DNA of 64,000 nucleotides, from assembly GCA_021773015.1 (NCBI GenBank), contig JAJFKW010000001.1:1283305-1347304 (forward strand), written 5' to 3'. This DNA comes from Woeseia sp. (lineage in GTDB: Bacteria > Pseudomonadota > Gammaproteobacteria > Steroidobacterales > Woeseiaceae). Below are positions 1-64,000 of the stretch, piece after piece (within the stretch, counting starts at the first letter, position 1; every line of letters begins with the position of its first letter). A program made the position numbers and the translations under genes. Under the pieces are notes generated by a model, which worked only from the letters and a program-made list of their open reading frames with translations, was not told the origin of the DNA and made no database searches.

Positions 1-1267
1 TTCGGGATTGTCGAATAAAGAAAAGGCAAATATTCGGGAGGAGTATGCGGCCGGCCGGATCGGTAGGGATGAACTATTGCAAGCAGAATCTGCCGCATAT
101 CATGCTCCTGGCACCTGTACTTTTTATGGAACAGCCAACAGCAACCAAATGTTGATGGAATTCATGGGTCTCCAGTTGCCAGGCGGCTCTTTCGTTAATC
201 CAGGCACGCTGCTGCGCACTGAGCTAACGCAGGAAGCAGTACGTAACTTGTTAAGAATTACGAATTTGGGTGATCAATATATTCCCGTCGCGGATATAGT
301 GAGTGAAAAAGCGATTGTCAATGGAATTATCGGTCTGCTTGCTACCGGTGGCTCAACCAATCATACAATTCATCTGGTCGCAGTAGCCGCCGCTGCGGGA
401 ATTTCAATCGACTGGCAGGATTTCGCAGAACTGTCCGCTGTTACGCCGACACTTGCCCAGGTATACCCAAATGGGCTAGCGGACGTCAATCATTTCCACG
501 CCGCTGGCGGGCTGGGTTTTGTGATTCGCGAACTATTGGACAATGGCCTGTTGCATGAAGACGTTAAAACGATTCTCGGCGATGGCCTGAATCATTACTG
601 TAACGAACCGTTTATTGAAAACAACAAGTTAACCTGGAAGCCCGCGCAGAGCAAAACGCTAGAGAGAAACATCATACGACCCGTTAGTGAACCCTTCGAT
701 CAAGAAGGCGGCATTCGTGTCGTAAACGGAAATATGGGGCGCGCTGTCGTCAAAATTTCGGCGGTCGACCCGACAAATTACGCCATCAAAGCGCCTGCAC
801 GTGTATTTCTGTCTCAAGACGATTTTGCAGCAGCCTTTAATCGTGGGGAACTGGAACAGGATTTTGTTGCAGTGCTACCGTGTCAAGGCCCACAGGCAAA
901 CGGAATGCCTGAATTACACAAACTAACGCCCTACTTGGGCGTATTACAAAATCGTGGATTCCGCGTAGCGCTAATCACCGATGGTCGAATGTCTGGCGCG
1001 TCGGGCAAGGTACTCGCGGCAATACAAGTCACGCCGGAATCTCTCAACGGCGGTGTGATAGGACGAATTCGAAACGACGATACGATCACCATTGACGCAA
1101 TAAGTGGCCAATTAAACGTGGAGTCTTTAGACGATATTGAGTCCCGAGACATCCAGCTAGGAAACGTGCCTGCATCCCGTAGCGGCTTAGGTCGCGAGCT
1201 GTTTGCGGTGTTCCGAAACAAAGTCAGCGGCGCGGAACAAGGTGCGACAATATTCAATGTAGACTAA
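1..1267 (+). CDS. edd: phosphogluconate dehydratase (Edd), C-terminal ~420 aa; 5' end is outside the window
   Basis: The reading frame is open to the window edge. IlvD/EDD-family motifs are present (TCTFYGTANSNQ, ATGGSTNHTIHLVA). Stop codon TAA at 1265-1267. Confidence 0.85.
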   Translation, partial: SGLSNKEKANIREEYAAGRIGRDELLQAESAAYHAPGTCTFYGTANSNQMLMEFMGLQLPGGSFVNPGTLLRTELTQEAVRNLLRITNLGDQYIPVADIVSEKAIVNGIIGLLATGGSTNHTIHLVAVAAAAGISIDWQDFAELSAVTPTLAQVYPNGLADVNHFHAAGGLGFVIRELLDNGLLHEDVKTILGDGLNHYCNEPFIENNKLTWKPAQSKTLERNIIRPVSEPFDQEGGIRVVNGNMGRAVVKISAVDPTNYAIKAPARVFLSQDDFAAAFNRGELEQDFVAVLPCQGPQANGMPELHKLTPYLGVLQNRGFRVALITDGRMSGASGKVLAAIQVTPESLNGGVIGRIRNDDTITIDAISGQLNVESLDDIESRDIQLGNVPASRSGLGRELFAVFRNKVSGAEQGATIFNVD

Positions 1268-1369
1268 CAAAAGTTTCTGAAGCACCGATCGTCGAAAAAT
1301 GAGTAACACTGGTCGTCGACATCGATAATACTGATACCGCCCGCAGGCCAATTCGCCGCGCCATGCAAA

Positions 1370-2281
1370 TTATAGAGCACACCGATATCGGCTTTCGATG
1401 CATTCGTGATCTTCGTTGAGCGTCAATACCACATCTGCGGTCGCAGGCAATAGATCCAGGTTATGCCGGGTGATTCGCTCATAGTGTTGCATGAACCAAC
1501 GTAGCTGCTGACTATCCATAATCCCGCCCGCACCACGGCCGACTTTTTTCTCGAGCTTTCGTTCCTGCAGTTGGCGCCATTCAAAAATTGCTTCGAAGCT
1601 CGGTGCTTCTAAAAATACTGTAGCGTCAAGCGAACAAAAAATACTCGCCTCGTATGCCATCAATTTTTCGTTGACATAGCGACGCCATAATCCGCTCGGA
1701 TCTTCGCGCGCTTCCAGCTCGTTCAATGAATTCAATAGAGACTCGTGCGGCTGCGGCACGCTAGCAACGCACCAACCCTCCAGTATGATCAAATCCACGG
1801 GCCCTTCGATAACAGTCCAGTGCTCCTCGGGTACGCGATCATCAACAGATTTATCGAATCGCGGCAACTTCGTAGTCTGGCCGCTCTGAAGCTGACGCAG
1901 ACTATTCAGAGACTCGCACAGCAAGCCGACATCGTGGGAGCCTGGGACACCCCGCGTCAGCAATAGCGGATGAACGCTGGTTGCCAAGGTCCTTCTCTCT
2001 GATTTAGTCAGGTAATAGTCGTCAAGAGATAGAACTGCCGTGTACTGAGCATACTGAGTCCCCAGCGCCTTGCGGAGGTAATCAGCCAGCGTCGATTTAC
2101 CGGTGCCCTGCGCCCCGCTGACGCCGATCACATACGGCGAGCCTCGGCGAAGCTTTGCCGAAATCCATTTCGCCAGTGGATCGTAGTACTCAGTAATTGT
2201 CCGGCGGTAATTAGCGGGCAGACAATGCCGCTCCAAAAACTCCGTTATCTGACGACTATTCAATGCCGTTTTCGACCGCAC
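1370..2281 (-). CDS. P-loop kinase of the uridine kinase / glycerate-3-kinase-like family
   Basis: 303-aa ORF with Walker A GVSGAQGTGKST. GTG start at 2279-2281. Confidence 0.6.
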   Translation of the reverse strand: MRSKTALNSRQITEFLERHCLPANYRRTITEYYDPLAKWISAKLRRGSPYVIGVSGAQGTGKSTLADYLRKALGTQYAQYTAVLSLDDYYLTKSERRTLATSVHPLLLTRGVPGSHDVGLLCESLNSLRQLQSGQTTKLPRFDKSVDDRVPEEHWTVIEGPVDLIILEGWCVASVPQPHESLLNSLNELEAREDPSGLWRRYVNEKLMAYEASIFCSLDATVFLEAPSFEAIFEWRQLQERKLEKKVGRGAGGIMDSQQLRWFMQHYERITRHNLDLLPATADVVLTLNEDHECIESRYRCAL

Positions 2282-2364
2282 GGGTGCTTTGCATGCGAAC
2301 GGCTCCTAGCATTGCTGCACTCCCGCTTCGCCGCTTGGTCAGCAAAAAACAAGATTTTTCATAG

Positions 2365-2760
2365 CTAGTTGTCAGTACTTGCTGGCTCCAATGCCGCCGT
2401 ATCATCAACCTCAACAACCTCTTCGTCGGCCGTTGCGGCATCGACGTCAACGTCACTTTCTCTGACCGATGCACTCGCGCAGTCCCATCCCCAGCCTTCC
2501 AATTTTTCAATAAATGCAGTGGATTTTTCTTCGCAATAGCCGCTTTGGCTGCCCGCGCTCCACAAAACCTGGCGCTGTTCCGGCGCCTCAATGTTCTTGT
2601 AGTAGTGCACTTCACAAGGAACTGCATCCGCCGTTTCATAGAGGATCTCAACGCGACGGGTCAATTCGCCCAGTGTGCACTCGAATTTCTCGGCACCCTG
2701 TGCAAACGTAATGCTTGGAATCGACATTGCGACGATTGCCAACGGGATCTTGCGAACCAT
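2365..2760 (-). CDS. hypothetical secreted protein (signal peptide, 4 Cys, acidic C-terminal tail)
   Basis: ORF 2365..2862 trimmed to the internal ATG at 2758-2760, which gives the signal-peptide-like N-terminus MVRKIPLAIVAMSIPSITFA. Confidence 0.4.
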   Translation of the reverse strand: MVRKIPLAIVAMSIPSITFAQGAEKFECTLGELTRRVEILYETADAVPCEVHYYKNIEAPEQRQVLWSAGSQSGYCEEKSTAFIEKLEGWGWDCASASVRESDVDVDAATADEEVVEVDDTAALEPASTDN

Positions 2761-2813
2761 ATCGGGTACTCCAGATCTGTAATCGTGGTGGCGGATTATA
2801 TCAGGACTTTGTG

Positions 2814-3635
2814 CTAAGTATGGGTGTCGTTGTGCTGCTTGGCATTGCGAATAAGCGGCCAAAATAGCTGTTGGGCCGCGCCAACGGGCGGTAAATTCTC
2901 AACGCCATATTTCGCTGGGTATTTACGAGTGATCTTTGCTGTTCCAAATAGTACGTCCCAGAAGAAAAGCAAATTGCCAAAATTTCCCTTGTAGTTCGAA
3001 ATTCCATCATCCCTGTATTTCCCATGGTGCGCCGAGTGCGTTGCCGGCGTTGATATCAGACGCTCCACGACCCACATGATGGGTGATAACGACGCGTGTT
3101 TGTAAAGTGGCCTGTCCCATTGAACGTCTGAATGTGCCGCGCAAATCACCAGCAACTTCACGAGGATATAAAAAATATAGACCTTACCCAAACCCGCATA
3201 AATCAAGACACCCGAAAACCAAAGACTCGGCATCATCAAATAGTAGAAAAAGTTGTTTCGATATACGATACGGATACTCATGTACTGGGCATCGTGATGT
3301 GGGCGGTGCAGATTATAGAGCCATTTGGTGTTATGAGATAAGCGATGCCACCAGTACTGCATCAAGTCGTCAAATATCAGCAACAAACCAACTTGAGCCA
3401 AAACCGGCCACGCGATTAGTGCGCCCGCGTAATTCGGTATCATTTCGCTGGCAATTACATTTGCGCTTAACAATACCGCTGGTTGCGTAACTGCAAATAG
3501 CAGAACGGTGCTCGCGAACTCGACGATCGCATCTTCTCGGCGTTGCCGAGCCTTATGAAAAAACCCTGTGGATAGGAACTCGGCGAGCGAAAATCCCAGA
3601 AAAATCACAGCAACGGCAACTACCTCGAGTGGCAT
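2814..3635 (-). CDS. fatty acid hydroxylase / sterol desaturase family membrane protein
   Basis: 273 aa. Histidine boxes HRLSH, HRPHH and HSAHH plus hydrophobic segments. ATG at 3633-3635. Confidence 0.7.
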   Translation of the reverse strand: MPLEVVAVAVIFLGFSLAEFLSTGFFHKARQRREDAIVEFASTVLLFAVTQPAVLLSANVIASEMIPNYAGALIAWPVLAQVGLLLIFDDLMQYWWHRLSHNTKWLYNLHRPHHDAQYMSIRIVYRNNFFYYLMMPSLWFSGVLIYAGLGKVYIFYILVKLLVICAAHSDVQWDRPLYKHASLSPIMWVVERLISTPATHSAHHGKYRDDGISNYKGNFGNLLFFWDVLFGTAKITRKYPAKYGVENLPPVGAAQQLFWPLIRNAKQHNDTHT

Positions 3636-3814
3636 TTACAACTCGCTACACTGTTGAGTGCTCGAAAAAGCGGTGGTGTTTTAGGATCCATCGCTCCATA
3701 GTATCAAACAGATCGAATTCACCTTGCGTTGTACCAAGTTTATCGTTCGAGATGGTCGAATTCGAGTATATGCGTTTTCTGCGACCTGCGAGCTGCCATT
3801 GGGAACCGCGCAAC

Positions 3815-4909
3815 ATGACGACTTGGTTTAGAAAATACTTGCTTCCAGGGATGGTCTTCCAATCGATCGCCATCGCTGGCGGCTATGGCACAGGACGTGA
3901 ACTTGCGGAGTTTTTCCTTCGTTATGGTCCGATCAACGGCTTGTTAGGATTGCTCATCCCTACGATGCTGATAATAAGCCTGTGCAGTATTATGACATTC
4001 GAACTGGCCCGAATATATCGCGCGTACGACTACCGGAGTTTTCTGCGCCTATTACTAGGTCGCGCGTGGTTTCTATATGAAATTATCTACCTGACGTCGG
4101 TCTTGCTGATTCTCGCAGTAATTGGCGCCGCAACCGGTACGCTGTTAGTTGAGGCTGTGGATGTACCAGCAATTGTGGGTACCATGCTACTGCTTGGCGC
4201 AATTGCATTTCTTGCATTCAAGGGCTCTCGAGTCATTGAGGGTGTGATGTCCGTATGGTCGTTCGTACTTTACGCCGTCTACCTATCTGTTTTTGTGCTT
4301 AGCATGTTGCGGTATGGAAATGACGTTGCCGAGCAGTTTTCACTATCGGACTTAAAATCCGGCTGGATTATTTCGGGCTTGCGGTACGGTGCGTTGCAGC
4401 TTCTACTGCTGCCGGCGGTACTGTTTGCAACCACACATATTACGAAGCGTAAAGAGGCTATTGTCGCCGGAGCCCTAGTCGGCCCGATTATGATCTTGCC
4501 TGCCGTGATGTTTTTTGTTGCCATGGTCGCACACTATCCCACAATCATGGATCGCCCCGTACCGGTGAACCTCATCCTACAAGCCCTTGACTCGCCGTTT
4601 CTTCAAATTGTATTTCCAATCGTACTGGTTGGAACTTTTATCGAAACTGGCACTGGTATGATCCATGCGTTTAACGAAAGAATCGCGACGGCACTCAGTG
4701 CCATAGGCCGAATTATGCCGCCGTATATCCGACCCGTTACAGCAGTCGCGTTAGTTGTATGCGCAACATTAATGTCAAGATTTGGCCTGATTGATCTCAT
4801 CGCCGTCGGTTACGGGACGCTTACCTGGATTGCACTTGCTGTACTAATACTGCCACTACTAGGCGTCGGGGCTTGGCGTATATTCCATTCTTCGCAAAAT
4901 AACGTCTAG
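3815..4909 (+). CDS. polytopic inner-membrane protein, putative transporter (YkvI-like)
   Basis: ORF 3629..4909 with about 10 or more hydrophobic helices. Start placed at ATG 3815 (MTTWFRKY...) so it does not overlap the divergent gene starting at 3635. Alternative starts are at 3752 and 3770. Confidence 0.55.
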   Translation: MTTWFRKYLLPGMVFQSIAIAGGYGTGRELAEFFLRYGPINGLLGLLIPTMLIISLCSIMTFELARIYRAYDYRSFLRLLLGRAWFLYEIIYLTSVLLILAVIGAATGTLLVEAVDVPAIVGTMLLLGAIAFLAFKGSRVIEGVMSVWSFVLYAVYLSVFVLSMLRYGNDVAEQFSLSDLKSGWIISGLRYGALQLLLLPAVLFATTHITKRKEAIVAGALVGPIMILPAVMFFVAMVAHYPTIMDRPVPVNLILQALDSPFLQIVFPIVLVGTFIETGTGMIHAFNERIATALSAIGRIMPPYIRPVTAVALVVCATLMSRFGLIDLIAVGYGTLTWIALAVLILPLLGVGAWRIFHSSQNNV

Positions 4910-5167
4910 CAATTTGCTACCACCGGCCAATCCGTACCTTGACTGCATCGATAGTCGGTAAGACGGAAGGGCATCGAGATCTCAGCGAACACTGGTGATT
5001 TCAATTTCTGCCTTTATCAGCATTAACTGGCGCTAGCACTCCCTAAATGTCGTTAACTATCGATGCGCAACAACAGCGCACGGACGTACCGTAACAACTC
5101 GCAAGCGGTTCTTTGAATTTGGCGACTTCATTCCATTTGGCGGATATTCAGCGGTACAAAATACTCG

Positions 5168-5452
5168 GTGAACAAACTATCTTTATTCGCAGTCTTCGCC
5201 TTTACCGGTTTAGCAGCATGCAGCGCCGACCTGGCAGGCACCTATAAAGATCGGCAGGGCGTAACGACATATACGTTCGAAAGCGATGGACGCGCAGCCG
5301 TCTCTGTTCTCGGAACTACCGTCGCAGCAGAATACAAGCTAGATGGCGATAAAGTACTGCTCACAAGTCCGCAGGGTACGGTTGTATTAACACGCCACGG
5401 GAAGTCACTGCTCGGCCCGATGGGATTAGAGCTCATTCGTCAAGCGGAATAA
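5168..5452 (+). CDS. small lipoprotein, hypothetical
   Basis: GTG start. Lipobox (FTGLAAC) follows a hydrophobic N-terminus. 94 aa. Confidence 0.5.
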   Translation: MNKLSLFAVFAFTGLAACSADLAGTYKDRQGVTTYTFESDGRAAVSVLGTTVAAEYKLDGDKVLLTSPQGTVVLTRHGKSLLGPMGLELIRQAE

Positions 5453-5502
5453 AACCGCACCAGCGTGACGTTGGTCACGCAAATTAGTCAAGGGAGATAA
5501 CA

Positions 5503-5763
5503 GTGATTTTGTCAAAGATGGTGGTCAAGTGGCTAGAAGTAATTATTGAAGTGGGGCTCTGGCTGATTCTGCTTGTCGGCTTTATCGCGGGTTGGAGTCT
5601 CGGAAGTAGCTTTTTCGGAAGTTTAGGTATGGCACTTTTGACAACTTTGGGGGCTGCTTTGTCAGGTGCCGCGCTTTTTGGGTTCTTCATTTTGCTGAAT
5701 AGCATTAACAAGACGGTCACAAAAATTTCGGAAAGCTCATCTCACTCAGGCCAACACAGCTAA
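5503..5763 (+). CDS. small membrane protein, hypothetical
   Basis: 86 aa with two hydrophobic helices. AGGGAGA RBS lies 5 nt upstream of the GTG at 5503. An alternative ATG is at 5518. Confidence 0.45.
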   Translation: MILSKMVVKWLEVIIEVGLWLILLVGFIAGWSLGSSFFGSLGMALLTTLGAALSGAALFGFFILLNSINKTVTKISESSSHSGQHS

Positions 5764-5825
5764 TCGTACACATTGCCTAGCGGTTCGGTCATTCACAATC
5801 GCACAATTGAAATCGAGAGAAAATT

Positions 5826-6239
5826 ATGAAATTCAAATTACTCATCACGTTAGCAGCAATACTCGCGTTAGCAGGTTGCGGCACAGGCGGCAAATCACCG
5901 GACGGTATCGTAGAACAGATTTACGAGCTCTCTGCGGATGGCAACCTCGAAGCAGCGCTCGAGTTGTTGGTTATCGAAAAGCGTAGCCAACGCGAAGCTA
6001 GTATTCAAAAATTGGCGAGATTGCGTGATCACTTGATCGATTGGAAATTTACTGGATTCGAATTTAGACCGCATTCCGGTGAAACCGAACAATCGATCCG
6101 CGTGCATTTTGCGGAGAGTTATGAGAACGGGAAAACCATGGATGGCGGCGCTCAACTAATGAAAGAAGACGGTGACTGGAAATTGAAATCACTTTATGTC
6201 CCGGGTGACGCTCGTGGCCGCGGCAAACACACGCTGTAA
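5826..6239 (+). CDS. lipoprotein, hypothetical
   Basis: 137 aa. Lipobox LALAGC. GAGAG RBS upstream. Confidence 0.55.
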   Translation: MKFKLLITLAAILALAGCGTGGKSPDGIVEQIYELSADGNLEAALELLVIEKRSQREASIQKLARLRDHLIDWKFTGFEFRPHSGETEQSIRVHFAESYENGKTMDGGAQLMKEDGDWKLKSLYVPGDARGRGKHTL

Positions 6240-6283
6240 TCCAGCTATTTTTATTCGCCGACGTTGATACAGAGGAGTACGTA

Positions 6284-6625
6284 ATGAAAAAGTTGCTGTC
6301 CGTTGGTTTCTTAATATTATTCGGCTGCGGTGGCGGTGGCGGTGGCGGTGCCGAGTTGAACGGTGCGTACAGGCCGCAATTCGCGCCGAATACTCCGCGT
6401 TATGAAATTGCGTTATCGGATGAAGTATTAGAATTTATTCCAGGACATCAGGTAGTAATTAAGAACGGTTACGGAACGAAAACGTGGAATTACTCCGTAC
6501 GTGGCGGCGTAATAATTATGAAACACGCAGACGGGTCAATGCGCAAACACTATGCATTGGGGACCGACGACTGCATCTTTTACAGCAAAGGCGACCCGAC
6601 ACTGGAACTTCAGTACTGTAAGTAA
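6284..6625 (+). CDS. lipoprotein with Gly-rich linker, hypothetical
   Basis: 113 aa. Lipobox ILFGC followed by GGGGGGG. AGAGGAG RBS upstream. Confidence 0.55.
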   Translation: MKKLLSVGFLILFGCGGGGGGGAELNGAYRPQFAPNTPRYEIALSDEVLEFIPGHQVVIKNGYGTKTWNYSVRGGVIIMKHADGSMRKHYALGTDDCIFYSKGDPTLELQYCK

Positions 6626-6682
6626 ATCGCGCAACTGTGGCGTCGCCAGAGTGGAGTAAACGGGGACGGGGACGAAGAAGCT

Positions 6683-8251
6683 TTAGCTAATTTTTGAACC
6701 GTCTTCCACAACCGAAGCTCGAATTTGATCAATTTGTGGTTTCAATTTGGGCGGTGGCGTTCCCAGGCAATGGCTGTCGCGCGGACAGCTTGAGCTTCGT
6801 TGGCAAATGATGGTCGCAGCTTTTGCTGCGCCCTCGGCGATCCAACCGATATTGAGAATTTTCCCAATACTTTGCAGCTGTTTTCTCGCCTCAGCAGGAA
6901 TCTCACCCGAACCACCGCTTTTATTGCAATTTGTGTCGATCATCTCAATTGTGCTGACCGGATCGATATTCTGCGATGCCAAGGCCGGCGACAGATCTAC
7001 ACCGGCACATAATACATGGGGGTTACCGGCGGCATCCCTGCTTCGAATAGATTCGCAGCAGTACAAGCGTTTATGTTCGCCGGTGCGCAGCACCGATATT
7101 TGTGCCGACGGTTTGGTCGATCGAGTGTTCAGCATTCTAAATACCGCCCAGTGCTGGCAAGGATCAGACACCATCGTCATGTTACCCCACGGCAAAGGAA
7201 TACCATTACCACGATACACCGCACGCAGATTACCCGGTGGATACGCATCGAAGTAGTGCCAATGTGGATACGGCGAGACACTGGACATGCGCCGCATCAC
7301 TAATGTTCTCGTTAAATCAATTTTGTCCCCCGCGTTGATAGCGTAGGAACGCTTGCTAAGAAATTGACGAAAAGGTGTTTTCGGCGTCAATAGCGCTGCA
7401 GCAAAGTAACTGCATTCGAAATCGCGCCAAGCGTACAGTATGTCTTTTGCATCGATATTTGGCGATTCGGCGTCGTGTCTGCGCCCCGACACTCGCCCCC
7501 CAGAAACCTGTGGTGCCCGTGCACCATCGCCGTCGTGTAATACGATATGTGCAATGTGGTTCGCAAGATCGTATTTCAGACGAGCGGGATTTTTTTCGAG
7601 CTGTCTATTCAAGTAGACTGTTCCCGGCGGATCGAAAAACGACCTGACCAATGTATTGAGCGGCAATTCGGTGTCACCTTTATCTTTGAAAGTCGACTTG
7701 TCGAACCATTGGATTTTTAGCCCCAAGCCTTTGGCTATCGCAAATATGTCGTCAACATTCAGCGGAAATTGCTTTTTGCCCACGGCCTCCGCCGCGCGTT
7801 CGAGGTCGGGAAACGAATTGTTATTGGATTCCTGATGGGCCCGGATTAGTAAGTGTGCAAATTGCCTTCCGGTTGTGCCAGTTTGCGCTAGCAGTTCTGG
7901 AATCGCCAGCTGCAAAAGCGACTCGGAAAACAAAAAGCCTGGCTCAAGCGGCATTCCGCCGACCGCCGCTGTAGGGGCCGTGTCAATGACATTTTCTTCC
8001 AGCGATTCGTCAAAAAACCAACTAACCTGCTTCTGAAAAATGTCGGCAACAATCTCCAGGAGTCGCTCAGATGGAACTCGTTTGCCATTTTCGATCATCG
8101 ACAGGTAAGAAACCGAGGGACCTGCTTCAGCATCAATTTGTATGCAGCGCACTGATAAGTCCTCCAGCGTAAGTCGATTTCGCTTACGCAAGCTCTTGAT
8201 CTTTGTCCCCAAGAAATGCGCTTTTCGCTTGATCCCAGCCTGAGTTCGCAT
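6683..8251 (-). CDS. XRE-family transcriptional regulator of the RamB / short-chain acyl-CoA regulator type (HTH_XRE N-terminus plus a large C-terminal region resembling ImmA/IrrE peptidase-like and DUF2083 domains)
   Basis: 522 aa. N-terminal HTH (LGTKIKSLRKRNRLTLEDLSVRC...SYLSMIENGKRVPS). Divergently arranged with isocitrate lyase, as is typical for this regulator family. Confidence 0.65.
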   Translation of the reverse strand: MRTQAGIKRKAHFLGTKIKSLRKRNRLTLEDLSVRCIQIDAEAGPSVSYLSMIENGKRVPSERLLEIVADIFQKQVSWFFDESLEENVIDTAPTAAVGGMPLEPGFLFSESLLQLAIPELLAQTGTTGRQFAHLLIRAHQESNNNSFPDLERAAEAVGKKQFPLNVDDIFAIAKGLGLKIQWFDKSTFKDKGDTELPLNTLVRSFFDPPGTVYLNRQLEKNPARLKYDLANHIAHIVLHDGDGARAPQVSGGRVSGRRHDAESPNIDAKDILYAWRDFECSYFAAALLTPKTPFRQFLSKRSYAINAGDKIDLTRTLVMRRMSSVSPYPHWHYFDAYPPGNLRAVYRGNGIPLPWGNMTMVSDPCQHWAVFRMLNTRSTKPSAQISVLRTGEHKRLYCCESIRSRDAAGNPHVLCAGVDLSPALASQNIDPVSTIEMIDTNCNKSGGSGEIPAEARKQLQSIGKILNIGWIAEGAAKAATIICQRSSSCPRDSHCLGTPPPKLKPQIDQIRASVVEDGSKIS

Positions 8252-8375
8252 GCTGTCACCTTTGTGAAATTGACACTGTGAAATTTTTACTGTGAAATTT
8301 CGCTCTATATTGCCCTAGTATAACCCTCACAGAGCCAATTTCACCCACCAAACATGGATGACTGGAGATTTGGAA

Positions 8376-9653
8376 ATGAAGCAGGAACAAATTCGCAAGC
8401 TTGACGCTGACTGGACCGATAGCCCACGGTGGAAGGGAATTTCACGTAATTATAGTGCCGAAGACGTGGTCAAGTTACGCGGCTCAGTTCAGATTGAACA
8501 CACATTGGCTCGCCACGGCAGTGAAAAATTCTGGCGATTAATCAATCAAGCCGACCCAGTTTGCGGACTTGGCGCGCTTACGGGCAACCAGGCAATTCAA
8601 GAGGTGCAGGCAGGCCTCAAAGCCATCTATTGTTCTGGCTGGCAAGTTGCTGGCGACGGAAATAGCTCGGGAGAAATGTACCCAGATCAAAGCCTCTACC
8701 CTGTCGACTCTGTTCCGAAAATGGTTGAGCGAATTAACAATGCGCTAATGAGAACTGACGAAATTCACTCGCTCGGTGGCGATAACAGCATTGACTGGTA
8801 TGCGCCGATCATTGCGGATGCCGAAGCGGGTTTCGGCGGTAACCTCAACGCATTCGAACTGATGAAAAGTATGATTCGCGCTGGTGCCGCGGGTGTCCAT
8901 TTCGAGGATCAACTGTCCTCGGCGAAGAAATGTGGCCACATGGGCGGCAAAGTTTTGGTGCCAACTCAAGAAGCGATAGCAAAGCTCAACGCGGCGAGAT
9001 TAGCAGCAGATGTATGCGGGGTACCAACAGTGTTGATTGCTCGAACTGATGCCGATGCCGCCAACCTTATTACCTCTGACATAGACGAAAGAGACCACGC
9101 ATTCATTACCGGTGAACGTACCGCAGAGGGCTTTTTCCGTACGCAAAGCGGCCTGGATCAAGCGATTGCCCGCGGACTTGCCTATGCACCATACGCCGAC
9201 ATGCTTTGGTGCGAAACCTCCAAACCGGACCTCGACCAAGCACAGCGATTTGCGGATGCGATTCATGCACAGTTTCCAGACCAACTACTTGCGTATAACT
9301 GTTCTCCATCGTTCAACTGGAAGGCGAATCTCGATGACGCCACGATGAAGACATTTAGGGAAGCGCTTGGAAAAATGGGATTCAAATTTCAGTTCATTAC
9401 ACTTGCAGGTTGGCACGCACTGAATTCAAGCATGTTTAATCTGTCTCGCGCATACAAGAAAGAGGGCATGTACGCGTATTCGAAACTTCAAGAGCAAGAG
9501 TTCGATGATGAGCGACACGGCTTTCGTGCGGCAAAGCACCAGTCATTTGTCGGTGCCGGCTACTTCGATGCGGTCCAAAACACGATCATGAATGGACTGT
9601 CATCGACAACCGCGCTTGCCGGCAGCACTGAAGAAGAACAATTTGTTGCATAG
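8376..9653 (+). CDS. aceA: isocitrate lyase
   Basis: KKCGHMGGK active-site motif. N-terminus aligns to E. coli AceA from [17 protein letters not shown] lies 9 nt upstream of the ATG at 8376. The ORF could extend to 8358. Confidence 0.9.
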
Positions 9654-9686
9654 CCCAAATATACCCGATCAATCGGAGGCCACACA

Positions 9687-10175
9687 ATGGATACATTATT
9701 ATTAGATCGTTCAAACGGCTTGGCAAGCGCTTGCCCGGATGGATTCGTCAACGCACACCGCCTGCTTGACGACGCTGAGACCAATGGAAGTGATCGCGTC
9801 AGCCGCTTTCTCGACCGCATCCTACCGCTTCGGGGCGCTAGTCACGCGGACGTTATCAACTATCTGATCGACATTCCGCTACGTTATGCAGAGTGTTTTG
9901 GGGTTCTCAACGACGGCCGTAAAGTGTCATTCGTCGAGCGAAGGAAATTCCTAGGTTGGTCAAGCCACCGCCGCAAAAGAACCCTGTTGTTCAAGTGTGA
10001 TGAATTACAAGTCGAAATTCATGTTGATCCGCATGACCCACGCTGCAAAAACTCACCGGGGAATGTACGCAAAGTTGAACTAGAGCTATCCGGTGCAATG
10101 GCATACGAGAATGGACGTTTTTCGCAACGCAAATTCATCTCAACGGATGGCAGTCTGCTACAGATTGTCCGCTAG
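9687..10175 (+). CDS. hypothetical protein, probably co-transcribed with aceA
   Basis: 162-aa ORF beginning 33 nt after the aceA stop, with a GGAGG RBS. Confidence 0.5.
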   Translation: MDTLLLDRSNGLASACPDGFVNAHRLLDDAETNGSDRVSRFLDRILPLRGASHADVINYLIDIPLRYAECFGVLNDGRKVSFVERRKFLGWSSHRRKRTLLFKCDELQVEIHVDPHDPRCKNSPGNVRKVELELSGAMAYENGRFSQRKFISTDGSLLQIVR

Positions 10176-10277
10176 CTGAAACACCAAATACACAATCGGC
10201 TAAATCAAGTATATTTATGGTGGATTGGTGTCACTCATAACGAAGCGCGAGTACCGGGTGTAAACGAGCTATACGTA

Positions 10278-10358
10278 CCGCGCGCCCGGCGACAGTTGCC
10301 CTCGCAAACATTAAGGCGATAACCCCGGCTACAAGCAAAATAGCGATTGGCGCGCGGA
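10278..10358 (+). terminator. possible terminator-like hairpin (9-bp GC stem CCGCGCGCC/GGCGCGCGG with a long loop, then a T-run)
   Basis: Seen directly in the sequence. The long loop makes this a weak call. Confidence 0.25.
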
Positions 10359-10493
10359 TTTTTTACTTGAAAAATCCAAGTAGGTTTCGATTGTAAAAAA
10401 CGCAGCAGGTAACGCGAGCACCTGCGTCCAGGCGTCTGGCCTCAGCGGACAAAGTGCGTAAATATTTCGGAGCTAATTGCGCCGAGCATACTT

Positions 10494-10835
10494 TTGATGA
10501 ATGCCGAGAGGCGCGACGGTCAGATATCAACTGCCGCCCGGATTGAACCTCAGGAGCAAGACGTCTGTGCGGATCACGATTTGTTCGAACCGGTTTTGTT
10601 GAACGTACTACGCAACGCTTGGTACTCGACGCACGATATCGAACATCTTAGTGTGCAACGACATGGGCGTTTGAACCGCCGCAGGAGTGTGGTAGTAGAG
10701 GTCTGAAATAATGGACCTGGCGTATCGGACGAAATCTCTCGAAAGACGTTTATGCCGTTCTTTACAACGTGAAAAGTTGGCTCGGGCGTTAGCTTTGCCC
10801 CAGCTCGGCGGTAATGACAGCACATGGCGGCTTTA
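10494..10835 (+). pseudogene. remnant of a histidine-kinase ATP-binding (HATPase_c) domain interrupted by in-frame stops
   Basis: The frame-0 translation reads ...LLNVLRNAWYSTHD...SVVVEV*NNGPGVSDEISRKTFMPFFTT*KVGSGVSFAP. This matches the N-box, G1 (DNGPG), F-box (FEPFFTTK) and G2 boxes. TGA stops at 10704 and 10770; TAA at 10812. No upstream HisKA/sensor ORF is present. Confidence 0.5.
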
Positions 10836-11095
10836 TTCAAGCTAGCGGAAGTGCCGGTGGCGTTGTAAAGTTCTCGTTGACGTCTTGACGCTCCAGTCCG
10901 TGATATACATAGCACATCGCTTTGCCTAGCTTTCAGTCTCCGCCGATATTTGGCGCATCGCCTTGAGTTCCCTGGAACGCCCGTTTTAATAGTCGGCGAA
11001 TACTGCGGTCAACCTTTTATGTTGCGTGCTTACTGCTGTACGCTAATGGAAAATTACTCGATAAATCACGCTTCGATCAACGATGGGATCAAAAG

Positions 11096-12370
11096 ATGAA
11101 AATTGAAACACTTGCGGTACATGCTGGATACGAACCTGACCCGACGACAAAGGCAGTTGCCGTCCCCATCTACCAAACTACAGCATATGCATTCGACAAT
11201 ACGCAACATGGCGCAGATTTATTCGATCTAAAAGTCGAGGGCAATATTTATTCACGCATCATGAACCCAACGACGGCCGTGCTCGAGGAGCGCGTCGCCG
11301 CAATGGAGGGTGGACTTGCGGGGCTTGGATTAGCATCCGGACAGGCTGCGACTACCTATTCTCTGCTCACCATCGCAGAAGCCGGTGACAATTTTGTTAC
11401 GACATCAACGCTCTACGGCGGGACCTACAACCTCTTTGCACATACTTTTCCGCAAATCGGCATCGAAGCACGCTTTGCAGCACCGGATGACATCGACGGT
11501 ATGGCTGGATTAATCGACGATAAAACGAAGGCAATTTATTGTGAATCTCTCGGAAATCCGGCCGGCAACGTCGTGGATCTCGAGGCGCTTGCCGAAATGG
11601 CACATGCGCACGGGGTGCCGGTTATTGTCGACAATACGGTGCCAAGCCCATACCTCAACAATCCTTTTAAGTGGGGCTGCGACATCGTCGTACACTCGTT
11701 GACCAAGTATATGGGAGGCCACGGCACCATTATTGGTGGAGCAATTGTTGATTCTGGAAAATTCGACTGGGTCGCAAACAAAGAGCGTTTTCGCCGCCTC
11801 AACGAGCCGGATGTTTCGTACCACGGTGTGGTCTATACCGAAGCACTAGGTGAAGCCGCATATATTGGTCGGGCACGCGTCGTCCCATTACGAAACATGG
11901 GCGCTGCAATCTCACCGATGACCAGCTTCATGGCATTGCAAGGTATTGAAACTTTACCACTTCGTATGGATAGAATGTGTCAGAACGCGCTCATGGTCGC
12001 AGAACATCTGCAGCAGCATACACAAGTCGACTGGGTCCGATACGCAGCGCTCGACGATAGTCCTTATAAGACGCTAGCTGACAAATACATGGGTGGGCGG
12101 GCGTCAGCAATTTTGAGTTTCGGCATCAAAGGTGGCGTTGCAGCCGGCACAAAATTCATAGATGCACTGAAACTGGTGACACGCTTGGTCAATATTGGCG
12201 ACGCAAAATCCTTGGCTTGCCACCCGGCGTCGACAACACATCGCCAATTATCTGCAGAGGAATTAGCTGCATCCGGAGTCAGCGATGATCTGGTCCGGCT
12301 GTCTATTGGCATCGAACATATCGACGATATCCTGGAGGATGTCAATCAGGCGCTCGCTGCCGCCGAATAA
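11096..12370 (+). CDS. metY: O-acetylhomoserine sulfhydrylase (PLP-dependent)
   Basis: 424 aa of the Cys/Met-metabolism PLP family. The N-terminus ETLAVHAGYEPDPTTKAVAVPIYQTTAYAF is typical of MetY. Confidence 0.85.
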   Translation: MKIETLAVHAGYEPDPTTKAVAVPIYQTTAYAFDNTQHGADLFDLKVEGNIYSRIMNPTTAVLEERVAAMEGGLAGLGLASGQAATTYSLLTIAEAGDNFVTTSTLYGGTYNLFAHTFPQIGIEARFAAPDDIDGMAGLIDDKTKAIYCESLGNPAGNVVDLEALAEMAHAHGVPVIVDNTVPSPYLNNPFKWGCDIVVHSLTKYMGGHGTIIGGAIVDSGKFDWVANKERFRRLNEPDVSYHGVVYTEALGEAAYIGRARVVPLRNMGAAISPMTSFMALQGIETLPLRMDRMCQNALMVAEHLQQHTQVDWVRYAALDDSPYKTLADKYMGGRASAILSFGIKGGVAAGTKFIDALKLVTRLVNIGDAKSLACHPASTTHRQLSAEELAASGVSDDLVRLSIGIEHIDDILEDVNQALAAAE

Positions 12371-12754
12371 TAGCCATCTGTTGGTCATAAGAGTGCGGTG
12401 TCCACTTAAGTGGAATCAACCGCTATTGCGCGGCACCGATTCGCCAATAGTCACTCGGATTTCGGCCTAAACGTATATCAAGTCGTCGATTCGCACATAT
12501 TGACGCTGTTGTTTTTTGCGCTCTTTGTTTCGAATTGCAGGTGCAAATTTTTGACCAATTATCGGCGCTCACGTGGAATCGGCGAACTCATGTTAAACCT
12601 CGCTTTTGACTGATACGATTGTCTTACTCTTTGATCACTAAATACACGATGACAATGATTGAAAAATGCTCTAATGTTTTTTGTACCTGCCGACAAGAAT
12701 CGTATGTCGATTATTTAGTCGAAACTTGGCGATCTCGGTAGCGCGTTTCCGCGG

Positions 12755-14614
12755 ATGAAACTACAACAGAAGATTTCACTCTCATTTTTATTGATAGTGT
12801 CGATGTTCGGCATCGGCAACTATCTCGTCGTGACGAGCACCTTAGTGCCAACTTTCGATGAACTGGAAAGCAGAGCTGCAAGAAATGATGTTGTACGCGC
12901 GCTAAACGGACTCGCATCCTTGCAAATGGTCCTTGGCAATCTCGCTGCTGATTGGGCTCATTGGGACGATGCTTATGAATTTGCGTTAGGCAACAACGCG
13001 AGATTTGTGGAGACTAATCTTGCGCCGGATACACTCACTAATCTAAATCTAAGCATGATGATGCTCTACGATCGCTCCGGCGAGTTATTGTGGGGCGTTT
13101 GCGTGGACAACGAGACTGGCGAAAGCTCCTCGGTAGTTGACGGACTCTTATCGGCGAATACTATTTCGCTTTTGCAACGGCACGATTCCGCACAATCGAA
13201 AGTCGATGGAATCGCGGAAAGTTCTGCTGGCCCAGTGATGCTGTCTTCCAGACCCATAGTCCATTCAGATCAGACAGGGCCTATCGAAGGGTCGCTAATT
13301 ATCGGTCACGTCCTGAATTCGAATCGGGTAAAGGAACTGATGGATCTGACGGCGGTAGATATTTCGCTGTCGCCAACAGTCGATGCTAGCATTCAAGACA
13401 AATCGTCAGACTTTGTTTGGAATATTCCAGGTGACCTATCGCAAGAAATCACATCGGATGCTCGCATATCTCACATCAGTCTAAATGACGTTCACCAATC
13501 TCCGTTGATGACATTGTCAGTCACATCGCCACGTGATATTGCAAATCTCGGTCAAAATACGCTGAGTGCAATACTTTACTCCGTTGCCGGCGTCGGAATA
13601 ATAATGATAATGGGAATCTGGATATTGATTAGTTATCTCGTCATCAGGCCAATCGACATTCTCGAAAAAGGAATGTCGAAAATCCACGAGCACGGCAGTC
13701 TGTCAAAACGTGTTGATATGCACAGGTCTGACGAGATCGGCAAATTGGCGCAAACATTCAACAGTATGATTTTTCAGCTTGATGAGCTAAAACAGCGACT
13801 CATTGAACAGTCGTTTAAGGCCGGGGTAGCAGAGGTCGCGACTGGTGTTTTGCATAACGTACGAAACTCCCTGATGCCGATTGTGAATAGTATCGCCTAT
13901 GCGCGCGACCACATGTCGAGGCCCACGAATCAATGTATTGGACGGGCAATCGAGGAGTTAAATTCAAGCAACTTAACGTGTGATCGAAAAGAAAAACTCT
14001 TGGCGTATCTCAGCCACTCGCACTTGGAAACAGTTGGCGAAAAACGATTGGGCGAGCAAGGACTCGATAACGCGCTGCAGCAGTTAGACCAAGTCATGAG
14101 CGTTGTTCGTGAGCAAGAACAATTTTCACATGCAGAACCGGTTTTAGAGTCTGTAAATCTAGGCGAGGTTTTTCAGTCCGCAGCTCACGTAATTTCTCGG
14201 CACGACAAACATCGAAATCTAGTGCACGTTGAGAACAGCGTTGCGGACTACAATGTTCAAGCGCACCGAACCCTGCTGATACAAGTCTTTAGTAACGTCC
14301 TTCTTAACGCCTACGAGTCCATCATCCGCGGAAATATGGAGCAAGGCCGAATTGACGTGCGCGCCTGCTACGCAGCTCGTAACGACGAAACGGTCGTGCA
14401 GATCATTGTTAGCGACACCGGAATTGGCATTCGTCGACAAGACTGTCAGGCCGTATTTGACCGTGGGTTTACTAGCAAGAGGGAGGGAAAAGGCGGACTA
14501 GGCCTACATTGGTCTGCAAATGCTCTCGCCGGAATGCACGCATCCATTGCAGTTGATAGCGAAGGGCTCGGACGCGGCGCACAAGTTTCTATATATTTAG
14601 TTCCAACCAAATAG
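12755..14614 (+). CDS. sensor histidine kinase with N-terminal periplasmic sensor (CHASE4-like), TM segment, HAMP, HisKA and HATPase_c
   Basis: 619 aa. Contains HAMP (IGKLAQTFNSMIFQL), an H-box (GVLHNVRNSL) and G-boxes (DTGIGI...GKGGLGL). Confidence 0.8.
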   Translation: MKLQQKISLSFLLIVSMFGIGNYLVVTSTLVPTFDELESRAARNDVVRALNGLASLQMVLGNLAADWAHWDDAYEFALGNNARFVETNLAPDTLTNLNLSMMMLYDRSGELLWGVCVDNETGESSSVVDGLLSANTISLLQRHDSAQSKVDGIAESSAGPVMLSSRPIVHSDQTGPIEGSLIIGHVLNSNRVKELMDLTAVDISLSPTVDASIQDKSSDFVWNIPGDLSQEITSDARISHISLNDVHQSPLMTLSVTSPRDIANLGQNTLSAILYSVAGVGIIMIMGIWILISYLVIRPIDILEKGMSKIHEHGSLSKRVDMHRSDEIGKLAQTFNSMIFQLDELKQRLIEQSFKAGVAEVATGVLHNVRNSLMPIVNSIAYARDHMSRPTNQCIGRAIEELNSSNLTCDRKEKLLAYLSHSHLETVGEKRLGEQGLDNALQQLDQVMSVVREQEQFSHAEPVLESVNLGEVFQSAAHVISRHDKHRNLVHVENSVADYNVQAHRTLLIQVFSNVLLNAYESIIRGNMEQGRIDVRACYAARNDETVVQIIVSDTGIGIRRQDCQAVFDRGFTSKREGKGGLGLHWSANALAGMHASIAVDSEGLGRGAQVSIYLVPTK

Positions 14615-14624
14615 AGGTGTCGCG

Positions 14625-15113
14625 TTGACCAAAAGCCGCAAACCCTTAAAGGTGCTTTTAGCGGATGATGAGCGCGCCGTTGCAAATCTCTACAGCAACG
14701 GATTGATTCGGTATCTCAGCGACGAACCAACTTCGCCGGCGGCGCAATTGGAATGTGAACTATTCGCCAGTCCGAAGAATCAACAGGAATCCGCGACTGC
14801 CGTCGTCGTAGTTTGCCGCCAGGGGCAAGACGCAGTGGAACTTGCCAAAGAAGCTTTTCGAATACGCGAGCCTTTCGATGTCATCGTACTGGACATTCGC
14901 ATGCCCCCAGGGATCGACGGCGTCGAGGCGGCAAGATTAATTCGCTCAATCGACGGTCATGTTCCCATTATCTTCCTGTCCGCGTACTCAGACCTAACCA
15001 GCCGGGACATTGAGCGACGAGTACCCCCAGCTGAGCTCACCACATTTTTGTCCAAGCCGATCCGTATGTCGGAACTTGCAGCCAAAATCCGAGGCGTCTT
15101 CGAATCCCGGTGA
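14625..15113 (+). CDS. stand-alone response-regulator receiver (CheY-like, with a ~50-aa insertion after beta1)
   Basis: 162 aa with LLADDE...DVIVLDIRMP...FLSAY...KP. TTG start with a GAGG RBS; an alternative GTG is at 14652. Confidence 0.65.
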   Translation: MTKSRKPLKVLLADDERAVANLYSNGLIRYLSDEPTSPAAQLECELFASPKNQQESATAVVVVCRQGQDAVELAKEAFRIREPFDVIVLDIRMPPGIDGVEAARLIRSIDGHVPIIFLSAYSDLTSRDIERRVPPAELTTFLSKPIRMSELAAKIRGVFESR

Positions 15114-15582
15114 AATAGCCGTGTAACGAGATGCGTCGACGTCAATATGCTTTTATTACGATTGAGCCAACTGGCCCTGCCCCAAGCAACCGGACTCGTC
15201 TACCGCCACGACTGTGGGGTAAACAAAGTGAATAACGAGCGCACAAGGCCGCAGGTCCTGCGCCCATGGCAACACTACTCGCTCTGCCAGTGTCACATGT
15301 TGAACCCACGGATCGACGAATATGCATTTTTTGTATACTTTTCAAATAGATATATGTATTCGCCTTATCCGATCGAAGCTAGAACGCCAAAATGCATGCA
15401 ATCACCTTTGTTTCACTGCTAGACTGCAAAAGTCGCAAAAATCGCAAAAATCGAATATATATGAAAAATCGCCAATACGTCCAATATGCTCGTAGTACGC
15501 AAAAACAGATAAAGGACCGAATCCTGCGATTGATTGATCAGCGAATGCCGCAACGCGTGCAAACAGCGCGGCGAGTCGTCAG

Positions 15583-17010
15583 ATGACTGAGCACAAATCG
15601 GTAATCTGCGTGTTGTCTGCGAATGAAACTTCGGTCGATCATATTTGCAGCCTGTTGACGTCAATTGGCAATTACGAATGTGTCGTCGCAACGACCGTTG
15701 ACCAGATTAAGCGGTATAAGCAGCAACATCAGCTGGTCTTTGCCTTAGTGGATCGGTCTCTGGATGAACCACGTCTTCGTGCGCTGTCAAGGCTACGAGA
15801 AAGGCACGAGCTTGTGACATTTGGCGCGCCGGCGTCACAATCCAAACCGTTGACGCTGGTGGAATCGCTAGCGCGATTTCAACTTAGCCATCCGCTCGAA
15901 CGAGCTGACTTAGAGCGCGCAATAAAACACCTGAACAACCGAACTACAGCAGCGTCTCGAAATGCGGCGACACAGTCCGCACGACTCTACCGTGGCTTAG
16001 TCGGCGAAAGTGAAGCGGTCACCGCGCTACGCATATTGGTAAGGAAAATCGCTGCATGCAAGTCCACGGTGTTAATTGGGGGTGAGACCGGGACGGGCAA
16101 AGAAATAGTTGCGAGGAACATTCACTATTACTCGCAGCAATACGCGGGCCCTTTCGTGCCGGTCAATTGTTCTGCGATACCCCCTGACCTCCTCGAAAGC
16201 GAATTGTTTGGACACAAGAAAGGAGCATTTACCGGGGCGTTATCTGATCGAGAGGGTCGATTTGTCATAGCATCGGGCGGCACGCTGTTTCTTGATGAAA
16301 TTGGCGATATGACGCCCGAATTGCAGGCGAAATTACTCCGAGTACTCGAAGATCGAATTGTGTACCGAGTTGGCTGCAACAAGCCTATCGCAATTACTGC
16401 GCGCCTGGTTGCCGCGACACATCGGGATCTCGAACAGGGAATCAAGGATGGATCGTTCAGGGAAGATCTGTACTACCGTCTCAATGTATTGCCGGTCAGC
16501 GTTCCGCCGCTGCGCGAGAGAAAAGAGGATATCGAACAGTTGGTCAGCGAATTGAGCGGGCGCTTAGAGCGTGAACAAGGGATGTCGGTACAAATAACGC
16601 CGGAGGCACTATCCATCCTCCATCAGCACGCGTGGCCAGGAAATGTTCGAGAGCTTGCCAATTTGGTTGAGCGGCTCGCTGCAACCTGCGCTAGCGGCAC
16701 GGCGGACGTATCCGATATGCCCGCACGCTATCGAAAATGCCTTGATGCTCAAGGAGAAATTCAAGAGTATGATCCGGACGTTCTCAGTCACACGCTGACG
16801 GCACAGATACTTCCGAAACACGGCATCGACCTTAGGCGCGTACTAAAGTCCACCGAAGCGACGCTTATCAGGCAGGCACTTGATCACACGGGCGGCACTG
16901 TAACTCAGGCTGCCGAGTTGCTCGGCGTTCGACGCACAACTTTAGTAGAAAAAGTAAAAAGACTAGGCTTAGAGGCTTCGGTCGGGCCAATGGTAGAACA
17001 GCGTCAATGA
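15583..17010 (+). CDS. sigma-54-dependent transcriptional activator (bEBP) with a degenerate N-terminal receiver-like domain and C-terminal Fis-type HTH
   Basis: 475 aa. AAA+ sigma-54 interaction domain (GETGTGKE Walker A, GAFTGA motif, DEIGDM Walker B). The N-terminus lacks the acidic DD pocket (VLSANE). Confidence 0.85.
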   Translation: MTEHKSVICVLSANETSVDHICSLLTSIGNYECVVATTVDQIKRYKQQHQLVFALVDRSLDEPRLRALSRLRERHELVTFGAPASQSKPLTLVESLARFQLSHPLERADLERAIKHLNNRTTAASRNAATQSARLYRGLVGESEAVTALRILVRKIAACKSTVLIGGETGTGKEIVARNIHYYSQQYAGPFVPVNCSAIPPDLLESELFGHKKGAFTGALSDREGRFVIASGGTLFLDEIGDMTPELQAKLLRVLEDRIVYRVGCNKPIAITARLVAATHRDLEQGIKDGSFREDLYYRLNVLPVSVPPLRERKEDIEQLVSELSGRLEREQGMSVQITPEALSILHQHAWPGNVRELANLVERLAATCASGTADVSDMPARYRKCLDAQGEIQEYDPDVLSHTLTAQILPKHGIDLRRVLKSTEATLIRQALDHTGGTVTQAAELLGVRRTTLVEKVKRLGLEASVGPMVEQRQ

Positions 17011-17627
17011 GTAAACAGGCTGATATGCAGAAAACATACTTGGCCCCCGGAGATGTCGCCAAGATGCTCATGGTTTCTCCGGCGACAATTCGCCACTGGG
17101 CCAGCAAGGGCGAATTAGCGGCAGTTTCCACTCCGGGTGGGCACCGACGCTTCCTGCGCCACGATATAGAGCGTTTTGCCCGGGACAATGATCTAACAAT
17201 GCTTTTGCCTGGCAGCGGCGTATTGCGAATATTAATCGTCGACGACGATACCCACGTAGCAAATTATCTGTCGGAATTTTTTCGCCGGCTTGACGCAAAT
17301 ACAGAGAGCATGGAAGCACATGACGGATATAACGCGGGGCGACTTGTGCAAGCGTTTCGACCGCACGTTGTGCTACTCGATCTGATGATGCCAGAACTTG
17401 ATGGCTTTCAAGTTTGCCGCCAAATCAAGAAAGACCCAACGTCACGGGCGACTCGAGTTATCGCGATGACCGGGTTTTTTGACGAAGAAAATGTTGCACG
17501 TTCACTCTCAGCTGGTGCGGAGTACTGCATCGAAAAACCGTTTAACATGGAAAAACTGCTCACAATTCTCGGGATAAGAAACGCAGATACGTTTGATGCC
17601 AATGCAACAACAAATATCTCCAAATAA
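17007..17627 (+). CDS. response regulator with N-terminal MerR/excisionase-type HTH (HTH_17-like) fused to a C-terminal receiver domain
   Basis: 206 aa. APGDVAKMLMVSPATIRHWASKGEL...GGHRRF, then LIVDDD...LLDLMMPELDG...AMTG...KP. The ATG overlaps the upstream stop as ATGA. Confidence 0.75.
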   Translation: MSKQADMQKTYLAPGDVAKMLMVSPATIRHWASKGELAAVSTPGGHRRFLRHDIERFARDNDLTMLLPGSGVLRILIVDDDTHVANYLSEFFRRLDANTESMEAHDGYNAGRLVQAFRPHVVLLDLMMPELDGFQVCRQIKKDPTSRATRVIAMTGFFDEENVARSLSAGAEYCIEKPFNMEKLLTILGIRNADTFDANATTNISK

Positions 17628-17654
17628 ACTAGAAATATAATCTTGGCAAAATAA

Positions 17655-20090
17655 ATGTCTTACGCTAATCCATATTTTACAGCAGCTAAATTGAGTTATG
17701 AATCTTTTTCGTCGACCGACGATGCGATTCAAGAAACTCGCGCTCTATATCAACTGGCCGGAAAAATCGCGAACATAGGTTTCTGGGAGTGGGATGAAGT
17801 CTCTGATAAGTGTATATACTGTTCTGAAGAACTTGCAGATATTCATGGCGTGAACGTCGAGGAATTCCTTCTGCTTTCGACTTCAAATGCCGCTGACAGA
17901 CGATGGATACATCAAGAGGATCGAACGAAATATGAATCCGTAGCACGCCAATTCCACCGCGACCATATCGGCTTTCAAATTGAATACCGTTTGATTCGCG
18001 CCGATGGGACGATTGCCGAGGTAAGCGAAGTCGTTGCGCCGATAGTCGATAATGGTGGTCAGTTACAGAGGTCAATTGGATTTGTAAAGGACATTACTTC
18101 GAGAAAAAATGCTGAATTAGCATTGCAAAAGATTACGGACCTGTTTTCACAAACGGAGGCACTCGCGAACATAGGACACTGGGAATGGGACGAAGTATCC
18201 GACACCTGTATCTACTGTTCAGAAGAACTAGCCCGCCTACACGGCGTGACGGTAGATGACTTTGTCGCATTCACCAACTCGAGCTCGACAGATCTCGAAT
18301 GGATATACCCAGATGATCGGGCCGACTACTTAGCCGCATCGAATAAATATCTAGCGGAACCAAAAAGATGCGAAATAGAGTATCGACTGCAACCAATGAA
18401 TGGCAATCCACTGCACGTTCGCGAAGTATGCGCGCCCGTATTCGATAAGACGAACAAGCTCATTAACTCAATAGGATACGTGCAAGATGTATCCAGTGAA
18501 AGGCGGACTACCGATAGACTTCGACAAGCGCGAGATGAATTGGAAAGCAGAGTTCGGGAGCGAACATCCGCGTTGAGCAAAGCTAACGAGGATCTGATGG
18601 CGAACGAACAGCGCCTGCGGGACGCGACGCGTATCGCGAAACTCGGTTGGTTCAAATGGGACGCCACAGCTAATCGGGGAGTTTACTGCGATGGAGAACT
18701 TGCAAACATATTGGGTGTGCCTGTCGCTGAGTGTATGAATGAGACGATGGATCAGTACATTGCTCGGATTCACGTCGATGATAGAGATCGAGTTAAGCAA
18801 GACTATGCCGATGCCATCGCCATTTTTGGACCGGTAGACATTGAATATCGGCTGATAACCCCGGCAGGTATTGTGCGGCACGTACACGAAATCTCACACC
18901 CAGAAATTGACACGGACGGCATCAGACTACATACGTTTGGAACGCTGCAAGACATAACGGATCGCACCACTATATCGGAGGAACTAGCGGACGTTGAGCA
19001 GAGGCTGCACGAGCTAAGTGCGAATTCGCGCGAAGTATTTTCGATACTCTCTGCCAATTGGCGACAGGTTTTGTACGTTAACCCGGCATTCGAAAATATC
19101 TCCGGTTACGGCTGCAAAGAATTGCTAGCTGATGCCGATATTTGGAAGAATATGTTGCACCCCGATGATCGTGACACGATCATCTCTGAAATGCACGACA
19201 AGATTAGTGACCGAAATCTCGACCCAAGTTTTACAGACTATCGAATCGTCCGCAAAGACAACACTATTCGATGGATTTCTGCTCGTGTGTATCCTATACG
19301 GGACACGACCGGAAAAATTCTTCGATTCGCAGGCGTAGCAGAAGACATTACAGAAAGAAGAGCTGCCGTCGATGCCTTACACCAGGCTCAAAAATCGGAT
19401 GCAATTGGTCAGCTAACCAGCGGAATTGCACACGATTTCAACAATCTGTTAGCCGTAGTTATCGGCAATGCTGGACTACTACAAGGCCGCCTGAATATCG
19501 AGGACGATAAGCTTGTCAACGAGGTTATCGAAGCGGGACATCGCGGCGCTGAATTGACCAAAAGACTCTTGGCTTACTCTCGCCAGCAACCGTTAAAGCC
19601 GGTTAGATCAGAAATCAATAAATTGGTTAGTGGTATGGGTGAACTCTTACGTCGTACATTGGGCAACGGCATCGTTGTTGAGCTGGACTTAATCAAAGAT
19701 GTCGTATACGCAATGGTTGATCCAAGTCTGCTGGAGAGCGCAATTTTGAATTTGGCGTTGAACGCAAGGGACGCAATGCCGAATGGTGGCAAACTTACGA
19801 TTGGCACTTCGCGATGCACGAAACGCCACGAATCGCAACTCGCAACGAACAATCAGAGCGCATCGTCGTACATGTCAATCGTAGTTCGCGACAATGGAGT
19901 CGGAATGTCAAGCGAAGAATCGTCACGTGCTGTGGAGCCGTTTTACACTTCCAAAAATACTGGCGATGGCAATGGCCTTGGCCTCCCGATGGTCTATGGT
20001 TTTGCAAAACAGTCTGATGGAGATCTCTTGATTGATAGCCATCCGGGGACGGGTACTTCTGTCACAATATACTTACCCTGTAGTATTTAG
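17655..20090 (+). CDS. multi-PAS (about 4 PAS/PAC) sensor histidine kinase
   Basis: 811 aa. Repeated GFWEWD / GHWEWD / GWFKWD PAS cores. HisKA (IAHDFNNLL) and HATPase_c (GNGLGLPM...GTGTSV). Confidence 0.85.
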   Translation: MSYANPYFTAAKLSYESFSSTDDAIQETRALYQLAGKIANIGFWEWDEVSDKCIYCSEELADIHGVNVEEFLLLSTSNAADRRWIHQEDRTKYESVARQFHRDHIGFQIEYRLIRADGTIAEVSEVVAPIVDNGGQLQRSIGFVKDITSRKNAELALQKITDLFSQTEALANIGHWEWDEVSDTCIYCSEELARLHGVTVDDFVAFTNSSSTDLEWIYPDDRADYLAASNKYLAEPKRCEIEYRLQPMNGNPLHVREVCAPVFDKTNKLINSIGYVQDVSSERRTTDRLRQARDELESRVRERTSALSKANEDLMANEQRLRDATRIAKLGWFKWDATANRGVYCDGELANILGVPVAECMNETMDQYIARIHVDDRDRVKQDYADAIAIFGPVDIEYRLITPAGIVRHVHEISHPEIDTDGIRLHTFGTLQDITDRTTISEELADVEQRLHELSANSREVFSILSANWRQVLYVNPAFENISGYGCKELLADADIWKNMLHPDDRDTIISEMHDKISDRNLDPSFTDYRIVRKDNTIRWISARVYPIRDTTGKILRFAGVAEDITERRAAVDALHQAQKSDAIGQLTSGIAHDFNNLLAVVIGNAGLLQGRLNIEDDKLVNEVIEAGHRGAELTKRLLAYSRQQPLKPVRSEINKLVSGMGELLRRTLGNGIVVELDLIKDVVYAMVDPSLLESAILNLALNARDAMPNGGKLTIGTSRCTKRHESQLATNNQSASSYMSIVVRDNGVGMSSEESSRAVEPFYTSKNTGDGNGLGLPMVYGFAKQSDGDLLIDSHPGTGTSVTIYLPCSI

Positions 20091-20153
20091 GCTATCGGGC
20101 TTTGTGAATTCCACAGTCTGGACATTGAACAAAAAGGACATCTGGGAGTAAGA

Positions 20154-21800
20154 ATGTTAGTAGATCATGAATGTATGAGATTGTCGGCGCTTCGGCAGTA
20201 TGACGTTCTTGATTCGCCGCCCGAAGAAGACTTTGACCGAATTACGGCGCTCGCAGCTCGACTCTTCGATGCGGAAATCGCCTGCATTACACTGGTCGAC
20301 CAAGGTAGATTCTACTTCAAGTCCACTTTCGGAGTTGACGTCAAGGAAACCGCCCGCCGGCCTGGCTTTTGCAGTACCGCTATTGAAAGCGATGACGTCT
20401 ACTGTATAGAGGATGCGAGAGCTGATCCTTTCTACGATGACCACCCTATGGTAATTCAGCCTCCGCATATTCGGTTTTATGCTGGTTCAGCCTTGAGAAC
20501 GGACGACGGATTTGCAATCGGTACTTTATGTCTGATGGATTCTAGTTGTCAGGCATTCGGCGACGCTGAGAAAAAACTGCTGCGCGAGTTGGCTGAATTT
20601 GTAATGTTTCATCTTGACCGTAGAAAGTGGCTGTTGGACTCCAAGAAAAGGGAGGAAAGCATACGCAATGTCCAAAAACTAGAAAGTCTGGGTCTGTTGG
20701 CTAGCGGGGTTGCACATGACTTTAACAACCTACTTGTGGGCGTGTTGGGGAATGCTAGTTTAGCGTCGCATCAAATCGGACAAGATGAACCGGCCCAAGA
20801 TGCAATAGCTGACATTGTCCATGCCGCCAATCAGGCAGTGAAGCTCACGGACCAACTACTCGCGTATGCTGGTCAGCGTACGACGAGCCCATCTCCGATC
20901 GATTTGAAGCATATGTTAGCTGAAATGGCGCCGCTTCTTCGAAGTTCTGTGTCCGCAAACTCGTTGATAGAAGTCGACGTAGAGGACGGATTGAACCAAA
21001 TCGTGGGCGACCTTACGCAATTGCGACAAGTGGTATTGAATCTCGTAACAAATGCATCTGAATCGTATGGCGGAAAAAGTGGTCGGATCCATATTCGCCT
21101 TGGCAAATTCCACGTCGACAACCCAGAGCTCTCAGGCGCAATCATAGGCGATTTGACAAGTGCAAATTATGTAGCTCTTGAAGTTGAAGACGACGGCTGC
21201 GGCATGGATGACGAAACTCTAAGTTCCTTGTTTAGCCCATTCTTTACCACGAAAATTTCAGGACGCGGTCTGGGAATGTCGATAGTACAACGCATAGTAC
21301 GGACACACGACGGGTTCATTCATGTCGAGAGCAGCTTCAATCGTGGTTGTAATGTAATGGTTATTCTTCCTACCGGAGATGGCAAACGGCGGGCACCGGA
21401 AGAAGGCCAATCAAATGTGCGGCCGCTGAAATCTGGAAGCGGAACAGTCCTCGTTGTGGACGATGACGAGCTAGTGTTGAAAATAACTACATCGGCTGTA
21501 AAAAGTTTCGGATTTGACGTTATTTGCGCGACTGACGGTAATCAAGCGGTACGGAAATTACAATGCGAAACAGACATAAGTGCGATTGTTCTTGACGCGA
21601 CAATGCCTGGCATGACCGGCGCAGCGACGCTCGAGGAGGTACGCAAATCGAGACCGCATCTGCCTACCGTGATCACAAGTGGCCACCATGTCGACGAAAT
21701 ATCATTCCAATTCAGCGAGTTCGACAAATTAACCTTTCTACACAAACCCTGGACTATCGAGGCATTATCGGGCGCTTTACGCGAAGCACTTTCGAAATGA
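20154..21800 (+). CDS. hybrid sensor histidine kinase: GAF domain, HisKA, HATPase_c and C-terminal receiver
   Basis: 548 aa. GAF-like N-terminus, H-box VAHDFNNLL, G-boxes DDGCGM...GRGLGMS, receiver VLVVDDDE...VLDATMPGMTG...KPW. Confidence 0.85.
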   Translation: MLVDHECMRLSALRQYDVLDSPPEEDFDRITALAARLFDAEIACITLVDQGRFYFKSTFGVDVKETARRPGFCSTAIESDDVYCIEDARADPFYDDHPMVIQPPHIRFYAGSALRTDDGFAIGTLCLMDSSCQAFGDAEKKLLRELAEFVMFHLDRRKWLLDSKKREESIRNVQKLESLGLLASGVAHDFNNLLVGVLGNASLASHQIGQDEPAQDAIADIVHAANQAVKLTDQLLAYAGQRTTSPSPIDLKHMLAEMAPLLRSSVSANSLIEVDVEDGLNQIVGDLTQLRQVVLNLVTNASESYGGKSGRIHIRLGKFHVDNPELSGAIIGDLTSANYVALEVEDDGCGMDDETLSSLFSPFFTTKISGRGLGMSIVQRIVRTHDGFIHVESSFNRGCNVMVILPTGDGKRRAPEEGQSNVRPLKSGSGTVLVVDDDELVLKITTSAVKSFGFDVICATDGNQAVRKLQCETDISAIVLDATMPGMTGAATLEEVRKSRPHLPTVITSGHHVDEISFQFSEFDKLTFLHKPWTIEALSGALREALSK

Positions 21801-21964
21801 GTGGTGCCGTCTTGATCGCGACCCCGTATGAAGTTTGTGCATAACGGTCAATGGCGAGATTGTCCGGCGAACCCGGGGATGACGCGCGGTAAGTCGGACA
21901 CCAAAAAGTTACATCGAAGCAGTACGTTCTGTCGCACTCAAATTCAATCGGTCATGATGGAACT

Positions 21965-22387
21965 GTGACAAAACCGACAATCGAGGCAGTGGACAAGAAA
22001 CGCCGTCAAATTGAAGATCTCGAGCCCCAATTAGCCGCTATAGCACAGCAGGTTTCTATCTACTCGCCTAAATCTGCATTGACATATCGCACAAGGCCGG
22101 TGGCGAGGGGCCGCACGGATCAGGCGACGCAAATCGAGTTTTGGCAAGCAGAATTGATACATGGAGCCGCAATTTTATCGACGGATCGGTTCGTCCGCAG
22201 AAAAATTGCGCTCTCCGAGTTATACAATATCCACGCTGCACGTGTTGCACTTCAACGATCAGCTAAATTGCCGCGACGTATTTTGAGCACTCGCCAAGAA
22301 CGAGCGAACGCTGCGACTGAATTGCATCGACGAGAAACTCGCGACATACCCGTACGCGTGCTGTTGAGCGAAGATCAACGTGGCTGA
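21965..22387 (+). CDS. hypothetical protein (doubtful; 3' end overlaps the convergent LysR gene by 125 bp)
   Basis: 140-aa ORF with no recognisable motifs. Confidence 0.25.
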   Translation: MTKPTIEAVDKKRRQIEDLEPQLAAIAQQVSIYSPKSALTYRTRPVARGRTDQATQIEFWQAELIHGAAILSTDRFVRRKIALSELYNIHAARVALQRSAKLPRRILSTRQERANAATELHRRETRDIPVRVLLSEDQRG

Positions 22388-23144
22388 GCACCCACACGCC
22401 CCAAGTCGACGGCGTAAGGCGTAGGTCCAGGCGGCGAACACGTTTGTCGGCATCTCCGATGTAGCACGGTATACGGGCAATACCCATATGATTCCGAATT
22501 GCGGCAATCATTGTCGACACATCGTCCACGCGTAATGCCACTCGGCTACTTTGGAAATGTTCTTCGACCCAGGGTGGCCGCTCATCATCACCGCGGAATA
22601 GAATGATGTCGGTACTGGTCGTGGCACGTTTTAGATATCGAGTGGTTGTATAGACACCATGCCGCATGGGGAGCACCTCGCGTCCAATCAGATAGTCTGG
22701 GGGCTTGTTTGTGAGCCTGACTGCAATATCTGCCTCTCGGGCAGCGAGGTCGATGAGGCCTTTCGTGGTCAACACATCGAGATCGATACACGGATAGGTG
22801 ACGCGAAATTCCTGTAGCTTCGGCACTATCACATTACTCGCAAAATCATGCGATACGGTCAACTTAAGCGAACCTCTCAATTCCGCATCCTGACCAAACA
22901 CGTCTCGGTCGATGGCATGCGCATTTTCCTCCATCTTAAGCGCATGCGAATACATATTCTCGGCCGACTGAGTCATTGCAAATCCATCGTTTGACTTGTC
23001 GAATAGCCGTGTGCCGATATTCTTTTCAAGCGCACGAATACGCCTTGCAACCGTTGTGTGATTTACGCCAAGCGACTTGCCGGCGGCGGCAAGCGAACCG
23101 TCTCGGCACAGGGCAAGGAAAATACGCATGTCGTCCCAATCCAT
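22263..23144 (-). CDS. LysR-family transcriptional regulator
   Basis: HTH MDWDDMRIFLALCRDGSLAAAGKSLGVNHTTVARRI. Start placed at the ATG at 23144; the ORF extends to a TTG at 23174. Confidence 0.8.
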   Translation of the reverse strand: MDWDDMRIFLALCRDGSLAAAGKSLGVNHTTVARRIRALEKNIGTRLFDKSNDGFAMTQSAENMYSHALKMEENAHAIDRDVFGQDAELRGSLKLTVSHDFASNVIVPKLQEFRVTYPCIDLDVLTTKGLIDLAAREADIAVRLTNKPPDYLIGREVLPMRHGVYTTTRYLKRATTSTDIILFRGDDERPPWVEEHFQSSRVALRVDDVSTMIAAIRNHMGIARIPCYIGDADKRVRRLDLRLTPSTWGVWVLSHVDLRSTARVRVCREFLVDAIQSQRSLVLGECSKYVAAI

Positions 23145-23283
23145 GTATTTACGTCCTGTGCAGCGTGTCATCAATGACGTGTATTATTGCACAGCGACTG
23201 TGCGTTTTTGATTATATACGAGCATTTTCGCACGCTCTATAATCGGCATCAATAGCAATTGATTAATTACCCAGGACAAAAAA

Positions 23284-23985
23284 ATGATCGATCAGCACCT
23301 CAAACTCATCAGCCACCACCTCTGTCCGTACGTCCAAAGGGCCAGCATCGCACTCCAGGAATTGGACATACCGTTCGAAAGAGTCAATATTGATTTGAAT
23401 GCCAAGCCAGACTGGTTTCTCAAGATTTCACCGCTCGGCAAAGTGCCGCTATTAATCGTCGACGGCGAAACCGTGTTGTTCGAATCGTCAGTTATTGCCG
23501 AGTACATCAATGACTCGTTCGGCAGTGGGCTTCTAAGCTCAGATGCTCTAGCACGTGCCCAGCAACGCGGTTGGATGGAATTCGCATCACAAACGATCGC
23601 TAATATCGGACGTCTCTATAGCACGTCAAGCGCAACTGCGTATGAAACGACAATTACCGATTTGATGGATAAGTTGCAGCGGTTGGAAAACCATTTAGGC
23701 GACGGTCCTTGGTTTCATGCAGGTCACTTTTCGCTGGTCGACGCGGCATTCGCCCCAGCCTTTCGATACTTCGATGTTCTCGAAAGAGTTTCGACCTCTG
23801 ACTATTTCGACGCGTTTCCTAAACTCACGCGGTGGAGACAACAACTCTCATTGAGAGAAACTATTCGAACCGCCGTCGCCGATGACTACAGCGCAAGGTT
23901 GTTGGACTTCTTTTCGAAAAGGGATTCGGTGATTGGCCGCAGCGCTCTACAACTTTCGAAACACAATGACAACATTGCGGCATAA
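23284..23985 (+). CDS. glutathione S-transferase family protein
   Basis: 233 aa. Thioredoxin-like N-terminal domain (KLISHHLCPYVQRASIAL...PLGKVPLLIV) and a helical C-terminal domain. Confidence 0.75.
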   Translation: MIDQHLKLISHHLCPYVQRASIALQELDIPFERVNIDLNAKPDWFLKISPLGKVPLLIVDGETVLFESSVIAEYINDSFGSGLLSSDALARAQQRGWMEFASQTIANIGRLYSTSSATAYETTITDLMDKLQRLENHLGDGPWFHAGHFSLVDAAFAPAFRYFDVLERVSTSDYFDAFPKLTRWRQQLSLRETIRTAVADDYSARLLDFFSKRDSVIGRSALQLSKHNDNIAA

Positions 23986-24013
23986 CTCAATTACAGAAAA
24001 ATGGAGATAGACA

Positions 24014-24742
24014 GTGAAGATAAGCAACAAAACAGTCCTAGTAACCGGTGCAAATCGTGGAATCGGAGAAGCTTTAGTTCGTGCGCTCCTCGGTAAGGGC
24101 GTCAAGAAAATCTACGCGTCGGCTAGAAATATAGCAGATTTGCCAGACTTCGGAGATTTGAGAGTTGTACCGCTGAAATTGGACATTACAAGTACTGAGC
24201 AAATTGCGCATGCAGTTGACCGAGCGAGTGACGTCGAACTACCGGTAAACAACGCCGGAGTTGCGGCATTTACGAGTCTGGTCGACGGCCCGATCGATTT
24301 GCTGCAAAGAGACATGACAACCAACTATTTCGGCACTTTGGACATGGTCAGAAAATTCGTACCGATTCTAGAAACCAAGAAAGGCTCGGCAATCGTCAAT
24401 GTTGTGACTATTGCGGCATTCGCCAATTTTCCGATCGTTGGCGGCTATAGCGCATCCAAGTCTGCGCTATTTTCGCTTTCTCAAGGCATTCGAATTGAGT
24501 TGGCAGAAAAAGGCATCGCCGTTCATACGGTAAATCCAGGTCCTGTCGATACCGATCTTGCAAAGGATTTTCCTACGGATAAGGCGAGTCCAGTCTCAAC
24601 TGCAGAGAATATCCTGCATGGGCTTGAAAATGACGAGGCTGATATTTTTCCAGATGAGTTTGGTCGGAAAATGTTTGATATTTGGCGACAGGATTATCGG
24701 GCATTGGAACGCATGGTATCCGATATGTACTACGCCGCCTGA
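24014..24742 (+). CDS. SDR-family short-chain dehydrogenase/reductase
   Basis: TGANRGIG Rossmann motif, catalytic YSASK and the PG motif. Confidence 0.85.
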   Translation: MKISNKTVLVTGANRGIGEALVRALLGKGVKKIYASARNIADLPDFGDLRVVPLKLDITSTEQIAHAVDRASDVELPVNNAGVAAFTSLVDGPIDLLQRDMTTNYFGTLDMVRKFVPILETKKGSAIVNVVTIAAFANFPIVGGYSASKSALFSLSQGIRIELAEKGIAVHTVNPGPVDTDLAKDFPTDKASPVSTAENILHGLENDEADIFPDEFGRKMFDIWRQDYRALERMVSDMYYAA

Positions 24743-24786
24743 GAATAAACGCAGAACGGCGTCAGGCCGAAAGTCTGGCGCCAGCC

Positions 24787-25023
24787 TTACTCCTTGATTT
24801 TGATTTTGACGAATTGGCCGGTACGATTATAAGGATCACAATCCCGCTCAAACTCTTCATCAATCTGTAGAGCCGTCACCTCAATTTCCGGCGTCTGCCG
24901 ATATGCTGACGCATCATCCTGCTTCATTGATGTAACGGTGACCGAATCTGCAGGCAGCTTTTCCTTTGAGGCAATCTTCCAAGTTGACATAACACTTCCC
25001 ACTAAATATTTTTCGATAGACAA
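24787..25023 (-). CDS. small hypothetical protein (78 aa)
   Basis: ORF convergent with the SDR gene. No recognisable motif. Confidence 0.3.
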   Translation of the reverse strand: MSIEKYLVGSVMSTWKIASKEKLPADSVTVTSMKQDDASAYRQTPEIEVTALQIDEEFERDCDPYNRTGQFVKIKIKE

Positions 25024-25388
25024 ATAATATGGACAGCGAAACGAACTTTAAATGCCAGCCATCGGAAAAATAGGACCGTTCGTCGGACACTAACCGGCTA
25101 TCCAGCAGAATTGACCGCTTGTCGCGCTCTCTAGAAGCGTAGCAGATACTTGTTGCGATGAACTAGGGCGCTGGCCGCTCCCTTGAAGGCGTGTCAGAAG
25201 TGCGCCCCGCTAGGGATGAGTATCCAGCCATTGCTGAAACCCTTCAAAGAATTTGCGGTCTTCGCCCAGAATTTCGTCTAGCCGAGGTCTTTCGGTCGCC
25301 TCGGTGTCCGGAAAGCGCAAATTTCTCTGCCTGGGTTCGTGACGATCTTCGAAAGATCTCCGGACAACGCAAAACCCCCTACCGGAGA

Positions 25389-25712
25389 TCACTCTCCGTT
25401 ATCTAACCAAATCTCCTCACAATGCAGGCAATAATCGATTCGGTTATCGACCAAAGTTCCGATACGGTATTTGGTCATGACTCTTCGCCAATTGATGCAA
25501 ACTTTCGCAGAACGCGAGTATTCGACGGGCAGCTCAACCGCTTTGGCAATGGGCTCACCAGACTTGTCTGGATGCAATTCCTAGCACCGGCTATATGTCG
25601 CGCGATTAAGCAAAACACTTGCACATTGTTCACATCCGTATGCTGGCAAGGAATCGCTAAGTGGCGCGTGCTCGAATATCTTATTTGTACAATTCGGACT
25701 TGCGGCCATCAT
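25389..25712 (-). CDS. small zinc-ribbon-like protein (zf-TFIIB-like C..C...WLD motif) interrupted by a single in-frame TAG; either a 43-aa peptide plus downstream remnant or a pseudogene
   Basis: Strong RBS GGAGG-N4-ATGATG at 25709-25712. Translation is MMAASPNCTNKIF...YGCEQCASVLLNRATYSRC*ELHPDKSG...IDYCLHCEEIWLDNGE. The TAG is at 25581-25583 and the downstream part is in the same frame. Confidence 0.4.
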
Positions 25713-25765
25713 TCAACCTCCATGCGTCAATTTGCGCTTCGAGAGAAATCAGTGCCTTGTTAAAA

Positions 25766-28700
25766 TCAATCTGATTGGTCCACGTGCTTTTTTAGTTCGG
25801 AAACATCTTCGGCCAGACCTTTGAGTTTTTCGTGTGCTGCGACATCTAACGCGATTCGCTTATCCATACTCCGCACTAGCGGGAATAACGTATGTTCGAT
25901 TGTCTCGTTAAGTGTCCCGAGCACTTGCGCAAATTCTTTCGAAGGCCTGTTGGTTATCGATACACTGCTTTTATGCGACTTTACGGCGCTGCCCAGTGCA
26001 TCCAGCGACTTTTTTATTTTATCTGCGGTTTGCACGTATTCGGTGTGTTGTTTCGACAATGGGCCCGCCGGCTCAAGAGCCGCACCGAGCGCGGATATAC
26101 CTTGTACTAAATCGCCAATCTGTGCCGCAATTCGCAGGCCGGCATCCGTATCGTCGCCGCCCATTAACTTATTACGCAAATAGCCCTTCTTTATTTGTTC
26201 CCACCGCTCAACATCGGCCTCATCTTGCGACGCCAACAACTCAGAAAGTTTAAGTAGATTGGCCTCAGTACCCTGTGTCAGCAATTGCGCCTCACCACGG
26301 TAATGATCGCCAATCATCTGTTGGAGCTCTACATCGTTCATTGCAGAAGAAACCTTTTCGGCAAGCTTGTTCATGTTTCGATAACTACCTTGAAGCAAGA
26401 ATCGCGGTTCCGTTCGATACTTATCATCTTGCGCCGCTGATGCGATGTATTGTTTGTTAACTTTGAGAACCACGTCCTGAAGAACAAAAAGTCGCTTAAA
26501 TACTCTTACAATTTCAGATACCTCTGCTCCGCTATACTGATGCTTCAAGTCAGTGGTCGCGACATTACCTCCTCTGGCTCGCTCAATTAGCTTGTAGATA
26601 TCGTCCATGTCTCGCATAGCGAGCGGCGCCAAAACCGCATTCGACGTCAAGGAGTTCTCTATATAACTTAATTCGAATTGGCGCTCCTTCCCACTGAGAA
26701 CGTCACCCAAATTGTAGATATCCGCACGATTTGCAAGCATATCCGGAATTTTGAACACCTCACCCGATTCGGTGTAAGGGTTACCCGCCATGACAACGCA
26801 GAATTTCCGACCTCTCAAGTCGTACGTTCGCGTTCGACCTTTCCAAACGCCGTCTACACGGCGTGTTGAGTCGCACAGAGATATGAACTTCTGCAAAAAC
26901 TCGGCGTTCGTGTGCTGAATATCGTCTAGGTAAAGCATCACGTTGTCGCCCATTTCGAAAGCCAAATTGAGCTTGTGCAGTTCTTGCCGAGCGGTAGCGT
27001 TCGGTGCCATTTCTGGGTCAAGGGAAGTTACATCATGGCCAAGTGACGGACAATTTATCTTCATAAACGTCAATCCCAACCTACTTGCAACGTACTCCAT
27101 CAGCGTAGTCTTCCCATATCCTGGCGGCGAGATCATCATGAGCAAACCCTGCAAATCGGACCGTTTTGATTTACTAACAGTGCCGATTTGCTTTGCCAGG
27201 TTATCGCCAATAATTGGCAGATACGCGTCATTGATTAGTCGGTTACGCACGAATGAACTTAGAGGCTTTGGCTTGAACTCTTCTAGGCGCAGGTCCGCAC
27301 GCGCTGCATTTGCAGCGTCGCGTCGCAACTTTTGGTATCTATGAAATTTTGGTATGACACTGTTGCAATGGTCGTCCATTTTCAGCAAATACTTATCCAA
27401 AGTCACCGGCAATTCGCCATTTGCTATTATCGAGTGCTGACCAAACAAGTTTTTGACGGAAAACTCAACATCGGCGTTAATCATTCGGCGTTGCAGGCGC
27501 TTGCCTACAATGAGAATTGCTGCCGCTTCGGGCGCGTAGTGCAAGAGTTCGCTTTCACCCGCCGCATCAAGTGCCGCGCAGAGCCACGCATTCGCCACTC
27601 GCCATTGTTCTTTTGGCCTCGTCCGTAGGCTGTCTAACGTCCCCTGGACTTGTTTGAAAAGGTCCGCTTTCAGTGACTTTCGCAGTAAATCCAGCGCGCT
27701 CTTTGCGTGTTTCGATTGAGCGAATTTGCAGGGAACCCTGCGCAGCTCGGCTGCAAGGTAAATTGAACACCTGCGGATTGTTGAATCGTCAATCTCTAGG
27801 TGGTGGAGCGCCGCAAAATTGTTCACATGATTCGATATTTCCGCCTCAATCAATTCAATCGCTCGCGGATCAGAGAACTTTTCGTTCATCTGTCCCGCTG
27901 AAATCGCACGTTCCGGCAAAGACTGCAACGAATTCTCGGCGCCCTCGGACGAAGAGGTCTCAACTAAGTTTGCCCAAATTAGCTGGGCATATCCCCGGCA
28001 CAGCGGATCGAATCGCAATAAGTCGCTCTTGTTGATTGCAGGAACAATACAGCGGAGTATCGTGCATGCATCCGCGTCGTGGATACCTTTTTCGTATCCC
28101 TCCCTGTACCGTGGCGCAGCAAAGTTTTGCACGAGCTTTCCGAGTGCTTCACTGTTTTCGGCCAGGCTGGTGAGCTTGTTCCAATCTGTTTCTAATGAAC
28201 CGGAACGAATGTCATCCAACAGCCGGTACGCTAGATACTCCCCTCGATATACAGTCGTTGTTTCGGACTCAAGGCCTAGCGTCCAGTACTTGCGGAGATC
28301 GTTGAGTTCGGGATGATCAATATTTTCGAAATACTGCGTTCCGACCAAGTGCAGCGCCAATCCGTCATCTCGAGGTATGATAGTTAAGTCCAGGTCCTGC
28401 GTATTGACGCTGAATTTGTGTGCTGATCCCAGCTTAATAACCTTGCCACCGTCCGAGAATAGGTCCGTCTTATCCCTGAGTGACCGCAGCGCTTGATTAC
28501 GAATCATCTTCAATCGTGAATCGACATCGTCAGCTTTTACTGAACTATCTAGTTCGCGAAGCTGTTCGACAATATCTCGCACTTTGATGACAAGGGCGTC
28601 TGAAGCCAGATATGTATTCAGCTCATCGTCACTTTCAAATCGACGTGTGCGCCGCTCAATGTTCTCGAGCATTCGACCAGCAGCGTCGGCGAGAGTTTGC

Positions 28701-31018
28701 GCCCGTGAATTTCTTGCATCGAGCAACTGCTGTTTACGCGCTTCGAAGGCTTCATAAACCTCCTCACGCTTGGCAATTATGTCTGCAACAAATTTATCCT
28801 GTTCGCTGAATTGGCCTTCCATCTCCTCCAATTGAATAAGCAGGCGTGCTAGCAACTCCTCGCATCGTTCCGGTGAGTTTGCGACCCCTAAAGCATTTGT
28901 AACACTTTGCGAAAAAAGTTTAAATTGGGCACCGAATTGCTCAACCGATTCCGACGTACCAAGGCGTTCTTTTCGTTGCCGACCACGTGATCGCGTCTGA
29001 TTTAAATTTGAATAAACATCCGATATTGACTCCACTATTCTGGTCTGGATCGTCGCGTCATCAACATTTAATGTGGCGATTAGGTCCGAAAGCAAATCGA
29101 GACCTGCCGCAATGTTATCCAGTTTATCTAGCTCAGGCACTAGTTCAGCGACAGTTTGCCGTTGCTTTATTGAGGAATCATGAGACTCGATCTCCTCAAT
29201 ATAGGAGTCCAATGCATGTGTTCCCGCCAGAAACTCAGCGGCTTCTTTGCCTACTGAGTCGTTGAGAGCAAGTAGTTCGGAATCCATAGCCGCTATCCGA
29301 TCAACATCGATATACCTGTACTCTTTGATCGTCGCAAGATGGCCACGGTGACTTCGAATTTCGTTGAGCGCCTCAACGTATTGATCAATATTGCGCCAAT
29401 CGGTACTGTCTACCGTCGTCGATATTCGTTGTTGTTCGCCTTCCGCGTCTGTCATCGCCAAGGCCGATTGCCGTCGAATGCTCTCAACTTTTTCGAATTC
29501 ATCTACGATTAGCTCGACAGTTTCTCTAATTTCTCGGACAACTGTGCCGATAGCAGCCGCTTGACCTTCTCGAATCCAAAAATAATCGTCAAACAACTTT
29601 TCCGCAGCCTTCCGAAGAAATTCGTAGTGTTTTACCGATACGGATTCATCTTTGATAATTCTGCATAAGCTGAAGAAGTCGGACACGCCGCGAACGAGTT
29701 CGGCATTACCAATTCTTGAAAAAAACGACTGACCCGCGGGGATGGTATTGAAGAATTCCTCATCCCCGTACGGTGTAGTCCATATCTGCATGGGGTGAAT
29801 TCGCGCCGGTTCGTCGCCCGCAGTAAATACTATGACTGTTCCGTCGCGCGCGAGCGCGTAACCGTGACTGACTAATGGATTTTGCAGAGACTTTGAGATT
29901 ACGTTGTACGACAAGAGTGCGACGACACCCTTGGTTGGTTCATAGAACACGAAAAGAACGTCTTCACCGTTGGGTGAGCGCATCTTTCGCTTGAATTTCA
30001 AGCCGCGCGTATCTATGCCGAATGCCTTGTACTCGCCAGTTTCCAGATAAATTCCTTCGGGAAATATGATTCCGTGGTCCTCTGGAAGCTGAACACATGA
30101 ATCAGCAAGGGAGTCGATCTTTTGTATTTCTGATGTACGCGTGTTGTATACCAGATACCGCCAGCGGATTTCTTTGTAAGGTAATATTCTTACGAGAATT
30201 AGTGCTCCGACTCTCGCATACTCGAATTCAGCGTCGTCCAGTGACTGGGTTACGTCATCCACGGGCTCGCTATACACGCCGCGTCCAACTTCCGTATTGT
30301 CTTCAATTTTTACCGTTAGATCACCATTCGTCGTCTCGACAAACAATTCGTCGAGTATGTTGACGTGTGGGTGGCGGCCGTGTGAAATATCTTCACGTTT
30401 GGTCGGCATCCATTCGAATTCATAAGACTCGGGGAGCTCCAGATCTCGCTCGCCACGGTTATCAATGTAGGTAACGTCGTTATCGTTCGAAATATCCCAG
30501 CGAAAAACTCGCCGATCATCCAAGCGTTCGCCAATCTGGAATCCAGCTAGAAGTCTTCCGCCCTTTTGCACTAGCTGCACGAGGCGAGTTTCTTTGTAGT
30601 ATCGGTAAAGTTCGCCGAAATCTTCCCGAAATTGGGCATCCGATAGAAAGCTCCCGCCTATGGAGACTTGCTCCATCGTATGCTTATCACCGTCAACAAT
30701 CAGCTTGTACAACGAGAACACATCTTCCACTTGAGTAGATTTTTTCAATCCAATGAAAACGTTGTATCCGAATAGCAGCAATTCGCCGATCTGGACTATG
30801 TCTCGCCCAACGCAATTGTTCTCTGTTCTCACTCGTGTTCGAGCGACTACTGTCATTTCTGTTGCACCGAATTCTTCAGCGCGAGCAGAATTCAAAGAGA
30901 TCGCTTGCTTTTCCAGCGAATCGCCATGTTCGATCAGGCGATTACGAATAATTTCGTAGGCACCGCCGTCGGCGACCGCCTTATCCACGAGTTCAGTAGT
31001 TCGACTCTCGTTTGCCAT
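25766..31018 (-). CDS. giant (1750 aa) AAA+ ATPase: beta-rich N-terminal region, long helical/coiled-coil middle, AAA+ core near residue 1300. It resembles large proteins annotated as 'DNA repair ATPase' (DUF3686-like).
   Basis: Walker A ISPPGYGKTT at 27104-27121, Walker B VMLYLDDIQ, sensor-1 VVMAGN. It begins 64 nt downstream of the flotillin stop. Confidence 0.85.
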   Translation of the reverse strand: MANESRTTELVDKAVADGGAYEIIRNRLIEHGDSLEKQAISLNSARAEEFGATEMTVVARTRVRTENNCVGRDIVQIGELLLFGYNVFIGLKKSTQVEDVFSLYKLIVDGDKHTMEQVSIGGSFLSDAQFREDFGELYRYYKETRLVQLVQKGGRLLAGFQIGERLDDRRVFRWDISNDNDVTYIDNRGERDLELPESYEFEWMPTKREDISHGRHPHVNILDELFVETTNGDLTVKIEDNTEVGRGVYSEPVDDVTQSLDDAEFEYARVGALILVRILPYKEIRWRYLVYNTRTSEIQKIDSLADSCVQLPEDHGIIFPEGIYLETGEYKAFGIDTRGLKFKRKMRSPNGEDVLFVFYEPTKGVVALLSYNVISKSLQNPLVSHGYALARDGTVIVFTAGDEPARIHPMQIWTTPYGDEEFFNTIPAGQSFFSRIGNAELVRGVSDFFSLCRIIKDESVSVKHYEFLRKAAEKLFDDYFWIREGQAAAIGTVVREIRETVELIVDEFEKVESIRRQSALAMTDAEGEQQRISTTVDSTDWRNIDQYVEALNEIRSHRGHLATIKEYRYIDVDRIAAMDSELLALNDSVGKEAAEFLAGTHALDSYIEEIESHDSSIKQRQTVAELVPELDKLDNIAAGLDLLSDLIATLNVDDATIQTRIVESISDVYSNLNQTRSRGRQRKERLGTSESVEQFGAQFKLFSQSVTNALGVANSPERCEELLARLLIQLEEMEGQFSEQDKFVADIIAKREEVYEAFEARKQQLLDARNSRAQTLADAAGRMLENIERRTRRFESDDELNTYLASDALVIKVRDIVEQLRELDSSVKADDVDSRLKMIRNQALRSLRDKTDLFSDGGKVIKLGSAHKFSVNTQDLDLTIIPRDDGLALHLVGTQYFENIDHPELNDLRKYWTLGLESETTTVYRGEYLAYRLLDDIRSGSLETDWNKLTSLAENSEALGKLVQNFAAPRYREGYEKGIHDADACTILRCIVPAINKSDLLRFDPLCRGYAQLIWANLVETSSSEGAENSLQSLPERAISAGQMNEKFSDPRAIELIEAEISNHVNNFAALHHLEIDDSTIRRCSIYLAAELRRVPCKFAQSKHAKSALDLLRKSLKADLFKQVQGTLDSLRTRPKEQWRVANAWLCAALDAAGESELLHYAPEAAAILIVGKRLQRRMINADVEFSVKNLFGQHSIIANGELPVTLDKYLLKMDDHCNSVIPKFHRYQKLRRDAANAARADLRLEEFKPKPLSSFVRNRLINDAYLPIIGDNLAKQIGTVSKSKRSDLQGLLMMISPPGYGKTTLMEYVASRLGLTFMKINCPSLGHDVTSLDPEMAPNATARQELHKLNLAFEMGDNVMLYLDDIQHTNAEFLQKFISLCDSTRRVDGVWKGRTRTYDLRGRKFCVVMAGNPYTESGEVFKIPDMLANRADIYNLGDVLSGKERQFELSYIENSLTSNAVLAPLAMRDMDDIYKLIERARGGNVATTDLKHQYSGAEVSEIVRVFKRLFVLQDVVLKVNKQYIASAAQDDKYRTEPRFLLQGSYRNMNKLAEKVSSAMNDVELQQMIGDHYRGEAQLLTQGTEANLLKLSELLASQDEADVERWEQIKKGYLRNKLMGGDDTDAGLRIAAQIGDLVQGISALGAALEPAGPLSKQHTEYVQTADKIKKSLDALGSAVKSHKSSVSITNRPSKEFAQVLGTLNETIEHTLFPLVRSMDKRIALDVAAHEKLKGLAEDVSELKKHVDQSD

Positions 31019-31082
31019 TGACAGATCCTTTCATAGCGTGGCGTCGGAAATGGGGCGACTGTGAGTCGCTCCCAGAAACAAC

Positions 31083-32918
31083 TTACGATTTACCAGCAGG
31101 TCCTGAAACGTCTGCTGTTTCCGATCCCATGCTGGCAACTTTCGCCAACAGCGCTTGGATCACTCCGCTCTTTTCCGCAAGACCGTCAACAGCCTTGCCA
31201 ATCGACAGTGACTTCGCGAAATTGTCGAAGAAATGCTCCTCGCCTCCGACGATGTCGATGTGCGCCTTTTCAAGAGCAATTGCCAGAATTTCGGCATTTT
31301 CTTTCGCAATCTCTTTGCCGGCATCCATAGACGCTAACGCTTCTTTAAACGCTGTTTCCAGCCCCATACGATATTCTTCATGGGCTCTCGTTTCACCCGT
31401 CATTCCAGCCATTGCCGCAAACTTATCCGTCAATCCTTCGGCCTCCGCCTGGAATTGCGCTTTTGTGACGTTGGCGTTCGCCATACCCACCTCAGTCTTC
31501 GCAGAAGCTTCCGCTGCACCCTTTGCTCTGACGATGTCAGCCTCGGCCAGTCCAGATGCGGCGTCCTCCGCCTGCACGCCCTCGGCAAGCACCTTCTTGG
31601 CGTCAGAGTCTTTTCCTGATGCAATGAGTCTTGCTTCCGCAAGCGTCGTAATTTCGGCTGCCTTGTGAGTTGCCGCAATTTCTTGGGCTTTCGCGGCGGT
31701 TGTTTCTTTGACCTTCTCTTCTTCAGCCTGCGCCTGAGCGGCTAAGACCTGAACCTGTTTCAAGCGATCCGCCTCCGAAACTTCGCGAACCTCCTTAATC
31801 CTTTCCTCTTCGACCGCCACTGTTTTGTCGACGGCAACACGCTCTCTAATGACGTTTGCAATTTCCTTTTTCTCAACCTCGACTGCTTTTTCAGCAAGCA
31901 CGGTTTCTACACTGACCTCACGCTCTCTAGAAACGACTTCTAGATCGCGTGCTCGCACCACTTTCTCTTCCTCGATTGCAACAGCACGTTGTCGATTTTG
32001 ATCGGCGACTTCGATTTCGCGTTTCTGATTTTCAGTTTGAACGAGCAGATCTTGCTCTACTTGTATATGTGTTGATTCGGCCTTGCGCCTCTCCTCCTCC
32101 TGTATTTTTCGCGTCTCCGCTTCTTCCCGCGCTTGGACGGACAGAATTTCCCTCTGCTGCTTGGCTTCCGCGTCTGCCTGTTGGCGTTCCAGCTCCAACA
32201 TAGCTTCAACCGTGCTGACATCTTTTTTCTTGATAGCCAATTGTTCGTCACGTTCAAGTTCGTTTGTCCGAACATTCTGTGTCGCGGTCAATTCAGTTAT
32301 TTTCTTGATGCCCTCAGCATCAAGAATATTTGTTGGGTCAAGCGCCGCCTTAGGAGTCTGCTCAAGGTAGTCGATCGCGACATCTTCTAGTACGTAACCG
32401 TTTAGATCATCGCCTATGACCTCAATAATTTTCTCTCTGAAGTCCTGCCTATTCTCAAATAGACTGACAAAATCGACTTGCTTGCCAACCGTTTTTAGTG
32501 CCTCAGAGAACTTCGCCGAGAACAATTGGTCGACGGCGGCCTGATCTGATGCACGATATGCGCCGATGGACTTGGCTACTTTCAATACATCTTCTGCCGT
32601 TTCATTTACACGCAAGTAAAATGCCACGGAAATATCAGCCCGCATGTTGTCTTGACAAATTAGGCCATCGCTACCACGTCTATCAACTTCTAGCGTAATT
32701 AGCGATATTTTCATTAGCTCTTTTTTGTAGATTATTGGATAGACCAGCGCTCCAGTGAAGTGAACTTTTGGCCTAGCACTCATATCGTTTACGATTAGCG
32801 CCGTGCCTTGTTCAACTTTGTAATAAAACGCCTTAAACATTCCAGCGAGGCCCAATAACACAAGGACCACCACGCCTGCCCATGTGAGAATAGGCATCAA
32901 TACGGTCAGGTCTGCCAT
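31083..32918 (-). CDS. yqiK: flotillin-family protein (SPFH/Band-7 domain, YqiK-like) with a long charged coiled-coil
   Basis: N-terminal TM helix followed by an SPFH domain. Its E/R/K-rich coiled-coil is typical of YqiK. Start at ATG 32918 (MADLTVLMPIL) with a GGAG RBS; the ORF extends to a TTG at 32978. Confidence 0.8.
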   Translation of the reverse strand: MADLTVLMPILTWAGVVVLVLLGLAGMFKAFYYKVEQGTALIVNDMSARPKVHFTGALVYPIIYKKELMKISLITLEVDRRGSDGLICQDNMRADISVAFYLRVNETAEDVLKVAKSIGAYRASDQAAVDQLFSAKFSEALKTVGKQVDFVSLFENRQDFREKIIEVIGDDLNGYVLEDVAIDYLEQTPKAALDPTNILDAEGIKKITELTATQNVRTNELERDEQLAIKKKDVSTVEAMLELERQQADAEAKQQREILSVQAREEAETRKIQEEERRKAESTHIQVEQDLLVQTENQKREIEVADQNRQRAVAIEEEKVVRARDLEVVSREREVSVETVLAEKAVEVEKKEIANVIRERVAVDKTVAVEEERIKEVREVSEADRLKQVQVLAAQAQAEEEKVKETTAAKAQEIAATHKAAEITTLAEARLIASGKDSDAKKVLAEGVQAEDAASGLAEADIVRAKGAAEASAKTEVGMANANVTKAQFQAEAEGLTDKFAAMAGMTGETRAHEEYRMGLETAFKEALASMDAGKEIAKENAEILAIALEKAHIDIVGGEEHFFDNFAKSLSIGKAVDGLAEKSGVIQALLAKVASMGSETADVSGPAGKS

Positions 32919-32964
32919 ATCACTAGCTCCAGTTGTTGATTTTTGTTTTGTTTGTTGGAGCAGA

Positions 32965-33645
32965 TCACTCGCCAACAAACTCTTCTTCTGAAATCACTCG
33001 ATAAATATTTTCGCTATTTAGTTTTTCGAATATCACGACCCTGTCGCCACGTTCAAAACGATCATCCCCACTGGCTCTGACCTTCAGGATCAGGCCAGCG
33101 CCACCATCATTGAGCGTCGCCTCTCCAAATTCGCGGTCAACTCTGGAGGTTCTAACGATTGCCGTTTGACCCAGCACCTGCTTGATAGTTTCTTGGGTCG
33201 CTTTCTCAAATAATGGGCGAAGCGGTTTAATGAATACACTCGTGATTTTCGCCGCAACGTATAGGGTGACCGCTAGGACAGGCAATCCAGCAACATAGCG
33301 CAACAATCCGTCGGGTATTGCCCAGAACAACAAAAACACGGTGTAGTAACAAAGCATCCAGCCAGTCAATACCAAGATCGAAAGCGACACCGTGACCGGT
33401 ACACCAACCAATCCTAATCGCAACAAGAGTCCTGCAAGCACTTCCGGCGTCGTGTGCGACGACTCGCCGCCGACGTCCACGCTATCGAAATCAAAATCTA
33501 GGATATCCAGGTCAACCAAACCGAGCACCGCCCCAGCCCAGAACAGGACACAGATTAATAAAAGCACCGTGTAAAAGGCCGTGGGGAATGACCCAATATT
33601 CTGGTAAAACGGATTCATCTCATCACTTAAGAATATGGCGAACAT
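32965..33645 (-). CDS. yqiJ: NfeD-like inner membrane protein (YqiJ-like: N-terminal TM helices plus C-terminal OB-fold beta domain)
   Basis: 226 aa. Hydrophobic N-terminal two-thirds, then a C-terminal beta-rich region (TAIVRTSRVDREFGEATLNDGG...VVIFEK). It sits immediately upstream of flotillin, like the E. coli yqiJK pair. Confidence 0.7.
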   Translation of the reverse strand: MFAIFLSDEMNPFYQNIGSFPTAFYTVLLLICVLFWAGAVLGLVDLDILDFDFDSVDVGGESSHTTPEVLAGLLLRLGLVGVPVTVSLSILVLTGWMLCYYTVFLLFWAIPDGLLRYVAGLPVLAVTLYVAAKITSVFIKPLRPLFEKATQETIKQVLGQTAIVRTSRVDREFGEATLNDGGAGLILKVRASGDDRFERGDRVVIFEKLNSENIYRVISEEEFVGE

Positions 33646-33666
33646 TGGGCTCTCCCTACAATAAGA

Positions 33667-34362
33667 CTATGCTTTTGACTGCCGATTTTTTAGTCGTTCA
33701 AGTACTTCTTCTGCACTCTTGCTTTTTACCTTTATGCCAGCGTCTTCCAAGCGACTATCGAGCGATTTGTCATCTGTTTCGTCCGCTAATTCGCGCGCCG
33801 CATTCATTTCGGCTGAACGCAATGCCTGACGTTCTTTGATGCGGTCCAGAGAGTCCATTGCAGTCCTCAGTTTCGTATTCGAACCGCTATGACGTTCTGA
33901 AACCGCGGCCTGCGCACGTTGGACATTGTCGGTGGCTTTTACGGTATCGATTTGCTGTTTCATCCGCTGTATATCCCGCTCGGCTGCTTTGATTGCAGAT
34001 CGCAGCTGCTCAGCACTTGTGGCATAGCCCGCACCAGCTTCTTCTTCTGTTTTGACTTGGTTTTCCAGATTAGCGATTTTCGCTGCAACCTCATGTGCCA
34101 AGTCCATATCGTCTTTATCGAGCGCCTTGAGCGCATAGCCTTCATTATCCGCAATTTTCGTTCGGACGTTGGCTGATTTCTCTTCCGACAACTTTTGCCT
34201 CGCGATGATGGCTGCCAGACTATCTTTGGACTGTCTCAACTCGTCAGATGAGTCTCTTATTTCCTGATCGAGTATTCGCAGAGCTTGGCTATCGACGATC
34301 GCCTCACCAGCTTCGTTTGCACCCCCTCTTAATGCGGTAATCATTTTGGCCCAGACGTTCAT
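33667..34362 (-). CDS. yjfJ: PspA/IM30-family protein, YjfJ-type paralogue
   Basis: 231 aa. Aligns along its length with E. coli YjfJ (LDQEIRDSSDEL, TVKATDNVQRAQAAV, LDSRLEDAGIKVKSKSAEEVLERL). Strong RBS GAGAGGAGA upstream. Confidence 0.85.
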   Translation of the reverse strand: MNVWAKMITALRGGANEAGEAIVDSQALRILDQEIRDSSDELRQSKDSLAAIIARQKLSEEKSANVRTKIADNEGYALKALDKDDMDLAHEVAAKIANLENQVKTEEEAGAGYATSAEQLRSAIKAAERDIQRMKQQIDTVKATDNVQRAQAAVSERHSGSNTKLRTAMDSLDRIKERQALRSAEMNAARELADETDDKSLDSRLEDAGIKVKSKSAEEVLERLKNRQSKA

Positions 34363-34375
34363 TGTATTTCTCCTC

Positions 34376-34993
34376 TCAATTGTCCGTTACGGACATCAAT
34401 AAATCTGCATATGCTTCAGTTGCATTGATCACATTGCTTCCAAGTACTTCTATCTCGTAGACAATATCGCCGAGATCGGACGCCGAGCTCAGTGAGCCGA
34501 ACATAAAGTAGTAGTCGTCATCGGCGCGCTGGCCAAGGCAAATGGTCGACAATGGGAAATATTTATGGGTACGCAACACCGATTCATTGAATTCTCTTTC
34601 ATCACGTACTTCTGAAACTGGCCACAATACTGCCTCGACGATAATTTGCTCCCCAGCGACCGTTAGAAATATTGGTAAATCGCCATATTCGTGCATCACG
34701 ACGTGTAGGGTGGGATCCAAGCCGTCAATCAGTTCCACGCTTGCGTGCTTATCACGTACCAAGGCTGTTTCGACGAGATCGTCGTATAACGCACCAGTTC
34801 GCCAAAGCGGGCGATGAGAATGTCTTTCACCGTTTTCTTCTAAGGCACGCGCCCCCACGCGCAGGTCTTTTTCCAGTGCGCGCGCCTTATCTGAGTTTTC
34901 TGGGCGAATCCAAATTTCCTTTTTGATTAGGCCCTGGTCTCGCAAACGTCGCCGGTATTCGCGTTGGTAATGTGCTGATGTTTTCACGTTCAT
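34376..34993 (-). CDS. first gene of the operon; tentatively YjfI/DUF2170-like with a basic N-terminal extension
   Basis: 205 aa. Assigned from its position upstream of the yjfJ-like gene; N-terminus MNVKTSAHYQREYRRRLRDQGLIKKEIWIRP is basic. The family call is tentative. Confidence 0.6.
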   Translation of the reverse strand: MNVKTSAHYQREYRRRLRDQGLIKKEIWIRPENSDKARALEKDLRVGARALEENGERHSHRPLWRTGALYDDLVETALVRDKHASVELIDGLDPTLHVVMHEYGDLPIFLTVAGEQIIVEAVLWPVSEVRDEREFNESVLRTHKYFPLSTICLGQRADDDYYFMFGSLSSASDLGDIVYEIEVLGSNVINATEAYADLLMSVTDN

Positions 34994-35008
34994 GGCAACA
35001 CTTTACAC

Positions 35009-35044
35009 TGTTACATGTAATTACGCAAATTATTACATGTAACA
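35009..35044. promoter_or_regulatory. candidate operator: two copies of the perfect 10-bp palindrome TTACATGTAA separated by 12 bp, lying 16-51 bp upstream of the 34993 start codon
   Basis: Read directly: TGTTACATGTAA-TTACGCAAATTA-TTACATGTAACA, a 12-bp perfect inverted repeat overall. Confidence 0.5.
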
Positions 35045-35160
35045 ATCGTAAATGACTTTAAATCAATAGGTTATGTCAAGCGTCTCAGACGCTAAGCTTT
35101 GTAATCGAAGATCTAATTTGGGCCGCTGGATGCGCGAATCGGCAAATTGCCGCAATCGGT

Positions 35161-36408
35161 CTATAAACTCAAGACAGCGTCTCTCCCAGTGAAATAAGCG
35201 CCGTGGACAGTCGCGTAGTGCTCGATCGACCCCGCCTCTCCGGCGAAATAGACCCTATTCTCCAACGATTCGCCATAAGCCTGGCGTACGCTCACAGAGC
35301 CAGGCACAGCAGCACTATAGGCACCCTTAGTCCATTGATCGCCGCTCCAGGCACTGACAATGTGTTTACGCACTTTTATTGAAGTGCGACTTCCGAAGAC
35401 TTTTTGCAAACGATTTTCAACGTAATCTAGATTCGCCCGCTCACCTGCTTTTTCCATCCATGCAGCAAGCCTACCACCAGCAACAATTTCGATGTAATCG
35501 TGACCACACGGACGATTGCGAAAATGCAGTGGGTCTTCACCTGTGGCGCGAACTGTAAAGTCGGCCGGCAAATTCGCTAGACTGTGGCTATTCAGTGCAA
35601 GGCAAATTCTACTGCAATCACCCATCGGTAAAGCTGTAATCGCAGCCCGTTTCCGGTCTGGCAATCCAGGCACAAACTCGATCTCGTTGGTCGACAATAC
35701 GCCTGTAGAGACAGTCAAAATTACCCTGCGCGCGGCGACCGGTCCACGCGGAGTTTGTAATTTCACAGTCGAACCAGACCAATCAATTGTCGACACCGGA
35801 CAGTTCAATCGAATCGGCAGTTCCGAGCCATAATGCGCGATTAGCGCTCCAAAGCCGTCCGTTACTGCATGGTCGTTTCCTTGTCGGATATATGACATTG
35901 CGTCCTTCACCGACACGCAATCGACATCGTGCGTGTAATCCTGAGCAAAAAACATGAAAAAGTATGGTGCCCACCGACTATCGCTTTCCACAACATCGAA
36001 AACCGACAACGCATCGTCGCCATTTGCCGCGGCTTCCGCTAAGGCTGAATATTGCCGCTCAAAATACTCGTCACATTCAGCAGCAGCGGCTGCTGGTAGC
36101 CAAACACCATCCTCAAAATAGTCTGCTCGCTTAAGGAAATCTTCACGCTCTTCTGACAGCGCTATGTTTGCCTTTTGTGCATAACGAAAAAACGGATTGA
36201 TACCTGGCGAGTGAATCCAATGTGCACCTAAATCAAATGGAACGCCTGGCGCCAAATATTCGGTGTAAGCGCGGCCGCCTATGCGATGCGACGCTTCCAA
36301 GACGACAAAGTTGCGACATTCTCTCGTGAGATATTTTGCGGCGGCCAGACCCGCAACACCTGCCCCAACGATTGCAATATCGAAATCATAATGACAATTA
36401 CCCATTTC
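35161..36408 (-). CDS. FAD-dependent amine oxidase family oxidoreductase
   Basis: Dinucleotide-binding motif DIAIVGAGVAGLAAA...LEASHRIGGR. Start at ATG 36408; the ORF extends to 36423. Confidence 0.75.
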   Translation of the reverse strand, partial: EMGNCHYDFDIAIVGAGVAGLAAAKYLTRECRNFVVLEASHRIGGRAYTEYLAPGVPFDLGAHWIHSPGINPFFRYAQKANIALSEEREDFLKRADYFEDGVWLPAAAAAECDEYFERQYSALAEAAANGDDALSVFDVVESDSRWAPYFFMFFAQDYTHDVDCVSVKDAMSYIRQGNDHAVTDGFGALIAHYGSELPIRLNCPVSTIDWSGSTVKLQTPRGPVAARRVILTVSTGVLSTNEIEFVPGLPDRKRAAITALPMGDCSRICLALNSHSLANLPADFTVRATGEDPLHFRNRPCGHDYIEIVAGGRLAAWMEKAGERANLDYVENRLQKVFGSRTSIKVRKHIVSAWSGDQWTKGAYSAAVPGSVSVRQAYGESLENRVYFAGEAGSIEHYATVHGAYFTGRDAVLSL

Positions 36409-36552
36409 CCAAGAATAACTCACAAGACAAGCGGAGAATTGAATCTAGGCGATTCTCGGTCTTATGTACCGATCTCATGTCAAAACACTCACGCGTTTTG
36501 TCGAGCGCCGCTCATTGAGCGACGGGGTTCGAATGCTTATCGAATCAGGAAT

Positions 36553-36585
36553 AAAAAAAGACCCCACGTAGGAGGTCTTTCTTGA
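36553..36585 (-). terminator. rho-independent terminator after the tRNA-Arg gene
   Basis: The minus strand reads AAGACCTCCTACGTGGGGTCTTTTTTTAT. Confidence 0.6.
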
Positions 36586-36588
36586 AAA

Positions 36589-36665
36589 TGGCGCGCTGGG
36601 AGGGATTCGAACCCCCGACCGCCGGTTTCGTAGACCGGAACTCTATCCAGCTGAGCTACCAGCGC
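36589..36665 (-). tRNA. argV: tRNA-Arg (anticodon ACG)
   Basis: The 77-nt minus-strand sequence GCGCTGGTAGCTCAGCTGGATAGAGT...CTACGAA...GGTTCGAATCC...CCA folds as a cloverleaf and is near-identical in its arms to E. coli tRNA-Arg(ACG). Confidence 0.9.
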
Positions 36666-36681
36666 GTTGTTAAGCTTTTTG

Positions 36682-36772
36682 TGGCGGAGAGAGAGGGATT
36701 CGAACCCTCGAAGGGCTATTAACCCTTACTCCCTTAGCAGGGGAGCGCTTTCGACCACTCAGCCATCTCTCC
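36682..36772 (-). tRNA. serV: tRNA-Ser (anticodon GCT), long variable arm
   Basis: The 91-nt sequence GGAGAGATGGCTGAGTGGTCGAAAGCGCTCCCCTGCTAAGGGAG...GGTTCGAATCCCTCTCTCTCCGCCA. Anticodon loop is CTGCTAA. Confidence 0.9.
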
Positions 36773-36790
36773 ACAAACATAAATGCTTTC

Positions 36791-36815
36791 CCACAGCCGG
36801 CCTGCAGCTGTGGGA
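36791..36815 (-). terminator. hairpin (8-bp stem CCCACAGC/GCTGTGGG) between csrA and tRNA-Ser; possible csrA terminator or processing signal
   Basis: Inverted repeat read directly. The downstream T-run is weak. Confidence 0.3.
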
Positions 36816-36866
36816 CGTGCATATTACTGATGGAATTTCCTGAGGTAAAGCTGAAAAACGGCGTCA

Positions 36867-37067
36867 TCAGCCTCCGGCTGCTACGTCTTTGTCTTTCGCG
36901 CTTTTTTCGCTCTGAATCCGCTCGTATATCTCTTCCCGGTGGACAGCTACGTCCTTAGGGGCATTGATACCGATACGAACCTGGTTCCCTTTGACGCCCA
37001 AAACCGTGATCGTGACATCGCTCCCGATCATGACGGTTTCCCCGGCGCGTCGCGTAAGGATCAGCAT
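36867..37067 (-). CDS. csrA: carbon storage regulator CsrA
   Basis: [48 protein letters not shown] is near-identical to CsrA. Confidence 0.95.
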
Positions 37068-37261
37068 GACTTCCTACTCCTGCCTTATTTGTAGAGCCCC
37101 GGTCTCCAACCACCGGTTGCGGCCCATTCCTTATTATTTACGCTCGTTATTGTTCTTAAGCTGTTGGAATAATAGACGAAATTCCGATCAGATGCCCACC
37201 AGATCGGCAAAATAAGCTGCTTTTTCGTTCGGAAAGTGCCAAATATGGCGAATAACTTGGC

Positions 37262-39868
37262 CTAACTTAGATGTTCGGCCACCCAAGCAGGTACGGATTC
37301 CAGGGCTGCATCCAATGAATTAGCGTCGCTCCCCCCCGCCTGCGCAAAATCTGGCCGACCGCCCCCGCGACCACCGACCATCTCCGCTACCGGCTGAATG
37401 ATGTCTCCCGCGCGAATTCGTGACACCGCATTCTTTGTCACGCCAGCTGCCAAGCGCACTTTGCCATCGTCAACCGATCCTAGGACAACAATCGCTGTTT
37501 GCAGCTTGTCTCTGTAACGGTCGACGGCATCTCGCAGCGTTTTCGCGTCTGCACCATCAATGCGCGTGACCAGAATCTTTATTCCGTCAATTTCCGTGAT
37601 GTTCTCACTTTTATTCGTCTCGCCACCAATTAACAATTTCTGTTTGGCTGTCGCCAAATCCTTTTCAAGCAATTTGTTTCGTTTCAGGAGTTGTTCAACC
37701 TTACTCGCCACCTGATCACGGGAAATACGTAGTATCGACGCCGCAGATTCGAGCTGTTTTTGATTTTCATCGATCCATTGAAGCGCACCCTTTCCAGTAA
37801 CCGCCTCGATACGACGAATACCTGATGCAACACCACTTTCGGAGATGATCTTGAAAACCCCGATATCGCCGACTCTTTTGACATGAGTTCCGCCACAAAG
37901 CTCAACCGAAAAATCTCCGAAGCGAAGTACACGCACTTCGTCATCGTATTTTTCGCCAAACAATGCGACGGCACCAGACTCTAACGCGTCTTCGTAGTCC
38001 ATCAGCCTCGTATCGGAATCGCTATTCAGTCGAATCTGTTCGTTGACTATGTTTTCGATCTCTGCCTGCTCCTCGACAATCACCGGTTCGTAATGAGAAA
38101 AATCGAAGCGCAATTTCTCGGCTGTTACTAGCGAACCCTTTTGTAATACATGCTCGCCCAGCAGGTTACGTAGGGCCGCATGCATAATGTGCGTTGCAGA
38201 ATGATTTAGTACTATTGCTGCGCGACGCTCTGCATCCACCTGCGCAAGCACCACATCCCCGACTGCTAGGAAACCCTCACGTACGCTGCCATAGTGAACA
38301 TACGCTTTGCCTGACTTTTGCGTATCACCTACAGTAAATGCGCCCTCTCCCGACTTGATTGCGCCGGTGTCGCCGATTTGGCCACCTGACTCTGCATAGA
38401 ATGGAGTGTGCTCAAGCAATAACGCGCCCTCATCGCCTATATTCAGCGAATCTACGCTCACTCCGTTTTTGTATGCCGCCGAAATTACAGTTGAAGATGA
38501 CGTTTCGCTATATCCCGTAAATGTAGTGTGTTGATCTGATTTGATACCCGATTCACCAGCGACACTGAATTTGCTCGCGCTTTTCGCCATGTTGCGTTGA
38601 ATGTTCATTGCCGCTTCAAAGCCATCACGATCTACCGTCAGCTTGCGTTCCCTGGCAATGTCGGCGGTTAGATCGAGCGGAAAACCATAGGTATCATAAA
38701 GTTTAAATGCTACGTCGCCAGGAATTTGATTGTTACCCAAGGCAGCAATTGATGACTCAAGTATCGCCATTCCTTGATCCAATGTTTCCGCAAACCTCTG
38801 TTCCTCTTTTTTCAGAACCTTTTCAACGTGAGATTGATGCTTATTTAATTCTGGATACGCTTCGCCCATTTGAACGCAAAGTGGTGCAACCAACTTGAAG
38901 AAAAATATTTCATTTACGCCGAGTTTTTTTCCGTGTCGTATTGCGCGTCTGATGATTCGGCGAAGAACATAGCCTCGACCTTCGTTGCCTGGCAACACGC
39001 CGTCAACAATGAGAAACGAGCAAGCCCTTATATGATCGGCTATTACATTCAGAGAATTTGACCCGTCTTGCTTAACCCCTAGAATTTCCGCCGTAGCCGC
39101 GGTAAGCGCCACAAACAGATCAATATCGTAGTTTGAGTGCACGCCCTGTAACACCGCAGAAATTCGCTCAAGCCCCATCCCCGTATCAACCGACGGTTTC
39201 GGCAAAGGCGTCATGCGGCCATCGGCAGCGCGATCAAACTGCATGAAGACGAGATTCCATATCTCAACGAAGCGATCGCCATCCTCATCGGGAGACCCCG
39301 GTGGACCACCCGCAACTTCGGGACCGTGATCGAAGAATATCTCGCTGCAAGGACCACACGGACCCGTATCGCCCATGGCCCAAAAATTGTCTTTGGCACC
39401 AAGTCGGGAAAACCGATTCGGATCGATCTTCATCGTATTGAGCCAAATATCGGCCGCCTCGTCGTCATCCTCATAAACTGTGACCCAGAGCTTCTCTGGC
39501 GGCAGTCCTAAGACACGAGTGAGGAATTCCCAGGCAAAAATTACGGCATCGTCCTTGAAGTAATCGCCAAAACTAAAATTGCCAAGCATTTCAAAGAACG
39601 TATGGTGGCGCGCGGTATAACCGACATTTTCAAGATCATTGTGCTTGCCACCGGCACGCACACAGCGTTGGGATGTTGCGGCGCGCGAATACTTTCGCTT
39701 GTCCTCCCCGAGAAAGACATCCTTGAATTGCACCATTCCGGCATTCGTAAACAGCAATGTCGGGTCATTACCAGGAACAAGTGGGGAACTGGCGACCACC
39801 TCGTGGCCGCGCTCGTCAAAATAATCGAGGAATGCCTGTCGCACCTCATTGCTGGACATCGTTTTCAT
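37262..39868 (-). CDS. alaS: alanine--tRNA ligase
   Basis: 868 aa. N-terminus aligns to E. coli AlaS ([36 protein letters not shown]). An alternative start is at 39859. Confidence 0.95.
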
Positions 39869-39948
39869 GCGAGCGATCTTAGGTTAATCCGAGGAATATC
39901 AACAGCCCTATGTGTGAACACCGGCCAATGGCAATGCCACTGTTTGAC

Positions 39949-40470
39949 TCAGTCGGCACGCAGCGCAGATTGGATATGGCTTTGTTCAAAACCGCGATAT
40001 TGTAAGAAACGCATCTGCCGCGCTTTTTCCTTGAACTCCAACGGCAGATTCTGGCCGAATTTCTTTTTGCGCACATCGCGGGCAAGCTTGTACCAGTCGG
40101 CTTCGCACTCGGACAAGACGATTTCGATGAGTTCGCCTTGAATTGCACGCAACATCAAGTCCGCGACAATGCGCTGTGGCCCCTTACCTTGGTTGACCCG
40201 CGATTGGATGAAGCTCTCAACGAAGCGCCGATCATCTTGCAGACCATCGTCGCGAAGGGAGCGTGTTGCCTGCGCTGCAACGGCGCCGTCGAATCCTGCA
40301 GACTCTAACTTTTTTGTCAATTCTTGCGCGCCGTATTCACGACGCGCAAGGTAGTCCATGGCCTTTTTTCGGGCTTCTGCTGGGCTGCGATGCCGACCAT
40401 CGTCCTCAGGAGCGAACAAGTCGCTGTTGAGATCATGAACGGATTTTTGACGGTCGCCTGTTTCGATCAT
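39949..40470 (-). CDS. recX: recombination regulator RecX
   Basis: 173 aa with the RecX three-helix-repeat architecture. Position between recA and alaS matches E. coli. Confidence 0.75.
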   Translation of the reverse strand: MIETGDRQKSVHDLNSDLFAPEDDGRHRSPAEARKKAMDYLARREYGAQELTKKLESAGFDGAVAAQATRSLRDDGLQDDRRFVESFIQSRVNQGKGPQRIVADLMLRAIQGELIEIVLSECEADWYKLARDVRKKKFGQNLPLEFKEKARQMRFLQYRGFEQSHIQSALRAD

Positions 40471-40546
40471 AACGCGGGAGCCTAACGTATCATTTCACTA
40501 TTGTAGTGATCCATTAATCATGAATCACTACAAGTAAAATACGTGA

Positions 40547-41593
40547 TTACGCTTCCTGCGCAACCACCTCGTCGGCCGCTGCCGCGTCGTCAATTGCATT
40601 CGGATCGGGCAACAAAATTGTGCGAATTTGGCGTTCTATGTCCGCAGCCGTTTCTGGGTTATTTCTTAGAAACTCACGCACGTTTTCTTTGCCTTGCCCA
40701 ATGCGATCACTGCCATAGCTGTACCACGAGCCTGCTTTATCGATAATGCCCTGTGCAACGCCGTGCTCAATAATCTCGCCTTCACGCGAAATTCCTTCCC
40801 CGTAGAGAATCTCGAACTCTGCTTGCTTGAATGGCGGCGAAACTTTGTTTTTCACCACCTTCACGCGAGTCTGATTACCGATGATTTCGTCGCCCTTTTT
40901 GATAGCGCCAATGCGCCGTATATCCAAACGCACCGAAGAATAAAACTTGAGCGCATTTCCGCCGGTCGTCGTTTCCGGGCTGCCGAACATAACGCCGATT
41001 TTCATGCGAATCTGATTGATAAAAATCACCATCGCATTGGATCGTTTGATATTGCCGGTCAATTTTCTCAGTGCTTGTGACATCAGTCTCGCTTGCAAAC
41101 CCATATGCGAATCGCCCATTTCGCCTTCGATTTCCGCTTTGGGCGTCAGCGCTGCCACCGAGTCCACGACGATCACGTCAACTGCACCGGAGCGCACCAA
41201 CATGTCGGTAATTTCCAGCGCCTGTTCGCCGGTATCCGGTTGCGATACCAGCAACTCGTCGACATTTACGCCGAGTTTCTCAGCATACGCCGGGTCAAGC
41301 GCATGCTCTGCATCAACGAATGCAGCAGTTCCGCCAATTTTTTGCGATTCTGCAACAACCTGCAGTGTCAAAGTGGTTTTACCCGATGACTCTGGGCCGT
41401 AGATTTCTACCACTCTTCCTTTGGGCAATCCGCCAATTCCGAGAGCAACGTCCAGGCCGATAGAGCCACTCGAAATCACCTCAAGATCAGGAATTAGGCC
41501 GCCGTCGCCGAGCCGCATTACGGAGCCTTTTCCGAATTGTTTTTCTATCTGGCCAAGTGCGGCCGAGAGTGCTTTTTTGCGATTGTCATCCAT
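40547..41593 (-). CDS. recA: recombinase RecA
   Basis: 348 aa with Walker [10 protein letters not shown]; aligns throughout to RecA. Confidence 0.95.
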
Positions 41594-41711
41594 TATTTAT
41601 TAAGCCGTTTATGAGGTGAGAACTGATTGCCGATTATTCCACAAATGGACCGCGGCGGGCAGTCGTCAAGCGTATCCAAATCGGGGCAATGTATTAAGAA
41701 TCGTGCCGAAC

Positions 41712-42221
41712 TTATTGTTTCAATGGACGGTACTGAACGCCGCCAGGAACCGAAATCGACTCAACTAATTCGAAGCCACTCCAATTAAACTCTATTGGAC
41801 GCGCCAATCGAACGACCTCGAATGGTCTGGCAGCGCGCAGCGCCGTAATGTGGGGCCGATATTCATGCATTTCTGGGGCCACGGCGTATGCGGAGACGAG
41901 GGACTCGAGCCGAGTCTTTAGGCTCGCTAACTCGTCTGGCACCGTGGTGACCTGCAGACAACCAATTTTCGGCCTGGGCCAGTAGGTGAGCCGGTCAAAA
42001 CGCAACCTAAAGGGAGCGACCTCGACATGGGCCGCCCTAATTTTGAGTTCTTCGGTCAACTTGTCGGAAAACGCACCCAGGAACACCAAGGTCACGTGCC
42101 AATTTCGTCGATCAACGATTTTGCCTTCGATTGACGACAATAGCGGCCGGAACGCGTCCCGAAGTTGATTACGCTGCCGATCGTCCGGCCATAACGCGAA
42201 GAAAAGACGTCGCTCAGCCAC
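41712..42221 (-). CDS. thpR: RNA 2',3'-cyclic phosphodiesterase (2H phosphoesterase, ThpR/LigT)
   Basis: Two H-x-T-x motifs (HVTLVFLG, HITAL). Start set at GTG 42219-42221 (MAERRLFFALWPD), overlapping the cinA stop as GTGGCTGA. The listed ORF extends to 42323 but would overlap cinA by 110 bp. Confidence 0.65.
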   Translation of the reverse strand: MAERRLFFALWPDDRQRNQLRDAFRPLLSSIEGKIVDRRNWHVTLVFLGAFSDKLTEELKIRAAHVEVAPFRLRFDRLTYWPRPKIGCLQVTTVPDELASLKTRLESLVSAYAVAPEMHEYRPHITALRAARPFEVVRLARPIEFNWSGFELVESISVPGGVQYRPLKQ

Positions 42222-42723
42222 TAGATCGTAGCCGCTGAAGCAGTCCTTTAATAGCCAATGCGACAGTTTCTCGGCGAACATCGTCCCGCTCACCGTCGAA
42301 TAGATGCAACTCGGTATCAACATTCACTGCTTTGGCGGCTCGACTCGCCCAGCCGAACCAAACCGTTCCCACCGGCTTGCTGCTACTTCCTCCACCAGGC
42401 CCCGCTATGCCGCTCACCGCTACCGCAATATCCGCACCGCTCAAATCAAGTGCGCCAGTCGACATTTCGGAGACGGTTTGCCGACTCACAGCACCGTGTT
42501 TGGCAAGTGTGTGCGGGTGCACGCCCAAAAGAGACACTTTCGCGTCATTAGAATAGCTCACCACGCCATAGCCGAAGCACGTCGAACTTCCGTCAACATC
42601 GGTGATTGCCTTTGCGATCCACCCGCCGGTACAAGATTCTGCGGTCGCGACACTTTTTCCAGCGTTAGACAGCGCGGCGACCAACTCGACCGAGAAGCTA
42701 GCAACTTCGTCCGTCGTCGTCAT
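42214..42723 (-). CDS. pncC: CinA-family protein (C-terminal domain; nicotinamide-nucleotide amidohydrolase PncC-like)
   Basis: 169 aa. ATAESCTGGWIA motif typical of the CinA C-terminal domain. Confidence 0.8.
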   Translation of the reverse strand: MTTTDEVASFSVELVAALSNAGKSVATAESCTGGWIAKAITDVDGSSTCFGYGVVSYSNDAKVSLLGVHPHTLAKHGAVSRQTVSEMSTGALDLSGADIAVAVSGIAGPGGGSSSKPVGTVWFGWASRAAKAVNVDTELHLFDGERDDVRRETVALAIKGLLQRLRSSG

Positions 42724-43814
42724 CTTGGCACAGCACTCGTGATCGATTTGTATAGCTGTATATGTTTGCTCACCATTTCGTCAATTGTAAACTCGCGGCG
42801 CATCCTTGCACGGCCATTTTGCCCTAGCGATTCTCGTAACCGCGGATTCTCTATCAGACGACGGATTGCTTGCAACAATCCGTCTGCATCCCGTGGGGCG
42901 ACGAGCAACCCGGTTTCACCATCAACGACCGCTTCTTTGGCCCCGCCGATTGCAAATGCGACCACCGGCAGGCCGGCTGCTGCTGCTTTTAGCATTGCAA
43001 CACCCAACCCTTCCTGCGAAGCCGGGTGAATGAGCATATCTGCTAGGCTGAATAGCGAATCGAGGTCGCCACGGTAACCCGCGAATTGTACGAAAGATCG
43101 CAGATTGAAGTCGGCAACGACTTGCTTCAGTGTTTTTTCGAGCGGCCCCTTACCGAATATGATGACCCGAAATTGAGGCTGATCGGCGACCAGATGGCGC
43201 AGCGCCTGCAATAATATTCGATGCCCTTTGCGTTCGATCAGCTGCGCAGCAACAAGCGCGACAATATTATCCTTCGTCAGTTTGAATTGACTTTGCCACT
43301 CGTCGCGACTCGTTCGCTGCACAAGTGCTGGCGTCTGCACTGCACTTCTTATCATTTCGATCTTTTCATCAGCGACACCCGCTGCGGCAAGTGACCCGCG
43401 TACGTTATCCGATATAGCGACGATTCGTTCAAATAGCGCAAATCGCAGCCTTGACGTAATGCGGGGCTCAACGCTGTCCACGCGTCGCGACAATATCGCT
43501 GGTATTTTTAGTCCACGAGCGGCTCTGCCGCCGAAAAAATCGGCACCGCGGCGACTGTGACAGTGGACGACGTCCGGCCGCTGCTTTATTAGGTAGCGGC
43601 GCAACCGCGACATAAAAAGGATATCGAGGTCACCGCCACAAAAAATGGGTTCAAGCGCAATTCCGAGACGCAGCGCGGCACGATATACATCGCTGTCCGG
43701 CATACAAACCAGACTTGATTCTACATTTCGTGCTTGTAGGCCTGCGCACAGATACAAAACTTGCTGCGCGCCACCGTACAGGTTCCGGCCTGTCTCAACA
43801 TGAACTATCTTCAC
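42720..43814 (-). CDS. glycosyltransferase family 4 (GT-B fold)
   Basis: 364 aa. C-terminal [19 protein letters not shown]...GETG motif of GT4 enzymes. Stop overlaps the cinA start as ATGA. Confidence 0.75.
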
Positions 43815-43891
43815 CCAGGCATAATCCTTTCGCGACTACCGATCGACTGCTAGCATTGCCAGACAAATGGCAAGCGTATAAGAAAAAGGCG

Positions 43892-46447
43892 ATGAACGCA
43901 GAAGTCAGCCCAGTACATACGCCAATGATGCAGCAATACACGCGCATCAAGGGCGACTATCCCAACATGTTGGTGTTCTATCGGATGGGCGACTTTTACG
44001 AGCTCTTCTACGATGACGCTCGTCGTGCCGCATCGCTTCTGGACATTACTCTGACTGCGCGAGGAAAGTCCGGCGGTAATGCAATACCGATGGCAGGCGT
44101 TCCGTATCACGCCGCAGAGGGGTATCTGGCAAAGCTGGTGCAAAAAGGCGAATCAGTTGCAATCTGTGAGCAGGTAGGTGATCCAGCGACGAGCAAGGGT
44201 CCCGTCGAGCGTAAAGTGATGCGGGTGGTCACGCCTGGCACTTTGACGGACGAGGCGCTATTACCGAGAAACCGCGCAGTCGTCGTCGCGTCACTTTACT
44301 CCACGAATGCGCGCACCGGCATTGCATGGCTGGATTTGGCCGGCGGAAGATTTCGATTGACCGAGGTCGATGGTCGCGAGGCTATCGCGGCTGAATTGGA
44401 GCGTCTACGACCTGCCGAGCTGATATACAACGAAGAGCAACCAATTGGCGATTTTTCCATAGCTGTGAGGCCAACCGCGAGACCCCCATGGCACTTCGAT
44501 TTGGATAGCGCGACTCGATTGCTTTGCTCGCAATTTCAGACGAAGGACCTCGCTGGATTCGGCTGCGATGAATTTTCCACGGGCGTTGCTGCTGCCGGCG
44601 CTCTAATGCAATACGTCATTGACACACAGAAAACAGCGCTACCGCACCTTACTTCCATTACCGTCGAACGGACGGACGATGCGGTCATTATGGATGGCCC
44701 GACACGCCGCAACCTGGAACTCGAAAGCAGCATTAGCGGCCGTGACGAGCACACGCTCGCGGGCGTTATGGATCGCTGCCAAAGCCCAATGGGCGGAAGA
44801 TTGTTGCGACGTTGGATACAACGGCCGCTGCGCGATGCACAGCTTTTGCGTGCGCGGTATCAAGCCATTGACACGATTATCGAGCGCAATTTGACCGACA
44901 ATCTGCAACAACAGATTAACGGCATCGGTGACGTAGAACGGATTCTCGCACGTATCGCGCTGAAGTCGGCTAGACCTCGCGATCTAAGGCAGCTTTCCGA
45001 AGCACTGTCACGGCTGCCCGCCATTCATGAGACGCTTGCGCCGTTGGATTCGCCACTTCTTTCGAGTCTTTCTGAAAATATTCATAGCCATCCCAAACAA
45101 AGAGAATTGCTGCAAAAGTCATTGGTGGATAATCCTCCGATGCTGATTCGGGACGGTGGCGTTATTGCAACTGGCTACGACGGAGAGTTGGACGAATTGC
45201 GCGGCATCGCGAATAACGCGGATCAATTCTTACTGGATCTGGAAACGCGAGAGAAAGAGCGCACTGGTATATCGACGCTGAAGTTGGGTTACAACAGAGT
45301 CCACGGCTACTACATCGAAATCAGCAAGGGCCAAGCAGACAAGGCACCTGTCGACTATATTCGAAGGCAAACGCTCAAAGGTGCGGAACGCTACATCACG
45401 CCAGAGTTGAAGAGCTTTGAGGACAAAGTCCTAAGTGCGCGCGAACGCGCACTTAGTCGCGAAAAGTTTTTGTACGAACAGCTTCTGGAGATATTGCTCG
45501 CCGAACTTGCATCGCTGCAACAAACGGCATCTGGACTTGCCATATTAGACGTCATCACGTGTTTTGCCGAACGCGCCGCCATTCTCAACCTCGTCAAGCC
45601 AACGTTGGTTCGCGAACCCTGCTTTGAGATTCGCGCCGGGCGCCACTTGATAGTCGAGCAAGTGATAGACACGCCATTTATCGCCAACGATTTGGACTTC
45701 AATGAAAAGCAGCGATTGCTGGTCATTACGGGGCCCAACATGGGCGGCAAATCTACTTATATGCGACAAGCGGCGTTGATTTGTATTCTCGCGCACGTCG
45801 GTAGCTTTGTTCCCGCCGACAGTCTGCGAATCGGCCCTATCGATAGAATTTTTACTCGTATTGGTGCATCTGACGATCTTGCAGGCGGCCGCTCGACATT
45901 TATGGTCGAGATGACGGAGACGGCGACGATATTGAACAATGCGACTGCACAAAGCCTGGTGCTTATGGATGAAATTGGCCGCGGCACCAGTACTTTTGAT
46001 GGATTATCTCTCGCTTGGGCAGCCGCACATTTTATGGGTGACCGGGTTCGCGCATTTACGCTTTTCGCTACCCATTACTTTGAACTAACCGCATTGGCCA
46101 CAGAAATTTCGGACTGTAAGAACGTGCATTTGGACGCGACCGAACACAAGGGGCAACTGGTTTTTTTGCACGCGGTAAAACCGGGACCAGCGAATCGAAG
46201 CTATGGTTTACAGGTGGCCGCGCTTGCTGGCGTGCCACCGAAGGTGATTCGCCGGGCAAAAAATTACATGGCATCGCTGGAAGCACAGCAATCAGCGGAC
46301 CACCCACAGGGTCAACTTGAATTAAATGTTGTAGACGAAGAAGCACATAATCCGCTTCTCGATGCGCTCGACGCGATTGATCCGGATTCCTTATCGCCGC
46401 GTGATGCACTGCGAAAACTCTACGAGTTGAAAAAAATCATCTCATAG
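43892..46447 (+). CDS. mutS: DNA mismatch repair protein MutS
   Basis: N-terminus [39 protein letters not shown] aligns to MutS from the ATG at 43892. Walker [10 protein letters not shown]. The listed ORF begins at a TTG at 43715, but the alignment supports 43892. Confidence 0.9.
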
Positions 46448-46622
46448 CAACAACACAACTCGTCGAAATCAAGCGGTGATTATGAGATTTACCACGTTAG
46501 AACTGCGGTCCGTTTTGCTCCGACTGAAACGCTGGCCACATGCATCCAGCAACAACGGCAACCACTATCGCAAAGTACGACAACGCCAGCAATTTCCGTT
46601 AAATGCACCGTATTCGCTTCGG

Positions 46623-47267
46623 CTATCGTTGAAATGCTCCGTGGACAATGAAATGCGCGCACTGATCAGCAACGTCAGTAGAGAGCACTAATCCGGAATG
46701 GCTAACCGCCATTCGCAAATGATCTTTTGCGCCCGGCAACTGAGTTTCGGAGACTGCCACCGTCCCGTCATTGTCCTCGTCGAACTTTGCAACGAGTCGT
46801 CCCAGCCCAACCGGAACAGTTCCAGCAATAATGCCTACATCACGTTTGGCCGTGACGTCTGTCGCCCACTCGTTGGCGGCCTCGGCGACAACTCCGTCGG
46901 TTATTGTTTTGCCAAGAATAAGATTTCCCCAGTCGGAACCATGCAGAAAGTTCGCAGCCCGTGATCCGCACAGCGGAGATCCAAGACAAACAACGCGACC
47001 AGTTGTTAAGTCTGGGTTGAGCGATAACATACGTAGCGCTACAACCCCTCCAAGACTATGTGCGACGAGATGTAACCGGTCTGCTTCTTCGTCACGAACA
47101 AAGTCGGCCAATAGTTCCGCATTCTCATCTAATGAGCCCCGGACTGACGGGTAATGAAACAACTTGCCGGGCAATGCATGCTTTGCCTGCAGATGCCGCT
47201 GGAGTAGCAGCATTTCTTCGCCAGGCATCCATATACCGTGCAAATACACAACCAGATCAGTACTCAT
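46623..47267 (-). CDS. alpha/beta-hydrolase fold protein
   Basis: GHSLGG nucleophile elbow. Start at ATG 47267 (MSTDLVVYLHGIW); the extended ORF is Arg/Cys-rich and unlikely to be translated. Confidence 0.65.
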   Translation of the reverse strand: MSTDLVVYLHGIWMPGEEMLLLQRHLQAKHALPGKLFHYPSVRGSLDENAELLADFVRDEEADRLHLVAHSLGGVVALRMLSLNPDLTTGRVVCLGSPLCGSRAANFLHGSDWGNLILGKTITDGVVAEAANEWATDVTAKRDVGIIAGTVPVGLGRLVAKFDEDNDGTVAVSETQLPGAKDHLRMAVSHSGLVLSTDVADQCAHFIVHGAFQR

Positions 47268-47689
47268 AATGTTGCTTTCAGCGACTCCAGTGCACGACGG
47301 TTTGTCCATGACCAAACGGTGGCAATGGCATCGTCGATATCGGTCCACTTCGCGGCGGAGTGTTCTGCAGAACTCAACCGCAACTCCTGCCTCGCAGCTA
47401 GCGGGCACATGTATTCGTACTCGACATTCTCGACAACACCGGGCGAAAATCGGTCGCGCCATCTCTCGTCAATCGTAAATTGCCGGGTTACACCAGTATA
47501 GTGAAGCTCATTTTGCAACCCTGTTTCTTCAAGTAATTCGCGACGTGCCGCCTCATCATGATTTTCGGCGGGCTGCAGACTGCCGGTCACAGATTGCCAA
47601 AATTCGAATGGCTTTACGCGTTTTAAAATCAGCACTTCGCCATCATTCGTATATACGACGACCAATACTGACTCTGGGCGCCTAAGCAT
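47264..47689 (-). CDS. NUDIX hydrolase
   Basis: Nudix box GSLQPAENHDEAARRELLEETGL. Start at ATG 47689; the stop overlaps the next gene's start as ATGA. Confidence 0.75.
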   Translation of the reverse strand: MLRRPESVLVVVYTNDGEVLILKRVKPFEFWQSVTGSLQPAENHDEAARRELLEETGLQNELHYTGVTRQFTIDERWRDRFSPGVVENVEYEYMCPLAARQELRLSSAEHSAAKWTDIDDAIATVWSWTNRRALESLKATL

Positions 47690-47703
47690 CCTCGCGGACG
47701 CGC

Positions 47704-49476
47704 TCACTCTGTCCGCGTTGTGCGCAGCCGAATACCGGTTTCTTTGAGTTGTGCTGCCGAAACCTCGCCAGGCGCGTTTGTCAGCGGGCAACTGGCAGTC
47801 TGCGTTTTTGGGAACGCAATGACATCGCGGATACTGTCCTCGCCGGCCATTAGCATCACCATTCGATCCAGTCCGAACGCGATGCCGCCATGTGGTGGGC
47901 AACCGAACTCCAATGCACGCAGCAAAAAGCCGAATTTCTCTTCAGCCTCATCGTCACTAATATCCAGCAAATCAAATACGGCCGCCTGCATTTTACGATC
48001 GTGAATTCGTACCGAGCCACCGCCAATTTCGGAACCGTTCAGAACCATGTCGTAGGCCCTGGACAATACGCTTCCCGGATCCGCTCGCAACGCAGATGGG
48101 TCGTCAGTACTCGGCGCCGTGAACGGATGGTGCAAAGACGTCCACCGTTGCGTTTGTTTATCTTTTTCGAACATTGGAAAATCAACAACCCACATTGGCC
48201 GCCAACCTTCTGCCACCAAGTTTCGATCCTCACCCAACTTCACACGCAATGCGCCGAGTGCATCGTTGACGATCCGCGCATTGTCGGCGCCAAAAAATAC
48301 GAGGTCGCCACTTTGCGCACCAGTCCTTTGCATGATTCCGGTGATTGCCTCATCAGGGAGAAACTTCAAGATCGGCGACTGCAATCCATCTCGACCGGCA
48401 GCCTCGTCGTTAACTTTGATATACGCGAGACCCTTAGCACCGTATCGTCCAACAAATGCTGTGTAGTCGTCGATTTCTTTGCGGGTAAGGTCATTACCGC
48501 CAGGAAGACACAATGCGGCAACGCGACCATTCGGATCCTGCGCTGGCCCAGCGAATACTTTGAATTCCACGGATGCCAATAGATCGGAAACCTCAGTCAA
48601 CTCCAGATCGATTCGCAAATCCGGTTTGTCGGAGCCAAATCGATACATCGCTTCAACGTATGGCATGCGCGGAAATGGTGTCGGCATTTCAATATCCATG
48701 ACAGTCTTGAATAGCTCGGCAACCATGTTTTCCATACTCGACATTAGCGACTCTTCGTCGACGAAACTCATTTCGATATCGAGTTGAGTAAATTCCGGCT
48801 GCCGATCGGCACGCAGGTCTTCGTCACGAAAACAACGCGCGATTTGGTAGTAACGATCCAATCCAGACATCATCAGCAATTGCTTAAATATTTGTGGCGA
48901 TTGCGGAAGGGCAAAAAATTTGCCTGGATGAGTGCGGCTTGGAACGATGTAGTCGCGTGCGCCTTCTGGGGTTGCCCTTGTCAACATCGGTGTTTCGACA
49001 TCAATAAAACCATTGTCGTCCAGGTAGTTACGCATCGCTTTGGTTACTTGATGACGTAACCGCAAATTGCCCAACATCTTTTCTCTGCGAAGATCGAGAT
49101 AGCGATACTTTAGACGCAGTTCCTCGTTTGCATTTTCATCATGGTGAAATGGTGGCGTCTCCGAATCGTTGAGCGTTGTCAGCTCATGTGCCAATATTTC
49201 GATGCTGCCAGTTGGCATATTCGGATTAACTGTACCTGCGGGCCGTTCGCGAACCGTGCCAGTTACTGCGAGCACGTATTCACCGCGAATTCTTTCAGCT
49301 TCGGCGAAGATGTCGGCACGATCGGGATCGAATACGACCTGCAACAGACCCTCTCTGTCGCGTAAATCGACGAATATGACGCCGCCATGATCGCGCCGCC
49401 TGTGAACCCAGCCGGCAACCGAAACTTGCTGTCCGATTAGTTTTTCGTCAATTTGTCCGCAATAGTGGCTGCGCAT
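47704..49476 (-). CDS. aspS: aspartate--tRNA ligase
   Basis: Aligns to E. coli AspRS from MRSHYCGQ. The listed ORF extends to 49491. Confidence 0.9.
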
Positions 49477-49589
49477 GAGAGCTTTGTCCAAGGTCTGTTT
49501 TGGCTTAAAAATGAGGGCGGCATGGTACGGCCTGATATCGCTTACTGCAAGGCCGCGATATCAAAACTGCCGGCGATTTCCCTCAGATT

Positions 49590-50252
49590 TCAGCTATTTG
49601 CCGAATCATCGGTCGGCACTTTGAGTGGCAGTTCAGGCATTTGGTCACCACGCCAAGTCGGCACGACAACACCCAGAGACACGATCATCTTGAATGCCTC
49701 GTCGACCTCCATATCCATCTCGATAACGTCTTTTTTCGGCACGATAATGATGAATCCGGAAGTGGGATTTGGTGTCGTCGGCACAAACGTGGAAACCACC
49801 TCCTCGCCGGTTCTTGCCTGTACTTCACCGAGGTCCGTCGCGGTCTGAAACGCCAAACTGTAAAGGCCTTTTCGCGGGTATTCGATCATCAGTACTTTCT
49901 TGAAAGATTGACTACTGTCGGAGAATACTATTTCCGCGAATCTCTTTGCGGCAGAATAGACTGAGCGAATGACTGGAATTCGTTCGAGCATTGATTCCCA
50001 GAGGGCGACTAAACTCTTACCAACAATATTTGCTGCAAAAACCCCGGTCACAAGCAGCACAAAAATCGACAGAATCAAACCCCAAATTCCAGGAATATCG
50101 ACGCCCAGCCACTGTTCGGGCTGGAAGCGTTCCGGTATCAACACTAACGTTTTGTCGACCAGACCGATAATTAAGTTAATCAGTATTATCGTGACACCGA
50201 GCGGCACCCAGACGAGAATTCCTGCCACCAGGTAGCGACGTAATCGTTTCAT
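49590..50252 (-). CDS. DUF502-family membrane protein
   Basis: 220 aa with two N-terminal TM helices and a conserved C-terminal region (EYPRKGLYSLAF...PTTPNPTSGF). Confidence 0.7.
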   Translation of the reverse strand: MKRLRRYLVAGILVWVPLGVTIILINLIIGLVDKTLVLIPERFQPEQWLGVDIPGIWGLILSIFVLLVTGVFAANIVGKSLVALWESMLERIPVIRSVYSAAKRFAEIVFSDSSQSFKKVLMIEYPRKGLYSLAFQTATDLGEVQARTGEEVVSTFVPTTPNPTSGFIIIVPKKDVIEMDMEVDEAFKMIVSLGVVVPTWRGDQMPELPLKVPTDDSANS

Positions 50253-50307
50253 TTTGCATTGCCTTCCGGTTTACCGGCGTGATGAAGCTGCTCGGCGTGA
50301 GCTGAAA

Positions 50308-50649
50308 TCAAGATTCGCTCTTTGTCGACGCTTTGGCGCCAGTCGATTTGCTTTCTTTCGCCTTGCTATCAGCTTTCGGTTTGCTGTCCGATGATTTTTC
50401 AGCGCTTTTGTCCTTTTTTGCACTCGGCGCAGAATCCGCCTCGCCTGTTGACAAGTTGCGTTGATTATCTTTCTTAAAGTCTGTCTCGTACCAGCCTTGT
50501 CCCTTTAAACGGAATCTCGGTGCTGATATTAGTCTCTTTAGCTGCTGCTCACCGCACTCAGGGCACTCGAGCAGCGGGTCATCGCTCATTTTCTGCAACG
50601 CATCCAATGTGTGCTCACAATTCTTACAGGCATACTCGTATATCGGCAT
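50308..50649 (-). CDS. FmdB-family zinc-ribbon regulatory protein with K/S-rich tail
   Basis: MPIYEYACKNCEH...ECPECG has the CxxC...CxxC arrangement. Start at ATG 50649. Confidence 0.7.
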   Translation of the reverse strand: MPIYEYACKNCEHTLDALQKMSDDPLLECPECGEQQLKRLISAPRFRLKGQGWYETDFKKDNQRNLSTGEADSAPSAKKDKSAEKSSDSKPKADSKAKESKSTGAKASTKSES

Positions 50650-50712
50650 GCGTACTCTCCATATCGAACAGATATCGCGCAGGGACCCACGCAAGCTAGG
50701 ATTATATAGGAC

Positions 50713-53292
50713 TTAGGCCGCGCTCTGGAACTCTAATTGGTCATCCGAGACGCTAATTTCTATTACGTCACCGGGCTTAAACTTACCCTGCAATATTTCC
50801 TGAGCCAGCGGGTTCTCAACCTGCTGCTGAATTGCCCGTTTCAGCGGACGCGCGCCGTAAACCGGATCGAACCCCGCTTCAGCCAACCTGTCCCGCGCAG
50901 CATCCGAGAGATGAACCGTCATCTCGCGCTCAGCCAACCGCTGGTAGAGATAGTCCAGCTGAATGTCGACAATTCTTCGTATGTGATCGCGCCCCAGAGG
51001 ATGAAATACCACAACATCGTCGACCCGGTTGATGAATTCCGGTCGGAAGTGCTGTGACACGACTTCCATCACTGAGGATTTCATTTCCTCGTACTTGTCC
51101 TCGCCCGCTAATTCTTGAATCCGCTGTGATCCCAGATTTGACGTCATCACAATGACGCAATTGCGGAAGTCGACAGTTCTGCCTTGGCCATCGGTCAGCC
51201 GACCATCGTCCAGCACCTGTAGCAGCACATTGAACACATCCGGGTGCGCTTTTTCGACCTCATCCAGGAGAATTACGGAATAGGGTCGGCGCCGTACGGC
51301 TTCGGTCAGATAGCCACCTTGATCGTAACCCACGTAACCTGGCGGCGCACCGATTAGGCGGGCAACTGAATGCTTTTCCATAAATTCCGACATGTCTAGC
51401 CTGACCATTGCTTCATCGGTATCAAATAGAAACCCAGCAAGCGCCTTGGTCAATTCCGTCTTACCGACGCCCGTCGGTCCAAGAAACAAGAAAGATCCGA
51501 TGGGACGTTTCGGGTCCGACAAGCCTGCGCGAGCTCGGCGTACCGCATCGGCGACTACCGTAAGTGCCTCATCTTGGCCGACAACGCGTTGCCGAATAAT
51601 CGCCTCCATCTGCAACAGCTTGTCCTTCTCACCTTCCAACATTTTGGCTACCGGAATCCCGGTCCATTTGGAGACTACTTCGGCGACTTCTTCCTCTGTC
51701 ACATTGTTACGCAACAGCGTTGTTTCGGTCTGTTCTTCCTGCAACGCGCCTTCGAGCTGTTTTTCAAGCTCAGGAATCTTCCCGTATTGTAGTTCCGACA
51801 TCCGAGTCAGGTCGTTAGCGCGCCGTGCAGTTTCCAGTTCGAGGCGTGTCCGTTCCAATTCCTCTTTGATGTGTGCGGCACCTTGGACGGAGGCTTTCTC
51901 TGCCTTCCAGACTTCCTCCAGATCAGCGTATTCTCTTTCCAGATCCTGCAATTGTTCCTGCAGATCGCCAAGCCGTTTAATAGACGCATCGTCCGATTCT
52001 TTTTTTAGTGCCTCGCGTTCGATTTTCAGCTGAATAACCCGCCGCTCCAAGCGGTCCAGCTCTTCTGGCTTGGAATCAATTTCTATACGAATTTTCGATG
52101 CTGCTTCATCTACCAAATCGATAGCTTTATCTGGCAATTGACGGTCACTGATATAACGGTGCGATAGCGTCACGGCGGCAACAATCGCTGGATCGGTGAT
52201 CTCGACACCATGATGCACTTCGTAGCGTTCTTTCAAGCCGCGCAATATTGCGATTGAGTCTTCCACGGTGGGCTCTTCAACCAGAATTTTTTGAAAGCGG
52301 CGCTCTAGTGCCGCGTCCTTCTCAAGATGCTGCCGATATTCGTCGAGTGTCGTCGCACCGACGCAATGAAGCTCGCCTCTGGCCAGGGCCGGCTTCAGCA
52401 TATTGCCAGCGTCCATAGATCCTTCTGCTTTGCCAGCTCCTACCATGGTATGCAATTCGTCTATAAACAGAATGACTTGACCTTCTTGTTTTGCAAGATC
52501 ATTCAGTACTGCTTTGAGGCGCTCTTCGAATTCACCGCGAAATTTTGCGCCTGCGATTAGCGCGCCAAGATCTAACGACAAGATACGCTTATTTCGCAAT
52601 CCTTCAGGAATCTCATTGTTAACTATGCGCTGAGCGAGACCCTCAATGATGGCCGTCTTACCAACGCCCGGCTCACCGATGAGGACTGGGTTGTTTTTAG
52701 TTCGACGCTGCAATATCTGGATGGTTCGGCGAATCTCGTCGTCGCGGCCAATGATGGGATCGAGCTTGCCTTGCTCCGCGCGCTCAGTGAGATCTATCGT
52801 GTATTTGTCCAGCGCCTGCCGCGTGTCTTCGGCATTGGGATCGTTTACCGGTTGCCCACCGCGTAGCTCCTCAATTGAATTCTCGATCGCGCCGCGCACT
52901 GCGCCAGCTTGCTCCAGCACACTGCGTATCGGCGAACTGTTGTCCAGCGCAGCAACCAAGAATAGCTCGCTAGAAATGTACTGATCATCTCGATCCTGCG
53001 CCAACTTATCGGTTAAATTCAGCAGCCTTGCCAAATCATTACCCATGTGAACGTCGCCAGCAGTTCCCTCAACTCGCGGCAAACGATCTAGAGTTTCGCC
53101 CAAATGGGAGCGCAGCAAATTCGCGTTCGCGCCAGATTTGGTTAGTAGCCCTCTGATCGTGCCACCTTGTTGATCCAATAACGCGACCAGCAAATGTGCC
53201 GGCTCGATAAATTGGTGTTCCTGACCGATCGCGATGGATTGCGCATCTGCCAGCGCCATTTGAAACTTACTTGTGAGTTTGTCCATTCGCAT
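50713..53292 (-). CDS. clpB: chaperone ClpB (Hsp100)
   Basis: 859 aa with two AAA+ modules ([16 protein letters not shown]); N-terminus matches E. coli ClpB. Confidence 0.95.
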
Positions 53293-53397
53293 GGGCGTCG
53301 CCTGCTGCTCGTTTAATTAACTTCGCCATAAATTGCGTCGAATCCGCGCATTTCAAGCGCTACATCAATGCGCCAGACGCTGAAAATCAGTCATTTA

Positions 53398-54126
53398 CTA
53401 GCGGATGTAAGCGTAAGTCGCCATGCGCCCGCATTGTCCGTCCCGCCGATACGAGAAGAACCGTGCCTTGTCGGCATACGTACACAGATCGCCACCATAG
53501 ACATTCCGCACGCCTGCAGATACCAATATTTGCCGTGCGAGGCCATAAAGATCCGCTTGATATCGACCGCGCTCATTGCGAAGGAAGTGCTGCTGCAGCT
53601 CAGCCGAACGACTAACGAAGGCCTCCCGAACTTCCGCTCCAACCTCAAATGCTGGCTGTGAAATCGCGGGTCCCAACCATACCGAGATATCCTCGTTCGA
53701 TGTCTGCATGCGCTCTAATGTTTGCTGCAGAATGCCGCCACTCAACCCCTTCCATCCCGCATGCGCGACGGCGATTTCTGTTGCGTCAGATGCCGCGAAA
53801 ACTGCCGGCAGGCAATCGGCTGTTAGGACCACGCAAACCTTACCCTGGACACGAGTAATTAGCCCGTCAGCGGCATCTGGTAGCGCCGACTGTTCGATGG
53901 CGACCCTCACGCTGTGCGTCTGACGCAGCCATATCGGTGACGATGGCAAGCAACGGTCACGCTCAAATATTCGCCTATTCTTCGCCACCGCCGCGGTGTC
54001 GTCAAGCACATGATCGGCCAGGTTCATCGACTCGTACGCTTTTTTGCTGCAGCCACCTTCGCGCGTCGTTGTTGCAGCGCAGATCAGCGAATCTAGTGGC
54101 CAGGCAGCTTCCGTTACCTGGGTCAT
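53398..54126 (-). CDS. pgeF: YfiH/PgeF-family protein (purine nucleoside phosphorylase / laccase-domain protein)
   Basis: 242 aa. Sits between rluD and clpB as in E. coli. Confidence 0.8.
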   Translation of the reverse strand: MTQVTEAAWPLDSLICAATTTREGGCSKKAYESMNLADHVLDDTAAVAKNRRIFERDRCLPSSPIWLRQTHSVRVAIEQSALPDAADGLITRVQGKVCVVLTADCLPAVFAASDATEIAVAHAGWKGLSGGILQQTLERMQTSNEDISVWLGPAISQPAFEVGAEVREAFVSRSAELQQHFLRNERGRYQADLYGLARQILVSAGVRNVYGGDLCTYADKARFFSYRRDGQCGRMATYAYIR

Positions 54127-55082
54127 ACTGGCTGACCGCTCAGTGCTGATACAAGCTCTTTGAAGTCGCTCGGTGGTTCCGCCACCAATTCCAGTGTTGT
54201 TTGACTGACCGGATGCGTAAATGACAAGCGCGTTGCATGCAATGCCTGGCGCCGAAAACGGCGCAGAATTTGCTGCAGCCCTGGCGTTGCACCGGCGGGC
54301 AGCGCAAGACGACCGCCATACGTCTGGTCACCGACCAGTGGGTGACGTCTGTGCGCAAAATGCACGCGAATTTGATGCGTCCGACCAGTCTCGAGTTTCA
54401 CCCGCGCCAAGGTGTGCGCGGCAAATCGCTGCTCTATACGATAATGCGTTATCGCATCCTTGCCGCCGGCGACAACGTGCATCCTTAGTCGGTCAACTGG
54501 ATGGCGGCCGATCGGTTCTCGAATGGTGCCGCCACCCGTAAGAGCACCGACACAGACAGCCAGATACTCTCGCGAGATTTGCCGTTCTGCCATTTGCCGC
54601 ACCAGCGCGGTATGGGCGGCTAGGGTTTTACTGACCAGCAGCAAACCACTGGTGTCTTTGTCCAGTCTGTGGACAATGCCGGCTCTTGGAAGATTGGCCA
54701 GGCTCGGCGCGTGGTACAAGAGCCCATTCATCAATGTACCGCGATGATTGCCCGCACCAGGGTGCACGACAAGGCCCGCAGGCTTGACAATGACCAACAT
54801 ATCATCGTCCTCGTGCGCAATTTCCAGCGCTATGGGCTCGGGCTCGCTTAAAACCGCAATTTCAGCCTGTGGCCGCAGGACAACCGTCGCGCCCGCATGA
54901 ACCGGGTCTCGGGGACGCAAAATAGCGTCATCCAGGGTTACGCAGCCCTTTAAAATCCAGCTTTTTATCTTGCTGCGGGAATAATCGGGAAACAACACGG
55001 CCAATGCCTGGTCCAAACGCCTGCCGGCCAACTCCGTTGGAATTATTTGCCGCAGAGGTTCAATTTCGGGCTGATCGTTCAC
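54123..55082 (-). CDS. rluD: 23S rRNA pseudouridine synthase RluD
   Basis: S4 domain followed by the RluA-family catalytic motif HRLDKDTSGLLLV. Stop overlaps the pgeF start as ATGA. Confidence 0.9.
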   Translation of the reverse strand: MNDQPEIEPLRQIIPTELAGRRLDQALAVLFPDYSRSKIKSWILKGCVTLDDAILRPRDPVHAGATVVLRPQAEIAVLSEPEPIALEIAHEDDDMLVIVKPAGLVVHPGAGNHRGTLMNGLLYHAPSLANLPRAGIVHRLDKDTSGLLLVSKTLAAHTALVRQMAERQISREYLAVCVGALTGGGTIREPIGRHPVDRLRMHVVAGGKDAITHYRIEQRFAAHTLARVKLETGRTHQIRVHFAHRRHPLVGDQTYGGRLALPAGATPGLQQILRRFRRQALHATRLSFTHPVSQTTLELVAEPPSDFKELVSALSGQPV

Positions 55083-55307
55083 TACTTCAGTGTGGGTGCT
55101 GTCAATGGTTAGCGTGACCTTAGTTTACGGTATACTCGCTGGCCGATTTTAGTAGTTTTAGGCGCACGGAGGGGGCGGCGGCAATTTCCAGCGTTTAAGC
55201 CCAGATTAAAGTGCGCCAGATTCACACAGATGATTAAAATAGCCAAAACTCACAACCGTCAAATCGAGCTTCGAAGCTTCGGCTTTTCGCTACGCCGCTG
55301 TTTTGCG

Positions 55308-56024
55308 ATGCTCGCAGCGATGCTGCTGCTGTCCGCGTGCGCGAACCAGGAAGAAGAAGATACCCTGGTTAAGAATATTACCGACGCATACGAGAAAGCC
55401 CAAACCTCCATGGAAAATGGCAACTACCGTCGCGCTATTCAAATTTTTGAGGCGTTACAAGGCAGATTTCCATTTAGCGATCTCAGCAAGCAGATTCATC
55501 TGCAGTTGATGTATGCATACCACAAAAGCGGGCAGCAAGAACGCGCGATCGATGCTGCAGACACTTTCATGCGGGAAAATCCGACGCATACTAGAATTGA
55601 TTATGCCCTCTACATAAAGGCGCTCGCTAACTTCGAAAGTGACCGTACTTTTTTGGAAAGATGGTTTCGCAGGAATGTAAGGGGACGCCCACCGCGAGGT
55701 GCCGAAACAGCTTTCTCATTATTTCGTCGCCTGATCGAACGCTACCCGGCAAGTAGCTATGCCGATGACGCCAAGCAACGCATGATTTACTTAAAAAATC
55801 GCCTGGCTGCCTACGAAAATTCTGTCGCAAGCTACTATATAAGATCCGGCGCTTATGTTGCGGCGGTGAATCGTGCAAAAACCGCGCTTGAGCTATACAA
55901 CGGTGCGGACAGTAATATCGAATCACTGAAGCTATTGTTGAAAGCCTACGAGGGGCTTGGCATGAATGACCTCGCTGATGACACGCGCAGGGTCATTGAA
56001 GAAAACTCATCAACCGACGGCTAG
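55308..56024 (+). CDS. bamD: outer membrane protein assembly factor BamD (TPR lipoprotein)
   Basis: Lipobox LLLSAC, TPR repeats, divergent from rluD as in E. coli. The listed ORF extends to 55230. Confidence 0.8.
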   Translation: MLAAMLLLSACANQEEEDTLVKNITDAYEKAQTSMENGNYRRAIQIFEALQGRFPFSDLSKQIHLQLMYAYHKSGQQERAIDAADTFMRENPTHTRIDYALYIKALANFESDRTFLERWFRRNVRGRPPRGAETAFSLFRRLIERYPASSYADDAKQRMIYLKNRLAAYENSVASYYIRSGAYVAAVNRAKTALELYNGADSNIESLKLLLKAYEGLGMNDLADDTRRVIEENSSTDG

Positions 56025-56040
56025 CAACCGCCAACAGATT

Positions 56041-57672
56041 CTACTCCGGAAATGTATAGCCTGAGGTGATTGGGTAGCGCCAATCTCGGCCGAATGCCCT
56101 AGTGCTAATGCGAATTCCGGGAGGCGACTGGCGGCGCTTGTATTCGTTGCTCTTGACCATTTCCAAAATGCGCGTCACCGTTACGCGATCAAATCCGCGT
56201 CGTGTGATCTCGTCAACGGAAAGGTCGTCTTCGATGAATGCTTCGAGAATCGGATCCAGAACGTCATATGCCGGTAGCGAGTCGCTGTCCTTTTGATCCG
56301 GCCGCAATTCAGCAGACGGCGGCCTGGCAATCACTCGTTTTGGAATCGCAGGGCTAAGACTGTTGCGATACTTTGCAAGGCGGTACACCATGGTCTTGCT
56401 GCAGTCCTTTATCGGCGCGAATCCGCCCGCCATATCACCGTAGAGAGTTGCATATCCGACCGCCATCTCACTCTTATTGCCGGTTGTCAATAACATACAA
56501 CCGGTCTTGTTCGATACGGCCATCAACAAAAGTCCGCGGCAGCGCGCTTGAATATTTTCCTCGGTCACGTCATTAGGCATGTTGCCAAAAATCGGTTTGA
56601 GTGACGCCGTTGTAGCTTCGTACATAGGCGAAATGGGTACCACGTCGTACTGCACACCTAGCGTTGCGACTTGTTTCGCCGCGTCTTCTTGACTCATGTT
56701 GCTGGTGTAGCGAAATGGCATCATCAGTGCCCGAACCCTTTCAGCGCCTAGCGCGTCGCAAGCGATTGCCACTATAAGTGCGGAGTCGATGCCGCCCGAC
56801 AAGCCAAGTACAACGCCCTTGAAACCATGCTTGTTCACGTAATCTCGGGTTCCCCGAACCAACGCACCGTAAACGCTCTCCTCGGTGGACTGCATGGCTA
56901 CCACTTCCGCCTTCGCTGGTTCGACGCCAGTAGCACTCCCTTTCAACTCGACAACATGTAAACCCTCGTCGAACGCAGACGCCCGAAAGGACACCTCACC
57001 TGCGGCGTCCATCGCAAAAGATCCGCCGTCGAATACCAATTCGTCCTGACCGCCGACCATGTTTAGATACAATGCCGGGATGCCAGTCTCTTCTATCCGC
57101 TGGCGAACGACGGTTTCGCGTTTTTGTTGGCTATCCAGTTCGTAGGGCGAGCCATTGATCACCAATATGAACTCAGCTCCTGCTGCACGCGCAGCGCTTG
57201 CCGGCCCTGATTGCCAAACGTCCTCGCAAATATTTATGCCTATGCGAATGCCCTTGACCGAAAAAACAGCGGCAGTTTTTCCTGGCGTAAAATAGCGAAC
57301 CTCATCAAATACTCGGTAATTCGGCAAAATACACTTGCGATAATTCGCCAATGTTTCGCCATCTTTTAGGACGATACAGCTATTGAATATGTTTTCGTCT
57401 ACGTATTCCGGATAGCCGACTACCACAACGATGTCGCGTACGCCTGTACGAATTCGATCAAGCGCCGCCGTTATTCGCCAACGTAGACCACCATGAAAGA
57501 GCAAATCTTCCGGTGGATAGCCACTAATGCTGAGTTCCGGGAATACGACGACGTCGGCCCGCAAGTCATCTCGCGCTCGTGCGCTGTATTGCAAAATCTT
57601 CGCGGCGTTGCCCGCGACATCGCCGACGATAAAATCGAGCTGGGCTAGTGCAACCGAAATCTTATCGGTCAT
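56041..57672 (-). CDS. nadE: glutamine-dependent NAD+ synthetase
   Basis: 543 aa. N-terminal CN-hydrolase (nitrilase) domain plus C-terminal NAD synthetase domain with the SGGIDS P-loop. Confidence 0.9.
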   Translation of the reverse strand: MTDKISVALAQLDFIVGDVAGNAAKILQYSARARDDLRADVVVFPELSISGYPPEDLLFHGGLRWRITAALDRIRTGVRDIVVVVGYPEYVDENIFNSCIVLKDGETLANYRKCILPNYRVFDEVRYFTPGKTAAVFSVKGIRIGINICEDVWQSGPASAARAAGAEFILVINGSPYELDSQQKRETVVRQRIEETGIPALYLNMVGGQDELVFDGGSFAMDAAGEVSFRASAFDEGLHVVELKGSATGVEPAKAEVVAMQSTEESVYGALVRGTRDYVNKHGFKGVVLGLSGGIDSALIVAIACDALGAERVRALMMPFRYTSNMSQEDAAKQVATLGVQYDVVPISPMYEATTASLKPIFGNMPNDVTEENIQARCRGLLLMAVSNKTGCMLLTTGNKSEMAVGYATLYGDMAGGFAPIKDCSKTMVYRLAKYRNSLSPAIPKRVIARPPSAELRPDQKDSDSLPAYDVLDPILEAFIEDDLSVDEITRRGFDRVTVTRILEMVKSNEYKRRQSPPGIRISTRAFGRDWRYPITSGYTFPE

Positions 57673-57710
57673 TTAGTCCACACGGTCGAGCTGACGCCAC
57701 TACCATTTCC

Positions 57711-58583
57711 TTAACTAGACAGCAGTTCAAACATTTTGCTACCCAATTCTGCCGGTGAGCGCACAGTTGCTGCGCCAGCTTTGTCCAAGGCACGAAATTT
57801 ATCCTCTGCAGTGCCCTTACCACCGGCAATGATGGCGCCGGCGTGTCCCATCCGCTTGCCTGGCGGCGCAGTAACGCCAGCGATATAAGCCACGACGGGT
57901 TTAGTCACCTCAGACTGCATAAATTCGGCAGCGGCTTCTTCGTCCGTACCGCCAATTTCGCCCACCATTACAATTCCATCCGTTTCCGGGTCTGCCTGAA
58001 ACAAAGCCAGACAGTCGATGAAGTTCATACCGCGAACCGGATCGCCACCAATACCAACACAGGTACTTTGTCCGAGTTCGTTTTGCGTGGTTTGATAGAC
58101 CGCCTCATACGTCAATGTACCCGATCTCGATACCACGCCAATTCGCCCTTTCCTATGAATGAAGCCAGGCATAATGCCGATTTTGCATTCGTCCGGCGTG
58201 ATAATCCCTGGGCAATTCGGGCCAATCAATCGGCAATCGCTATCAGCGATCGCCGCTTTGACACGAACCATATCAAGCACTGGAATACCCTCAGTGATGC
58301 ACACGATTAGTCCAACGCCCGAATCCGCTGCCTCGAGAATCGCGTCTGCCGCAAATGGCGCGGGCACGTAAATCATGCTGACGTCTGCGTCGGTTGCCGC
58401 GACCGCATCGCGCATCGTATTGAAAACTGGTACACCCAGATGTTCTTCGCCACCACGATTAGGCGTCACCCCAGCGACGACGTTGCTGCCGTACTCGATA
58501 CATTGTTCGGTATGAAACGAACCTTGGTTGCCGGTTATACCCTGACAAACTATCTTGCTGCTGCTGTCGACCAAAATACTCAT
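57711..58583 (-). CDS. sucD: succinyl-CoA ligase alpha subunit
   Basis: 290 aa; CoA-binding Rossmann domain and catalytic His region match SucD. Confidence 0.95.
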
Positions 58584-58601
58584 ATATTCAAACCTTCCCC
58601 A

Positions 58602-59765
58602 CTAACTACCTGACGCGGCGACGGCCTTCTTAGCCGCATCAGTCAGATCTGTCGCTGAAATAATGTCCAGCCCGCTTTCTGCCAACAGCCTGCGACCCTT
58701 CTCGACATTCGTACCTTCCAATCGCGCAATGACCGGAACACTGACGCCGACCTCTTTGACTGCGTCGATAATCCCTTCGGCAATCAAATCGCAACGCACG
58801 ATGCCACCGAAAATATTGACCAAAATCGCACGAACCTTTTCGTTTGAAAGAATCAACTTGAATGCCGCCGCAACGCGTTCACTGGTCGCGCCGCCGCCGA
58901 CATCCAGAAAATTTGCAGGCTCGCCACCGTGCAGTTTGATCAGATCCATGGTCGCCATTGCCAATCCCGCGCCATTCACCATGCACGCAATATCGCCGTC
59001 GAGCGATACGTAGTTAAGGTCGTGTTCTGCAGCCTCGCGTTCCGTTGGGTCCTCTTGGCTTGTGTCGCGCAAACCAAGCAAATCCTTATGCCGAAACAAT
59101 GCGTTATCCTCAATATTGATCTTTGCGTCGAGCGCGATTACATCGCCGGCCTTCGTGACAATTAGCGGATTGACCTCGACTAGACTCGCATCCTTTTCTA
59201 TGTACAGTCGGTATAGCCGGCTGATTAGATCGGCGAATTGTCGGGCTTGGGTCTTGTCCAGCCCCAATCCAAAAGCGAGCTGCCGCGCCTGATACGATTG
59301 CAGGCCTGCTGCCGGTGAAACCGCTACACTAAATATCTGCTCAGGCGTTTCTGCAGCCACTTTCTCGATATCCATGCCACCTGCTGCAGAAGCGATAAAT
59401 GACACTTTGTTGACTTCACGGTCAACTAGCATGCTCAGATACAACTCACGATCAATATCGGAACCAGCCTCTACATATACGATGTTCACTGGCAGGCCGT
59501 CAGGCCCCGACTGATGAGTGACAAGTTGTTTACCGAGCATTTCTTCCGCAAATTGCCGTACATCGTCTGCGGATCTCGCGAGTTTGACGCCACCTGCCTT
59601 ACCGCGACCGCCAGCATGCACTTGCGCTTTGACAACCCAGAGGTCGCCGCCAAGTTTTCCGGCCGCTTGTACGGCATCGTCGGCTGATTCGGCTGGTACG
59701 CCCTGTGGCACAGGAATGCCATAGTCGGCGAACAATCGTTTTGATTGGTATTCGTGAAGATTCAT
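58602..59765 (-). CDS. sucC: succinyl-CoA ligase beta subunit
   Basis: Aligns to SucC from [18 protein letters not shown]. The listed ORF extends to 59795. Confidence 0.95.
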
Positions 59766-60027
59766 ATTTCTTGATTCTTGATGTTGTAGGCACACCCACT
59801 ACACAGCTTGCTGCGCATCGGGCGATGAAGTTGGCGTATTTTGTAGCAATCTATTCGCCAATGCGAGCATTGGCGACCGAAAACCCCATAAGCGACGCGA
59901 TTCTCAAAACTTTTCAGCGGTTTCGACTACAATCCGTGTGCGCAAGACACTTCCTATTGGGACAAATTCGAAATATCGGTATTTGACGTTGGCATCAGTC
60001 AAGAAATCACCTGCGGCCAGGGAAACC

Positions 60028-61668
60028 ATGCCGCACATTACGGTCGACGAATCCGATTTAACCTGGCGGGTGCTCGGCACCCTTAACGTATTTCGCGCGT
60101 TGCTGGGCTTGCTGCTTTTGGGCTTATTTTTTGCCGGTGACGATCCAAAGCTTTTCGGCGATCGCTATCCAGAATTATTTTCGGCAACCGCCGCCGGCTA
60201 CCTGGTCTTCGCAGTTATCTCAGGTTTGGCGATTCGCAACCGCTGGGTATCCGCAGGCCCGCAAATTCTTACTCAGGTTACGGTCGACATCGTTGCAGTC
60301 GCGATTCTCATGCACGCGAGTGGCGGTGTAAGTAGCGGCCTTGGTGGTTTGTTGGTCATATTTGTCGGCGCTGGCAGCCTGGTATTGCCGCTACGCGTTC
60401 CGGCGTTCTTTGCAGCATTGGCGACGCTTGCCATTTTGGGCGAACAACTGATTTCTCAGCTAGGCGGCTTCAGCGCGACCGCGAATTACACGGCTGCAGG
60501 GATACTTGGCGGCATTATTTTCGCCATTGCGCTCGCCGTGCGGCCATTGGCCCGGCGGATTCAAATGAGTGAAGAACTGGCACGTCAACGCGGCGTCGAC
60601 CTAGCCAACCTTTCTGAGCTTAACGAGTACATTGTTCAACACCTGCGCGAGAGCATTGTCGTCGTCGATGGCGACAATACCATCAGGCTGATCAACGAGT
60701 CCGCGGCACAATTGCTCGGAGCGCCAGATAACTGCCATGGGATGCCCTTGGCGGAAGCGGCCGGCAACCTCGCGACCTATGTAAGAGACTGGCGTATTGA
60801 GGAATCACGGGAATCGCACACGGAATTTACGATGATTGCCGCTGACAATAGCGTACGGCTTAAGGCACATCTTGCGCCATTGGGTAAGGATGGTGTGCGC
60901 CGCGGACCTATTCTGGTTTTTTTAGAAGACTCGAGCTTGATGAATGCGAGAGTTCAACAATCGAAGCTGGCCTCTCTTGGCCGCCTCAGTGCAAGTATCG
61001 CGCACGAGATTCGAAACCCGGTCGGTGCGATGAGCCACGCCGGTCAATTGTTGGCTGAATCTAGCGCGCTAACAGACGAGGACTTGCGCCTAACTGCGAT
61101 CATTCAAAGCCACGCAGAACGAGTAAGTCATATCATCGAAAACGTGTTGCAATTGTCACGTCGGGAATCCAGCCGGCCCGAACGCCTGGACCTGCGAGCT
61201 TGGTTACTGGATTTTGCTGCCGAATTTACGCGCACCTTGGAATTGCAGGAGGGCGAAATATCGGTTACTGAGGTGGCCGGGGAAATTGAGGTGAGGATGG
61301 ACCCGAGTCATCTACGCCAGGTCCTTTGGAACTTATGCGACAACGCGGTTAAATATGCCAGTGAAACCGGTGGAATAATGGTTGAATTACGTGCGGGCAC
61401 GATGAAGCGTACGGGTCGCCCGTATTTGGAAGTTCTTGACCAAGGTCACGGCGTTGATCCAGCAACCATCGATAAAATATTCGAACCATTTTTTACAGAC
61501 CGCAGTGGCGGCACGGGCCTAGGGTTGTATATATCCAGAGAACTTTGCGAATTGAATCGGGCAACGCTTGTCTATCAACCGAGGACGCCGAGCGGCAGCA
61601 TTTTTCGAATTGTATTCGCCGACCCCAAGCGCTGGGATATTGTCGACACTCCGGAAAATAACGCATGA
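60028..61668 (+). CDS. pilS: sensor histidine kinase PilS (six TM helices, PAS, HisKA, HATPase_c)
   Basis: Hydrophobic N-terminal ~180 aa, then H-box SIAHEIRNPV and G-boxes. Lies upstream of pilR. Start at ATG 60028; the listed ORF extends to 59938. Confidence 0.85.
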   Translation: MPHITVDESDLTWRVLGTLNVFRALLGLLLLGLFFAGDDPKLFGDRYPELFSATAAGYLVFAVISGLAIRNRWVSAGPQILTQVTVDIVAVAILMHASGGVSSGLGGLLVIFVGAGSLVLPLRVPAFFAALATLAILGEQLISQLGGFSATANYTAAGILGGIIFAIALAVRPLARRIQMSEELARQRGVDLANLSELNEYIVQHLRESIVVVDGDNTIRLINESAAQLLGAPDNCHGMPLAEAAGNLATYVRDWRIEESRESHTEFTMIAADNSVRLKAHLAPLGKDGVRRGPILVFLEDSSLMNARVQQSKLASLGRLSASIAHEIRNPVGAMSHAGQLLAESSALTDEDLRLTAIIQSHAERVSHIIENVLQLSRRESSRPERLDLRAWLLDFAAEFTRTLELQEGEISVTEVAGEIEVRMDPSHLRQVLWNLCDNAVKYASETGGIMVELRAGTMKRTGRPYLEVLDQGHGVDPATIDKIFEPFFTDRSGGTGLGLYISRELCELNRATLVYQPRTPSGSIFRIVFADPKRWDIVDTPENNA

Positions 61669-62975
61669 CAAAACCGGTGGCACTAATTGTCGACGACGAG
61701 CCGGATATTTGTGAGCTTCTTGCGCTGACCCTCCGGCGTATGAACGTTGAACCGTTGACTGCCGCGGATGTGACTTCCGCATTGAAAATTTTGCAGAATA
61801 ATGAAATCGATCTTTGCCTAACGGACATGCGCTTGCCAGACGGCGATGGTTTGCAACTCGTCGAGTGGATGCAAAACAACTTACCAAATGTGCCGGTGGC
61901 AGTGATCACGGCTCATGGCAATGTCGAAACTGCAGTACAGGCGCTTAAGTTAGGTGCATTCGACTTCATAAGCAAACCTCTCGATCTGACGAATCTGCGA
62001 AATATCGTAACGAGCGCACTCAAACTTGATGCACCCGAAAAGTCAGATCCGTCCGGCATTATCGGCGAATCAGATGCAATGCATCATCTAAAAGACATGG
62101 TGGACCGGGTTTCACGCAGCCAGGCCCCGGTGCACATATCAGGCGAGTCCGGCACCGGCAAGGAGCTGGTCGCAAAATTAATCCATGATAGCGGGCCGCG
62201 GAAGGATGGGCCGTTTATCCCAGTAAATTGCGGCGCAATTCCCAGCGAGCTGGTGGAAAGTGAATTTTTCGGCCACACAAAGGGATCGTTCACCGGGGCG
62301 GTTAATGACAAGTCGGGCCTGGTTCAAAGCGCGAACGAAGGCACGCTGTTTTTGGACGAAATTGCAGATTTGCCGCTTGCCATGCAGGTCAAACTACTGC
62401 GAGTAATCCAAGAGCAAACTGTCAGGCCGGTTGGGGCAGCTGCAGAAGAAGTCGTGAATGTCAGGATTCTCTCAGCAACACACAGAAACTTGGCAAAAAT
62501 GGTCACCGCCGGAGAGTTTCGCGAAGACTTGTACTATCGAATCAATGTGATTGAGCTTGCCGTTCCTGCATTAAGGGATAGAGGCGATGACGTCCTCCTG
62601 CTGGCAGAACACATCTTGCAGCGATTAGGGCAGCCAATGTCGATCCTAACGGGCAGCGCGCGCGCAGCGATCAGAAGCTACGGCTTTCCCGGCAACGTTC
62701 GCGAGTTGGAGAATATGTTGGAACGGGCGGTTACGTTGTGCAGCTCAGGTTCAATCAACGACATCGATCTGGCGATGCGACATGAGAATCCGCCCGAATC
62801 AAGCACAAGCCAGTCAACGGTCGCGGACCTTGGTGGCCAGATCGTCGATGTGCAACGGCAAGCCATTGTTGAGGCACTTGAAAAAACCCGTTACAACAAA
62901 ACCGCAGCGGCAAAATTGCTGGGCTTAACATTTCGACAACTACGCTATCGCATCAAGAAACTTGGCATAGAATGA
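61665..62975 (+). CDS. pilR: sigma-54-dependent response regulator PilR
   Basis: Receiver (LIVDDEPD...LTDMRLPDGDG...KP), AAA+ sigma-54 domain (GESGTGKE, GSFTGA) and C-terminal Fis HTH. Start overlaps the pilS stop as ATGA. Confidence 0.9.
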   Translation: MTKPVALIVDDEPDICELLALTLRRMNVEPLTAADVTSALKILQNNEIDLCLTDMRLPDGDGLQLVEWMQNNLPNVPVAVITAHGNVETAVQALKLGAFDFISKPLDLTNLRNIVTSALKLDAPEKSDPSGIIGESDAMHHLKDMVDRVSRSQAPVHISGESGTGKELVAKLIHDSGPRKDGPFIPVNCGAIPSELVESEFFGHTKGSFTGAVNDKSGLVQSANEGTLFLDEIADLPLAMQVKLLRVIQEQTVRPVGAAAEEVVNVRILSATHRNLAKMVTAGEFREDLYYRINVIELAVPALRDRGDDVLLLAEHILQRLGQPMSILTGSARAAIRSYGFPGNVRELENMLERAVTLCSSGSINDIDLAMRHENPPESSTSQSTVADLGGQIVDVQRQAIVEALEKTRYNKTAAAKLLGLTFRQLRYRIKKLGIE

Positions 62976-63178
62976 GCAGCGCTGGGCGCCCCAATCGCTC
63001 ATCCTGAGTAGCCCACCTGATTAGAGCGTGCAGCACAACGAACTGACGTAAATTGTCAGCTTGTGACCAACATGGGCCAATATTGTCACTCATTCGCTCA
63101 ATATTCGCACCCAAAGAGATTCATCTGGTGTTCGTTTTATTATTTAAAATCAATAGCTTATAAGATTCCATTAATTTC

Positions 63179-63195
63179 TGGCACGAGCCTTGCTT
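63179..63195 (+). promoter_or_regulatory. sigma-54 (-24/-12) promoter of the pilin gene
   Basis: TGGCACgagccTTGCT matches the TGGCAC-N5-TTGC consensus (GG 63180-81, GC 63192-93). It lies about 65 bp upstream of the pilA ATG and an AT-rich stretch precedes it. Confidence 0.8.
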
Positions 63196-63260
63196 TATAG
63201 CTCGTACTGGCGGTAACGCCGTTTGCGAAACAATATCAGTAATTTCATGGAGATTGAGAA

Positions 63261-63734
63261 ATGAAGAAAGTTCAACAGGGTTTTACACTGATCGAACTGA
63301 TGATCGTAGTTGCGATTATCGGTATTTTGGCGGCTATCGCTATTCCTGCGTATCAAGATTACACCGTTAGAGCACAGGTATCTGAAGGTTTGAGTCTTGC
63401 TGGTGGCGCTAAAGCTGCTGTCACGGAATTCTTCCAGGATCGTGGCGTATGGCCCAACGGCAATGTAGGTGCTAACGGCGCTGGTCTTGCTCCACCTGCA
63501 GAAATCCTCGGCAAGTACGTCGTATCAGTTACGGTAGCCGACGGTTCAGCTCTTGCTACTGGCATTGGCGCTGTTGGTCCAGACGTCGATGTACTGTACG
63601 GAAATGACGCGAATGCTAACTTGCTTGATACCCTTACGTTGTCAATTACGCCGACGAACAATGGCGGATCAATCAGCTGGGAGTGTTCAAGTGCGGATAT
63701 TGATGACCGACACATTCCGTCATCTTGCCGATAA
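63261..63734 (+). CDS. pilA: type IVa major pilin
   Basis: Prepilin leader [34 protein letters not shown] and a C-terminal Cys pair. GGAG RBS upstream. Confidence 0.9.
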
Positions 63735-63778
63735 GACTTTCGCATAAGGCATAGATTTGCCTGGTGCTAGAGCAGTGA

Positions 63779-63810
63779 AAAGCCCCGGCCCAAAAACCGG
63801 GGCTTTTTTT
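63779..63810 (+). terminator. rho-independent terminator of pilA
   Basis: AGCCCCGG-cccaaaaa-CCGGGGCT followed by TTTTTTT. Confidence 0.85.
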
Positions 63811-63957
63811 GAGGCCAGAGCTTAGGTGGGCTAGTGAGCTTCGATTACGCGCTGGCGCATGGTAAAGCAACACAGTGTTCAACTATATCAATCCGCAGAC
63901 GCCATTCGTGTAACATCGCACGGGCAGCGCAATTGATCTACATGTGAGCTGAAGAAA

Positions 63958-64000
63958 TGAAGAAAAATAGCCATGGATTCACTTTGATCGAACTAATGAT
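63958..64000 (+). CDS. second type IV pilin gene, 5' end only (continues beyond the window)
   Basis: The ATG at 63958 encodes [14 protein letters not shown]..., a prepilin N-terminus, up to the window edge. Confidence 0.7.

Follow-up and report, generated by a model that had tools for sequence, protein, structure and literature searches.

A bac-type operon in Woeseia sp. that joins PspA, a flotillin-like protein and a giant AAA+ ATPase behind a predicted operator pair

The locus lies on the minus strand of the window, by which we mean the whole 64 kb stretch of Woeseia sp. DNA that was analysed, and comprises six open reading frames (ORFs) between 34993 and 25389 (Table 1). They are co-directional and tightly spaced, as a preliminary description of this DNA had reported, with successive gaps of 13, 21, 46, 64 and 53 nt. 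The operon is real and runs from 34993 to 25766, with five intact genes followed by a sixth that is a pseudogene. Pfam and hhalign comparisons agree with the gene content originally proposed, namely a YjfI-like protein, a YjfJ/PspA-like protein, a YqiJ-like protein, a YqiK-like flotillin and a giant P-loop ATPase. The surrounding genes are alaS and recA, along with an amine oxidase gene, an SDR gene and a GST gene; the GC content matches that of the adjoining DNA, and no integrase, mobile-element gene or compositional anomaly was found around the operon.

Table 1. Features of the operon and its upstream region, with positions counted in the window
Feature	Position	Strand	Basis
Distal operator, palindrome TTACATGTAA within 12-mer GTTACATGTAAT (35032-35043)	35033..35042	-	exact match
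Predicted -35, TTGCGT, between the two operators	35023..35028	-	read from sequence
Proximal operator, palindrome TTACATGTAA, inside the 17-nt promoter spacer	35011..35020	-	exact match
Predicted -10, TAAAGT, 6 nt 5' of the gene-1 ATG	35000..35005	-	read from sequence
Gene 1, BacA-type, 205 aa	34376..34993	-	Pfam DUF2170, NCBIfam, PDB 8Q8O
Gene-1 N-terminal basic helix/strand/helix domain, ~46 aa (aa 1-46)	34856..34993	-	conservation
Gene 2, PspA/IM30 family, 231 aa (BacB / YjfJ-like)	33667..34362	-	Pfam PspA_IM30 5.6e-46, full length
Gene 3, YqiJ-like (NfeD-like) multi-pass membrane protein, 226 aa, BacC-type	32965..33645	-	hhalign
Gene 4, YqiK-like flotillin, 611 aa from ATG 32918, BacD-type	31083..32918	-	hhalign
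Gene 5, ATPase, 1750 aa, BacE-type	25766..31018	-	Pfam DUF3686 + DUF7902 + AAA
Sixth gene, pseudogene (protein of ~180 aa: two TFIIB-type zinc ribbons, then a helical C-terminal domain)	25213..25712	-	alignment to intact homologues

The product of gene 1 is built from two parts. Its C-terminal part (aa 64-197) is a DUF2170 / CesT-YbjN-like chaperone domain (Pfam DUF2170, 5.9e-47), which is 38% identical to E. coli YjfI and whose fold also matches T3SS chaperones and YbjN/AmyR. Against the NCBIfam model 'biofilm formation regulator BacA' the protein scores 280.6 bits, just below the 300-bit equivalog cut-off, and it matches the BacA crystal structure 8Q8O (E 1.8e-35) over aa 63-199 only, its AF2 model superposing on that structure with a TM of 0.97. 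The N-terminal domain of about 46 residues falls outside the crystal structure and is absent from E. coli YjfI, but it is kept in all bac-type gene-1 proteins, is rich in invariant Arg and Lys, and also exists as free-standing proteins of 46-60 aa. In 28 of 43 members it gives weak matches to the MazE-like antitoxin family of Pfam, all below the gathering score and mutually non-independent; its AF2 model is of low confidence (pLDDT 53-76), and comparison with solved DNA-binding folds gave no significant match.

The profile searches that had been proposed for these proteins matched genes 1, 2 and 5 in Pfam and left genes 3 and 4 without a Pfam or NCBIfam match at any threshold; the latter two are too divergent for the Pfam models DUF1449, Band_7 and Flot. 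Over 230 aa, gene 2 shares 37% identity with E. coli YjfJ (E 2e-39). By hhalign, gene 3, whose C-terminal part is a soluble β-domain, aligns with E. coli YqiJ (probability 92%, E 5.6e-7), and gene 4, which consists of a transmembrane segment, an SPFH/band-7 domain and a long coiled coil, aligns with YqiK (probability 99.9%, E 2.9e-32, 406 columns). Gene 5 has an N-terminal DUF3686 domain (aa 35-480; 5.7e-194), DUF7902 (601-684), a long helical middle, an AAA+ region (~1283-1500) and a helical C-terminal region. At least 4450 homologues exist, the nearest in Woeseiaceae-like MAGs (63-65% identity), and the Walker A (PPGYGKTT, 1298-1305) and Walker B (MLYLDD, 1361-1366) motifs are invariant among homologues. 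In Walker B an Asp invariably replaces the catalytic Glu, so the rate of hydrolysis may be atypical.

Gene order was surveyed in 80 loci, 68 of which are informative in that at least 4.7 kb of sequence precedes the ATPase gene. Genes 1-5 are colinear in 47 of these and genes 3-5 alone are found in the other 21, while genes 3 or 4 are missing in none. The giant AAA+ ATPase is strictly linked with the YqiJ-like/flotillin pair (68/68), and its link with the DUF2170-PspA pair holds in 47/68. This neighbourhood analysis, which the preliminary description had named as a check, bears out its proposal of a single unit, as does the co-transcription of the P. aeruginosa orthologues, from which we infer co-transcription in Woeseia sp.; the five genes form one conserved unit. 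Taxa that carry the operon include Pseudomonas, Cellvibrionaceae, Lysobacteraceae, Comamonadaceae, Zetaproteobacteria and Longimicrobium.

The same survey bears on the function of gene 5, for which the Pfam description of DUF3686 and many source annotations say 'DNA repair ATPase'. An enzyme of this kind, functionally unrelated to the upstream membrane genes, could also be read from weak matches to the RuvB P-loop and from the presence of recJ downstream of the operon in Pseudomonas and of recA about 10 kb away in the window. We consider it extremely improbable: the name is one for which we found no experimental backing, nor any mention of DUF3686 in the literature available to us, the RuvB similarity is restricted to the Walker A region, and a Pfam search detected no nuclease, helicase or DNA-binding domain. 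The gene also follows the flotillin/YqiJ-like pair in every informative genome and is co-transcribed and co-regulated with it in P. aeruginosa.

The preliminary description regarded the architecture as uncharacterised, and in this respect it has to be corrected. The same five genes in the same order form the P. aeruginosa bac operon (biofilm-associated cluster; PA3732-PA3727 / PA14_16140-16200; Macé 2008; Wallart 2024), for which mutants, proteomics and the BacA crystal structure 8Q8O exist. bacABCDEF was shown by RT-PCR to be a six-gene operon, a bacA mutant raises the BacB-F proteins 6- to 13-fold (PMC10948618), and bac mutants of Pseudomonas have defects in biofilm, rhamnolipid and virulence. 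PA3728-PA3732 are raised in a stress proteome (PMC13637947). In P. paraeruginosa (locus L024), bacA-F stand in the same order, bacE encodes a 1746-aa ATPase, and identities to the Woeseia proteins are 48% for BacA, 53% for BacB, 44% for BacC, 59% for BacD and, over the full length, 52% for BacE. In place of the PLD-family gene bacF, present in 20 of 72 loci, the Woeseia locus carries the decayed double zinc-ribbon gene. The component list is also identical to the class "CesT/Tir–PspA + band-7/flotillin + YqiJ/YuaF + AAA+", which the portions of Ravi et al. 2024 (mSystems, PMC11237479) available to us define by comparative genomics; their abbreviated flotillin/YqiJ/ATPase operons and optional PLD gene are reproduced in our 80-locus survey. 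As the architecture has already been described, the Woeseia locus is a new copy of a known membrane-stress system. In E. coli, by contrast, the homologues of genes 1 (C-domain) and 2, yjfIJ(KLMC), and of genes 3 and 4, yqiJK, stand apart, as the preliminary description stated, and no giant ATPase adjoins either.

A second function that might be assigned to the operon is anti-phage defence or abortive infection, with the PspA/flotillin part as a membrane sensor that triggers the giant ATPase as effector. PA3728-PA3732 are co-induced in all phage-infected P. aeruginosa samples (PMC12041424), and defence systems often include a large P-loop ATPase, and also nucleases or lipases of the PLD type such as BacF. 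Induction by phage is, however, what defines general envelope-stress responses of the Psp kind. The catalogue check speaks against the defence role that had been thought plausible, in that PADLOC gave no family match above noise, the very weak matches to IetA and mad8 being confined to the P-loop. The flanks (alaS, recA) are housekeeping in character, and the order of the operon is kept across whole genera, like that of core genes and unlike patchy defence islands. We therefore hold a defence function to be highly unlikely.

More serious is the question of what the ATPase acts on. PspA belongs to the ESCRT-III superfamily, and Ravi et al. (PMC11237479), in the portions available to us, liken PspA-linked AAA+ ATPases to Vps4; the ESCRT-III/Vps4 system and this operon both pair a polymer-forming protein of that superfamily with a co-encoded AAA+ ATPase. 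Gene 5 might accordingly encode a Vps4-like motor that disassembles an ESCRT-III-like filament, with the PspA polymer and not the flotillin scaffold as its principal substrate, and PspA does share its operon in 47 of the 68 loci. We judge this unlikely, since the other 21 loci combine the ATPase and the flotillin/YqiJ-like pair with no adjacent PspA/DUF2170 and no locus has the ATPase without the flotillin pair, so that the ATPase is genetically tied to flotillin and not to PspA. It is, moreover, about four times larger than Vps4 and carries a DUF3686 N-domain instead of an MIT domain, no MIT-like domain having been detected in it. As read from the sequence, its AAA+ motifs (NP...G...P..L..R after sensor 1) look closer to MoxR/AAA_5 than to the classic Vps4 clade; the best fold matches, NorQ and RuvB, reach only E ~2e-3 with a model of pLDDT 63.

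Upstream of gene 1 the palindromic operator of the preliminary description turns out to be two copies of TTACATGTAA, an operator-like element conserved across related loci. Across the 64 kb window the pattern TYACATGTRA matches at these two sites only, against a chance expectation of 0.24. Among 45 related loci the core of the proximal site begins at -26±1 relative to the ATG in at least 35, an equivalent of the distal operator lies at -48±2 in most, and 38 carry at least two YACATGTR copies at the fixed positions -26 and -48. Within the 150 nt that precede gene 1 this motif reaches 12.1 per kb, compared with 0.007 per kb for the rest of those loci (1.1 Mb), and it is absent upstream of gene 3 in 22 loci that have no N-terminally complete gene-1 match, as well as from the region upstream of E. 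coli yjfI. The predicted Woeseia promoter matches the consensus poorly (3/6 and 4/6) and fell below the threshold of a generic promoter scan; in anchored alignments its relatives have a TTGACA-like -35, with TTGA(C) kept at that position (40 loci), and TAnnnT is kept 6-7 nt before the ATG. The palindromes would thus overlap a σ70-like promoter at fixed positions, and their role as operators is predicted. While the flotillin ATG 32918 is preceded by TGGAG, the ribosome-binding site that had been ascribed to each gene is missing at gene 1, which has no Shine-Dalgarno sequence. With a -10 ending so close to the ATG, a leaderless or near-leaderless mRNA is predicted. L024 shares both operators and the promoter layout. 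In the portions of the literature on the operon available to us, we found no mention of the BacA N-terminal domain, the operator pair or a -10 near the ATG, and those of Ravi et al. 2024 (PMC11237479) likewise mention none of these, nor a leaderless promoter or the zinc-ribbon accessory gene.

Taken together, the N-domain, the operator pair and the leaderless promoter layout suggest that BacA directly represses its own operon. For P. aeruginosa, Wallart et al. instead proposed a σ54 site of the -24/-12 type and a role for BacA as a chaperone-like regulator. Control by σ54 with an enhancer-binding protein, or by an unlinked transcription factor, would leave BacA a post-transcriptional regulator or a CesT-like chaperone of PspA, which would suit a C-domain resembling T3SS chaperones and YbjN/AmyR, regulators that act via protein or RNA partners, and an N-domain that gave no significant match among solved DNA-binding folds. 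We find such control unlikely. No σ54 consensus above control was seen in 46 upstream regions, and the operators occur only where the N-domain-bearing gene is present, fixed over the -35/-10-like elements. Moreover, this Arg/Lys-rich N-domain is the sole conserved module of the operon that is otherwise unexplained, and it is precisely the downstream proteins of the operon that are de-repressed in the bacA mutant. In a Lysobacteraceae subgroup, helix 1 of the BacA-type protein is divergent and there is a single divergent operator.

We thus consider it probable that the locus is a bacABCDE orthologue and a chromosomal, vertically conserved system for stress and remodelling at the cytoplasmic membrane, working as follows. 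The flotillin-like protein and its YqiJ/NfeD-like partner would assemble on the inner membrane into an oligomeric SPFH scaffold. The giant ATPase, invariably linked to this pair, would be the sole energy-using component, its N-terminal domain and long helical arm probably engaging the scaffold and its AAA+ ring probably assembling, disassembling or remodelling it; the ATPase may also act on the PspA polymer. The PspA-family protein would be the effector, coating and sealing damaged membrane in the manner of ESCRT-III. As regulator, the BacA-type protein would bind through its N-domain to the two TTACATGTAA operators, which flank the -35 and fill the spacer, and so repress a σ70-type, leaderless promoter, while its CesT/YbjN-like domain would bind a partner, most likely the PspA paralogue. 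Movement of PspA to the stressed membrane would then lift repression, a partner-switch feedback loop analogous to that of PspA-PspF. With classical Psp (E. coli pspF-pspABCDE) and B. subtilis PspA/LiaH the operon shares a PspA/IM30 effector and an envelope-stress context, and in Bacillus (pspA-ydjGHI, yuaFG/floT) PspA is likewise coupled to an SPFH protein and an NfeD-like partner. Compared with classical Psp, however, it contains no PspF, PspB or PspC and no evident σ54 promoter; the regulator that we propose is CesT-like and carries a small N-domain, and a dedicated giant AAA+ ATPase is added.

The sixth gene is a variable and dispensable accessory across genomes that has decayed in Woeseia sp. 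The ORF at 25577..25389, first taken for an intact zinc-ribbon gene, is a fragment of a double zinc-ribbon gene. Alignment to intact homologues (loci L076, L008, L016 and others) shows that two in-frame stops, TAG at 25583-25581 and TGA at 25391-25389, and one frameshift near 25335/25329 interrupt it, and that Cys ligands have been lost. In tblastn the gene is recovered as two segments in different frames (E 2e-17), and each half weakly matches Zn_ribbon_TFIIB.

The operon in the window belongs to the bac, or CesT-PspA-flotillin-AAA+, class and reveals no new system: the type has been published and its model-organism representative named. While the preliminary description knew of no characterised system with this exact architecture, the class is on record (PMC11237479, PMC10948618) in the form of the bac operon of Pseudomonas aeruginosa. 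The order bacA-E is the same in the window, and tblastn against the P. paraeruginosa locus (L024) gave 53% identity for BacB, 44% for BacC, 59% for BacD and 52% for BacE; the four ORFs there measure 231, 213, 688 and 1746 aa, as against 231, 226, 611 and 1750 aa in the window, and BacA, a DUF2170/CesT-like protein of about 206 aa, matches gene 1 with its 205 aa. According to the accessible text of Ravi et al. 2024 (PMC11237479), one class, exactly that of the window, unites a CesT/Tir(DUF2170)-PspA dyad with a band-7/flotillin protein, a YqiJ/YuaF-type 3TM protein, an AAA+ ATPase and sometimes a PLD hydrolase, abbreviated flotillin/YqiJ/ATPase versions being more widely distributed. The classical Psp regulon is different in that PspF and PspB/PspC lie next to pspA; none of these families had a match among the operon or flanking proteins of the window.

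When first described, the bac cluster comprised four genes, PA3732-PA3729; its mutants are impaired in biofilm, rhamnolipids, swarming and virulence. Furthermore, PA3728-PA3732 were co-induced in all phage-infected samples of one study (PMC12041424) and raised in a stress proteome (PMC13637947). The functional reading proposed from the sequence, membrane stress and remodelling by PspA, flotillin/NfeD-like and AAA+ proteins, agrees with the published inference. The unit is widespread; in P. aeruginosa it has links with biofilm formation and virulence as well as with stress from phage or at the envelope. What interest remains is mechanistic, namely the predicted circuit of BacA, operators and leaderless promoter and the obligate linkage between ATPase and flotillin.

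The genes of the operon are tightly packed (see table), with intergenic distances of 13, 21, 46, 64 and 53 nt and a GC content close to that of the remainder of the window. Shine-Dalgarno-like sequences precede genes 2-6; none was found before the start of gene 1, contrary to the initial statement that every gene has a ribosome-binding site. Additionally, at none of the gene junctions did a scan of the window show a terminator-like site on the coding strand. That genes 1-5 form one mRNA here is therefore supported indirectly, by gaps of 13-64 nt, ribosome-binding sites before genes 2-5 and junctions free of terminator-like sites; co-transcription of six genes, bacA-F, has been demonstrated by RT-PCR in P. 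aeruginosa PA14 only (PMC10948618). A generic promoter/terminator scan returned fewer sites than shuffled sequence, missed the weak promoter of the window and was judged not informative. A 218-aa Ala/Ser-rich ORF at 31012-31668 (+), antisense to the part of the flotillin gene that encodes the coiled coil, is most probably a spurious ORF of the reverse frame.

Features of the operon and of the region upstream of gene 1, in window coordinates
Feature	Position	Strand	Extent	Basis or remark
Distal operator palindrome	35033-35042	minus
Proximal operator palindrome	35011-35020	minus
-35-like TTGCGT	35028-35023	minus		read from sequence
-10-like TAAAGT	35005-35000	minus		read from sequence
Gene 1 (BacA-type)	34993..34376	minus	205 aa	ORF listing and translation
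Gene 1 N-domain, basic	34856-34993		aa 1-46	conservation
Gene 2 (PspA/YjfJ-like)	34362..33667	minus	231 aa
Gene 3 (YqiJ-like)	33645..32965	minus	226 aa
Gene 4 (YqiK-like flotillin)	32918..31083	minus	611 aa	from ATG with RBS; maximal ORF from TTG 32978
Gene 5 (giant ATPase)	31018..25766	minus	1750 aa
Two short ORFs, one reading frame	25712..25581 and 25577..25389	minus
Zinc-ribbon pseudogene	25712 to ~25213	minus		alignment and tblastn

The protein assignments made from the sequence alone proved correct by Pfam, NCBIfam, hhalign and identity to YjfI and YjfJ, that of gene 3 being probable. Gene 1 matched Pfam DUF2170 (5.9e-47), and the NCBIfam model 'biofilm formation regulator BacA' covers it end to end (6.1e-84) with 280.6 bits, slightly under the equivalog cut-off of 300 bits. 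The solved structure of BacA (PDB 8Q8O, P. aeruginosa PA14_16140) aligned with residues 63-199 (E 1.8e-35), and an AF2 model of gene 1 superimposed on it with a TM-score of 0.97, the next fold matches being YbjN/AmyR and type-III secretion chaperones; E. coli YjfI is 38% identical to the C-terminal domain. Gene 2 is covered by PspA_IM30 over aa 2-230 (profile positions 1-220 of 220, 5.6e-46) and shares 37% identity with E. coli YjfJ.

Genes 3 and 4 are less readily placed. Neither matched any Pfam or NCBIfam family even at E = 10 in four lineages (the window and three others), including Band_7 and Flot for gene 4 and NfeD and DUF1449 for gene 3, and single-sequence or profile searches of the PDB with genes 3, 4 and 5 returned nothing or matches at the level of Walker A. 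Orthologue profiles of 24-25 sequences were used with hhalign for both. Gene 4 (25 sequences) aligned with E. coli YqiK over 406 columns from residue 12 (probability 99.9%, E 2.9e-32), spanning the TM, SPFH and coiled-coil regions; gene 3 aligned with E. coli YqiJ over 139 columns, the C-terminal region included (probability 92%, E 5.6e-7). NfeD/YqiJ partners of SPFH proteins are multi-pass membrane proteins ending in a soluble, OB-like β-domain, their genes lying directly before the SPFH gene; in 68/68 loci gene 3 is found upstream of the flotillin gene. NfeD/YqiJ for gene 3 is the weakest of the initial assignments.

Gene 5 carries DUF3686 (5.7e-194) and DUF7902, with AAA, AAA_5 and AAA_22 also above the Pfam cut-offs; at least 4450 proteins are homologous to it at E ≤ 1e-10, the nearest relative being 65% identical. 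The Walker A motif PPGYGKTT (aa 1298-1305) is invariant in homologues. The Walker B motif MLYLDD (aa 1361-1366) ends in Asp-Asp, not Asp-Glu, with LYLDD invariant in all aligned homologues. The residue that is normally a catalytic Glu is thus Asp (window 26900-27130, aa ~1298-1370), and hydrolysis by this ATPase may be slow, or the protein may serve as a switch. A GNP motif is likewise invariant, as is VVMAGNPYTESGEVFKIPDMLANRAD after sensor 1, which by eye resembles the MoxR/AAA_5 pattern. A profile search of the PDB found only Walker-A-level similarity to p97, Rix7 and RuvB; an AF2 model of aa 1240-1640 from an 8-sequence alignment was poor (pLDDT 63), and Foldseek with this model ranked NorQ and RuvB best, not decisively (E ~2e-3, TM < 0.3). 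The database label 'DNA repair ATPase' was set aside as what appears to be only a name; no paper in the literature searched mentions DUF3686.

How closely is the ATPase bound to its neighbours? A scan of one genome per species yielded 80 ATPase loci, which were searched by tblastn with the window proteins; the 68 in which the sequence before the ATPase extends over 4.7 kb or more were counted as informative. Genes 1-2-3-4-5 are colinear in 47/68 and genes 3-4-5 only are present in 21/68; no locus (0/68) has the ATPase without the YqiJ-like/flotillin pair. The synteny of the ATPase with pspA and flotillin genes, on which the preliminary description had staked its proposal, is thus found in related genomes (flotillin pair 68/68, PspA 47/68). 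Since every informative locus keeps the pair and the DUF2170-PspA dyad is a frequent add-on, the ATPase is tied first to the flotillin pair, and we predict that its obligate partner is this pair rather than PspA. Among the lineages are Pseudomonas, Cellvibrionaceae, Lysobacteraceae, Xenorhabdus, Gilliamella, Alteromonadaceae, Comamonadaceae, Zetaproteobacteria and Longimicrobium. The ATPase unit occurs in Gemmatimonadota as well as in Gamma-, Beta- and Zetaproteobacteria.

The 3' end of the operon is more variable. The zinc-ribbon ORF, originally counted as a sixth gene, is a pseudogene with in-frame stops TAG at 25583-25581 and TGA at 25391-25389, the latter at a conserved Trp, a frameshift near 25335/25329, and Cys ligands lost in both ribbons. 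Intact homologues, about 180 aa long, combine a pair of TFIIB-type zinc ribbons with a C-terminal domain that is helical (from the alignment, and from Pfam for the homologue at locus L076). The operon as first observed largely stands; an intact sixth gene, a ribosome-binding site on every gene and novelty do not. Among 72 loci with enough downstream sequence, a zinc-ribbon gene follows the ATPase in 9 and lies nearby in 4 more (13/72 in all), which marks its product as a putative, unstudied accessory component of the operon class. A PLD gene follows the ATPase in 20/72. L024 has bacF (PLDc_2), whereas the window has no bacF-type PLD homologue; bacF is thus an optional component. The closest relatives of the window (loci L004, L079 and L003) have neither gene.

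Abortive-infection phage defence had also been thought plausible. Searching PADLOC-DB v2 with the operon proteins gave no meaningful match (E ≥ 0.0018, partial P-loop or coiled-coil hits only), and the neighbours are ordinary chromosomal genes: an amine oxidase, alaS, recA, a LigT-like protein and a glycosyltransferase in one flank, and an SDR, a GST, a LysR regulator and PAS/GAF histidine kinases in the other. Given this negative search and ordinary context, defence was not retained as the leading explanation. The operon is distributed in a conserved, vertical manner, which resembles a core system for stress and not an island of defence genes. Two of the flanking genes, at 17655-21800 (+) and some 4-8 kb away from the operon's 3' end, encode large sensor kinases: a histidine kinase with multiple PAS domains and a GAF-HisKA-HATPase-receiver hybrid.

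Upstream of gene 1, the window reads GTTACATGTAAT-N10-ATTACATGTAAC. A palindrome with a YACATGTR core precedes gene 1 in 41/45 loci, in two or more copies in 38/45, with the cores starting at -26±1 (proximal) and -48±2 (distal) relative to the ATG. Its density is 12.1 per kb in gene-1 upstream regions compared with 0.007 per kb in the other 1.1 Mb of these loci, and it was not found upstream of gene 3 in the 22 loci lacking an N-terminally complete gene-1 match. In an anchored alignment of the upstream regions, a TTGACA-like hexamer separates the operators, of which the proximal one fills the 17-nt spacer; a second hexamer, TAnnnT, precedes the ATG by 6-7 nt. Paired TTACATGTAA-type palindromes thus overlie σ70-like -35 and -10 elements (window 35000-35043), a layout kept from Pseudomonas to Comamonas. 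From this layout, with the -10 element 6-7 nt from the ATG, we predict a σ70-type promoter that can be repressed and an mRNA without leader, in keeping with the lack of a ribosome-binding site before gene 1. Such a promoter would conflict with the σ54 (-24/-12) promoter that Wallart 2024 proposed upstream of P. aeruginosa bacA (PMC10948618). In the 250 nt that precede gene 1, window and L024 alike depart from TGGCAC-N5-TTGC by 4 mismatches at best, and over 46 upstream regions matches to the σ54 consensus were distributed no better than in control coding segments. Our prediction is that transcription is not σ54-dependent. Two more isolated YACATGTR cores, at 47406 and 63939 and without the full 10-nt palindrome, are probably chance matches.

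A candidate for the protein that reads these operators is BacA itself. All bac-type gene-1 proteins share an N-terminal extension of about 46 aa with invariant Arg, Lys and Trp positions in the alignment (consensus M-x-x-K-S-S-A-H-Y-Q-R-x-x-R-x-R-L-R-E-Q-G-L-V-K-K-E-V-W-I-L-P-E…E-K-x-L-R), which is missing from the 8Q8O chain and from E. coli YjfI. PF11455 (MazE-like/DUF3018), a family of small antitoxins with a dimeric DNA-binding fold, matched 28 of 43 N-domains, all below the gathering score (best E 7.5e-4; 14.6 bits against a cut-off of 22 for the window). A PDB sequence search with the N-domain found no match, its monomer AF2 model is of low confidence, and the fold search with the full model was dominated by the CesT-like domain. 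The N-domain also occurs in free-standing proteins of 46-60 aa (homologues P0302-P0306). A literature search for the operator sequence or DUF3018 returned nothing relevant, and operators, leaderless promoter and N-domain are apparently not described in the accessible text of published bac/PspA-operon work.

In a bacA transposon mutant of P. aeruginosa, BacB-F over-accumulate 6- to 13-fold (PMC10948618). Taking this de-repression together with the operators and the N-domain, we infer that BacA directly represses its own operon, the N-terminal domain being the predicted operator-binding repressor. A fuller mechanism can be sketched. The N-terminal module of about 46 aa would bind the paired operators over the leaderless σ70 promoter; the CesT/YbjN-like domain fused to it would gauge how much free PspA is available, damage to the membrane thus being read out by partner switching; and the giant DUF3686-AAA+ protein would have as its dedicated task the ATP-driven remodelling of flotillin cages in bacteria. 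That the BacA family is an unrecognised type of one-component autorepressor, cage remodelling by the ATPase included, is a tentative proposal that we regard as somewhat more doubtful than probable. If true, the unit would be a bacterial counterpart of the ESCRT-III/flotillin/AAA+ membrane-repair machine.

Finally, four Lysobacteraceae loci (L041, L047, L051 and L054) have an altered helix 1 in the N-domain, S-T-x-[YH]-[VQ]-R … R-E-R-M-R, and the same four carry one variant operator, TT[TA]CATGTAAG, not two canonical ones. These changes may represent protein-DNA co-variation.

Follow-up and report, generated by a model that had tools for sequence, protein, structure and literature searches.

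In Pseudomonas aeruginosa, the bacABCDEF genes ("biofilm-associated cluster") are expressed as one transcript in which bacE (PA14_16190/PA3728) is the fifth gene, and in a bacA mutant PA14_16190 is upregulated 8.9-fold (Wallart et al., 2024; PMC10948618). PA3728 is annotated as an "ATPase" (PMC8190622), PA3728–PA3732 are induced by phage infection (PMC12041424), and deletion of the flotillin PaFlo3 lowered biofilm formation by ~20% with no further phenotype (PMC13086221), so that the system is dispensable under laboratory conditions. Ravi et al. described the same operon type and predicted that it acts in ATP-dependent membrane dynamics (Ravi et al., 2024; PMC11237479). In outline, both the family and the genes around it have thus been published, as has the inference of a membrane role; what we add is an invariant DDIQH Walker B, a full motif inventory, a domain map built on a structural model, and the observation that the ATPase pairs 1:1 with one flotillin subfamily. 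Deletions of bacterial flotillins are often phenotype-free, and a widespread ATPase family strictly tied to one flotillin subfamily offers a biochemical handle on flotillin function and on the assembly and removal of SPFH scaffolds. The family is also relevant to the regulation of PspA/ESCRT-III-like polymers in bacteria without Vps4.

We analyzed a 64,000-nt stretch of DNA from Woeseia sp. (the window), in which a gene on the minus strand (25766..31018, ATG start) encodes a giant, BacE-type AAA+ ATPase of 1750 aa that databases, as an earlier note on this DNA had said, name "DNA repair ATPase." It is the last gene of its operon and lies downstream of BacA-BacB-BacC-BacD homologues on the same strand: a DUF2170/BacA-like CesT-Tir-type chaperone-regulator (34376..34993; Pfam E = 6e-47), a PspA/IM30 (BacB-like) protein (33667..34362; Pfam E = 6e-46), a multi-pass membrane protein that is YqiJ/NfeD-like (DUF1449-type) and whose C-terminal domain is soluble (32965..33645), and a long flotillin (31083..32978) with an SPFH/Band 7 domain, an EA-rich coiled coil, and a C-terminal domain. 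The Band_7 match of the flotillin (E = 1e-7) was detected only when its N-terminal part was scanned alone, and its translation probably begins in fact at the ATG at 32918. This order, BacA (DUF2170), BacB (PspA), BacC (small TM protein), BacD (flotillin PaFlo3), and then the ATPase, is the same as in P. aeruginosa, and loci from other Pseudomonas species display exactly the bac gene order with about 55% ATPase identity. From this synteny, together with the annotation of PA3728, we infer that the window ATPase is the BacE orthologue. The P. aeruginosa cluster differs in having a sixth gene, bacF, which the window operon lacks and in whose place other Pseudomonas encode a PLD-type hydrolase. In both architecture and operon, the window system is identical to that of Ravi et al. 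and belongs to the same family (PMC11237479). Downstream of the ATPase, the genes in the window are convergent and on the plus strand, and the wider neighbourhood is housekeeping (alaS, GST, SDR).

The strongest functional evidence for the ATPase is its synteny. In a census of the 65 genome loci whose upstream DNA extends for 3 kb or more, every ATPase gene (65/65) was directly preceded on its own strand by a long flotillin gene and this in turn by a YqiJ-like gene, and the same trio is present in Hymenobacter (Bacteroidota), Deinococcus (Deinococcota), and Streptomyces (Actinomycetota), as well as in a distant metagenomic clade with 31% identity over the N-terminal 500 aa. PspA together with the CesT-like (BacA-like) chaperone occurred in 39 of the 65 loci (~60%, counting linked copies only), in agreement with the remark by Ravi et al. 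that shortened operons without PspA have the wider distribution (PMC11237479). A PLD-type hydrolase was encoded downstream in 16 loci and TelA in 6, and these accessory genes, like PspA and its chaperone, are also membrane-related. Searching 72,556 plasmid records, we found 13 with the ATPase, and these were exactly the 13 best flotillin matches (39–62% identity), with flotillin coordinates that adjoin the ATPase. A further 298 plasmid flotillin records, mostly from E. coli/Shigella, were found, none of which (0/298) was among the ATPase matches; rows H27–H53 of these align over the SPFH part only, at ~30% identity. The ATPase therefore pairs 1:1 with one subfamily of long flotillins. We set aside a correlation between flotillin and ATPase identities (r = 0.87 N-terminal, 0.24 C-terminal), as it is confounded by the phylogeny that the two share and by alignments of unequal span.

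Gene adjacency denotes a functional link and is silent on which partner acts on which. Because the ATPase always adjoins one flotillin and a small membrane partner, it most likely works on membrane scaffolds and not on DNA, and its membrane association is well supported. The earlier note had favoured a membrane role over DNA repair from the placement of the gene after flotillin/PspA genes; the cross-phylum synteny and the co-transcription in P. aeruginosa (PMC10948618) strongly support this, except that PspA is not a constant partner, the constant partners being the flotillin and the YqiJ/NfeD-like protein.

The linkage to PspA nonetheless raises the possibility that the ATPase is an analogue of Vps4, with the PspA polymer as the real substrate to be disassembled or recycled and the flotillin as only a landing platform. 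PspA and the CesT-like chaperone are encoded in the window operon and in the 39 loci noted above, Ravi et al. drew a parallel between Snf7/Vps4 and the PspA-linked AAA+ proteins (PMC11237479), and a review describes bacteria as having no Vps4-like regulator of PspA, leaving this niche open (PMC7619361). The likeness to Vps4/ESCRT-III lies in an AAA+ ATPase encoded with an ESCRT-III-superfamily protein (PspA) and in the predicted membrane remodelling. However, linked PspA is missing from ~40% of loci and from the Deinococcus, Streptomyces, and distant-clade operons, all of which keep the flotillin and the YqiJ-like protein, although an unlinked PspA is possible in these genomes. Unlike Vps4, moreover, the window ATPase has no MIT or other known ESCRT-III-binding module by Pfam scans, its family has no conserved aromatic pore-loop-1, and it is not demonstrably of the classical clade. 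We consider this reading unlikely.

We then turned to the architecture of the protein. The AlphaFold2 model (pLDDT 82) displays a beta-rich N-terminus (residues 56–414), long helices (420–850), a small beta unit (860–900), and a helical domain (925–1174), in line with the beta-rich N-terminus and long helical middle described in the earlier note. The AAA+ module has the alpha-beta-alpha core plus helical lid of its superfamily. Residues 35–480 (29579..30916; this and all following gene coordinates are on the minus strand) match Pfam DUF3686 (PF12458; E = 6e-194; 645 bits versus a gathering cut-off of 25), for which no mention was found in the literature searched. Residues 56–414 are predicted to form a beta-propeller, with ~27–28 strands, enough for seven blades, at a regional pLDDT of about 85–90; its Foldseek matches were to generic propellers only (Sec12, Ski8, PON1, prolyl oligopeptidase). 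The long helical arm (residues 420–850; 28469..29761), with helices of up to 58 residues, contains DUF7902 (PF25472; residues 601–684; 28967–29218; 82 bits versus a gathering cut-off of 26), in which the helical bundles are spectrin-like. The small beta unit and second helical domain (residues 853–1250; 27269..28462) are without a family match. Then follow the AAA+ alpha/beta core (residues 1290–1440; 26699..27151), the lid region (residues 1441–1600; 26219..26698), and a C-terminal helical tail (residues 1601–1750; 25769..26218) in which the linker varies and the terminal helix (FPLVRSMDK) is conserved.

In case bias filtering had masked domains, as happened with the flotillin, we also scanned sub-segments of the ATPase alone, and these Pfam scans returned only DUF3686, DUF7902, and generic AAA models. 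When all PDB chains were searched by sequence and by profile, the matches were at the level of the P-loop only (E ≥ 0.03), and no structure of the family was among them. The non-AAA parts therefore consist of domains of unknown function and generic folds and belong to no characterised family. The single AAA+ core of the open reading frame was confirmed, with GYGKTT at 27104–27121, and no credible second, degenerate AAA+ domain was found in residues 1–1190. Two lengths given in the earlier note needed revision: the extension before the P-loop is indeed long, but measures about 1297 residues and not ~1250, and of the ~300-aa helical tail about half is AAA+ lid carrying QGSYR, leaving a true tail of ~150 aa. 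No TM anchor was found in the ATPase, which is a soluble cytoplasmic protein, and Pfam scans across all 1750 aa revealed no protease or other effector domain. The family is large, with at least 4450 database matches falling into 722 clusters at 50% identity; the closest relatives of the window ATPase are in Woeseiaceae MAGs.

These features bear on a further reading, in which the ATPase would be confined or controlled by the flotillin/NfeD assembly and would act on something else, either proteins in or close to the membrane or enzymes that handle lipids. The best-known pairing of an SPFH protein with an AAA+ protein, HflK/C with FtsH, works as such a client-in-a-scaffold, and here as there an AAA+ ATPase would be linked in function to an SPFH-family scaffold of the inner membrane; the variable downstream genes (PLD, TelA) could then be clients or co-effectors. 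FtsH, however, is a membrane-anchored protease of the classical clade with a DE Walker B, whereas the window ATPase is soluble, has a DD Walker B and a propeller plus arm, and lacks a protease or effector domain, a TM anchor, and a canonical threading pore loop. The strict 1:1 flotillin pairing fits a dedicated partner at least equally well, and we judge the FtsH-like arrangement to have little likelihood.

To examine the nucleotide site, we used a panel of 70 diverse family representatives that had been selected by the N-terminal domain only. The Walker A motif, SPPGYGKTT (residues 1297–1305; 27104..27130), has S-P-P-G-Y-G-K invariant in 70/70. The Walker B motif reads MLYLDDIQH (residues 1361–1369; 26912..26938), with Asp-Asp in place of Asp-Glu, as the earlier note had observed for LYLDDIQ; D1365, D1366, Q1368, and H1369 are invariant (70/70) and I1367 is nearly so (68/70), so the canonical Walker B Glu is Asp family-wide (the hhhhDD variant) and the substitution is not private to this copy. 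K1303, T1304, N1413, R1431, and R1547 are likewise invariant across the 70 representatives. In the model, N1413 (26780..26782), within AGNPY, lies at the end of beta4 and is a sensor-1 candidate. R1431, within PDMLANRAD (residues 1425–1433; 26720..26746), is a candidate arginine finger by analogy with xxDRF motifs, although local pLDDT is low around it; such motifs occur in RuvB, Lon, and MoxR. R1547, within the invariant QGSYR (residues 1543–1547; 26378–26392), is a sensor-2 candidate from the model. All three residues sit at the positions expected for these putative roles in both sequence and model. A candidate pre-sensor-1 hairpin (residues 1386–1405; 26804..26863) was located between alpha3 and beta4 from strands predicted by AlphaFold2 (238–243 and 246–251 in model numbering) and column counts; its tip is aromatic (W1392; W/F/Y in 56/70) and its flank basic and conserved. 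At positions 1323–1340, no conserved aromatic pore-loop-1 was present among the 70 representatives.

The hhhhDD motif is a recognised Walker B variant (PMC2323615). By analogy, the Asp-Asp site suggests a slow, partner-gated enzyme, more switch-like than a free-running unfoldase, and the absence of a conserved aromatic pore-loop-1 points in the same direction. DnaA, DnaC, and STAND NTPases use the same variant, and in these proteins ATP is mainly an assembly switch. The likeness is limited to the motif, as profile and fold searches gave no sequence or fold evidence of membership in the DnaA/DnaC or STAND groups. MoxR-type AAA+ proteins (CbbQ, NorQ) and AAA_5/midasin differ from the window ATPase in having DE where it has DD and in lacking its ~1290 unrelated N-terminal residues. 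No VWA partner was found in the operon of the window or in those of the other loci with identified genes. When the AAA+ core was scored by clade, ClpB, Lon, and ClpA scored equally with MoxR/AAA_5.

A STAND-like sensor switch would be another way to read the Asp-Asp site: the propeller would sense a signal, for instance a phage product or damage to the membrane, and the site would act as an ADP/ATP switch that sets off oligomerisation along with a response to stress or a defence reaction. STAND NTPases and DnaA/DnaC-type switches typically have a DD Walker B, a propeller joined to a nucleotide switch is reminiscent of Apaf-1, and the P. aeruginosa genes respond to phage infection. Against this, the only profile match of this kind was to nSTAND_NTPase5 at E = 0.034 (14.4 bits versus a cut-off of 34), with no NB-ARC or NACHT match, and the fold instead matches AAA+ proteins that form rings, with candidates for the arginine finger and for sensor 2 in place. 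The ATPase has no effector domain, and the housekeeping surroundings in the window speak against a defence reading. PADLOC searches of the operon proteins gave nothing significant, with best E-values of 0.002–0.007 over P-loop or coiled-coil segments only (the best, IetA at E = 0.0018, over the P-loop only), and no phage-borne copies of the ATPase were found, so we rejected the defence-system idea. The sensor-switch reading as a whole appears improbable.

It is more improbable still that the database label is correct and that the protein is a RuvB-related DNA repair ATPase; the DUF3686/DUF7902 family as such goes by "ATPase involved in DNA repair." The NCBIfam RuvB models gave 15.9 and 15.6 bits, where the cut-offs are 282 and 299, the similarity to RuvB spans only ~40–70 residues about the P-loop, and Pfam scans of the ATPase revealed no DNA-binding domain. 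No repair genes were present among the identified neighbours in the window and five other loci; the sole exception was a divergent LexA-family regulator in Hymenobacter. With no basis found for it, the name appears baseless, and its propagation across databases misdirects annotation.

Our preferred reading is that the ATPase, as the BacE equivalent, is a dedicated partner of the long-flotillin subfamily and the YqiJ/NfeD-like protein and remodels flotillin scaffolds, a proposal that, taken whole, we regard as evenly balanced between right and wrong. In this view it would be an ATP-driven machine, probably slow or gated by a partner, that is recruited to flotillin/NfeD assemblies for remodelling. 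The beta-propeller and spectrin-like arm would dock it onto the cytoplasmic side of such an assembly; the single AAA+ module, with its complete invariant nucleotide-site set including a candidate trans-acting arginine, would oligomerise upon ATP binding; and ATP would be spent, slowly and under partner control if the Asp-Asp analogy holds, on building the flotillin scaffold, taking it apart, or resetting it. In B. subtilis, an SPFH protein is reported to connect PspA with the membrane (Scholz et al., 2021), and where PspA is co-encoded, the ATPase may also act on the PspA/ESCRT-III-like polymer recruited under membrane stress. A bolder version, which we offer only tentatively and rate well below the general proposal, is that flotillin (SPFH) assemblies have in this family their missing ATP-dependent remodeller, opening, disassembling, or resetting flotillin/NfeD cages and coupling them to PspA-type ESCRT-III membrane repair via the partner-gated Asp-Asp site.

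Expression of the ATPase would be coupled to this membrane-stress operon, with the BacA-like protein as its probable repressor. That protein scores 280.6 bits with the NCBIfam BacA model, just below the cut-off of 300, and has a basic N-terminal extension of 45 residues that is conserved in 31 loci. A flavin amine oxidase gene upstream (35161–36423) was considered as a conserved polyamine link and rejected, as it is not conserved in other loci. A sigma-54 site has been proposed for the P. aeruginosa cluster, whereas none was found upstream of the window operon, and matches across the window were at chance level. Instead, the window operon is preceded by a candidate operator consisting of two copies of the palindrome TTACATGTAA (35011..35042; 0.03 expected by chance), and the TTACATGTAA pair is found at the same position in 11 other loci.

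The ATPase is the last gene of a five-gene operon on the (-) strand of the window, in which a BacA-like DUF2170 protein (34993-34376), PspA (34362-33667), a YqiJ/NfeD-like membrane protein (33645-32965) and a 631-aa flotillin (32978-31083) precede it (25766-31018, 1750 aa from an ATG start). The coordinates and motifs read from the sequence in the earlier note were correct, as we found SPPGYGKTT (Walker A, residues 1297-1305; 27104-27130) and MLYLDDIQH (Walker B, residues 1361-1369; 26912-26938) in this ORF, and its single AAA+ core agrees with the one nucleotide-binding module in the whole protein. Pfam assigned residues 35-480 to DUF3686 ("ATPase involved in DNA repair," E 6e-194) and residues 601-684 to DUF7902, while at residues 1290-1420 weak generic AAA models were the only matches. 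A flavin amine oxidase gene (35161-36423) lies 167 nt upstream of the operon on the same strand. PspA operons have reported links with polyamine oxidases, but we rejected this gene as an operon neighbor, as its presence beside the operon is not conserved across loci.

We gathered family representatives with the N-terminal 500 residues of the ATPase alone, so that the ATPase site had no influence on which proteins were picked. At E ≤ 1e-3 this search returned 722 clusters, at E ≤ 1e-30 it returned 245, and the full-length members spanned 1450-2036 aa. In the 70 representatives containing the AAA region, D1365, D1366, Q1368 and H1369 were invariant and I1367 was kept in 68, which makes the Asp-Asp Walker B pointed out in the earlier note a family trait. 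Walker A (S-P-P-G-Y-G-K1303) was as fixed as this motif, and so were the candidates for sensor 1 (N1413 in AGNPY), arginine finger (R1431 in PDMLANRAD) and sensor 2 (R1547 in QGSYR). Judging by the alignment, the catalytic Glu is replaced by Asp family-wide, in a nucleotide site that is selected and presumably working. DD is also used by DnaA, DnaC and the STAND NTPases, where ATP is mainly an assembly switch, and one rival explanation would accordingly cast the ATPase as a STAND-like sensor. By analogy with these proteins, and since hhhhDD/E is a recognized variant of Walker B (PMC2323615), slow or partner-gated hydrolysis would be a reasonable inference.

An AlphaFold2 model of residues 1-1190 (pLDDT 82) comprised an N-terminal helix (residues 2-50), ~27-28 strands (56-414) that would suffice for a propeller with seven blades, then very long helices (420-850), a small beta unit (860-900) and a helical domain (925-1174). 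No solved structure related to the ATPase was found past the P-loop. Together with the model, this places the non-AAA regions outside characterized families and leaves one AAA+ core only. Two ~1040-aa proteins, P0310 (locus L085, 8001-11123) and P0311, carry DUF3686 and DUF7902 without the AAA+ module; they sit amid Por_Secre_tail genes in an 8.9-Mb genome, with no flotillin-like neighbor by Pfam matches of called genes. The propeller-arm unit may therefore be self-sufficient, or these proteins may be decayed copies.

In a synteny census of 80 genome loci, 65 had 3 kb or more of sequence upstream of the ATPase gene, and in every one of these a YqiJ-like gene and a flotillin gene lay directly upstream on the same strand. 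In other phyla, annotated records gave the order Tir-type chaperone, PspA, DUF1449 protein, 722-aa hypothetical protein, ATPase in Hymenobacter; 198-aa protein, 652-aa protein, ATPase in Deinococcus; and 144-aa protein, flotillin, ATPase in Streptomyces, and the core in all three is the same as that of the window. The trio was retained even in a distant clade with 31% identity over the N-terminal 500 aa, whose flotillin is 30% identical to that of the window (E 5e-64). In a plasmid collection, the 13 ATPase records were exactly the 13 best flotillin matches, with the genes adjacent, and no ATPase matches occurred among 298 further flotillin-matching records, mostly from E. coli/Shigella; the lower matches listed (H27-H53 of the 298) covered only the SPFH part at ~30% identity. 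The ATPase-flotillin pairing is therefore specific and reciprocal. The full-length 631-aa flotillin had no Pfam match even at E ≤ 10, and Band_7 was matched (E 1e-7) solely when its N-terminal 233 residues were scanned alone, probably due to composition-bias filtering from its EA-rich coiled coil; such long flotillins readily stay "hypothetical," as happened in the records from Deinococcus and Hymenobacter.

PspA was present in 39 of the 65 loci (same strand in 34), a distribution that bears on the rival in which the ATPase is a PspA-specific Vps4 analogue. As to the site itself, the 70 representatives had no conserved aromatic residue in the beta2-alpha2 loop (residues 1323-1340), and the hairpin preceding sensor 1 was basic along its flank and aromatic at its tip (W/F/Y in 56/70). 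At five loci (L014, L064, L069, L072 and L074; Marinobacter and a Cellvibrionaceae MAG), PspA was divergent, on the strand opposite to the trio, and far more diverged in sequence (28-39% identity), which suggests that the PspA module and the trio are separable units that associate repeatedly. A DUF2170 gene was detected alongside PspA in three of these five.

The accessory gene 3′ of the ATPase varied: a PLD-type hydrolase with a single HKD motif, probably BacF, in 16 loci (L023 11991-12680 and 15 others; Pseudomonas, Lysobacter and others) and a TelA-like gene in six (L084 13001-14221 and five others; Luteimonas, Pseudoxanthomonas and a distant clade), with neither following the ATPase in the window. 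Phage records held no ATPase copies, and the operon proteins matched no known defense system.

The ATPase, in which no TM segment was found, is thus a soluble AAA+ protein that joins an intact, invariant DD-type site to a propeller and helical arm. In at least five phyla it is tied genetically to a single flotillin subfamily and the NfeD-like partner of that subfamily. We propose that the flotillin/NfeD-like scaffold would recruit the ATPase, that ATP would drive its oligomerization, and that it would remodel or reset the flotillin assembly and, where present, PspA, with slow or partner-gated hydrolysis. A rival reading would make the ATPase a client of the scaffold, as in HflK/C-FtsH.

A genuine DNA repair enzyme is very unlikely. 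Weak similarity to RuvB around the P-loop may be the source of the DNA repair label; we found no paper mentioning DUF3686 in the searchable literature and, as the earlier note held, no experimental basis for the label in the literature searched. The operon type was described earlier with a predicted role in membrane dynamics, PspA-less abbreviated operons being more widespread (Ravi et al., 2024; PMC11237479). In P. aeruginosa, where the cluster is called bacABCD (Mace, 2008; PMC2587700), RT-PCR placed PA14_16190 (bacE) and PA14_16200 (bacF) on the same transcript, and mutating bacA raised the BacE and BacF proteins 6- to 9-fold (Wallart et al., 2024; PMC10948618). PA3728, listed as "ATPase," recurrently mutates in CF isolates (PMC8190622), phage infection induces PA3728-PA3732 (PMC12041424), and deletion of the flotillin PaFlo3 (PA14_16180) has slight effects only (PMC13086221). 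The initial observation was real and its reasoning sound; novelty is modest because the family architecture and neighborhood are already published, and the function is worth testing.

Two copies of a 10-bp palindrome, TTACATGTAA (35011-35020 and 35033-35042), lie 18-50 nt upstream of the first operon gene, against 0.03 expected by chance. One or two copies recur at the equivalent position, just upstream of the bacA-like gene, in 11 loci of different genera (L003, L009, L012, L013, L016, L033, L039, L049, L068, L071 and L073), which makes TTACATGTAA a candidate conserved operator. The DUF2170/BacA-like protein begins with a basic extension of ~45 residues, HYQREYRRRLRDQGLIKKEIWI (34859-34993, (-) strand), which is conserved in 31 loci and has a weak, non-significant MazE-like match (E 0.04). 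This extension could be the DNA-binding part of the protein, which would explain the derepression of the operon upon bacA deletion in P. aeruginosa.
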